DNA from: Lytechinus pictus
Lineage: Eukaryota
Assembly (NCBI RefSeq): GCF_037042905.1
Contig: NC_087251.1
Coordinates: forward strand, 22,074,001-22,138,000
DNA length: 64,000 bases
Direction: 5' to 3'
Part shown: piece after piece, positions 1 through 64,000 of the stretch
Layout of the letters: every line of letters begins with the position of its first letter
Position numbering within the stretch: position 1 is the first letter of the stretch
The notes under the pieces: generated by a model
Told to the model about the DNA's origin: nothing
Database searches by the model: none
The model's input: the letters and a program-made list of their open reading frames with translations, nothing else
Program-made: the position numbers and the translations under genes

Positions 1-870
1 CTTGGAATGCCAGGGATGTATGAATTCAAGCATTAAAAACAAAAAGGAATGTCATTGACTTTTCAGATTCTGTTTATCTGCAAGATTATACTAAGTACTT
101 GTCTTATTGATAATGTGGAATTTCTTTATAACACATACCAATCAGAGAAAGATTTCTCATACGCCAATTAGAGAAAGATTTCTCATACGCCAACAATTTA
201 TAGTTTGCTCAATTCTTTTTAATTTATCTTTGAAGATTAAATCAAAGATCTATTGAACATCTAAAGAAAATGTAACCCCTAAACACTTAAAATCAGATTT
301 TTGCCAAGATATACCAAGATTAGTGAATGGAAAATCCAGACATTCTTTTCTTTTAACCAATCCATAAAGCCTTTGTTTTACTCAATTTAGTTTACATCCA
401 AAATACTGACCAAATTTGGATAAAGTTTCAAATAACAGAGAGAAAAAAAACAGACCATTAACCATCATTAAAACAAGCAGATTCATCAGCAAATATAGAT
501 ATTTTAGCCTCTTCGTCCAAATAAGGAATACCTCTTCTTAAATCATTTTGACGAACAGTAAGTGCCATAATCTCAAAAACGAGAAGAACACCACTGAACA
601 ATTCCTCTTTTCATTAAAATACATTCAGATAAAAAACATTATTAATTACCTAGCTCTGACGGGTAGAGTACAAAGTTTTGATAGAGTCAATAAATTCAAA
701 AACCAAAATTGATTTTTTTTTTTCAAGGATTTAAAATAAAAAATCATGGGAGACGCTATCAAATGCCTTTTCAATATCGAACTTCAATTTTAATTCAAAC
801 TTCAAAATAAAGAAATCATTTAACGGGGGAATTGAAGAAACCCAATATTTTAAAACTTCAATGTATCCCC
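1..870 (-). mobile_element. Decayed L1/Tx1-type LINE reverse transcriptase fragment
   Basis: Minus-strand translation gives FDIEKAFDSVSHDFLF, FIDSIKTLYS, EIMALTVRQND..RGIPY, KISIFADESACF (FADD-like), LFETLSKFGQYFGCKLN and KCLGVTF, interrupted by stops and frameshifts. Confidence 0.75.
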
Positions 871-1619
871 CTTGTTTAAAATTTGTGATTAGCTATTGGA
901 AGTATGTTAGCATCATGCATCCCCATCCTACTTTACATCTGAATCCAATTCTTTGAGATTCTTTAAAAAGAGGTCGCAGATGTCAGGAGGAGAGTTTATA
1001 TTTTGGTGGAAATTGATGGCAAATTGTGAATTTTTTGTCTGGTTATGGATTATGGAATCTCCCTGTTTGACAGTGGATCCATTCAAAATGCATGGATGCC
1101 AGCCTCTCTCTGATGTTATGTTTGACATGTTGTTTATGTGGAGGATGGAGAAGAACATAAAAGGAAGATCATTGAGATGATCATGGGTGTGCCTCCGGGG
1201 GAAAAGAAGGGATTGATTATGAATATCATCATGAAAATGTGTGTCAGGAAATCAACAGATCTATGTAAGAGCGGGGTGCATGGTTGGTGTCATAGCATCT
1301 CTGTGCCTAATTTTTCATTATAATTAAAGATTTTTTCCAATTTTCTCTCATGCACAATGTAGGTTAATACTTTTGAAAGCTATGCATGATATTGGGGGCT
1401 ATCCTTTTTTTCTCTCTCAAAGTAGGAAAAGAGGGCAATAAGACATAGAGGTTATTTGTTGGTACGTTTTACATATAGACTTATGATAAAGATTTCTGTC
1501 CATTGTTTCAGTATTAACAGTTGGCGATCATTAGAATATATTGCTCTAATTCTTAAATATGTTAATTGTTTTACTCTGATAGAAACTTGCCTGTGATATG
1601 CACTTTAACAGAAAACTTT

Positions 1620-1783
1620 TAGTAGTAGTAGGAGAAGAAAGAGAAACAGTAGTAGAAGTAGTAGTAGCAGCAGCACTAGTAGTAGAAGTACTAGTAGTAG
1701 TAGTAGTGGTTTTAGTAGTAGTAATTGTAGTAGCAGTAGTAGTAGTAGTAATAGTAATAGTAGTAGCAGCAGTAGTAGCAGTA

Positions 1784-1832
<49 letters not shown>

Positions 1833-1867
1833 CAGTAGTAGAAGTAGAAGTAGTAGTAGTAGTAGTA

Positions 1868-1915
<48 letters not shown>

Positions 1916-1952
1916 ATAGTAATAGTAGTAGCAGCAGTAGTAGTAGTAGTAT

Positions 1953-1985
<33 letters not shown>

Positions 1986-2011
1986 AAGTAGTAGAAGTAG
2001 TAGTAGTAGTA

Positions 2012-2084
<73 letters not shown>

Positions 2085-2088
2085 CAGT

Positions 2089-2135
<47 letters not shown>

Positions 2136-2150
2136 AAGAAATAGTAGTGA
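1620..2150. repeat. (GTA)n/(GCA)n trinucleotide microsatellite, ~530 bp, intronic
   Basis: Directly visible. It produces the poly-V, poly-T and poly-Y ORFs in the track. Confidence 0.97.
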
Positions 2151-2270
2151 TGATGGTGGGGGGAAGTGACACTAGCAGTATTCATCATTATTTTAGTTGA
2201 TGGAGGAAGGTTTTTTGGTAGACTATATAATATATTAACCCTATCTTCATTAATCTGATAATCCATACAG

Positions 2271-4059
2271 TTGAGCAAGCCTCCTGCGATGACCCTGGCT
2301 GGCCAGTGAATTCTCAGAGATGCTGCCAGTATATCTTCTATGTCGGTGTAAAGCTAAGTTTCTACTGCAATGAGGGTTATAACATCAGTGGAAGTGATGA
2401 AAGGACATGTCTCTCCAACGGTCAGTGGTCTGGGGTCCAGCCGGTCTGTAATGAGAGTAAGTTGAATCATTTTCTCTGACCTGATATCCATGCCCTGCAT
2501 TTCTATTCAAACAGCCATCTCTTTATGTCAGACCCAAAGCAGACACTAAGACACCCATTTTCACCTTCTCAACCCCCCCCCCCCTGAAAAAGGAAAATGA
2601 ATTAATTAATAAAATGAAATAGAATGAAAAAAAATAAATAAATAAATGAAAATAATAACAAAGGAGGTGTGGTTGTCTACAATCTTCAATATGAAGTACA
2701 TCACCTTTTGTTTATCTTTTTTATTCCTTGTTTTTCTTCTTTGATATTCTTAGTTCCTTAACTCCAAATAATTACCCCTTCAAAATCTATACTGGTCATT
2801 GCCTTGAGTAACCTTGGGTTGTTTTCATTGTAAAATATGATTGACAGCGGTCTTACACTTTATGTTGGCTCAGTTAAAATAGGGGTCAAGTGTACAAAAG
2901 TCTGTTTAATTTTCAAAAAATACCATAATACATATGTCACTGGGGTGTATCATGATGAGCTGATTCTGTCTCTCACCTTACAATCAATGGATCTTGTGAT
3001 AGAAACCCACCGAAGTACTAGTGTCGATTGGCAAGACATCCAAGGTTTTGCCACTCTTCACCTAGTTGTTAAATAGGTTGGATGCAAAATGCCAGTGTAT
3101 CATGTAATAGTATTCTAACTTGGAATTTCCTACTGGAATGCTGTATAGGGAAAGGAGAAAGTCCAATCATTCTATTTTGGCAAGTCTGACTGCCACAATA
3201 ATAATAATTTATCTGTGAATCACTTATACACTTCATCTCGATGTATATATTGTTATTATTATTATTATGTAAAAGCAAAATACTTTTATTATTTTTCATT
3301 ATTCTTCTCAATTGTCCTTTTACAGTTACCGTACCTCCAACACCAGAGGACAGCAGTATGTTTAACACAGAAACATTGACCATTGTCATGGCAACCACTG
3401 GCTCGATCCTTGGCATCCTGGTTGTCACTGTAATTCTGACAAGTCGTCAGTGTCGGTCCCGTCGTCATCGTGTGCCCCAAAACTACCCTCCAGTATTGCG
3501 TGCCCAGCTTGCGAGGCTACATCGTGACCCAGACGCCCTGGCTCTCCTTGCAGTGACGGATGATATTGGCGTTGTTTTGCCATCATATGACGAGGCGGTA
3601 GCCCAGATCCAGACTGCCCATGTTCCACCATTCCAAACTCCCTCAACTGAGGGTGATGACTCAAATGCAAATGATGGTGGGGAGAACCGTTCTTCGGTGC
3701 AGGGGAGGCCTCTTCCTCCCATACCGCCTCCGCTACCACATCAAGGCTCATCAACAAGATCAGGACGGTCAAGACGACAGCGCCGTGCAGGTCGTCAGCA
3801 GACTCCTCCATCCCCGTCTCCACCTGCATACGAGCAACATGAGGAGCCTCTGGATGTTGCAAATGCGGTCCAGGGAGAAAGCCCTCCAGCGGAGGACAGT
3901 CAGGCCAGGAGAGGTGAGGAGGAAATGATGGATGGTGGAGGACCAACCCATAGTATGGTTGGTAATGATCTCTATGCTGAGGTTCCTCAGAGAAGAGCCG
4001 AGCCACAAGGAGATGATGCACATCATACGGATGATAATACTAATCAAGTGGAAAGCTAA
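2271..4059 (+). CDS. Sushi/CCP-domain single-pass membrane protein, SUSD4/SUSD6-like; last two coding exons only, upstream exons outside the window
   Basis: Exon 2271-2456 (cag|...|gtaag, phase 1-1) encodes the CCP domain SCDDPGWPVNSQRCCQYIFYVGVKLSFYCNEGYNISGSDERTCLSNGQWSGVQPVC. Exon 3326-4059 encodes TM TLTIVMATTGSILGILVVTVIL, a basic stop-transfer segment, then VVLPSYDEAV and PPAY motifs, stop TAA at 4057-4059. The TM plus LPSY(D/E)EAV layout resembles vertebrate SUSD4/SUSD6 (from recall). Confidence 0.85.
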
Positions 4060-5576
4060 GAGAGGTGTATGCTGGTGCCTGCTGCTGTTGTACAGAAATC
4101 CTATAGTACTATAGATACCAATTAAATTTTACATATTAATTTTATTATCTTTTCCAGAGCTACATTTATTGGCTCAAACGTTGTAGTATTATGAAGTATT
4201 GTGTCTCCACTACCCGAAGGTGGTCACCAAGATCATGTTTGTGAGTTGTCTGTCCTGCAAGTTTTAAGTAGTTAAAAAGAAATATGAGGTACATATTTAA
4301 TAGTAATAATAATAATAATTATTGTTATTATTGTTACAATTATTTTTTTTTTTTTTCATTATTATTATTTTAATTATTATCATTATTATCAGGTATATAT
4401 TTCAATTATATCACGATGGCAGAGGCATAATTTGACAGCTTGTGGCTGAGAATCCATCTATATATACGACTTTGTAAACATTGATTTAATTAAGAGTAGA
4501 TATTTCAATTGGGCCAGTACTTATCCAATGAAATCAGATTTTCATTAATGTGCAGAAATAGTGTCCCCGCTTATCTTTTATTGGGATGGCTGTTTCAGAA
4601 ATTGCTGATGACTGAAAAAAAAACAGGCTTATGTGCTGAATTTCATTTCAACATAATATAGACGCTTTTAGGAGCAGTATATACAAAAATAAAAAGAAAA
4701 ATACAAATATCTTGTTCATTAGTGCTTACCTTACCTATTCCATCCCCACGACATTAATAATAAGTTCATCCTTTTTTAAGTTGCTTTCAAGCAAACATGT
4801 TACCTAGCTGACCTTTCAAAATGTATGCTGTACTAATCTAAAAAGTACAGAGTATCCTGATGATTGATATTTTGATGAATGTTTACATTAATAATGTATC
4901 TCAATTATGTTTGTGCTTGGAAAATGAAAGCAATCTGCTATCGATTACTAAGACTGAGCTACAATGGGAGTAAGTAGCCACGGGGACTCTTTTCGCCCTA
5001 GACCTTTACGCAGCGAAAACAATGGCATTGGCTGCCGATCAATCGATCTTGATCCTCACATGAAAAGTCCTTTGAGCTAAGGAAAATAAGAGCATGTGTT
5101 TCGAGCCAGTGGCATAAAGGTTTGTGTATAGAATGTATATCTTCTGCAGTTAACAACAGAGAGTGGTCAAAATCATATTATATATATATATATTCGGTCT
5201 TGCTGATTTTGTGATGATCATTATCTTGAGCAGGTGGTGAGGTGAGAATTCTGGGAAGTTTCCTTGGCATTGTGATTAGTTGAAATATCTAACCCATGTA
5301 GCACACAAAATTTAAATCGGTGATTTTAAATTACCAGAAATCTGTGAATAGATTAAGTGCTTCCTAGATTAAATCTTCTCTAAATTTAATAGTAGTTTTG
5401 CTATACTTTTTTGCTCAAATTTTATTTGAATTCTACCATACCTTTTTGTTTATTGAATGGACTGTTTCTCAAATTTTTCTTCACTTGCACCATACCAATT
5501 TTGTAAACAGTGTCTCTTTATCAATGGTTCTCTAAAGTTTTCCTTAAAAGGTACTATACTCTATGTCTCTTCAATA

Positions 5577-6022
5577 TTTGTCTCGTCTGAACAAAGTTCG
5601 ACAGAGGCCTAGTAGCCACTTTTCGTGTGTTGGTCTGTTAGTCTATTACAAAAATGTTTTTTTTTTTGTTTGACTTGCCCTCATTTCGTTATTTCTGCAT
5701 CATTTGTGTTCAGACTTGGTACATATGATCCTTGGGTAATACCACATGTGTGTCGATGGGGTCAAAGGTCATCTGAGGGTCACAAGGTCAAATGATATGA
5801 GGTCATGTTTATCTTTTTTCAAGTTTTTGTTCAACTTGCTCTCATTTCTTTATATCTGCATCAAGTGAGTTTATACTTGGTACAAATGATCTTTGGGTAA
5901 TACCACACATATGTTCTTGAGGATGATAAGGTCAAAGGTCATCAAGGGGTCGAAAGATCATATTGCATATTTCATTGATCACGAAATCAGGCGAGACTTG
6001 TGATTCATGAACCACCTTATCT
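5577..6022 (+). mobile_element. Helentron-associated non-autonomous element (HINE/DINE-1/Tsp-like) with two internal ~162-bp repeats
   Basis: Subterminal inverted pair gtctcgtctg (5580) / caggcgagac (5988), 3' hairpin gtgattc-at-gaaccac (6001-6016), T-rich flanks, and a duplicated core acttggtac..atgatc.ttgggtaataccaca..ggtcaaaggtcatc. Confidence 0.6.
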
Positions 6023-6601
6023 TTATTAACCTCCTGCTTGGTTTAAACAATTCTAGTTATATCATCACAACTGAATGGAAACAACACCTATAACTGAGTT
6101 TGAAATTCCCCAATAATGAGAAAATTATTGGGAGGTTTGATTGAAACTGGTCGATTAAAAAAGAAAAATTTCAAGGAGGAGGAGGCATCGTATTGAAATT
6201 TATAGTGGTAGATTTATTGTATTAGAACAGTCAAGTGATACATAAGCTACCCTACAGAGAGTTTTGCAGCTGATTTAGCATCCCCCTGGAAGTGCACTTA
6301 TTTTATGGGATGGTTCATCATTTTAGGGGGTTTTAAACTTCTGAATACAAGCAATGAATTGATATCATGAACATGATGGCTGAAGCTAAACCTAGATAAA
6401 TCCACCTGATCATGTAAAGGATATCCTCAATTTCCCGTAAAAGTAATTGACTTGTATAATGCTGAGTAAAGTAATTAGATATTAGTTTAAATACTCTTTA
6501 ACAGTATAGACATTTTATTCAGGTGTTTCATGCATTATATTTTTCGGGCAGCTTCAATATTAAAAGTATTGAGGGATTTTGTTTACTTCCCAACTAATTA
6601 A

Positions 6602-7184
6602 AGGAGAATGAAACCCTTGAAACTAGCTGAATCCATATCAAAGAGAAAAATCAAAGAAACATATTGTTGAAAGTTTGAGGAAGATTGAATGAATAATAAG
6701 AAAGTTATGAGCATTTGAATATTGAGATCACTAGTGCCATGTAGATCCTCCCATCGGCAATGCGACCAAGATCTGTGATATCACACACGTACAACTCCCT
6801 CATTACTTTAATACTTATTTCACTTATATTCTCACTTTTATAGAGTCTATCACAAGGTTAGGTGTTTTCTTTATGAGATGACAAGTACAGAGGTTTCACA
6901 ACATTATATCATTGATGAATCGTTTGTCATATGATTAGAATGAGCAAAAAGAGATGTTTTGGGGTATATTTTCAGTGTCCGAATGGGAGAGTTGTACGTG
7001 TGTGACATCACAGATCTTGGTCGCATTGCCAATGGGAGGATCTCCATAGCATTAGTGATCTCGACATTCAAATGCTCATAACTCTTTTATTGCTAGTCCT
7101 ATTTTACTCAAAGTTTTGTTGATCTTATTCTTTGATTTTTCTGCTTTCACAAAAGCTAACTTGCTCCAAGAGTTTCATTCTCCT
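6602..7184. mobile_element. Kolobok/T2-like foldback MITE with TTAA target duplication
   Basis: TTAA|aggagaatgaaac...gtttcattctcct|TTAA, with long inverted arms (about 6700-6800 vs 6985-7085). Confidence 0.85.
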
Positions 7185-8696
7185 TTAACAATTGCTGCAC
7201 ATACATATATCCATTGGAAATATGTTTTTAACCATTTTCATGTTATTCACATTTTACTGTTATAGCTTTCTTATTACATAATTATCTGCTATTGGACAGG
7301 AACATAATGTTTGCTAATTAATATAAATTACTATAAAGCAAAATATAGAAATATACATATGTATAGTTTTAAATTGTTCTTAAATTCATCAGATTTCCTT
7401 CTTAAACATTTTTTTTTCTGGTTTTGGCACCATAATTGCTTTGTAGCCTACCATCAGAGGCATACATGTCAAATTGGCTACTCATATCACTTGGCAAACT
7501 TGTGAATGCAGTCATTTTGCTTTATATTACATTGGTTTTGATAGTGCAAGTTTTGTTAACTCTGAAATATGTTATGTTATTCTTTGTTTATCATAATTTT
7601 AGGCACTAAATATGCTGAAGTTCCATGTCTTTATTTGCATTATCACTTTTATGAAACTCATTGATGCATATATTTTTATAGCACTTTAAAGATTATAGAG
7701 AAGGGATTCTCATGGATGTTTTGTTTGTTTGATTGTTTCTTTTGTAGTTGTTTTCTTATGTAGGTGTATTACGTTTCTTATATATTAAAATGAATATGAC
7801 AAGGGTTAAAGAAAATTAGGCTTTTCTTGACAGAATCCATTTTGAATAAGTACCTATTCTCGTTGTGTAATTATTTGTCCTTTATCCTCTTGTATCAATA
7901 GATATTGAGAGATACACGGGCATTGACAGTGAAGAGACAATGTGAAAAGCGAAAAGAGGCTAATAAAACAATAAATTCATTCCTAGCACGTTATGTGACA
8001 ATCACTCCTTCTGATCGTCACACAGGCTCCTCACCGTGACCATTTTAGGGGCTATCTTCAACCCTTGTGTGTATGGCCATTATGCAGCTGAGTAAACTGA
8101 ACATAGTGATCGATTTGGATGTGCTGAGCAACCGGCTATAAGCTCTTTTGATCACTTCAAGTTGGGTTATATCATTGATTGAGATTTAGAAGGACGTGAA
8201 CTATATCTCCAGAGAATAAATGTCCTTGCCATTCTCAGATGCTTTTAACAGATTTCTGTTAAGATTTAATTGCTCTAAAATCCAAATGCAAAGAAGGACT
8301 TAATGTCATTTTGTTTACCCAGGCAATATATTTCTGAGAGCTACATCCAATAAAAAAAAAGAGTGTAATGAAAGTGATTTCATCTTTATTGTTATTTCTT
8401 TGACTCGGGAGCTAAGAATTTTGGTGTGATTGCCTATAGGACATTACTGTCATTTAAGTTATATATTCTGGTTGATTCTTTTTTTTTTTTAATGTATCTT
8501 TCTTTTCTTTAGAGAAAGTGATGGTAATCAAAATTATATTTAATCCGGATGAAAAAAACTCTGTCAGTATGATGCATATATTTAAATCAGAGCCAAGAGA
8601 GAGGGGATTCTTAAACCCCTACCCATGGTCACAGAAAGTAATTCAGAGACTAGCTTGCTGTCGACTAAGCCTCACAATTTGACAAGAAATATGTTC

Positions 8697-8785
8697 CAGG
8701 GGCTGCGGAATGGTTTTGAAAGGGGGGGGGCTGATCAAGCAAAAAATCACAATCAGATGGTCCTTTTTACGTTTTTGTACACGTA
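8697..8785 (+). mobile_element. hAT-like MITE end fragment, same family as 22407-22560
   Basis: caggggctgcggaatggttttgaaagggg...aaaaaatcacaatca..tggtc..tttttac..gtacacg is nearly repeated at 22407-22505. Confidence 0.6.
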
Positions 8786-9829
8786 CGGTTTTGGCCCCAG
8801 TGCTCTGTGGACATAAGAGTGACTGAATATAAATTACTGATAAGAAATAGTGTACAAGGGACAAAGAGTTTGTACGAATTATAATTATCAATGAAGCAAC
8901 CAGTTATGAACTGAATGGCCCACATTTGCAAAGAAAGACATTTATTTTGAAGTCTGTCTACAGCTTTGGTGAAGGAACAGTATTGTGAACTATAGTACAG
9001 AGTACTATCGAACATAATATATTACAATAGCAAATTAGTCAATGAGTGCATGATTTAACCATTAAAAATTACATATGGCATTTTTCTGGCTGTTAAATTA
9101 GCTCCCTCTGTCTGTAATGTTTTTACTTTTATTTCAAATAGCCATTTAGAAAGCTACTGACAAAGTTTATATCCTGAAATTTCCAACCCATTGCATGCTT
9201 GAAAACAAGTAAATATACACAGATAGCTATTTTGATTGGGCGCCTGATTAAATCAAATATCTGATGCAAAATCAGTCAATTTATGCAATAAGACACAGTT
9301 TTGGTTTATATCCTTCATAACACAGCCATTTTAGGGCATATGATTTAATATTATAATATTGTCATAAAATTGAATTTGGACATTAATTTTTTTTTTTTGG
9401 GGGGGGGGATTTATCAAAACTAAAGATGGGCTTTAAGCATGTATAAGCAATGTGTGCTTATAATACTTCCTCTTGTATATCTTTTGTGTATTTTTACCAG
9501 TACATTTAATTTTTATTGTTAGATATGTATTGCTGGATGCAATGTGAGATGTGATTAATATTTTATGATTTTTCATAATATGTTATTTTAGCCAGAGTAC
9601 TTGATTGTTGAAACCTTCATATTTGGAGGAAAATAAATCATTTTATAAAGAATTCATTTCTGCAGTGTATTTGTGTCTTGTAAGATGTTGACAACATCCA
9701 TAATGAGTTTTTGATTAATGTTTGAATTATTCATTCGTCAGTTTCAAAGTGTAGTTGAGTGAATGTCGAGGTTGATCAATGGCCTGTTATGTGAAAGGAT
9801 AAAAGATAAATGGGTGGCGAATTAAAGAT

Positions 9830-10020
9830 TGAATTAATGTGTTTGATGAATTAATGAATAAAGGAGTGAAAAATAAAGGAATAGATTGATGAATAAGTGA
9901 GTGAACTAATTTATCAATTCTTGATGAATAAATGAATGAATGAATCCCGGAATGAATGAATGAACAGATGAATTAATTACTGAACGAACGAATGAGTGTG
10001 TGACTTACTGAATGATTGGA
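9830..10020. repeat. Degenerate (AATG)n microsatellite
   Basis: gaatgaatgaat tracts are directly visible. Confidence 0.7.
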
Positions 10021-10292
10021 TAATAATAAAAAAGGAAAGGTAGATCAATAATGATTTCATATCACAGATGATTTCCCATTGATCAAACTCGATTTTGGTT
10101 GGATTCTTTGTACTGAAATATATATACAGAAAAAAATCTTATCACAAGCATCTTCATGCAGAGATACCAATTTGTGTATTACAAGATCCAAAGAAGAAAT
10201 AGTCCTACATGGCTTAGTAGAACGACATATAAGAGGGACAGAGCCAGGGTATTTTGATTAGGGAGGCAAGATGACACAGGGATGACTTTTGT

Positions 10293-10745
10293 AAGGTCAA
10301 GTTCACCACAACAAAATCTTGCTTTAGATGAATAGATACACATTAAACAAACTTAACACTTAAATTCCATTGAAATCAGATGTAGCATAAAAAGTTTTGA
10401 AATTCTAAATTTTTGCTTTAATTTCACAAAACAGTTAAAGCACATCCTGGTCAGTATGCAAATGAGGGAACCAATTACATCGCTCACTTTTATTTGTATT
10501 TTTTCTGGCTGTAATGTGAAATAAGTTTTGATTGCTTGGTGAGCATGTGGTATTGACAGCTTCTATATTCTTAAATCTGAAAAAAATCTATATTTTATAT
10601 TATAAAATACATAAGAAATTGTGAATATGTTAGACATCAACAATCTCATTTACATGTCACCTTCGTTGCAAATAATACAATGTTATGCTCACTTGATTTT
10701 TTTTCTATTCAATCAAATCAACTATTTGTTGGTGGGGGAATACCC
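10293..10745. mobile_element. Old degenerate Kolobok/T2-like MITE
   Basis: Begins aaggtcaagttcaccacaacaaaa and ends tttgttggtggggg. Internal motifs resemble 15761-16371. Confidence 0.45.
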
Positions 10746-12039
10746 ATGCATCCGCTCTATATTTTATAAGTCTTTCTAAAAGGTCTTCAAGTCATCATGA
10801 AGTTAAGTAGGATTTTGTTTTAAATAGAGCTCACTCTCTGTGGCACATAGAGAGACAGTGTAATGTAATTATTTCTACGAAATTTAAAATTGTCACCCCC
10901 CCCTTCCCTTTCTGTCTCTCCCCTCTCCCCCCCCCCCCCCCCGGCTGTTTCCCTGACTCCCCTCTCCTTTGTCATTCATTAACATTTTTGCATTTCTTTG
11001 ATTGAGTGCTGGTGTAGATTTCTATTTCACTGTGTGAAGATGACCTAATTAATGAAGCGATAGGCGGCACCTTAACGTGATTTTATAACGTCATTCAATT
11101 CGGCTGTGAAGTTCCATGGTGGTTAAATAGATTTAAAGAAATGGAATAGAATACAAAGTGAACGTTAATGTAGAATTCAGTCACACCTTTATTTTTAGGT
11201 ATAACAACCGATGAAACACCATAGAGGTGACACTTTCTTACAAATCTGGTGTCAATCTAAATAACACCATAGAGGTGTCATTTTAATTGACACCTGCTTG
11301 GCAAAAAAAGTATCACGAACGCTTAGACTTCGAATTTCTATTCTTCTTGTAACTCTTTAAATCGTGATTTCGTCATTATGACGTATGCGGTAGAGAAGTA
11401 CGGTTACAACTTTTTTCGAAAATGAAAAATTGCGCACTTGCTGCTGGCTGTTAATAAGATTGATCTAAAGTTTTCATTCTGAAAGGAGAAAAACATTAAA
11501 TGGTTGGAAATCCGTTCAATTTATTTACATTAATATTATTGATCCATATTTGAAATATTCGACATCAGCCTCCACTATCATTAGGCCGACTTTAATCATA
11601 TACGATACTGACGTCATAATTTGTTATCAACAAAAGATGCCCATTCACGTGGTGAGAGTACCGAAGTGATGACGTTACTTATGTGTTTGTCTTGTTTTTC
11701 GATCGCCAACGGAAAAAAACCTGCGCCATTCTTTAATTGATGTGTTTTGTCTTGGGTAATACACGTGCATTGTTAGCCGACTGTTTTCATCAATGGTGCT
11801 TTTTAATTGGTTTTCTTGAGACGTTATAAAACAGTTTCCATGGGAATTGTTTCAACGTCAGATGCGAGATCGATCGAGATAAATCATCAAAATAATATTC
11901 ATGGGCCCTGGTCAAGAAGAACCAATAAAGCTGCACGCTGGGTACTTCGGCAATTTTTAAGGCTTTAATCGGTATGATGAAAGTCTGGATCACGATTCTA
12001 GCAAAAGTGCAATAAGTGTTAAAAGTTACTAAAATCGTA

Positions 12040-12258
12040 CACTCTTAAAACATATCAGTCAAATTGACTTGACCAGTAGTCAGCTGGGTACAACTGATAT
12101 GACATTCACTGATAGTCACATTTATGACATAATTCTAGTCAAAAATAACTCCGTTCTAGTAAAATACGTCTAGAAAATAGTCAAATATGACTAGAATAAC
12201 GGTTGCACCCAGCCGCCCATATCAAATAGTCATTTTGCACTGATTTGTTTTTAGAGTG
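12040..12258. mobile_element. Small MITE with CACTC...GAGTG termini and TA flanks (EnSpm/CACTA-like ends)
   Basis: ta|cactcttaaaacatatcagt ... actgatttgtttttagagtg|ta, with internal repeated tagtcaaa motifs. Confidence 0.65.
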
Positions 12259-12606
12259 TATAGCATTTGACTGACTGACAGAAATATAGGCCTACGTCAC
12301 ACAAATTTTGCGAATTTAAAACGCTCTCTTAGATTGCTTGTCTTGTCCATATTCTGGACTATTTTTTTTCATACTCTCGTGATTTCCGGACATGGCGTTA
12401 TTTAAAAATCTTTCTAAATTATTTTTTTACTTTTCAGAAGATTTGGGATACAAAATTGCAATATTAAAAAAATATATCAAAGGTACAAATATAGATCATA
12501 ATGTATCATTCGTTATGCAATGTCTTGCATTAATTTTTTTCATTTTTTAAAACAGATTAATGATCACATTTTTGCATCATGGAATGATTCATGAACAAAT
12601 ACAATA

Positions 12607-14025
12607 CACTGGCGTAAATCCCGGGGGGGATGGGGGGATATATCCCCCCCACTTTTCGAGGAGGGGGGGGGGGGGATGGCCTGTAAAAACATTCCCCCCC
12701 CCCCCCACTTTTTACGAAAGAAATGAAAAAAAAATTACAAGAGATAATTGTTTTATTGGTGAAAATTCTTCCTAAAATACCGCTTAACAAATAAAACAAT
12801 ATTATTGAATCATAAAATGCAAATAAAGAGCCAGTTCACCATTTCCAAACGAAATACTTATGTCCTTATTATAACATTGAAGACAAACCCCTGTTTCTTC
12901 CAATTCATCAATGTTAGGGTCTTTGGGAAGGGATTAAGATGGAATGTCAAAAAAATATGAATGTAATCTCTAATAAAACCATTAAACCATCATGGGGTAA
13001 AAAAAGATAATAATATTAGAGGGGTATTTGCCAAATGGACATACAGTGGCGTAACTACGGGGGGCATGGGGGGCACATCCCCCCCCCCCATCGGCTGACC
13101 AAAAAAAAAAAAAAAACAGGGAAAGGGGGAAAAGAGGGAGAAAGGAAGAAAAACATAGTGAAAGAAGAAAATATTATTCATTATAATATTATATTATATT
13201 ATAATTATGTTATGTTACATTACATAAGAAGCATTTTTATCATAACTTTATGATTTGCCCAGGGCCTACGTCTTCATTGTTCCTGGTGCTCGCACTGTCT
13301 GTTTAACGAGATATATAATCCTGTTGTACTAAAACATCCCGTTTTCAAGTCAATACAAACCAAATATATTTCCTAGTACTTGAGTTATCATTGTTTTATG
13401 TAGTGACATATATGCTTCTTTTTCATGTCTCAAAAAGTGATTGCCCCATGTTAAGGTCTTCGTATATATGAAACATTTCCTGTCCGTGATTACGTTCGCA
13501 TTAGTGGATTGGTGAGATATGTCTGCTCTTCATGAATTCCCAAAATCAGTCCTTAAAATGTCCCTTCTTCTGATCTGAATATCAAAAATTTTCAGCTCGC
13601 GCTTCGCGCTCGCATCATTTGGTTAATGAAGTACGTATGGTCCTAGTTAATTCCTACAAAGAAACCTTAGAATGCCCCACTTCAGGTCTGAATTATCTAA
13701 ATTTTCAGCTCGCGCTTCGCGCTCGCATTGTTTAGCGAGACAGGTACCTAATGTCCCTTTTTAGCAGTGAGATACATATCCGTTTAATGACATTGTCCTT
13801 AAAATGTCTCTATTAGGTCTGTATAACTGGCAACTGAGCGCACTCACTCAGTGATTCAAAAATTTTGTTGGTGCCCCCCCCCCCCCCCAATGCCGTGACC
13901 CACGGTACGCCACTGTGGATATATCAATGACAATTCCTTGCATATCTAAAAACATGATTGCAAAAAAATGCCAAAATATTTCAGTCATCCCCCCCCCCAC
14001 CCATCAACACGGATTTACGCCAGTG
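12607..14025. mobile_element. hAT-like non-autonomous element (outer element of a nest)
   Basis: TIR cactggcgtaaatcc / ggatttacgccagtg, with a perfect 8-bp TSD atacaata at 12599-12606 and 14026-14033. Confidence 0.9.
13044..13915. mobile_element. hAT-like non-autonomous element nested in 12607-14025
   Basis: TIR cagtggcgta / tacgccactg, 8-bp TSD tggacata / tggatata (7/8). Confidence 0.88.
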
Positions 14026-14499
14026 ATACAATATATTAATAACATTAATCAAGTCGATGTAAAATAAGTAATGTCAAACAAAATATTTTCTTGGAAATAG
14101 GAAATGGAAAGGTGAGTGTATGAATTCTAAATGATGTTATTTCGAAATTTTGCTGTTTTAAATATCACTTTTTTCATACTTTTGATCCGGACTCCGTTAT
14201 GCTCATTATTCAGTGATAATAAATGTAACAATAAATGTATATAGCCGCCATATTCACCGCCTTCATGAACAAGGCGCACAAGTACAGATGAAGCAAACAA
14301 AATAAGAGTGTTTTACTAAAATAATTGATAACAAGAATTATGCAGGTATATTTTTCGTTAAAATATTAAATGTTTCGACGCGCGTGGGAGAGAATTCCTT
14401 AATAGCGAGGGCCCCCACATTAAAGACCCCCTCCCTCCTTCACTTTGTTTTTAGATTTTTGGACCTGAGAGAAGACCTGAGTCACAGGAGCGTATGCCG

Positions 14500-15280
14500 T
14501 GCATTGTATTGTATTATATTCATTGTCAAATAAAAAAATAACAATGATATATATTTAGAATTACAAGGAAAAGATCAGTAAAAATGATGATGGATTGCTC
14601 TACTCCGCTGTTAATGAAATATAAACGCTGTTTAACACGGGGGTCCCTACCTAGTATAAAACAGGGAAGGAATAATTTACATTATAACTGACTTACAAGT
14701 TAACGAAAACTTTTTTTTAAACAAAATATACTGAAGATAAAGAGAGTAAGATTCGAGATTTGAATCGAAAGTTACTGAACACCTGGAATACTGTTTTCAT
14801 GGCCCCTTTTTAATGTACAGATATTTTCCAATAATTGTATGCGACGGTGAAGAATATTCAGCCTTAATGGTATGTAGGTGTTGATGAGAGCAGTGTTTTA
14901 CTGGTGTGGGGGTGGCGGGGGTAGATCCACGAAATGAGTGGTAGGCCCTTTATCCGCAAAAGGATTTTGAATTTGACACGTTCACTCATGGTAACCAGTG
15001 TAGGCATAAAGAAACTAGAAATGGACAAAATAATGATGACATGTTTCATGTAACAACCAATTTTTATACCTGATAAATAAGTTTGCTAAACAGAATTACA
15101 CAATGAATAACGTAAATCGATGCACCACTGATGATTACAACGCCACCTTCGGTGATTTGTAAGTAGGGGAACGAAAAACAGGCCAGAATCCGGTTATGAC
15201 AAGGGCTTCATTATTATGCATGAGAAATTATTCATAAGTAAATTGTCACTATGGAATTGTGTTGAAAAAATGGGAAATAA
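14500..15280 (-). mobile_element. Highly decayed L2/CR1-group LINE 3' fragment
   Basis: Frameshifted LHWLP-MSERVKFKILL motif at ~14960-15005, typical of the C-terminus of L2-group ORF2, and a (caata)n-like tail near 14505. Confidence 0.55.
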
Positions 15281-15760
15281 TAAAGATAATGTCTAGATTT
15301 TCATCGATTGATTGGTACTTGTGATGGATATATATATTTTTGGTGTGTGTTATCAAAGTATATGGTTGACGTGATTAAATAATTATCTCACATGGGGATC
15401 TTTGTGAAGGCCAACACTAAAAGCTCTTTCTATAGCATCACTTTCTCCGATGACATTACAGGCCAGTGGGTTTGCACATCTTCCCTGTCTGTTTTCGTCC
15501 ATATAGGCCTATTTTTCCAAGAGTAAGGGTGCAACTATTTTTGTTTTCTTTTAAGAAAAAGAGGCAAAATTATATTGGTATCAATTTTAAGCTTTCCACT
15601 GAAATACCACTAATTTTAGTTCATTGGAAAAAAATAGAAGTTTGTAGGTATCCTTGAAAATGAAAGAGTTTGCGTGATGATATAAAACGAATCAGCATTT
15701 GATGATAATTTAGAGGAGGTATATACTCTATCTTCGATCCCTCTATCAAGATGGGTTCAA

Positions 15761-16371
15761 AGGGGGTACTCCAAGCTGAAAATAATTACTTCTAAATAAT
15801 TAAAGCAAAGTTCACTGAGCAGCAGAACGTTGATAATTAAATCAAAACATATAAATAAACGAAGTTATTGAATTTTAAAGTAGAGCAGTTTTATGGCAAC
15901 AGTTATATGAAGACCGCCATGAATATGCAACAGGTGGACTGATGATGTCATATCACCTTTTTCCCTTTTATTAAGTTAATACACGAAATCAAAATTATTT
16001 CATATTTTCATACAATCATGTTTGTATGGCATGTCTCCCTTCTTACATGTTGCATGCTGGTTATCTTGCACATTTAATCAGTTGTAAATCCATTATTTTT
16101 TTTCAATTCATTCATGGAGGGGAAAAATCAATAGTTACATTTTCATATGATAAAAAAGTGGGGACATGACATCATCAGCTTGTTTATTGCGTCAAATTAT
16201 CAAGACATGTATAAAAGGTGAGTGATTGAAATGTTTCATTGAAATAGTCCCAATCTTTAAAATGCCATAACTTTGTTATTTTACTTCCGATTTTGATGAA
16301 ATTTTCAGTGTTCTGTTTGACCGAATTACTTTATCTATTCAAATCATTTTATTTTAGCTCGGAATGTCCCT
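15761..16371. mobile_element. Degenerate Kolobok/T2-like MITE
   Basis: tcaa|agggggtactccaagctgaaaataa ... attttagctcggaatgtccct|ttaa, with internal inverted gatgatgtca / tgacatcatc. Confidence 0.65.
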
Positions 16372-16956
16372 TTAAAATTCAGTTACAATAAAATACTACT
16401 TTTAAGGGAAAATGTGTTTCATAAGGTTTCAAGCCTCCGTGTCATGTGTTTTTAGTGACTCTCCATATTTCCTCAGATTAACGATGTAATTCTGCTTTCA
16501 AAATCATCGTTTTGAAGATTTTCAAAAATAATTATGTTCTCGGTTATGTCACCGAATGTTGACATACTGAAAGAAATCGAAAAGCAGTTCAACAAAGCAT
16601 GAGTGACACTTAAAACGATTGGAACACTGCTATCAAAATTTATTTTCAATAAATTAATCAATTTTTAAATCTTTAATAGTCTTATTTGAGGCTATTATTA
16701 TAAAACAACTTTTTTGTGAAAAGATAAATTAACTTTTGGCTCATATTTTCAAATACATCTAAAAGTCATGTGTAAATCGATTTGCCAGTTCTGTGAAATA
16801 CTCTATTCCTAGTTTCTCGACCCAGTGACACGCACAACCGCACAGGAGACATGTAAAAATAATAAACCCATGAGTGTAATTCCAGAGGAAGGGGTGGTGG
16901 GGGGGGGGGGGGCGTGTCCCACCATCGAATTGGACTTATATACATCAGCTTATGGG

Positions 16957-18503
16957 CAGTGGCGTAACAGGCGGGGGGGGGCAAGCTGCCCCCCTGGCGG
17001 ATTTCACCGGGAAAAAAAAAAACGGGGAAAAAAAAGAAAAGGGAGGGAGAAAGAAAGGGGAAGGAAGGGGAAAAGGAAAGGGAATGGTCAAAATTTTAAT
17101 GGAAAAGCAAGGAAAGTGGGAAAGGAACGAAAGAAAAACATTAGAGAAAAAAGAAATCATTCCGAAATAGGCCTATGTATATAATGCAATAGCATGATGG
17201 GAAATAAATTAAAAGATGACAAAATGGCAAACAATAGCGGTAAATGAAGGTAGAATGGAATAAGTCAAAAGCTAAGTAGGAAAACAAAGAAAAGGGACAA
17301 GAAAAAAAACTTAATAACACGACCGGGCTGCCGAGGATTGAAAATAAAGAGCGGGAAGAAAGATGGACTGCGTACAACATTGTGCTATAAGCTTGCTAAA
17401 TATTATGCAAAATCGCTACCGGGGCTTTGCCCCAGACCCCACGCAGAAGGAGCTCTTCATCTATAACCTTCAAATTGCTCTATAACGCCCCCCTGTAGGG
17501 ACCCTTCCTACATTAAGCTTTACGTTCAATCACTGGCGTACAGGCGGGGGGGGGGGGGCTTGGTTCCACATCCAAAATGAAATAAAAGAAATTATAGGAG
17601 ACAACGTATAATGAAATGAATGGAAACAATGAAATGTGTTATTTGCTGAATATAATGGAAAATCTATCACATAATTATGATTTAATTTCAATGGGCAATT
17701 TTTTTCAGCTCGCTTTGCTCGCTGGCGACTTTTTACAAATTTTCCAACATTGCTATGTTTTGCCCCTTCAAAATATTTCGTTCATTACGCAACTGGGTTG
17801 AATAAAATGTGTTGTGTAAAAGCTATATTCTGTATATACCCGCGATTTGATTAAAAATAGCGGCAATCTGCGAGGTTTAAATGGCTTTGATATAAAAAAG
17901 TTCCGGGGGCTCCGCCCCAGACCCAAACCGCATAGCGCTGCCGTATATGAGTGTGGAAGGGTTGGGCCATGGCCCACAAAAGTTCTACAACCAAGAAAAA
18001 AAGAAAAGTAAAGGAAAGTGTAGGATGTGATTTTATTTACTGAATATAATATCTCAAAGTTAGAAGTCTCATGAAATGGTGATTTTTTTCTCGCTCGCTT
18101 CGCTCGCTCGGGACTTATATTAAGCAGCTGTTAAGCACATGTTCCATACTGCACCCTCTCATTTATTTTTTACTCTTCACGCTATCCGCAAAGAATCCTG
18201 TTCACAGTGGCGTACAGACCAAAAAATGAATGGAAAGAGAGAAGAGTGAAATATATTGTTCTCTGGATATCATGTCAAAATCTATCACAAAATTTGATTT
18301 TGTATAAAAAAATGTCAAAAATTTTGCTCGCTCGCTTCGCTCGCTCGCAACTTTTCAAAAAAGATAAATTCTGCCCGTTACGCAATATCTGCTCCTCTCA
18401 AAATCGTCGCCTCATTATACCATTACGCATGTTCATACCATGATATGACCGGGAAATTTTTGGCTCTTGCCCCCCCTGGCCACCGACCCCTGTTACGCCG
18501 CTG
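16957..18503. mobile_element. hAT-like non-autonomous composite element
   Basis: TIR cagtggcgtaacagg / cctgttacgccgctg, TSD cttatggg / cttatcgg (7/8). Additional internal TIR-like starts occur at 17531 and 18204. Confidence 0.85.
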
Positions 18504-21167
18504 CTTATCGGAGAGGTTCTTCCCCCCCCCCCATGTAGGGGTGGTTTCATCGTGTTGTCCAATCGCCATGATACGGTGCGCCGATTTTTTTTTTTTTCCT
18601 TTTTTCATCACCATTTTCCCCTATCGGCTTCTCATTTAAAAAGCTAAAAGTTGGACGGTTCTTGTAGTGGGACAGGGGTAGTGCTAATATTGAAGTTTAA
18701 ATACATGTTAGATTTATACAACGGGATTAGAAATTTACCCGAAAATAGGACATTCTAATGACTATTTTTAATGGTGAACAGCATGCTTATCATATACAAA
18801 CAATATTTATACGAGCGCCATGCGTGAGCTGAATTTTTTATATACTTACCTGAAAATATGAATATTATTGGATTTTTTTATTTTTATGAATTCATGAAGT
18901 AGTTCTCCACAAATGAATTAAATGCCAGTGCGATGCGCGAGCAAATACAAAATACTTAAACCGAAAATAGGATATTAAAGCACATACATGTACTTTGTAA
19001 TCACATGTTAATCCACTTCTTATACTCAAGAAATAATGCTAGCGCAATGCGCAAACTTAGTCATCTACTGACTCGATAATTAAGAAAATCATGTAAAGGA
19101 TACTTCGTCAGAAGGCCTACATAAAGGTTGATATTTTTTTACAGATTAAGACATATACAAACGGGACATTTTAAGCACTGTTTATAATCATAAACATGAT
19201 GCATATCTCCCTGAACAAAAATAATGAAAACTCGAAGCGCGAGCAAAAATATTTGTTGTACATTGATTTGAAAACATAATATTTCATTCCATCCGCCATT
19301 TAATCATCTTGAACAGGATATGTATCTCAATAAACTTTATAGGCAACATTAACGCGAACACGAAGCGCGAGCGGAATGTTTTTTTTTTGTATGTGGTTAC
19401 TCAAGGGTTTTTCAATCTACAATTCTTCCACTCCCTTCATTTCATTATTATTATTATTTTTTTATTTATTTATTTTATTTTATTTATTCATTATTATTAT
19501 TTTTTTTTGGGGGGTGGGTTCTTTTCATCCCTTTTCTCCTCTTTTCCCGTTTTTTTCGCAGCCCATTTGGGCACCCCTAGATCCGCCTATTCTACAGTGA
19601 CAGGAAAAGTCTCAATAGATTGCCGCGCGTAATACAACCAATATAAATTTAGATTTTCAGTATACGAGTCTATTATCGACTATCGTCGAAAATCCCTCTC
19701 TCTGTACAAAACATTTATTACTAATCCAAGAAAGTGGTATTCTAAAGTTTGCAAGTGCAATAAAAAATAACTTTTGCCCAAAGTGAGTTTTATAAGGGAA
19801 TGTGCCTTTTAAAAAGTACCGAATCAATGTGTGTTAGCCTTCTCTTCCATAAATATTGGTACACTTCTGTTTTACGGATTTTGGTCAAGTACTTGTAAAT
19901 TTCAAATTTAGGATTCAGAGCCCTCAAATAACATGATTTTTAAAAAAAGAAATCAGAGGAATGATGAGTACCCCGAAAAAAATTGGAGATAATTAGGGGA
20001 CGTGGTTTATCAAAAGTGCATACACGAATGAGCTAAAACAAATTCACGTCCCCCCAAAAAAAATGCGAGAGAGACAGAGATGGTTGGGATGCAAGCAATA
20101 TAATGATAACTAATTGGCCATTCTTTAAGCATATATTTTTTAGTGTAGAACAATACAATGATTTATTATTTCTATCAGTCTGTACAAATCAGGGAAAGAG
20201 AACAAAACCTTACCAGTTCACAATTGTTAAAAATGAAAAGATGATCAATTCAATCATCAAGGATTAAAAAAACAAATCTGTTATAATAATCTTAAAATAA
20301 TATAAAGATATTGTCTGAAATTGATAAAAATATAAATAATTAAGTAATGCCCGAAAAATTTGTATTTTTGTAACATAAGGTAGTCAAAAAGAAATCAGCG
20401 ATGAAATATTTGTAAATAATAGGCCTATAAAATGAATTAATAAAGTAAAGATAATACAAGTAACATAATATATTTATAAAAAAAAGGATATTGTCTGAAA
20501 TTGATAAAAATAGCCAAACGAGTTGGTATACTGCTTCAGGCCATAGATGGCAGTATACACTTTGAAGCTTGCGTACGCAATGAGTTCTACGTTCTCTACA
20601 TGAGGTCCTATACTTTCTTTTGACCTCTCATTGCCCTAGATGTTCATTAAAACTGACTTCGTTGAATTAATGCACTCTCGTATTAAAAAAAAGAAGAAAA
20701 CACACACACAGAAAAATTATAAATCCCAATCGAAAGGTATTTTGAACGGAAATCAGTTGTCAATGTATTGCATATAAATATCATGATTAAACAGTTTTAA
20801 ACACTGTCAAGTAAAAACTAAAATTGTGTAACTTCAATGAAAAAGAAAATAATAAAACTAAATCTATTTAAAGTCATATCATATAACAATCGAATTCACT
20901 ACCATACATAATCAATAAACTTTTCCCCTGTGAAATGGTTTAATAGAAAATGGGGAAAAGAGGAACTTTCAGCAAATGAGGATAGACGCCTTAAGTTCAC
21001 TCCCAGCATGGCACCCCCCCCTTCTCCGCCATTACTGATAGTAGGATTCGAAAGATGCTCAGGGCGGAGTCAGGAATTCAATTATCCGATTGGGGAGGGG
21101 CGATAAATAAAAATCATCAATAATTTAGGCTGTTAAAAGAGCGAAAAGGCCGGGTGGGGTATATAGG

Positions 21168-21492
21168 CTTGCGTCATCACATCTGGTTATCGCGTCGGGT
21201 TGGGCAATCGCATGTACCCTATATATACCATTCGAGAAAAGGACCTCCTAAATTCCCGATAGGTCGAGTCCAGTTTACCCGACCATTCGAGAAAAGGGCA
21301 TGCACCCTCAGAATTTCCGAAAGGTCGGGACTAGTTTACCCGATGGTTTGTGAAAACTTCAGATAGGAAAATTATCGAATGGTCGGCCGGGTTTACTGCT
21401 GGACCCGACATTTCGGGAATTTACTCGAAAGGTCGGGTATACCGTATGATTGCCCATCCCGACGCGATTTAACCCGATGTGATGGCACAAAC
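21168..21492. mobile_element. Foldback MITE, GC-richer than its surroundings
   Basis: Arms tcatcacatctggttatcgcgtcgggttgggcaatc / gattgcccatcccgacgcgatttaacccgatgtgatgg, with internal repeated ccga..ggtcgg motifs. Confidence 0.75.
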
Positions 21493-22713
21493 CGTTCTTT
21501 AAAGACTGAAATTAAAATATTAGCTTGAATTTAAAGTATTTCATGGTTAGAAATGTATTTAATCCTGAAAGAAATACGAAGCTGATTGAGTTGTTGATAG
21601 GTCTGACTTACCAGGGAAGATTACGAGGAGCATTTAAATACATGAAGAGGGTACGAATCTCACCTAACAAAATAGTGCGATCGTGAAGCACTAACTGATT
21701 TTAAAAAAATTATCTGACCACAAAGTAATTTTTGGATATACTGAACTGAAAACTGACTGAAAGAGTTATGCCTGCATCAACAACACAATCTTTGCAGGTG
21801 ATCTTGTAAACGGCTTTAAAAAAATCATAACAATTTCAATAAAGCCAATATAATCTACTAGTACCCCATCCTCTCATGAAAACACCTGTAAAAATAATTC
21901 ATTGTTTATTGAACTCGAGGAAAATGTTGACGAATATAGGCCTAAAAGGGATGAGAGCAAGTCAGTGTTGAGGGATGATAGCCAGTACGTTTAGCCTTTA
22001 TTATGTGGGGGGGGGGGGGGTTCATAGTGCGAGTCGCTGAAAGAATGATTTTATTCGAACCCCCGTCCCCCCCAAAAAAAAAGTAGAATGGCATTTATGT
22101 GAAATAGAAATAACAATATAACTATATGTTATGGAGCGCTTTTGATATGAGACAAGGCCTACCGTATGGACCTACTTTGAAAATAAACAAATAACGAAAA
22201 TAAAGCCAAATTGAACTGTAGATTTCATTAAAAAAAAATCTTATAGGCCTATAGGGCTATCGATCATGCTTGTACGTACTACGCCTTTGATAATCATACA
22301 ACCTAAATTTATATATAATCCCAAATCTCTCGCTCGCCGAGCTCGTTTGTATAGTTGCCTGATGGTGTCTGTAACCACCAATCTGTCCAGATCAGTGGGT
22401 ATCAAACAGGGGCCGCAGAACGGTTTTCAAAGTGGGGGGGGGGGGCTGACCATGCAAAAAAATCACAATCATTATGGTCATTTTTACATTTTTAATTGTA
22501 CACGATTTGTGAAAAAAGTGGGGGGAGGCTGAAGCCCCCCCCCCCCAGCCCCCCCTGTCAAAGAGGTGGATTAAAGTAATTAATTTATCCACCTCTAGCT
22601 CTATGGTGGGTATCGAATTTGTATGGTCTCTTTTCCGCTTTTTTGAGCAAGTGAGCATGCTCGTACGAAGGGAAATTCCCGTAGACTTTCCGTATACCAT
22701 ATCCGGCGGCCGC

Positions 22714-25020
22714 GCCGGTGTCATAAAAGAATTGCACCGGGCAGCCGATCGGGGCCGGAGGAACTAATCGGCGGCTCTTTTATCCGCCGATTTATTCCGA
22801 CCAGGCGATTTGTTCCTATACGCCGTTCATGCAACTTTGACACCCCTTCAGCAAAAATGTGAAATTCCAGAAGTCATTTTCAACCAATTGGCTCCTCCAA
22901 ATCAACCACACCCAGTTAGAACAGTACAGTTGCCGATTTGAGAATCTTATTTTAGGACAGAGATGTATATATGTTTTGGAAATATATAATTTATGCATTA
23001 TTTTAGCACACTTCCAATTGATTACAGCTGTGTGGGGCCACGAAGCCATATTCACACTGAGTGCTCCCTTTGTACGCCTGTGCTATTCGGGGTGTAAACT
23101 TCGATTTTGTATAGATCTATATGTCTTCATTACTCAAGTAAGAAACCGGGGCAAGAAATAGGATAGGATGGCTACTGTTGTGCTGAGGGTGTGTGGGGGT
23201 AAACACTGCTGCGTGCTCATCAAAACCCCCAAAGTAAGTAGAAAAGAAAAAAAAATATCAATAAAAGAACTAAAAGCTTAATAGTCCAACAAGGCTGTCA
23301 AAAACACAGGGAACTCTCAGTGACACCTCATTGAGACAAACACACACACACATGCACATATATATTTTTTTATTTTTTTGGAGGGGGGGGGGGGGTTAGG
23401 GACTAAGGGCCCCCGGTTAGTCCAAAAAGGAGGTGCCAACAAGAGAAGGAAATAGATGAAAATAAAAGGGAGAGGAAAAAAAGGAGATTCGAAGAAGACA
23501 TCACAAAAAATGGGGGAAAGTATAAAAAGAGAAAAGGGGAAAGAAGGAAGAGGGAATTAAGGAGGGGGAGAAAAGGAAAAAGGAAGGGGGACAAGGGGGG
23601 GGGGTAAAAAAAGGGTTATATAAGAGCGTGGGCGGCCATTTGAAGTGTGACCTGTAAGGAGGTGCCGAATTGATCATAATTATGTTCGACCTTTGGGCGG
23701 CAATTTGATGTTTGGCCTGGGGCGCATTCATGTTTCACATGGAAGGGGGGACAAATTGACATTACTTAGGGGGCATCAAATTGACCTGTATAAATGAGGG
23801 GCCGCCAAATTGACCTTAAACTCGGGGGGGGGGGGGAGCCTTTGGTGCTGACATAAGCAAACACACACACACACACAGGTGTATATATATTTTATTTATG
23901 ACGATTAAAAACTGGTCGTAGCTTCTTACGATCATCAAAGCTTGGCGCAACAAAGTAACTAAGTCATTGTAATTTTTTTCACTGATCATTAAAGTATGGC
24001 ACCGACGTTCTGTCCGCAGGTCATTTCTCACGCTATATATATTTCACCAAATGTATACATAATGAAGAAAATGAGAATAATATAATCAGGGGCGTCGGAG
24101 CAAATTTGAAAGTGGGAGGGGCACGGGAAAAAGGGGGGCACTTCCTCTTTTGAAAAGTGAACTTAAAACAAAGAACAATTTTTAAAGAAAACTGTCTACT
24201 ATCTACCCCAGTAGTGTAATGAGGCAAAAGTTTTGAGGGGGCAGACTTGGTGTAAGAGTGAATTTTGTAATAGCTGCGAGCGAGCAAAATGTCATTTTTA
24301 ATAAAAGATATAATTTGTAATATATAGATTTTGACACAATTTTCAGAGAATAATATATGTCAAAAGGGGTATTGTGTGCAAACAGATAACCCCCATGCCT
24401 GAGGTAGTGCAATATGTCCTCGCATTAGATAAACAAAATCACGGTCCATGTTTACAATCAAAAAGTAAAATATTGTTTAAAAACTAGCTCCTACTCCAAA
24501 AAAGAGAAGTGGTACGGAACCGTATGTCAACTTTCCAGGGCTGCAATATATGCACGTCGCGTGCAAAAAAAAGTGTAGCCTGTTGGTTCCGTACGAGGCT
24601 GAAATACCTTTTATCTAGACCAACATTTTTAATTTTGGACAGAATTATAGAAATAATCGGCCCTGTAATGGTATTGAAATTACATTAAAATATATATATT
24701 GAAAAATTTGATCAAAACAAATATTTATAGAATATATTTATTACCTCTGAAATCATTATTTTTAAGATAATATCAAGATTACATTGAAAATTAAAAGATA
24801 TATTTTGAAACATTTATCAAAGTAAATAATTATAATATCTACCTTAGAAATATTTGATAAATGTGTAACCAAACGGCGGCTCTCCTATCATTTCGGCCAA
24901 AATTTGAACCAGTCATTTGGATCTGGCGGGCCCGATCGACTAGCCGTTTTGTACTGGCGGTACTAATCAGCTAGCCGTTTTGGACCGCCGGTACCCGGGC
25001 CAATTCGCTATGACACCGGC
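22714..25020. mobile_element. ~2.3-kb inverted-repeat-bounded composite element directly upstream of the RNase T2 gene
   Basis: Left gccggtgtcataaaagaattgcaccggg and right cccgggccaattcgctatgacaccggc are imperfect reverse complements. Subterminal actaatc.gc repeats are present on both sides. No TSD identified. Confidence 0.6.
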
Positions 25021-25185
25021 CTTCATCAAGCAAACACGTACCGGTATTTACATTGCGGAATTGCGATGAAACGAACTTAAGAATTTGGCCTGAACTTGCT
25101 TCCTCAATTAACACTCGCCTACCTCACACTGTCAGTTTGCTCAGACCTTGATTTGATGCCGATGAATGACTTTTACTTTACCACA

Positions 25186-28100
25186 ATGGGTATCCGCTTG
25201 ATTGTTCTGTGTATAATTGTTGAAGTCTGTCTACTGAACTCACGACAGATATTTGCGTGGAATGTGGTATCACGAGTTTCGAGACTGCTGTCGCCCGAGT
25301 CTGGCCCAGTGGGGCATTCGAGCGTCCGTAGCATACTGGAATCCAGGCTGGAATATGTTGCTGGTGAAGTAGACAAAGGAGCATTCACATTTGATCGAAA
25401 TGTGAACAAGCAAAGGTATGAATCATGTAAAAGTAGGCACTAAACTAGACAGCTGGCAGCCGTCTATTTCAAGGATTTTTTGGAAACATTTTTGATTAAA
25501 TTTTTTTTTTTATCCTTGTACTAGTTGTACACAGACGGCTCGCTATCGTGCAGCTACCAGTACCATTAGGGGGAAATGCAAAATCTCCCCAACGGGGCTC
25601 ATCGATTTCTGTCTTTATTTCATAAAAATATTTATAAAGAACTACCAAAATAAAGATTATTATTCCGTTTTGGCCTGAAATACACCAAAACAGGGAAAAC
25701 TAAACTTAAAAGGGGAAAAAACAGTGACTTCGGCTGTTGCGTAACTTCACTTCCCTGTTTTATTCGAACTTGATACATAAACATAAAACAGAGACCGAAG
25801 CTTTTGGCCTAGCACTAAACTAGACTGATTATGAGGGACAGATCTACATGTACATGTTTTTTTGTACACTGATCTCTGATAGAATAGTAATTTGGTTTGG
25901 GATTATTATGCTTTATGCTTGATAATAATAAGAAATGTAGTTAACACAAGATTAATATCATATTCTAAACTAAAGACAATTGTGTTGATGGTAATGATAG
26001 ATGCAGAAATGAAATCATGGATAATGTTATAAAGAATGATATTAAAAGGAATAGAATTGACTTAATGAAATAAAATGATCTTTATATAGTCTGTACACGG
26101 GAAAAGGTAATAAGGATTATGTAATTATTTCATGAGCCATTTACTTTTCAGAAAATAGTATTCAAATGATTCCTGCAGAAATTAACATCTACACAAATAC
26201 TTAGATAAGTCAGTTACAGTTCAAGAGAAATTACAAGAATATGTAAATAGATCACAAAAAGATAAAAAGATTGTGTTTCTGAAGTAATACTGTTTAATTT
26301 TTAGATTGTGCATACAAGTATGATATTTATACAGAATTTGTTTAGTGTGCACACTTAATGTAATTTACTCTAACTAGTCTATGTGAAATACAAAACCAAA
26401 GAAAATATTAAATTATTAGGGCTCAAGATGAATTTGATTTCAGAATGTGTCCAGTTGAAAGTAGTTATTTAATTTGTTTATTATTAAAAGGAAAGTAAAG
26501 ATAATTTTGAAGCTTTGTCAGGCCTAAAAAATAGTTGGCTACTATGCCATCTTTTTTAATCAAAGTTTAGGCAACTGAAAATGTGTCTATTTGAATTTGG
26601 CTATATTTTTTTTCACGTCAATCTCCTTCCAAATTTGCCTTGGTGCCCCTCAATCTAGCTTGGTGCCCTCTGTTTCCTAGGAAAAAGTGACCCTCACCAA
26701 AGTGGCCTTACACCTCCAAAATCATATTTCAAGGTCTACTTCATAGATTTGTAATTAGATTTTGTATTTAGATTTAAATTGATGCGCATTGAATGATTAT
26801 TATGTACTGTTTACTCTAATATATTAACCTATTTATGTATTATATATCTTTATCATTGTAGCACAAATGACACTTGGACCGAGCTTGTGCTTACAATACA
26901 GTGGCCACAGAGTTTCTGCATAGAGTATAATGTACAGTAATATTCATTTATTTTTCCTTTCTGAGACATTTGTTAACATTGAAAACTTACCTTTTACTTA
27001 ATTAGTATCAGATTTCTTTGGAATATTTTAGTTGTTGGAAGTATTTCTACTAAATGATTGAATGATAGTCCTCTGCCATTGGAAATATTTCTTGACTTTA
27101 TATGTTGTAGAATAAATGACAATTATCCATTTATAATGGAAAATGAAGTTAATAAAATAAAATAAGATATTCTCGATAGATTTTTTTTTGGCTCCTTTTT
27201 TTGAGCTTTTTAATCTCTCACAATGGTCTCAAAATGATGAGTTACTAGATCTTCATCCATTTAACATGTTCAACTATTCTAAAACCACTTGCAAATTGCA
27301 AGTGATTTAGAAATATCCTGGTGGTCTTTATGAGTACATTGCAGCAAGATTGAAGGTCCCTACAAGAGAGCTCCATTGCACAGCCTTCTTCAAAATGATG
27401 TTAAAATAACCCCAAAATAAATTCTTTGATGGACAGGGTATTTTTACTTACATATATTGATTAAATGTTTTGTTTTCATTTTCCTTATCGACTTGAAGGA
27501 CTCGGGTGAGAAAGGAAAATGCCAAGTCCCTGAAGGGATTGATGATTGGACGATTCATGGCTTATGGTAAGTTTGTTTTGATTCCTTTGAATTCAGTTAG
27601 AGACATTTTGTAAATGGGATCGGCAAATGGCTGTATTATGACAATGATTGATTGTTGATGATGATGTGGAAATTAAATGACTTTGAGCTCAGATGTGATC
27701 TCCCACTAACCAAGTTTCCACAAGACAATGTTATGTACATCCCTTTTAGTTGTCTGGTAGTACAAATAAGCATGACAGAAAATGATAGGAGTTGAATGTA
27801 GATTATGTCAGCCTTCCTGCATAGCAGAAGATTTTATTGTTTTCAAAGAGGCCTGGAAGGGCTCTTCTATTGATACCATGCGCGACCTTGGTGTCTCGAA
27901 AAGCACCCTAAGCAAGTATTTTCCATATTCTGAAAATGCACCCCTTAACAAGTATTGGTGTGTGAAACCCTACCCTTGACAAGTATTGGAAACAAAATGA
28001 TACCCTGACTTGGCAAGTATTCCCTGAATTGAACCCCTAAACAAGTGCAGCATTATTTTAATTGTTATATGTCATGAACGTCAGTTTTACCTTTACCTAC

Positions 28101-31065
28101 ATGTACATCATTGGGTTTGGTACGGCCCCACCTCCAACATCTCGTGGAAATCGGACTCTAAACACGTAGTGTTGTCTGTTGGGGCAAAAAGTACATCCTT
28201 TGTAAAACATTTAGTTTTTTTTATACCCTCGCAAATTTGACCCTAAACACATAGCTTTCCTAGCGAAATAGATACCCTTTTAAATTATTTTAGTGTTTTT
28301 GACACCCTTATTACATTCCGTACGTAACGTGCCCTACATGTACCTTGAAAAAGACATCCCTTTTACATGTTTTTTTTTGGGTCGCGCATGGTATCCACTC
28401 GTCAATGTAAGTGCCCCCCCCCCCCCCGGGCAAAGAGGTTATCAAAGTATAGAGTGTACTACTACTTGCTGAGAGAAAGATTGTAAATTTACCAGAAATA
28501 TGCATTGTGTTTGGGGGATAAATTCATCTGCATGTAGTTCTAGTTTACGTTAATTGTAAATTTACGACTGGCCAATTATTTTGGTGACTACACTTTTACT
28601 GGCATACACCACTTACGCTGCTCACCACTGATAGTTGTACATGTACATTATTTGTACACAAAGTCTGACTATATTCTTGTGTGTTTTTTACTTTTTAACA
28701 TGCCACTGAAAACTACAGTGCGTATCAAACAAAAGTTTACACTTTGAAAAAGCCCTGGGAATTAAAAAATATACAACATGTGGGTATTTTTTTCACATAT
28801 AATCTTGGGTTTGGGTCTCATCTATCAAATGAAAGTAAGAGTTTTGACAGAATGTTACACTTGAGTGAGCACTGTCCATTTTTGTAAAGCTTGCAGAAAT
28901 CTGTTTGCGCAGAGCCGCTCGTTTTCACGCTGTGTCAAGGGAGAAGGGCAAAATCAAACTTACCCTGCGAAACATTTCCCTTGCACTTTTAGTCAATTGA
29001 AATAAAACGGATACATTCAAGCACTTTGTAACAATTTTGCCACCCAAATTGAAATTTCAACACTTAGTAAGCACAACCTTTACACTTTTTGTGCCAGCTG
29101 AATCTGAGGACATAACTGAATCCGAAAAAAAACTTTATATCAGAATTCTCCAGCATTTTTTCTCTAAGTTTTTATCATTCTAAAGTGGGTTTACATTTTT
29201 CATTTAATACTTGTTTCTCCACACTTTTTCCAACCCTGACAATGATTAACAAAATGAAAATCAAGCCTAAGCCATTTCATGTAAATCACAGCTCAGTGTA
29301 AAGCAAATATCGTCACGATGGCCTCGGTGTGTGGGGGAGTGGGGTGGGGCGCAATGCACTCTTTGAAGTGTTTTGGGCAAGGAAACAAGTTAAAAAAGGT
29401 AAAAGATATCTTCAAATCAATTTTACTAGCTAAATTCCACGTGTTCTTCATCATTAAGGTAGACTTTCATTCGCATAACTATTTCAAAGTTCTGCGCAAA
29501 TCATTTTTCACTCATTTTTCAAAAGTAAATGGTACTTAAGCGGAAAATATTTTTCGACAGTTATATCGTCATTTGCTTAAATGGATCTGTACCAATGTTA
29601 AAATGTGGAAAAATCTTAAGGATATTACAAAGGTATAATTTTATTGGATTTTTTCTAAGTGTTAACTTTATTTTGATACGCACTGTATAGTCCCATTGAT
29701 CCTATGTGTATCATTTGGTGCCATAAAAAAGAGTTCCTTTTGTCCACTTTACAGTATGAAGAAATATGCTGTCTAATGTATAGTGAATCATGTGAGAAAT
29801 TGTACAGTTATTATTATTTTAATGACAAAGTGGCTTTTTTGTTTCACTTACATGTATTTCTAAAACCAACAGCATTGATAAGACTGAATCACTACAAACC
29901 CAAACCTCATAAGTGCTAAATGAAAGTGTGTTGCATGTATGCAATATCCCTAAGAGCACTCAAAAATAAGAATTTATAATCAAGCGTGTACAATACCCTG
30001 ACATGTCATGTGACCAAAGCAAACACATGACTGCAAATAAATCAAACAGAAGTGCCTACCCAGGAGATATTTGGTGGTATGATTATTATAATTAGAATGT
30101 CATTTTTAAAAAGAGTTATATGCTTCCTTTTCTCCATGATTAAATTGTTTCTGTTGGGAAATAAATCAAATGATTATTCATATAATTTTAACAGATATAA
30201 AAAATCATTAGGCCTAATTTCTGAAAGGATAATTTCTCCCTTCACTTTCATTAGCAGTAATCTTTTGCTTTCTATTTGTTTTACACTCCGTACATGTTGT
30301 AGCTGATTTCAAGTGAACTGTAATTTTGATATTAATATTTGTTTTTGTGTATTACCATACTGTTTTCATTTTATGTTGTCCTGCATCATGTAACATGGGC
30401 TTCTTGTTAGATGATTATTTCCATTTTGATGATAATAAAAGTTGATTAAAAAAAAAGACTGCATGTATAGCAAGTTAATCGTTCATTTTAAATATTTGAA
30501 ATATATAACTGATCAGCATTGTAAATGTCTGAAATCTGTTCTAACTCTGTTTCTTTTCATGTCATCAGGCCATCTAATCCTGGTCAAGTGGGCCCAGCAT
30601 TTTGCAATGATACATGGAAGTTTGACATCACCAAAATATCAGTAAGTAATTTAAGGAGTTATTTTCTCTCTTTTTAAATCATAGTGTATTCTTGAGGAAC
30701 ATTTTGCATACTTTTGCATACTCACAATGCATACTTCTAACTCTGAAGTACATGTACTTGTTTAAATTGTCCTGTACATAAGTTACAACCAGTGGCGTAC
30801 CTAGGATTTTTCACAGGGGGGGCCAAATTGGCCGCCCAAAAATTTGACAAGCAAAAAAAAAAAAAAAAAAAAAAAAGGGGTCATCAATACAAAATAAAGA
30901 TTTTCGTACCAGAAAAAATTTGACAAGCAAAAAAAAAAAAAAAAAAAAAGGGGTCATCAATACAAAATAAAGATTTTCGTACCAGAAAAAAAAGTTGACA
31001 AGCAAAAAAAAAAAAAGGGGTCATCAATACAAAATAAAGATTTTCGTACCAGAAAAAATTTGACA

Positions 31066-31100
<35 letters not shown>

Positions 31101-34100
31101 TCTTCAGGTCTTCGTCAGGGGGGGCAGAGTGCCCCCCCTGCCCCCCCCGTAGGTACGCTAGTGGTTACAACAAATTGCACTGCTCCAAATTTCCCTTGCA
31201 TTAGAATCAGTATGTATTTAGGATATCTTATCTTCTAAAAAGAATGTGAAGGAGATACATGTATTCCTTTCATAATACTTTTCATAATGATATGTTACTG
31301 TATGTACATTGTTTATCATTTTCACAAGATGAGATAAGACTTCAGGGAGATAATTATTCCATTCGTTTTGTTATTTATCTTTCAGAATTATTATTTGCGG
31401 TTTCCAAAATAGAATTATGGAATACTTGATTTTAAACCTTGTTTTACTACAACGAATTAATTATCAGCTATGATACTTAAGGGACTCTGATTCATTTTTT
31501 GTTTGTTTATACTATGTTTCCAGTTTTGTAAAAATTATTTTTGCATGGTGTAGAAATCAAACAAATAAGTGATTAGAGAGGTGCTCCAGCCTTATAGAAA
31601 GTTTATTTGGATCCTGGGAAATAAATCAAGCATACATAGGCAATTAAAAAAATTATGATGATGATTACAGAAGGATTATTACAATTTTTAATGAAAAAAG
31701 AAAAGAAAACGGTGGTATTGATAGTTTGATACACGCATTATCATTCCATGTTGTCTTATCACAAGCCTATTTTTTTCTTGTGTATTTAAATGAGTATGCC
31801 TTCCCAAGTTCCCTTATATCCAAATAAGTTGATGTAATATGAGTTACACATTCCTTAAGAAAATCTTGAAATTGAAATATTTGTAATTGCTTACGATATA
31901 AATTAAAGAAAAATTGACTTGCTGCTTCATCATCTCATTCAAATTATTCAGTTTTATTTCGTAGAATAACTTCATCCAATTCTTCTATTTGCAGCTCCTT
32001 GTCCCAAAATCGTATTTTTCCTTGCCCCAACCCTTTGATATTTAGGTAACCCTGTTTGTGTATCTTAAATATTCACTATCAATTGTTATCAAGATAAATG
32101 TGTGAATATCATTCACTGATTTTGCTTTAATGTAAGTGTTATTTTTCTTTGGTAGGACATTGAAAAACAGATGAACACTAGCTGGCCAAATTGTATAACA
32201 GATGAGCCTTATGATAGCTTGTGGTGAGTTACTCTTTTCAATTCAATACTGTCGTACAATTTACTTCTGTCTCTGCACATTTTATATTTTCCATTATATT
32301 TGTGCATTTTGTTTACATGTATATAATCTACAGTTATCCCTATTTTAATGGATTTTTCATTTGTTTCAATGATTATCTTGATTTAATGCAAAAATACTGC
32401 ATGTTGGAAAGGTGATTTAATTATTCCATTTGAAATATATTTTTTTATACTTGGTATTGGTGTGTGTATTTTTGTGTGCGTGAATAGAAGTGCAAGAACA
32501 TACTCCAACGAAAACTTGGATAGAATCGTTGATATTGCTTTGAAACTTATTAGATGTGCTTTGCACATGTACATGTACTTCTAGTCTTCTACCATACATA
32601 GGGGATTTCATTGTACTTGAGGATGTATTCAATTGTCATCTGATTTTCAATTCTGGTTTATGGTTATTTTGAAAGAAAAACATGAAACAACTTTGAATAA
32701 AATTACTTAGTTCCTGTTGGAGTACACTTCATGTACTAATGGTAGTCTTTGGGTGCAGACCTTGATTGGCACAAAATCAGCAAGTGGGATTTGAAAGAGT
32801 TCAAACCATAGGATAGTTGAGCTGAAGTTCCAAATTCCATTGAACTTGATAGAATTCAGAGTATGTGTCAATTAATCTTAGACTGGTGTTTGTTGTGCCT
32901 GTGAGTTATCCCATTGATATCAGTGAATATGAGCTTCATGCCATTGTAAAGATCATAACCTACTAGCAAATGAACTTCAGTTTTGATCATGATAATTTGT
33001 CTGTACTTATTGGACAAGTCGATGGTCCCAGAAAATTTGATTTGAGATTTTACAGCGAGCCGAAACTTAAAAATGCCATAACTTTTTTTAATTTTAAATC
33101 CGATTTGGATGACATTTTCAGTGTTATGTCTGTTTGATTTTTCTGTTTTTATTCAAATCAACTTTCGTTGGGTCAAAATGTATTATCTAGATGTTCATGT
33201 ACACCTGAATATCATGTGCCCAATGGTTTGGATGGGAAATAAGTAATTTGCAAAATAAATGAATGCATGATGTTATTACTGGATCTACTATCATGTTGGT
33301 CTTTTCTCCAAGTTACTGATAAAATATCCTGCCCTGGAGTTGTCCATTGCAATGTCCAAATGGTCTGTTGGACATGCACCAACACACATTCACAAGCTTA
33401 CTCTCCCTCTCTCTCCATAAGTTAGGGACCCCAGTTTATAAACCTGTCTTATTTCCATTCCATATATCATGGACTTTGAATGCATGCCTCAATAACTTTA
33501 TTTACAGGTGTGTGAAAAGAATCCTGGTACATTTGATGAAAGTAATTGCTCTGCCCACGCTAGTTGTTGCCTCAGGTTGTCTAATTGACAGTGTAGAATG
33601 CCATTTCAAAAAAAGCATGTAGACCATGTTTTCCCAGTACAATGGTTCTTAATCCATTTCTGAGGAGCACCAATACCAAAAGCCTTTGCAAGTACAGCAC
33701 CGTTATAGTCAGACATCTAAATGTCTTAAGTCATTTTCAAGTATTCTACTAGTACTATTCTACTACTGTCATGTTTATATTTTGCTCATCAGCGAAAGAT
33801 TCATTCAATCTTTGCAGAACTGAGAATCCCATGGTTGGCAGACTTACAAATATCCCTGGGTTGACTAACCCAGTTCTCTACTACTTCTAGATTCCTGCCT
33901 TTTCCTGTCAATTCCCTAACAAAATTAGACATTGCAGTGGAATTTTAAAGTGATATCACTCTTCATTGGTTTGCATTATTGTGTAATGTACTATATTTGC
34001 CCATACTGACTACCTGATTGACAAAATGCCAAGTACATGTACATACCACTAAAGTTTAACATAATAATCCACAGATTAAGGGAAACCTATTTTTGCTAAC

Positions 34101-37100
34101 CATCACCAATTGATCAAAGACCTGAAATGAATCAAGAGATACAGTTTCAGGTTTATTTGTTGTAAATTGTAGGTACAATTGATTTGTGGTAGTACATACT
34201 GTAGTGGCACTGGACTATTGCCAGATGAACTACATGTAGCTCAATGTTAGTTGTACTAATGAGTATTGTTCAGTGCTCTGACAACTCATCCCTTCTATAT
34301 CATTACGTGACAGATATTCTTTTTGAAAGTACTATTGATCATTCATTATCTCCCCTTCTGTTTTTGTAGCAGTACACAGAAGTTCATTATTTGTGATTGG
34401 TGGCTTTGTGGCAATGTATACTACTGTTCAAACATTACAGGGAATCCAACCTTGATTATTATTTGTATGAAGGTGAAAGCATAAAAGAGAAGCAGAATGG
34501 TGATAGTCCGAAAGCAATCAGATATGGAGTAAATCATTTCTGTTTAAGTGAGATCACCATTTCAAGCTAGCTATTCAATAAAGTGGTAGGGACGACCTTT
34601 TTCATGTGCTTCATTGTTAGAATTTTTTTCCTTAAGCCCTTTTTCTCTATGGGTGCATCTCGAATGTGACATAGACAGCGTTGTTGTAATATAAATCCTC
34701 ATAAAAAGAAAAATATGATTATTTAACATTTTGAAAAAGAAGACATTTAAAGGGGAATCCAACCCAAATAAAAACTTGTTTTTATGAGAAAAAGAAAAAT
34801 CAGACAAGTTGATAGTTGAAAGTTTGAACAGTATTGGACAAACAACAAAAAAGTTATGAATTTTTAAAAGTTGTAGATATTGGTAATCACTATACTCATG
34901 GCGACTTCAAATTGGCCGCATATGGGATGTCATAGTGATGTAAGGCAAGGACTACTCTTCCATGTGCTCCAATACATATTATGGCTAAAATGTCATTTTT
35001 CCCAAAAGTTTTATTTCAAATTATATTTTTCTTTCATGAGGACATTAAACAAAATACTACCTGGGTTATATTTAGATTACTGCCCCAGGGGAATGGGTAC
35101 TTAGGAGAAAACCACAAATCCCTGATAATAAAGTACATGGCCTATGGAAAAGTTGTCCTTGCCCCTTGTCATAATTTACTTACCCAGTTGCCAATTTGAA
35201 ATCTACATACTATTAGTGATCTCAATTTTAAAGCAGCTATAACTTTCTTATTGCTTGTCCGATTTCTTTCAAACTTTCACCATCCTGTTTAATTTATTTT
35301 TCTCCTTCCCAACACAATATTTTATGGCAAAGGTTGGATTCCCCTTTAAGTAATTTTGTGTATGAGAGCAAGTGGCGGAATACAAGCCCTTACCCAACAT
35401 CCAATTACATCATGACTAACGGCATAGCCAGGATAATTTACTTTTTTAATTCTTTAATTTACAGATTTTCTTTGTTTCAGTATGTTAAAAAAACATTCAT
35501 CTATCTATTTCAACAAAATTTTAAAAAGTTCAGGCATTTTTTAAGCTACCTACATACATATGTACTTGTTAACAACTAAGAAAAAAGGTGACATCACATA
35601 CACAGTAAACTTGAAATTCCCGTTAATAAGAGACAACAACTTTTCCCAACTTTAACAGATTCATAACCTAATTTGTTTGATTATTTTCCTTTTATTTTCA
35701 ATCAACTTTTCCCTTGGATTGAAAAATAAATTCCCCATAAAGTGTCAGGGTTGGACTTCCTCTTTGCATGCCTCTCATTTTGTAAACAGGGCATATCAGG
35801 TGACCAAGCATTATATTTTGTTTTCCTCAATCAGGTCACATGAATGGGATAAGCATGGCACATGTGCTTCATCATTGCCGGCCCTCTATGGAGAGCATAA
35901 TTACTTTCAACAGACTCTCTCTCTGAGAAAACAATATGACATCAAAGGGTAAGTACCACTTTTATTTCCTTTCATTCCAGAAGCATAATAAGAGCATTCA
36001 GGGCTCCATAACACAAAAGTGTGAGATGAATTGCAAATTCAAAGTGACAATTCACTGTCAGAGTTGGACAAATACCCTGAACTCTGTGTTTTATTTCCCC
36101 CTGGAAACATTTATATGTTAATTTTGTTACAGATATCCTGTTTCCCAAATATTTTCAAGCTTTTGGAAGTGTTTTGAAACAAAGCCAATCTATGCGTAAA
36201 CTTTGAGTGTAGTGAAAATGACAGAGTTTGATTTTTGAGCTGCCTCAGCTGTGTATTAAATTGTCAGCTGATTCATAATCTCTTGCATCATGTTTCAACA
36301 GAATGTTGTCAGGGGTTGGTTAGGGAAATCCCAACAAGGTTGTGAAATGTGTTCCTGAATGAAAAATAAAATGATGGATGTGGTCTACCACATGACTTGC
36401 TTAAATGTCTTCTATTTCAATACTCAATCTTCCTTTGAAATACAGGATAGGACCTATATACTGTAGATAAATCACTTGTGCAGCACATTTCTTTTTGCTC
36501 ATATAACCAGTTGGTAGTTTACCTGAGCTTTGATTTATATTCATAGGATGGATAAAAAGGTTAATGGGCCTCCAAAGCTTAGCAATTAAAGAGGAAGTTC
36601 ACCCTGACGAAAAGCTTTTTTTTGGTTAAAATACCAGGTGGGTGTTTCATAAAGCTGTTCGTAAGTTAAGAGCGACTGGTGTTCCTTTCTTGTAATTGGT
36701 ATACTTACACCAAAACGTTCATTGGCGATGGTTTAGTGAGTAAGAAAGGTTCAGCGGTCGTTCTTAAAGTTGCTCTTAACTTACGAACAGCTTTATGAAA
36801 CGGCCCCCAGGAATAAAAATCATTGGTGAAGGTTTGAAAAAAAATCTATCAAAGATTGAATTAGAATTTTAAGTTTTTGATTTGTGATGTTATACAGTGT
36901 GTCCCAGAAAAAAATGAAAATGGAATTCAGTGTATTTTTTTGCCATCATAATCATGATTTTGCTTCAAGAGATGTACATCAACAAAGAGACATGTTTCCC
37001 CTCTTTCATTTAAAGCCAATTTCAACATTCATAATGCAAGCATGACTGAGTTAGAACAGTAGAAAGAGGTGCTAGTAAATTTCCATTTGCACACACAAAT

Positions 37101-39542
37101 TACAATTTTTAGTGGGTTTTTCTCGCTTTTACTGCTATCTATTTGGAAAACTAAGTTCATAACTGAAATATCCATTTTGTCATCTTTCATATGAGACCTT
37201 GTGCATAAAATATGATTGACGCATGGGCGAGAAAAAGTGGCATTAAAACATGCTTGATTTCTACCTATTGGACGGATCGAGTCAATGAAATCAAGTTAAT
37301 CTTGCAAAACATGTCACCTATAAGCGGTTAACACTCTGACCCCTACTCCACTTTTATAAATGGAATTACAAAATTTTCCCTGTGAATTTTTTTCTTTGAT
37401 AGCAAACAAAGTCCCTGTTTCTTTATGTCAAAATCCAAAAGTGTTTTCAGAGGACATTTATAAAATATATATAAGAGTAGGTAAAGGGTTATTGGCAGTT
37501 CTTCTATTCAGATCATTCACTACTATGTATTGCTCTTCAACACTAACAATTCATTCATATCTATCCATAGCGATGGCACTTAAAGAATATGTGAAAATTT
37601 TAAAAGAGGAATAAACCCTGAACTTATAAGGCTGAATTCCATCAGAGAATTTTTCAGGATGGGCTAAAGCCAAAGCCTGTTCAGACTCTCTGTATACGAT
37701 TGTGCTTCATTAAAAAATTTCCTCTGAAAACACTTTTGGATTTTGAAAATTTTACAGGGAAAATGATGTATAACATCCACTTACATAAAATTGGAATAGG
37801 GGTCTTTGTGTTAACCGCTTATAGGCTACATCTTTGGTTTTGCAAAGGTTAGCTGATTTTATTGACTTGATTTCAATTGCTCTGAGAAGATATGAAGGAT
37901 TTATTAATGTTTTGATGATATAAAGTTAATAAAATCTTTTTCTTATGAGTCAAAAAAAGAAAAATGTCACAGAAAATTTGTTTTTCACTCATTTGTACAT
38001 GTTTCGATGGAAGTGATTTAAATCAATGATTTAAAGAAATGATAGTGATTTAAATCAACGTGATTTCAATCAGCTAACCCTGGAAATAAATGAAATGATT
38101 TGATTAAACAAACAATACACTTTTTGCTAAAATACATCAGTGTAATTACCCATATATGGGTAGTGCTTGCTATGCTTTCATGGAAGATTTTATTTGTAAG
38201 TCAAATTTCAAGAATTTTGATATCGGACATTCATGTATATTTGCCATTATGTTTTCATTTGTGTTATCACAATAAGATAAGAAACAAGATGTTGAGATCA
38301 TCACTATGTATCACTATTAACAATCTCAAAGTCAGGTCTGTATTTGATCTAGTTAAATTCTGGCTCCTTTCGAGATCATGAGAAAAATTATTTTCCTTCT
38401 CCTCCTCATCATCACCATTCTAATCTTCATCACTAGCATCCTTACCATTACTATTCAACATCACCATTCTCCTGAAGACCTCAAAAACATTCATGGAGTT
38501 TGGGTGGTCCTTTTATACAGGATCAAACATAATTGTATATTAAAGTGTAATATGTTACAAATTGTCCCCAAAGGTAATAGTCTCTTCGTGAATTGAATAA
38601 AAAACAAATGCAACAATCGGTAATCACATTTTTGTTGTATTGTTTCATTTGTGTTTTATTTGTTCTTAACAGGATGCTTGAAGCTAGTGCAGTCGTCCCT
38701 TCTGACACAAATTGGTATATGTACCAAACAATTAATAATGCTGTGAAGGATGTCATTGGCACTGATCCAACTCTAACATGTGTATATGATAAGGTAAATA
38801 TTTTTATTACCGGGTACCTGTTGTTTAAAATCCTCATAGTTTTCAAGCCCATAGCAAAACTTTCTTAATTCCAAACTAATTTAAAAAAAAGTAACATGTT
38901 CTGGTAGAAAAGAGGGAAACTTGAAAAGAGAGTTATGACTTCCATTCCGGGACAATGAACTCCTGATGAACTGCAGAGGGCTTCCATGTGGATTGGGCCA
39001 ATAGCATCCTGATGGATTGTACAAATCATTTTGGAAGTCTCTGTATCGTTAGGACAATATTTTCTTTTGAATTGATTCTTTTTGTATTTTATAAATGAAT
39101 ATAAAGAAGACTATAATAACATACCCTGTATTATGTACACATCCAAACAGAATTTATCAATTCAACAATGCTACATGTATGTAACAGATGTTGTAACACA
39201 AGTGTTAAATGGTTAGTATGTTGATTCATAATTGATGTAACATCAAATTTTAAAAAGTTATGTTCATCAAACTGATATCATTTTCTGTCTCTTCTAACCC
39301 TACAATGTGCTTAAAATCATTTTTGTTTTCAATATTTAAACCTCTAAATCCCTAATTCAATGACATATTTCTTTCTTTACTTGTAGAAGACGGAGCGTGT
39401 GTACTTATCACAAATTGAATTTTGTTTGGACAAAGATTTCAAGCTCATTGACTGCGTTGCACCAAACTCAGCATCAAAATCAAACCTACGGGATGAGAAC
39501 TGTGAACATGACAAGAAAATTTACTATCCTATGTTGAATTGA
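25186..39542 (+). CDS. RNASET2: Ribonuclease T2, 8 coding exons, about 299 aa
   Basis: Exons 25186-25415, 26862-26931, 27499-27566, 30569-30641, 32156-32223, 35835-35948, 38673-38793 and 39387-39542 are all GT-AG and join in frame (900 nt). They encode a signal peptide-like N-terminus, WTELVLTIQWPQSFC, CAS I WTIHGLWP, CAS II LWSHEWDKHGTC and C-terminal LSQIEFCLDKDFKLIDC...KIYYP. In-frame upstream ATGs at 25156 and 25162 are alternative starts. Confidence 0.95.
27851..28430. mobile_element. MITE with a poly-C/cccggg terminus in RNase T2 intron 3
   Basis: Inverted gataccatgcgcgacc (27872) / ggtcgcgcatggtatc (28380), with internal repeated ccctaaacaagt-like motifs. Confidence 0.65.
28716..29685 (+). 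mobile_element. Tc1/mariner-like non-autonomous element, copy 1
   Basis: TA|cagtgcgtatcaaa...tttgatacgcactg|TA. A close copy in the opposite orientation lies at 42113-43095. Confidence 0.92.
30790..31163. mobile_element. hAT-like MITE with an internal poly-A-containing minisatellite
   Basis: TIR cagtggcgtaccta / taggtacgctagtg, perfect 8-bp TSD gttacaac (30782-30789, 31164-31171). Confidence 0.9.
34751..35345. mobile_element. Kolobok/T2-like MITE with TTAA TSD
   Basis: TTAA|aggggaatccaacc...ggttggattcccct|TTAA. Confidence 0.88.
36638..36807. mobile_element. Short palindromic MITE (Harbinger-like), inserted in a Kolobok-like remnant starting near 36586
   Basis: gggtgtttcataaagctgttcgtaagttaagagc / gctcttaacttacgaacagctttatgaaacggcccc with CAG flanks. 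Same family as 46262-46434. Confidence 0.8.
36895..37870. mobile_element. Partial Tc1-like element with internal inverted arms
   Basis: ta|cagtgtgtccc terminus, and inverted cctataagcggttaacac (37317) / gtgttaaccgcttatagg (37808) with flanking arm homology. Confidence 0.55.
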
Positions 39543-41387
39543 GAGGCAAGCATTCATTGTTTTTCCATCTCATATGTGCCACATTGGAACAGACATGTTG
39601 TGAGTTTTCTTCGAGTAATTGATTCGTATTCGCAAAGATGTACTAAGTAACCATTGTTTAACGCTATCTACCGTAGTTGAAATACGGGTTGCCTGGTGTG
39701 TCCGTAGTTGCATATATGTGTGTACTGACTTTCGGTTATCTAAATGTTTTGTTTCTTGAGTAGGAAAACTCTCATAGATGATGACTCCCTCGAGGACTTA
39801 ATTCTCATGTTCTTGTGAGAAGTCGTCCTCTTTTTCTCTGTCAGTTTGCCTACCAAAGATATAAATAAATATCAAGTATTAACTGTTAAAGGGATTTATT
39901 TCATATTCAGCTTCCAATTACAAAATTGGAATGATTGGAATGATCATGATATATGATAGAATTAGAAATCCATATTCTTTGTATTTGATATTTTGATCTC
40001 ATGTCAATCATGTGAGCATGACCTTGGTCTTGTTCTCTGAAACTTACTTCTATAACAGAATTATGATTTAAAATATATTAATGAAAGCTATCAAATCATG
40101 AATTTTAATATTTGAATGAATCAGGCTGATAAGAATTATTGCACAACTTTGTATTTAATAATATTGATAATAGGCTTTTGTGAAATGGTTTCAATGATGT
40201 AAGGTTTGATGTGATGATCAAACTTTCTTTTCCTAATGTTTGGTGTACATGCACAGGTATGTATGTGCAGGAGGAAATACAATGACTCCAGTTATATAAG
40301 CTATAACAAAGCTAAGTCATCATCATGTAGCAATTTATTAGTATTTCCTTGTTCTTCATTAAAAAAACTTGGTGATGGTATCTTATATTTATTTTCCATG
40401 TCTAAAAGTATTTAATCCTCAAGTTTCTTGTCCTGTAACGCTTTCTTATGCAGTGCATCATATTTGAGAAATGAATATCTTTTGTTGTTGATCAACCTAA
40501 GAAAATCATGTTAAGATCTTTTATATTTTGTGTGTTTCAAAAGAATACATTATGAATTTCGCTCTACAGTAATTGACATTTAAAGACGTATAAGTTTTTC
40601 TGTACATTTATTATTCTTGCTCCTTAAAATATTTTATCATAGGAGTGTAATGTTGTGTATTCTGTTCAGATGAAGTAACCAGGGTTGTGTTTGTAGAGTG
40701 GTTCTTGCCTAGAGAGATTTTGAAATTTGAAATTTTGCTGTAAATGCTACTTTTGTAGATATTTTTCACTATTTTTCACAGAGGTACACAAAAAGTGATA
40801 ATCCCACCAAAAGAACCACATCCAATGATGGGTAACCTTTGCGTACCCAAAATGGTTGTTCTTTGCTTTTTTTTTTGCTTCAGTAGCATACCCCATAGGA
40901 CACCCCCCCCCCCTCCCTGGAAGTAATCATACAGTATATGAAAATAACTGGCCTGTAGAAGACAAACTAGGTTATATTTTCTCACATTATCAATAATCAA
41001 TAATTAATTTTTTTAGAGCTATGTGAATGATTGGACATATACACTGTTTATGTGCAATTAGTACTTTCTCATTATGCACAACGGTGTGACCGATTCCATT
41101 AATTTGAGGTGTTAGATATTTCATCATGTATTTAATTTTTGTTTCTTTGTTGTAGGTTTGAAGAAATTTCTGATTTGTACATATTTATGTAAATTGTGAT
41201 TTAAAGAGACTCTAAGCAAGTTTAAGTAGAGTGAAGGATGATGATCAAGAATAAGTGGTAGTAAGAGAGGAAGAGAGAGAGGAGACAAAGCTGGATTGTG
41301 GTGATGTGCTGATGAGGGTATTTGATAATCTACTGTGTACTGCAATTATAAATCTAAATGAGTTTTTGTCTATAAAATCTATATTCA

Positions 41388-41546
41388 GGGGAGCGTTTCA
41401 TGAAAGGACTTGTCGGACGTTTTATCCGACAAGTCCCATTTTATCCGACAGTTACCATAGTAACAGTACCTCTCAGCCAATCAACATCAGAGAAAGATGT
41501 CAGATCTGACAACCTGTCGGATGAAAATGTTGATGAAACACTCCCC
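41388..41546. mobile_element. Short palindromic MITE (Harbinger-like)
   Basis: ggggagcgtttcatgaa / ttgatgaaacactcccc, with internal tgtcgga/tccgaca repeats. Confidence 0.75.
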
Positions 41547-42112
41547 TGATCTTGCACATGGATGAAACTATATTTTGAGTAATACATGTAAATGCCATTT
41601 TTAACTTTTTTTTTAAATGTGAATTTATTGTGAACTAATGTTTAATCAAATTCTATGCAAGTATCGTAATTTGTAAAAATTCATACTTCAAACTTGCCAG
41701 CATTATTGACAAAAAAAGAGATTATATGATGATTATCATAAAAAGAAGAGTAATTCTTATTTACATGAATGTTAGGATTAGAGTGTTTGTCAAGAAGCAG
41801 AGGAAAGACGAGGTTAGCAAGTACATGTAGATTCAAAGAAATCATGTTATATGAATTCATACAATAGAAATTAACACTTTTTAGCTCATTTTTTAGCACC
41901 TTTTTAGCTCAGTAAAGTGTATTTGGTTTATGAATCTGCACACTCTACACTTTAACAGTACATGTATATTAATGATAGTGTGTTCCTTACACCTTAGCAC
42001 TATATCTTTATGCTTTCACTTTTACCGTTTTTTTTTTTTTTAGTATTATAGCTTAATGGCTTTAGTTTTAATTGTGTAATGTCACTTACAAATTGCTCTT
42101 CCACTTACTATA

Positions 42113-43095
42113 CAGTGCGTATCAAAAAAAGTTTACACTTAGAAAAAATCCTGTAAAATTATACATTTGTAATCTCCTGAAGATTTTTCCACATTTTAGC
42201 ATTGGTACAGATCCATTTAAGCAATTGACGATATAACTGTTGAAAAATATTTCCGCTTGAGTGAGCACCACTTACTTTGGAAAAGTTAGTGAAAAATGAT
42301 TTGCGCAGAACTTTGAAATAGTTATGCGAATAAAAGTAGACCTTACTCATGAAGAACACATGGAATTTCACTAGTAAAATTGATTTGAAGAAATCTTTAA
42401 CCTTTTTTAACTTGTTTCCTTGCCCAAAACACTTCAAAGAGTGCATTGCACCCCACCCCACTCCCCCACACACCGAGGCCATCGTGACGATGTTTGCTTT
42501 ACACTGAGCTGTGATTTACATGAAATGGCTTAGGCTTGATTTTCATTTTGATAATCATTGTCAAGCTTGGGAAAAATGTGGAGAAACAAGTATTAAATGA
42601 AAAATGAAATGTAAACCCACTTTAAATGATAAAAACTTAATGAAAAAATTCTGGAGATGTCTGATATAAAGTTTTGTTCAGATTCAGTTATGTACTCAGA
42701 TCCAGCTAGCACAAATAGGTAAAGGTTGTGCTTACTAAGTGTTCAAATTTCAATTTGGGTGGCAAAATTGTTACAAAATGCTTGAATGTATCCGTTTTAT
42801 TTCAATTAACTAAAAGTGCATGGGAGATGTATGAGAAATGTTTTTCAGGGTAAATTTGTTTTCGCCCTTTCCCCTTGACACAGCGTGAAAACAAGCATTT
42901 TTGCGCAAACAGATTTCTGCAAGCTTTACAAAAATAGACAGTGCTCACTCGTGTGTAACATTCTGTCAAAACTTTTACTTTCATTGGATAGATGAGACCC
43001 AAACCCAAAAATATATGTGGAAAAATTACCCACATGTATATTTTCTAAATTCCCAGGGCTTTTTCAAAGTGTAACCTTTTTTTTGATACGCACTG
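42113..43095 (-). mobile_element. Tc1/mariner-like non-autonomous element, copy 2 (inverted relative to copy 1)
   Basis: Same TIRs and TA flanks as copy 1. Both copies give the same spurious ORF MASVCGGVGWGAMHSLKCFGQG. Confidence 0.92.
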
Positions 43096-44229
43096 TATAT
43101 CATGAATTTAATAAATTGCCATTTTGTATTGATCATGATGAATGAATAGATTTCAACTCTGTGAAATAATGTGTCTGACTTTTATATTTAATATACAAAT
43201 TATAATTGTTTGTGCCTTCAAGATCAAAGTCTGTGAAAGTTATACCCAGTCTTAAGTGACCCGACTGTATTAAAAGAGTTGAAAATCATATTTCATTTTT
43301 AAAGCATTACAGTATATTGAGGTAGTATTACAATAAGGTATAATTTGTCAACATTGGGTGATATATCTTGAATCTTATTCTTTAATTAAACAAGGATGTA
43401 TCCTCCTTGGCATTCATCAACAATTGATAATATTATTTTTCATGTAAAGAAAGGATGATTACAAAAAGTGATTACATCAGCATGACAGTTCATCATAGGG
43501 ATGTTGGTTACAAGACCACCAGGTTGGGGGGAAGAGGGTAACATGATGGTGCTTTTAATTAATTTAATGTTTTTTATATTTTTTGTTGAGTTTGCCATGA
43601 GAGTTATTTTTAATGAAACAATTGACTGTTTTTTGTTGTTGTTACAGGTCGGGGGGGGGGGGGCAGGGGGCATGGGTGTTACATAAAGAGATAAAAATTT
43701 ACATAAATAGTTCAATATGTTACAGGGCCAATCTGTGATTATTATACTCTCAAACAAATCTCCATGATAATTGGCCAATCAGGAATATTAATCCATTCTG
43801 TGGTTGAAATCTGATGGCTTTATAGCCGAATATAACCAGGGTTATTCTGTGATAATCAGTTGGATTAAACTGCTTGCTATATGGCAGAGGCAGGTCATGG
43901 ATTACTGAGTGAGAAAGTATTGGGAAAGAAACAAATAATTTGCCATATCTTTCACAGCCATGTAATCATATTGTACGTATGGTACTCCTACACTTATGTG
44001 TGAGGGAAAACAATCAACCAGTTCACTACAAACAGTAAACCTTGAGACCGTTTGCTCCCTTATCATGTGATATTAAAAGCTTCTACTTCCTTATATTTTA
44101 GTACATCGACCTCATTAGTAAAAAGATAAACAGAACTTTTGGTTGTTAGATAAATGTGGAACAAAGGTGACTGGCAAATATTTATTGATATGCAGCAAAT
44201 GACTATTATCATATTTTGCCATGGGTCAC

Positions 44230-44720
44230 ATAATAATAATATGATAAATTTTTGTATAGCGCAGTCACAGTCACTATATTGATATACTCTACTGTGCTTT
44301 TGTTTTATCTTATACTACACAATAAAATGATGATCTACTTAAACGCTTCCCTTAACAGATGTGTCTTCAATAATGTTTCGGTACAGATACAGATTGGGCT
44401 ATTCTAATTATTGGGCCATTCTAAATGTAAGGGGAAGTTGGTTCCATATTTTGGAGCTGCATATCTAAATGCAGTCTTCAAGAGTTGCCTTTGTTTAAGA
44501 GTGGCATTTTCAAAAGGAATCTATCCTTAGCATTTCGCAGGTTGTGTGAGATTGATTGCATTTTGAAAGAAAGCAATGCTGAAAGATAACTAGGGGCTTG
44601 GTCATTGAATGCTTTAATCACCAGCAAAAGTATCTTGAAATATATTCTATATTTAACAGGTAACCAATGCACATCTTTCAGAATAGGTTTGATATGTGAT
44701 ACTCATGCACTGTATACATC
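44230..44720 (-). mobile_element. L2-group LINE 3' fragment
   Basis: HWLPVKYRIYFKILLLVIKAFNDQAPSYLSALL, then frameshifted AFRYAAPKIWNQLP, with 3' end gcgctatacaaa...(tat)n. Confidence 0.8.
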
Positions 44721-45963
44721 AATGCATGGGTGGGATGTTCCACAATTTTGAGCTCTTTTGATCACGACATAGTAGAAATTTACTTGTATAATCAACAGCC
44801 TATAATTTTGTAAGACAGTTGAGTCACATGCCTAGTCTGTAAATGTAAGCTAATGAGTGTCCAGTGAACAGGTATGTAGTAAAACGCATAATTCAAAACC
44901 ATTGCATCAACCGATTGAGCATGGCATTCCTGTACAAGAATTCCATCTCAAAGTTTTGATGGGATTCCAAAAGCAATTGGTTGCAGTTTCTCATTTTTAT
45001 CAGATGGGTAGCAAGACAAGAGGTTTGAATAAATCATTATCTTGAAAATTTCCCCTTTCAAATGCTTTGACTCGATTCTAGTTCAGTTTTAATGGGACTT
45101 TAAAACAATTGGTTGTAGTTTCTTAAATGACAGGAGGCAAAACCAGGATGCTATTTCCTCATAAGATGAATACAAGTAGTTAACAACAAATTTATAACAA
45201 AATATTTGCATTGTATTTGATGTTTAACAAGAATAGAAAGAAACTTTGCAGCAACCTAGTTTTGCTTGTGTGGCTTATTACTGGTTAAAAAGAAACTAAA
45301 AATTTGTTTTTTGAGGGCCTATCAAAACTGGGATCGTGCTTTAAATATTGTGAAATGGGATCTTGTACATACCCCACGCAAAGAGTTATTTAAGCTGTCA
45401 AAGTAGGTATCTGTACAAGTAGTTTTACTGTTTATGTACACAAAAGATTTCATGACTGAAAGTTTTTTTTACTCATGTGAAATGTGCTATCAGCAGGAAC
45501 ATCCATGAAATGTCTGGTAAAGGATTATCTCACTTGTGTTGTAGCCATTAGTAAACCTGCAAAGCACTTTTGAGAATGTAAACAACAGTAATGTTTGTGC
45601 AGTGTTTGTTACATTAATGATTTATGACCATACCATAGTACATAAATTGTAGTGAATTTTACATCACAAGGCTTGTTTTGAACATATTTTTTTGAAAAAA
45701 ATTGCTCTAATATGGTTTTGTCATGGATGTTTAAAAGTGCCACCAGAACGTACAGATAACCTTCTTGTCATGTCAACATCCTGTGGAATTGATGAGATAT
45801 CAACATCCTTTAGAAGAGATGATGGGATGACCGATCCTCACGCAACCGATTGTCCTACACCATGTGTGCACAAGCAACACTACAACAAGTGGAATCGTCT
45901 TTTGAGATCCTATCATTTCTTCTCAAGGAAGTCAACATGATGAGATCTAAGATTACGTCATCT

Positions 45964-46224
45964 GGGCACCGTCTTACAAAGAGTTACACTTGATTGGATC
46001 AATCATAACTCTATGGAAATCCATCGTCATAATTTCTTTTATAGAAATTTGCACAATGTCCCTTGTAAACAAAGAGAAACAGTGAATTTTCAAGAAAATA
46101 ATGAATGCATGAATATTCATCATAGAAAATATTTTGAACAAACATACATAAAAAATGTTAACATTGCTGGCTGTCCATAGCTGTGATTGATCGGATCAAT
46201 CGTAACTCTTTGAAAGACGGGGGC
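45964..46224. mobile_element. Palindromic MITE (Harbinger-like)
   Basis: gggcaccgtcttacaaagagttac / gtaactctttgaaagacggggcc. Confidence 0.75.
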
Positions 46225-46261
46225 CAGATCTCTGCTAAGGGATGTCAACATGTTGAGATCT

Positions 46262-46434
46262 GTGGGTGTTTCATAAAGCTGTTTGTAAGTAAAGAGCAAC
46301 TTTAAGAACGACTGGTGATCCTTTCTTGTGGTAAATGGTATTGAATTGGCGATTGTTTAGCGCGAATAAGAAGGGTTCACCAGTCGTTCTTAAAGTCGCT
46401 CTTAACTTATGTACAGGTTTATGAAACAGCCCCC
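46262..46434. mobile_element. Short palindromic MITE, same family as 36638-36807
   Basis: gtgggtgtttcataaagctgtt / ggtttatgaaacagcccc. Confidence 0.8.
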
Positions 46435-48319
46435 TGGGATCTCATCATCTGATCACCTCCTCTAAGGATTTAGATGTGAGATCCAGGATCAGATCATTTC
46501 TGCTTAGGGATGGGATGTCACTATGATATCTTAGATCCTGCCATTTGATTATCTCTTCTATAAGATGAAGACATGACAAGATCCAGAATATCACCATCTG
46601 ATCATCTCTTCCAATGGATGTCTTCATGATGAGATCAAAGAAATTGTGCTTTGAATTTTTTTCTTCATAAAATCTCAATTTCCTGAGATTATCTTAACAA
46701 TTGGGTGGCATTTTTAAGCTTCCATACACCTTTTGGAGTATTGTAAATTGCTCTATTGAAGAAGACAATTAAAATAACTTAAGTAGCACCTTTCGCCAGA
46801 GGATACAAAACGCATGTATTATTATCTCAGCTTGTTATCTGTGTTTTATAAATTAACATGTCAATTCATTCATGGTTGGTGTGTATGCATCTTTTTGGAA
46901 ATTTTATATGTATATGTATGGTTGTATTCATAAAGGCTATATTATTTTGAATATTTTCTCACAGATTATTGGTTTCTTTTCTATGAGTCAATTTAAATGG
47001 TGCAATGTGTATATGGATGACAATTTGGTGTTAATGGGCTGATATAACTTAGTTGATGGTTATTTGTAAATCTTAATATGTGGCAATTTTATATGATGCA
47101 CATGGATATATTAAATTGATGGTGCAGTATTAATATAACCGGTAATCATGAATGACTAACTATGAATAAAGGGTGATAAAAAATACACATATGATATGTA
47201 GATTGCTTTTGTGTTTTTATTAAGTCTTGGTTGTACATAAATTTTTACTCTCACGTGGAAACTGGCATCCGAACATTCTTAAAGAAAATACTCATATAAT
47301 TCATCACTCTAATGAAGCTGAAAGCTTGCATCATAACTACCTGTCATAGCTACAAGTCACATATGCAAACCGAGTTCCAAGTATCGACGTCCATTCAATT
47401 ATGGCAATGACAATGACAGTGTAAAACATTGTAATTGGTCTTATCATAATGAAAATAGACAAAATTACAAAACCAAAACCAATCATGCCAGGGGGCCGTT
47501 TTCTAAAGCTGGTCATTTTTAATGACTTAACACATGACATGTGACCTTTTCTTGTGCTTTGTGATACACATATATCCCTATATATCTGTCTTAGCACTAA
47601 GAACATAAAGCATGCATGAAGTTGTGTGTTACCTATGAACAAAAATATGAAACACCACACAGGATCTACATAACACCCGCTCCACTTTAAGTCATGTGAT
47701 AATTTGTTAATTATATCCCAATATCAATACTTTGACCAAACATGTTTTCCTTATGTGAATATATTATTCAATATAAAATTCCATATTAATGTAAATTGGA
47801 TAAACAAGATCGTATTTCAATAATTTGGAAGATGTAGCCTGGACCCTGTCTATTAAAGAACTGTCATTGACTCAGATTAATTGCATCTTGAGATTAATCT
47901 TTGTATTCTATCATTTACCGATTAATATATTTTTTGGGGTGACCCAACTTAACAAGCATACTGCTTTCATGGGCATCCAATTTTCCTGATATATATATAC
48001 ATATAATGAACTGTTGTGTATTTTTTAAAAGTATGTATATGATACGTCATATGTATAATGTCTCATTTTTATACTTTGTAATGTTTGTTTGTATATTCTT
48101 GACTTTGTATATTTTTAATGGAAAATAAATGAAATCAATCAATCAATCTCAATTGTGTACATGTACTTGTTTTGAGATTGTTTGAGATCAATCTTGACAT
48201 TGCAATTGATCTGGATCAATCACAGTTCTTTATAGTACAAAAGTCCATGATTCATTCTACCTTGTATGTAGAAATAAAAATATTTTCAAGTACAGTAGAA
48301 AAAACACACTTCATTTCTA

Positions 48320-48450
48320 GGGCCCGTTTCATAAAGAGTTACAACTGATGTAACTTTGCCATTATGACAACTACCATGGTAACCTTGAATTTGATTGGCT
48401 GCTGAGCCCTGTTGCCATAGTAGTTGCAAGTCCTTTATGAAACGGGCCCC
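48320..48450. mobile_element. Short palindromic MITE (Harbinger-like)
   Basis: gggcccgtttcataaag / ctttatgaaacgggccc. Confidence 0.8.
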
Positions 48451-49130
48451 TGCACGGAATAACAAATACATTTCCTTACAACAAAACTAACAGCAAAGTT
48501 GATTTATGACAGTGACACAAAAATGTTTATATCCTGGTGTGCCTATCCAAACAGCCCAAGGAATCTATTTGAGGTTCCATGAAATGATTGTCCAATCAGA
48601 GATGTTTACCCTGGACACCATTCTGATAAATATATAGGAAGGGAGATAACATATCAGTGTCAATAGATGAATGGCACAGCTGTATACAAGACTAGTATTT
48701 TTGTAGTCACTTCCCTAATCAGAGAAGCTAAATCCAACCCTAAAAATTACATTAGAACGTAACAACAGCACAAAATAGGGTGACATGACATTTGCTCCTG
48801 CGACATTTTCTCTGGTCTTACTTTCTCAGACTGCATGGGGTTAGTGTTAGGATTGTAATAGAGTTTTTGATTCAGAATAATGTAAAGATAAGGATTAGGG
48901 TTTATTTGAATTTGAAAATTAGATTTTATGTTTGGTTTAACATGCAGACTTTCCATCGGAGCGATGGTCACTGGAGAAAATGTCTTGGAACCCCCAAAAG
49001 ACACTATTTTGCCTTTGAACACAATTCATTAATGGAATAAGTTAACATGCCTGGGTACCCCCCCCCCCCCATCTCCCACTCCCCTCAATCACCCCTTCCT
49101 CATCTAACTAATAAATTCTGGACATCAATC

Positions 49131-58654
<9,524 letters not shown>

Positions 58655-59701
58655 CTAGAAGAAGAAAGTACAAAGATTTCAAGCATTAAATTTTGTTTTT
58701 CTGTTTAATCTCTCAGGTTATTTTCCTTGAAATAGGTCACTGGTCCATTTTTGTGTGTGAAAAACATTGAAACACCACTCCTGCTTGTGGATTTATTTAT
58801 GTTCTATCATTTCAATTTCAACTTTTTCGCTCATGACGGTCTCATCAAAATGTTGAAGAAATTAAGACATTAATCAAAAGAAATAAAACTTTGAAACATA
58901 TCTCTGCCGCGCTTGTTTGCCTCCGCCGTTCATTTATACCTTCTACGCCGATGGTGGTGGATTTCTTTCACTTTCATCTATATTTATCTCATACGTCACC
59001 TTTCCCCCCAAAATGAAATAATACGTAAGAAATATAACATTGAAACTCATTCATGTGCTTATTATTTCACATTCTGCACCGATTGTTGAAAATTTGTCCC
59101 GCCAAGTTTTTTGTCAGACTTTTGTTTCGCTGGGATTTCTGGCATTCGTTTCACATAATTTTTTTTAGCAGACTTTTTTATCCTCAAATATCCTCTTTTT
59201 TTAAAAGATGATTCGCAAAATCGGGGGTGAAGCCTATACACCGCCGCAGCCTTTACGCTGGCAAATACGGTAGACCCTACCCAAATAACATGCTCCCTAC
59301 TACAGAGAATTTCTGTCTTAATCAGTCTAAACTACACTTAATTATTATGTGTCTAGGCACAAGGCTAGATTTTCTGTTTCTTCTTTTTCTAATTATGCTT
59401 GGAACTATGTACAGGTTTAAACAAAATAGATACAAATGTTGAAGTGTTTTTCTTTCTAATTTAAATTATTGAGATTCTACCAGTCTATGTTCTGTCACTT
59501 AGGTGCTCTATACTACAGAGACTTGGCACTGCCAAGGTGGTTACGAGTGAAAAGTGGGCAACAAGTGACTAGGAGTTTCATATATTTTCCATCAAAATGG
59601 TTGACATTTAATAGTTAAAAAGAAAACCAAATAGCTCTTCCTTATAAATTTTGGTTACCTCATATCTTAAATATGGGCTAAAGCTGATCTAAGACTAAGC
59701 C

Positions 59702-59885
59702 ACTGGGTGTTGTGACTTGTGACATGCGCCTGTAATCCAAGCTATGTGGGGAAGTTACTAATTGATGCAGAGATTCGGGCCCTGGTCACGTCTTTCGGAT
59801 ATTGACGTTAAAGGTCGGTCCCAGACGTAAATAATCATATCTGATTGATACACCTCTGACAAAACTCAAATACACACACACACAC
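59702..59885 (+). mobile_element. SINE-like element with a putative 7SL-derived head, Deu-domain-like body and (CA)n tail
   Basis: Head ctgggtgttgtgac[ttgtgac]atgcgcctgtaatccaagctatgtgggg resembles the 7SL/Alu 5' end. It is followed by B-box-like agattcgggccc, body gtctttcggatattgacgttaaaggtcggtccc and tail tacacacacacacac. Confidence 0.65.
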
Positions 59886-62744
59886 TCAATGTGCATCAGA
59901 AATATGATGCAGATTCCGCATTTTCTTCAATTTGTGCTTTGTTTCAGGTGCTATAGACTTTCCTAGCCATTTTGGTAAACAAATTCCAGCTCAATTTTGC
60001 CAAGATTTACTCTACAAAATATAGACCTAACTGATCACCTAAATTTCATTTACATCTGGAATCAAGAACTGATCCGGAGCTGTTCCAAAATTGAGATTGA
60101 GTGTCTGAATTCATTTCTACTGATACCAGTGATCTCCGACCTTAACGGAAGAAGGATACAAGAGAGAGATTGTCCCAGAACAGAGACAAATCATGTCTTG
60201 ATAAATTTTTTTCACCTCCCCATGGGACATAGACTGCAATTACCAGGATGCACCCCCCACCAAAAATAACAAAAGATTGCTGAGACTTGGAAGGGGTATT
60301 TTAACGATTATCAGCCGATAGTTTGACTAGTCTTGACTCACAGACCCTTTACTGACTAAATAAACTGATGTCTATGGACAATTACACGCACTAGATCCTG
60401 CTCCAAATTTGACGGAATAAAGCCATATTTTGGTATGCATTTTCACTCCCCCATCATATATGTTCTATATTTGGGCTAGATATATAATTCTGAACATTCT
60501 CCATGTTTTTATTTTCAATTTTAGTGGGGGTGCATATGGAACTCTTGCCAAATATAGATTCAGGGAGCTCAATTCCCCCATTTTCACTGTTTATTCGTCT
60601 TCCAATAATCTTGTTATAAAATGTAACTTGATTGTTAACAACATTGACTAGCGCACTCGATTGGTGTCAGCATTTGACGGGTAATGAACTTTCCAAGATT
60701 TTTCTTGTGTGGAGAAATCTTTGAATACTGAGACAGCTGACAGACCCTGTAAACTGGGCCTCGCACGATCCCAATTTTCTCCCCAGGTCAGGCCCAGCTA
60801 CTGTAAACGCTAATATTTTCGCGGGATTAATTTTTCGCGCTTGGTAGCTTCAAAACATATTCACAGGTTCTTGAATACACGCTGCACACTCCATAATCAC
60901 AAAGTCACTTACCCATCTGTGAATGGTTTTAATTAACATTTCAGCGACGAAATTGTATTTTCTGATCATAATTCTAGCTCAAAATCGGCATACCTCAGCA
61001 TTGTTTTGATCCAATCATGAGCTTTTTTTACATTTAGCACAACTTTCCTTTGCGGGGCGGACATCGGGAAAGGCAAAACGGAGGCGCGGCTGGCCTGGTA
61101 TGATGGCAGAGCACCGGGTAAGGACCATGGGGATTACGGCTATTCAAAGTACATCGGATCAATCAACACACCTGGGCGATCGACCCAACGTCTTCTTAAA
61201 AACTAAACAGATCTAAACACTCACCAATCAAACAGCAAAAGCAATTTATATTCCAACCAAAATAATGATTTAAATACCGATCTGCGGCTGTTAAAAAATG
61301 ATCGCATTGCCATTGGCAACAAATTCCACAAAATTTCCACTTACAGTAGGTATGTGACAAAAAAAATGAAAATCATCGAATATGAATAAATTTGGTATCA
61401 CTTGAAAGCTCTTAAAAAGACCTTTAAAATGATACCAAGAACTTTAATTTTCATCAAGAAATTAGAAAGTTATTCCAGTTTAAGTTGCGCATATTCATCC
61501 AAATTTGTGGTCATTGTCTTAATGTAAAGTCAATGGAGTACAGAACCCATTTTTGTGACCATTTTGAACCCAAGTCTTCAACAGGTTCTAACTTCTTTGT
61601 TTTTGAGTCCTATGAAGTAATTTAGGTATCAATGGAAAGGTGAGAGAATGCTCAATTGATGTGTATCAATTCATCTTGTAATTTTTCTTATTATGTGTAA
61701 AATAATTTCTTCTAATTAATTCTAATTAATTATGCAAATAACACAAAATCACAATTACTCGCCTCTTTTTTTGCCAAATGAAGGTGATTATGATAGATAA
61801 TTCATATAATTTAGTTGGCATCAAGACAGCATCATGTAGATAATTTCCTAAATGAATTTGTCTAAAGTATTGTTTTTGTAATTTCTAATGTATTTCTTTG
61901 TTTTTCTGATATAAATTACAAGCTCTTTTTCAACTTAGTATTGTAATTTTGTATATGTGTATGTACGGGGGTCCTTTTTTACATATAAAACATTTTCTTT
62001 TGTACTTTGTATGACCAAATAAAAATATGTGTGCTTTTTTCTGATGATTTTGATTGTTTCACCAATTCCTTATGTATTCTATTGTTTCAACAATTTGTTA
62101 TACATGTATAATATGTAGCTTTTGATTTGAGAGACAATGGACATGTGATTACATTTTTTTAGAAGGAATGAGCAGCTGAGTGTAAAATATGTATGTAGAA
62201 TTGTATGCAATTTATTTCAAGTATCAAGAAGGACGAAAATTAAGTTTTAATATATTCTATCAGTTGTCAATGTCTTATATTTGTATACATACATTGTATT
62301 ACTAAGGCCCTGTTTGAGCTCTCTTTTTAAAGAAAAATAAATAAATTCAAATTATTAGTCGAAGCCAAAAGAAAAGGAAAAGAGTGGTCTATTTCTTTCA
62401 AAACAAAACAAAAAACAACCAGGAAAAATATATAACAAAGCTCTAAACAACAACAAAACAGACATCAAAGCTCCAAACAAGCACTAAAAAAAAACAAGAG
62501 AAACAAAAGTGACACAAAAACTTGTACCAATCCCATCCCCATTTTCCAATTCAAAACACAACCCCCACCTGCGCCCCTAAAAAAAGAAAAGTGAATAAAA
62601 AAATAAATAGTAAAATTAATAATGAAGAAAACATAAATACATGACTTAGACCCATCTGGAAATGAAATATTCTTTCCTCTGAGTTTTCATATATTTTCTT
62701 ACAAGAGTGAAAAAAATTACAACAAAAAAATAAACAACATCTAG

Positions 62745-63135
62745 TTCGTGCATTTTAATAAAAAAAATCAACATTTAAGATATTCTCCTTTCAAAAGCAA
62801 ATCCAGTCTCCAAATAATGAAATATGACCCCCAAAAAATGAAAAAAATAAACAATACAATAATTTAAAAAAGAAACTTTAAAAAATATATAAAAAAGAAA
62901 CTGAAAAATTAACAATTTTTGCATTTTAATTAAAAAGTCAACATTTATGATATTCCCCTTTCAAAAGCAAATTCAGTCTCAAAATAATGAAACATGATTG
63001 AAAAGTTTCAAAATATATTTTTTTTCTACAAAAGAAAAAAAAAGAAACACTATAGATTTTGCATTTTAATTTAATAAGTCAACATTAATATTCCACTTCC
63101 AAAAGAATCCAGTTTCCAAATGATAAAACATGATT
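62745..63135. repeat. Three degenerate AT-rich tandem units (140-170 bp)
   Basis: gcattttaat...tcaacatt...caaaag..a.tccagt recurs at about 62750, 62921 and 63061. Confidence 0.75.
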
Positions 63136-63566
63136 GAACAATCAAAGTAAAACATGTTGACTCTATAACCTAAGGAGGAAAGAATGTTTTTGTGACAAAA
63201 TGTATATATTTAAATCAATATCAGAATAACAATCTACGGTATAATGACAGACATTTTCAGAAAAAGGCACAATATTATCAAGTAAACAATTTAGATCCAG
63301 TTCAATCCAGCATGAACGACTCACTATCGACCGCTCCCATCACCAAGCCCTCCGCATCGGGTACCGGTAGCTCGACTGCCGAAAGACGGACGGGAGCCCA
63401 CCGCATCGGGCAGCTCGACTGCCGAGAGACCGGCTGTGACAAGGGTAGCTCGCTTCTCTTATATCTGGACAGCTCAACGATAGAATCTTTTAATTTTAAT
63501 TTTTTTGTTGATTTGAATATATTCTATAACAATTCAGATACATAATTGAATCGTAGTTCTACTTAC

Positions 63567-63569
63567 CAT
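63567..63569 (-). CDS. PSMC1: Candidate ATG-only first coding exon of PSMC1
   Basis: Exon 58592-58654 starts in phase 0 with Gly2, so it needs an upstream ATG|gt. The best ATG|gtaag I found upstream is aatATG-type context tttaATG|gtaagt at 63569-63561. The true exon could lie beyond the window. Confidence 0.45.
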
Positions 63570-63725
63570 TAAAAATTTTTGATCATTTGCGCATCCAAAA
63601 ATTTGATGAACTTTCAAGCTCCGATATCCACACTTCACAGGCGAGTATCCACATTGAAACTTATATGTACAGAAAGAGCACATTTTCAACTGTCTGTATC
63701 AAGGCACGAGATTGCATCAACTATG

Positions 63726-63737
63726 TGCGCATGCGCA
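63726..63737. promoter_or_regulatory. Perfect NRF1/P3A2/EWG-family palindrome TGCGCATGCGCA
   Basis: Exact consensus match ~160 bp upstream of the candidate PSMC1 ATG exon. Confidence 0.4.
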
Positions 63738-64000
63738 TGAAACCCCATTTTCGATCACTCCTAGTACCAATGAGGTCCAACATTACATGTATGGACCTCA
63801 TAGGCGACATCAGTAGTATTTTGTGTCAGAAATCTTTGTGAAGATGATTATTTTTGTATTTTATCAAAACTACAAGCTATCGTACTGTCTAATCATTACA
63901 TTTCGATCTCACTAATTGAATACATTGTTAGCAATAAAAAAAATTGAAAGAAATGAAGGGGAACTTACATTTTCACGGCTTTTTCCTGATTTTCTGGGCA

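Follow-up and report, generated by a model that had tools for sequence, protein, structure and literature searches.

SINEs whose heads derive from 7SL RNA owe their fame to Alu but are extremely rare, and the published lists place them in supraprimates, hagfish and, since 2026, the shrew mole (Kojima, 2020, PMC7245038; Kosushkin et al., 2026). As these accounts describe them, all the families share a central deletion of ~183 nt and keep the whole Alu domain (Kojima, 2020, PMC7245038; Kosushkin et al., 2026), and the 7SL A box is placed at nt 6-15 (Kojima, 2020, PMC7245038). Alu/FLAM, B1 and Urop, the latter being the further 7SL SINE reported from the shrew mole (Kosushkin et al., 2026), consist of 7SL sequence alone, including a 3′ Alu domain, end in poly(A) and depend on L1. 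In the tree-shrew Tu-type SINEs and the bushbaby element GarnAlu, 7SL-derived and tRNA-derived SINE parts are joined, within the single Euarchontoglires 7SL lineage and again with dependence on L1, as described by Kojima (PMC7245038). The hagfish family SINE1-1_EBu (Eptatretus burgeri), for which 2363 full-length copies are given (Kojima, 2020, PMC7245038), has kept the whole Alu domain (7SL nt 1-96 and the 7SL 3′ end) and the 7SL B box; its body is UCON3/RTE-derived, and its partner is an RTE element. How little of 7SL is needed for mobility has been addressed with engineered elements in HeLa cells: the minimal 5′ Alu domain constructs SA46 and AY46, transcribed from a Pol II promoter and moved by human L1, are reported to associate with SRP9/14 and to reach ~86% and ~73% of full Alu retrotransposition (PMC12199147). 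The 46-nt 5′ Alu domain is described as binding SRP9/14 and supporting ~86% of Alu retrotransposition, against 7% for the 3′ Alu domain and 12% for the first 20 nt (Moldovan, Yin and Moran, 2025, PMC12199147). Outside the 7SL families, AmnSINE1 is described as carrying a 5S rRNA head before a tRNA-SINE remnant and a full-length Deu domain of ~130 nt, the small-RNA head having taken over the promoter function (PMC4758252). In sea urchins, SINE2-1, -2, -3, -4c, -6 and -8_SP and SURF1 are all listed as tRNA-derived (PMC4758252, PMC3747384).

The window analysed here is the whole stretch of 64,000 nt of Lytechinus pictus DNA, and it contains a single copy of a SINE, full length and decayed, at 59702..59885 on the + strand. 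We read this copy, with a probability of about 88%, as a dead member of an echinoid composite SINE family built from a 7SL head, a linker, a tRNA-type B box, a Deu/Nin-type core, a 3′ hairpin and a (CA)n tail, and working as proposed below. A sequence-only reading had already proposed a chimeric SINE at this place, and the head, B-box, core and tail strings on which it was based are all present there, including a 7-bp duplication at 59710-59723. Like SINE1-1_EBu, the urchin SINE is independent of Alu, joins a 7SL head to an older SINE body, ends in a microsatellite instead of poly(A) and forms a young family of similar size; SINE1-1_EBu is moved by a non-L1 LINE, and presumably so is the urchin SINE. 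The two differ in that the urchin SINE has ~46 nt of 7SL, a tRNA-type B box and a Deu/Nin-type core. With Alu/FLAM, B1 and Urop it shares a head that starts at 7SL nt 1 and includes helices 2-4, the A box and the UGUAAU turn; those elements are purely 7SL, with the ~183-nt deletion, the 3′ Alu domain, a poly(A) tail and dependence on L1. Tu-type SINEs and GarnAlu resemble it in joining 7SL-derived to tRNA-derived parts, although they belong to the Euarchontoglires lineage and to L1. AmnSINE1 is similar in the order of its parts and in its exchanged promoter, and differs in its 5S rRNA head and complete Deu domain. The extent of 7SL (nt 1 to ~46) is the same as in SA46 and AY46; those are engineered elements, whereas the urchin element is a natural SINE of Pol III type in an invertebrate. 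Set against the descriptions in the literature, the urchin SINE is unlike all described 7SL families in its 5′-domain-only head, its tRNA-type B box and its Deu/Nin-type core.

The host's own genome (812 Mb, 368 contigs) was searched for further copies. This genome has a 236.7-bit match to Pfam Bindin, a family of sea-urchin sperm proteins, and on that ground the host is taken to be an echinoid. The query 59690-59890 gave 1534 first-look candidates, and 40/40 of those scored were 89-95% identical. A 34-nt head word occurs at 1295 genomic places with up to 3 mismatches, a 29-nt tail word has 829 exact copies, and a 26-nt head word of one subfamily has 485 exact copies; the reversed-pattern control gave 0 in each of the three cases. 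The element is thus not the single-copy sequence that the sequence-only reading had named as evidence against its own proposal. In the terms used by SINEBase, it is a short (<1 kb), interspersed, non-tandem repeat with loci on many contigs, and the 1295 head-word places and 829 tail-word copies give it the copy number of a SINE. Indeed, 30 loci aligned together with their flanks display a single conserved block of ~166 nt followed by (CA)n, and the flanks on both sides are unrelated; the consensus built from these loci is ~166 nt long, up to the (CA)n tail.

The 7SL-derived head occupies 59702..59755 on the + strand and corresponds to 7SL nt 1 to ~46, with helices 2, 3 and 4 of the Alu 5′ domain and the UGUAAU turn. 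In the window copy it reads ACTGGGTG TTGTGAC TTGTGAC ATGCGCCTGTAATCCAAGCTATGTGGGGAAGT (59702-59755), where ttgtgac is duplicated (59710-59716 and 59717-59723) and the unit at 59717-59723 interrupts the head; an A-box-like word lies within it at 59706-59715. The host genome has seven Metazoa_SRP genes scoring 272-283 bits, three on contig C10, three on C1 and one on C12. These 7SL genes start ACCGGGCGTTGTGGCGTGCGCCTGTAATCCAGCTAC, with ACTGGG at the start of the C12 gene, and the SINE consensus starts ACTGGGCGTTGTGGCGTGCGCCTGTAATCCAAGCTA. In local alignment the consensus head is identical to host 7SL 1-35 in 34/36 columns and, over its whole length, in 40-42 of 46-48 columns (85-89%); four subfamily representatives compared with two host 7SL genes are identical in 38-42 of 46-48 columns. 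The similarity stops directly after GGAAGT, at ~7SL nt 45-46. At three positions at which the Rfam consensus reads c, g and c, the head and the host 7SL genes alike have U (U9, U10 and U17), so the head comes from the 7SL of its own lineage and not from a foreign Alu. Furthermore, most host genes have a helix-2 pair C3-G for which the SINE has U3-A, and the C12 7SL paralogue (L037) carries this very compensated pair.

In a well-preserved copy (L016), Infernal aligned the head to RF00017 positions 1-44 with 27.4 bits and E = 2e-5, and helices 2, 3 and 4 are all still pairable in that alignment. RF00017 matched 5/7 further loci with E values of 5e-6 to 1.8e-4, and the other two of these seven (L005 and L053) had no match at E <= 0.01. 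The window copy alone, scanned over 59680-59900, aligned weakly, 59702-59755 against Metazoa_SRP 1-44 with 11.1 bits and E = 0.6, so that the significant matches are those of copies in better condition; no significant hit came from the Rfam and ARAGORN searches of 4 kb and 1.5 kb around it. The 18 further weak Metazoa_SRP matches that we sampled (32-35 bits) are copies of the SINE. The claim of a 7SL-headed SINE family has thus held, through the start of the head at host 7SL nt 1, the 1295 head-word places and the RF00017 score. To judge from its sequence, the head is the host's own 7SL RNA from nt 1 to ~46, the Alu 5′ domain only. As a 5′ head from 7SL that starts at nt 1 it has what distinguishes SINE1, and it falls short of the SINEBase rule, which asks for at least 60% identity to tRNA, 5S or 7SL over at least 60 nt, or else for experimental proof of Pol III transcription, since the overlap is 46-48 columns at 85-89%. 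We also considered whether the copies are 7SL genes or retropseudogenes, and rejected this: they score 27-35 bits, below the Metazoa_SRP gathering score of 70 bits, and match model positions 1-44 only. No part of the 7SL 3′ end, and hence no complete Alu domain, is present, 7SL 3′-end similarity being no higher than in shuffles. A 7SL origin of the SINE body was likewise rejected, the best local score being 14 against a shuffle mean of 9.2 (sd 1.5, max 15). Of the Alu domain that the first reading supposed to act as in Alu, the 5′ half is therefore present and the 3′ half is absent.

The head might instead be tRNA-derived, as in an ordinary SINE2, and resemble 7SL by chance or through shared A-box constraints. 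The B box is indeed of tRNA type, and most SINEs are tRNA-derived, including all the sea-urchin families named in the literature examined. Against this, the 34/36 columns identical to host 7SL include the lineage-specific bases, RF00005 had no match in any Infernal search (E <= 10 or <= 0.01) of the window stretch or the loci, and ARAGORN predicted no tRNA either in the window stretch or in any of 14 loci, so that a tRNA origin of the head is very improbable. The better match to tRNA that the sequence-only reading had allowed might overturn it was thus not found. Membership in SINE2, looked for as a tRNA-like head or a cloverleaf remnant, failed, and the tRNA-type B box is the only such part.

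The 7SL head also defines a sharp 5′ boundary. Among 62 distinct head-bearing places, positions 1-3 are A, C and T in 50/62, 56/62 and 59/62, respectively; position -1 is A in 34/62, and the bases are near-random from -2 upstream, which together mark a sharp 5′ end. Many dispersed copies that begin at 7SL nt 1, the observation that had been named in advance as support, are hence what the genome contains (62 places; A/C/T in 50/56/59). The proposed check for target-site duplications was also positive: in 58 distinct full-length copies, duplications of at least 6 bp occur in 10, against 1.06 expected from shuffled flank pairing (maximum 5 in 300 shuffles), and duplications of at least 8 bp occur in 3, against 0.04 expected. 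Most of the 58 copies have no clear target duplication, a scarcity that is compatible with CR1/L2-type integration but does not prove it. 5′-truncated copies are present as well, and one of them, 42 nt long, lies inside another repeat with a 5-bp duplication, the same site being empty in five paralogous members of that repeat. A few tandem dimers of the SINE are also present.

Directly behind the head lies a 16-nt linker (59756..59771, + strand; consensus TTACAAATTGATGCAG), which follows GGAAGT at the same junction in all aligned copies and whose similarity to 7SL is no higher than that of shuffles. LINE enzymes make chimeras of small RNAs, and the copies could for this reason be independent chimeric 7SL retropseudogenes produced by repeated template switches. 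In that case the junction would have had to form identically each time: GGAAGT is followed by TTACAAATTG in 30/30, 10/10 and 15/15 head-bearing loci of three locus sets, and the subfamilies bear diagnostic changes. Repeated switching is, in our judgement, scarcely credible, and a single family remains the preferred reading of these copies. The B box (59772..59782, + strand; consensus nt 63-73) is damaged in the window copy, where it reads GATTCGGGCCC. The family consensus, GGTTCGAGCCC, conforms to GGTTCGANNCC, which we take to be the canonical tRNA-type B-box motif, and the word originally called B-box-like thus proves canonical in the consensus.

The core (59785..59826, + strand) appears to be the 5′ part only of a Deu/Nin-type domain, with a predicted hairpin GTCAC...GTGAC. 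It contains the word GTCTTTCGGATATTGACGTTAAAGGTCGGTCCC at 59790-59822, that is, GTCTTTCGGAT...GGTCCC. This is the window's single match, it departs from the family consensus by 2 mismatches, and 0/100 shuffles give a match. When consensus nt 77-118 (GTCACGTCTTTCGGATGGTGACGTTAAAGGTCGGTCCCAGAC) are compared by eye with the start of AmnSINE1_HS 213-343, as printed in Fig. S4 of Kojima (2020, PMC7245038), ~31/42 columns agree. The likeness is limited to the first ~42 nt of the ~130-nt domain, and the later Deu blocks are absent from the SINE; in the genome, a 15-nt word from the second Deu block occurs 2 times against 1 for the control, with no enrichment. The Deu likeness that had been noted from the window sequence therefore stands for the first ~42 nt (~31/42 columns by eye) and not for the rest of the domain. 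The literature describes Nin-DC as a part of Deu and Inv as its 5′ end, and we use the term Deu/Nin-type for that reason; the by-eye comparison suggests a 5′ subdomain of this type.

The 3′ part of the element, 59822..59858 on the + strand, is predicted to fold as a two-stem hairpin. In the consensus the fold spans nt 114-150 (37 nt) with a predicted energy of -13 kcal/mol, and one of its pairs is broken in the window copy by G146C. A paralogous tail that ends in (AAC)n (L093, L104-L107) keeps the same predicted fold by two compensatory changes, in which A-U pairs become G-C and U-A; these changes argue that the hairpin has a function in the RNA, like the elements recognised by stringent LINEs. 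We presume that it may serve as the recognition element of a stringent-type LINE. It is followed by the terminal ACAAAACTCAAAT and then by (CA)7, together at 59859..59885 on the + strand, with (CA)7 at 59872-59885; the length of this tail varies among copies. The SINE consensus has no TTTT inside it, and a Pol III transcript would thus extend into the flank.

The suggestion that a partner LINE could be recognised by a shared 3′ tail did not lead to one. Genome patterns that excluded the SINE sequence upstream of the tail gave 18, 33 and 97 matches with no LINE among them, and the first two of these patterns took in a stem base, so that a LINE with the whole hairpin would escape them. All 18, 33 and 97 matches are truncated, deleted, variant or MITE-interrupted copies of the SINE. 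An upstream sequence that recurs in 3/18 of them is a segmental or satellite duplicate, and the upstream sequences that recur among the 97 are TTAA-MITEs that have inserted into a TTAA of the SINE itself (nt 100-103). We also fetched 20 places that have the exact tail word and lack the exact head word, and none is a LINE: 15 bear a head and represent other subfamilies, two of them with an internal deletion and one lacking ~8 nt, in four the sequence starts at consensus nt 75-83, and the last is the 42-nt tail, preceded by the other repeat with empty paralogous sites and not by a LINE. A scan of the genome for RVT_1 gave 12239 candidates. For the SINE body, a pattern that combined an A-box-like word, the B box and the start of the core had 14 genomic matches, and 0/14 have a tRNA-like head before this B box and core.

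From these features we infer how the element may have arisen and how it may move. A reverse transcriptase, probably that of a LINE, would have been copying the RNA of an older SINE with a B box and a Deu-type core when it jumped to 7SL RNA as template, near nt 46, and continued to the 7SL 5′ end. Such a switch explains why the element begins exactly at 7SL nt 1 and why all copies have one and the same junction, which points to a single master element. SINE2-3_SP, which belongs to the same host group and also has a Deu/Nin-type core, may represent the sort of SINE from which the body came; it is compared here by its description only (PMC3747384, PMC4824008, PMC5804259), and differs in being listed as tRNA-headed with CR1Y_SP as partner, whereas the urchin SINE is 7SL-headed. 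Transcription by Pol III would start at nt 1, driven by the 7SL A box together with the B box. The 46-nt 7SL domain would probably bind SRP9/14 and so bring the RNA to ribosomes that are making LINE protein. A stringent (CR1/L2-like) LINE reverse transcriptase would then recognise the 3′ hairpin and the microsatellite, and insertion would leave short target duplications or none. The SRP9/14 step gains weight from the results of Moldovan et al. (2025) on the 46-nt 5′ Alu domain. The host genome has a match to an SRP14 exon (30.6 bits).

The 7SL piece could instead provide the Pol III promoter and start site alone (A box and +1), and mobility would then owe nothing to SRP9/14 binding or ribosome targeting. 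The heads of SINEs are described as primarily internal promoters (Kojima, 2020, PMC7245038), the urchin SINE has no 3′ Alu domain, and its presumed stringent partner reads the 3′ hairpin, so that an aid to ribosome docking is less obviously needed than for L1 and Alu. On the other side, the retained 7SL extends to the limit of the folded 5′ domain (~nt 46) and does not stop just past the A box (nt ~15); helices 2-4 are pairable, with a compensatory pair in helix 2; the three subfamilies seen vary in the helix-4 loop only; and the same 46 nt are reported to suffice for association with SRP9/14 in human cells (PMC12199147). We regard a promoter-only role as a substantial possibility, though less likely than not, and a head that acts in both transcription and SRP9/14 binding is what we carry forward. 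The urchin SINE keeps just the ~46 nt described as necessary and nearly sufficient for Alu mobility (PMC12199147), and would thus be a natural test of SRP9/14 recruitment with a non-L1 partner.

A broader claim can be made tentatively, at less than even odds: that this is the first 7SL SINE of an invertebrate, of a further independent origin, with 7SL pared to just the ~46-nt 5′ Alu domain that work in human cells identifies as the smallest module to bind SRP9/14 and promote retrotransposition, and coupled to a non-L1 LINE that recognises a hairpin. An echinoid family would carry the phenomenon of 7SL SINEs beyond vertebrates and would add an architecture absent from the published accounts cited above, in which a head reduced to the 5′ domain precedes a tRNA-type B box and a Deu/Nin core, with a microsatellite as the tail. 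If the whole claim is true, ribosome docking through SRP9/14 would be a general, portable strategy for hijacking LINEs across deuterostomes, beyond the pair of L1 and Alu. Automatic repeat classifiers may call such an element 'Alu-like' or mis-file it.

The ages of the copies bear on this novelty. Eight copies (L004-L009, L012, L015) match the consensus core at 100% over its 164 nt, others, including those beside 7SL genes, are 79-88% identical, and the oldest-looking copy (L053) is 72.5% identical and has no closer kin, its next best match being 74%. This spread, from 100% down to 72.5%, indicates a family of wide age range that was active very recently, and makes available a young family with consensus-identical copies in an experimentally tractable embryo system. 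The copies of low identity imply that the lineage is more than recent and could be common to urchins. Such a family may already be catalogued in Repbase or Dfam, possibly as a tRNA-derived DeuSINE akin to SINE2-3_SP, in which event only the 7SL reading, or nothing, would be new. In favour of this are the copies down to 72.5% (L053) and at 79-88% beside 7SL genes, and SINE2-3_SP of Strongylocentrotus purpuratus itself, a known DeuSINE with a listed tRNA head and the partner CR1Y_SP (PMC3747384). Yet Kojima (2020, PMC7245038), a Repbase curator, presents the hagfish family as the first evident SINE1 outside Euarchontoglires, and 7SL SINEs are given by Kosushkin et al. (2026) as known only from supraprimates and hagfish. 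Full-text searches of the published literature gave no report of 7SL SINEs from sea urchins, from echinoderms or from invertebrates at large; four 15-18-nt words of the SINE had no match in published paper texts, where its sequence otherwise met only unrelated 9-mers. On these literature statements we think prior cataloguing rather unlikely, and regard the family as probably new in its 7SL head.

The three subfamilies that were seen are distinguished solely by the helix-4 loop. The window copy is ~5% off the consensus core, with 8 substitutions in 166 nt in addition to the 7-bp internal duplication. The remark that many of its mismatches reflect decay of CpG is correct only in part: C7T and G16A are CpG transitions, and G146C is a transversion at a CpG. 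Two of the substitutions fall in the B box, and the window copy is for this reason most likely inert.

Among the seven 7SL RNA genes of the genome, the one on contig C12 (locus L037) is alone in carrying U3 together with a compensating A in helix 2 (ACT...GGAAGT), unlike the other six (L031–L036), and in this it matches the SINE head exactly. The C12 gene may resemble the source gene of the head. In the C10 cluster, all three 7SL genes have an old SINE copy beside them, 79–88% identical to the family consensus (positions within loci: L031 876–1049 and 1289–1467, L035 1293–1467, L036 1314–1473; gene start at 1501 in each). The copies have the same orientation as the gene and end about 30 bp upstream of its start, and in L031 there are two SINE copies upstream of the gene, with the same flank. 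The SINE insertion seems to be older than the duplications of the C10 7SL genes.

SINE units are also found as head-to-tail dimers (L039 326–701, L040 260–636 and L008 1501–1862), in which the (CA)n tail is all that separates the two units. L039, L040 and L041 share their flanks, and the dimer-bearing segment was therefore duplicated. Furthermore, one SINE subfamily carries a 7-bp duplication (GAGGTTC) adjoining the B box. Shortened copies occur as well: four of the 20 sites sampled for the exact SINE tail word without the exact head word (L071, L072, L074 and L078) start within consensus nt 75–83, the beginning of the Deu-type core. No 5′ part of the SINE was found within ~350–410 bp upstream of these four copies, and their upstream sequences are unrelated. 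The SINE may have a hotspot of truncation or recombination at consensus nt 75–83.

Other SINE copies are split by insertions at the element's own TTAA (consensus nt 100–103), which is used by several TTAA-MITE families. One of these, a MITE of ~585 bp that is bounded by terminal inverted repeats and flanked by TTAA, is present in the window at 6604–7189 (+) and in L108, L109, L111 and L112; the genome holds 2071 first-look candidates for it, and a genome search returned at least 40 copies with 100% identity over 573 nt. Since the TTAA-MITEs sit inside SINE copies, their activity was later than those SINE insertions.

A paralogous tail was found embedded in a long satellite-like repeat, itself with 648 first-look candidates (L093 977–1030; also L104–L107). 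It ends in (AAC)n, and two compensatory pairs preserve in it the hairpin of the SINE tail. The satellite may have captured this piece from a SINE or a LINE. A further dispersed repeat (L080–L085; 368 first-look candidates, 93–95% identity) has a perfect hairpin at its start (CTAATACGAGGTTAGTATA...TACTAACCTCGTA). Within the window, long open reading frames in all frames at 1546–2353 were rejected as genes, the sequence being a trinucleotide-type simple repeat, and the ORF at 3208–4059 (+), which includes a hydrophobic stretch, resembles a terminal exon of low complexity.
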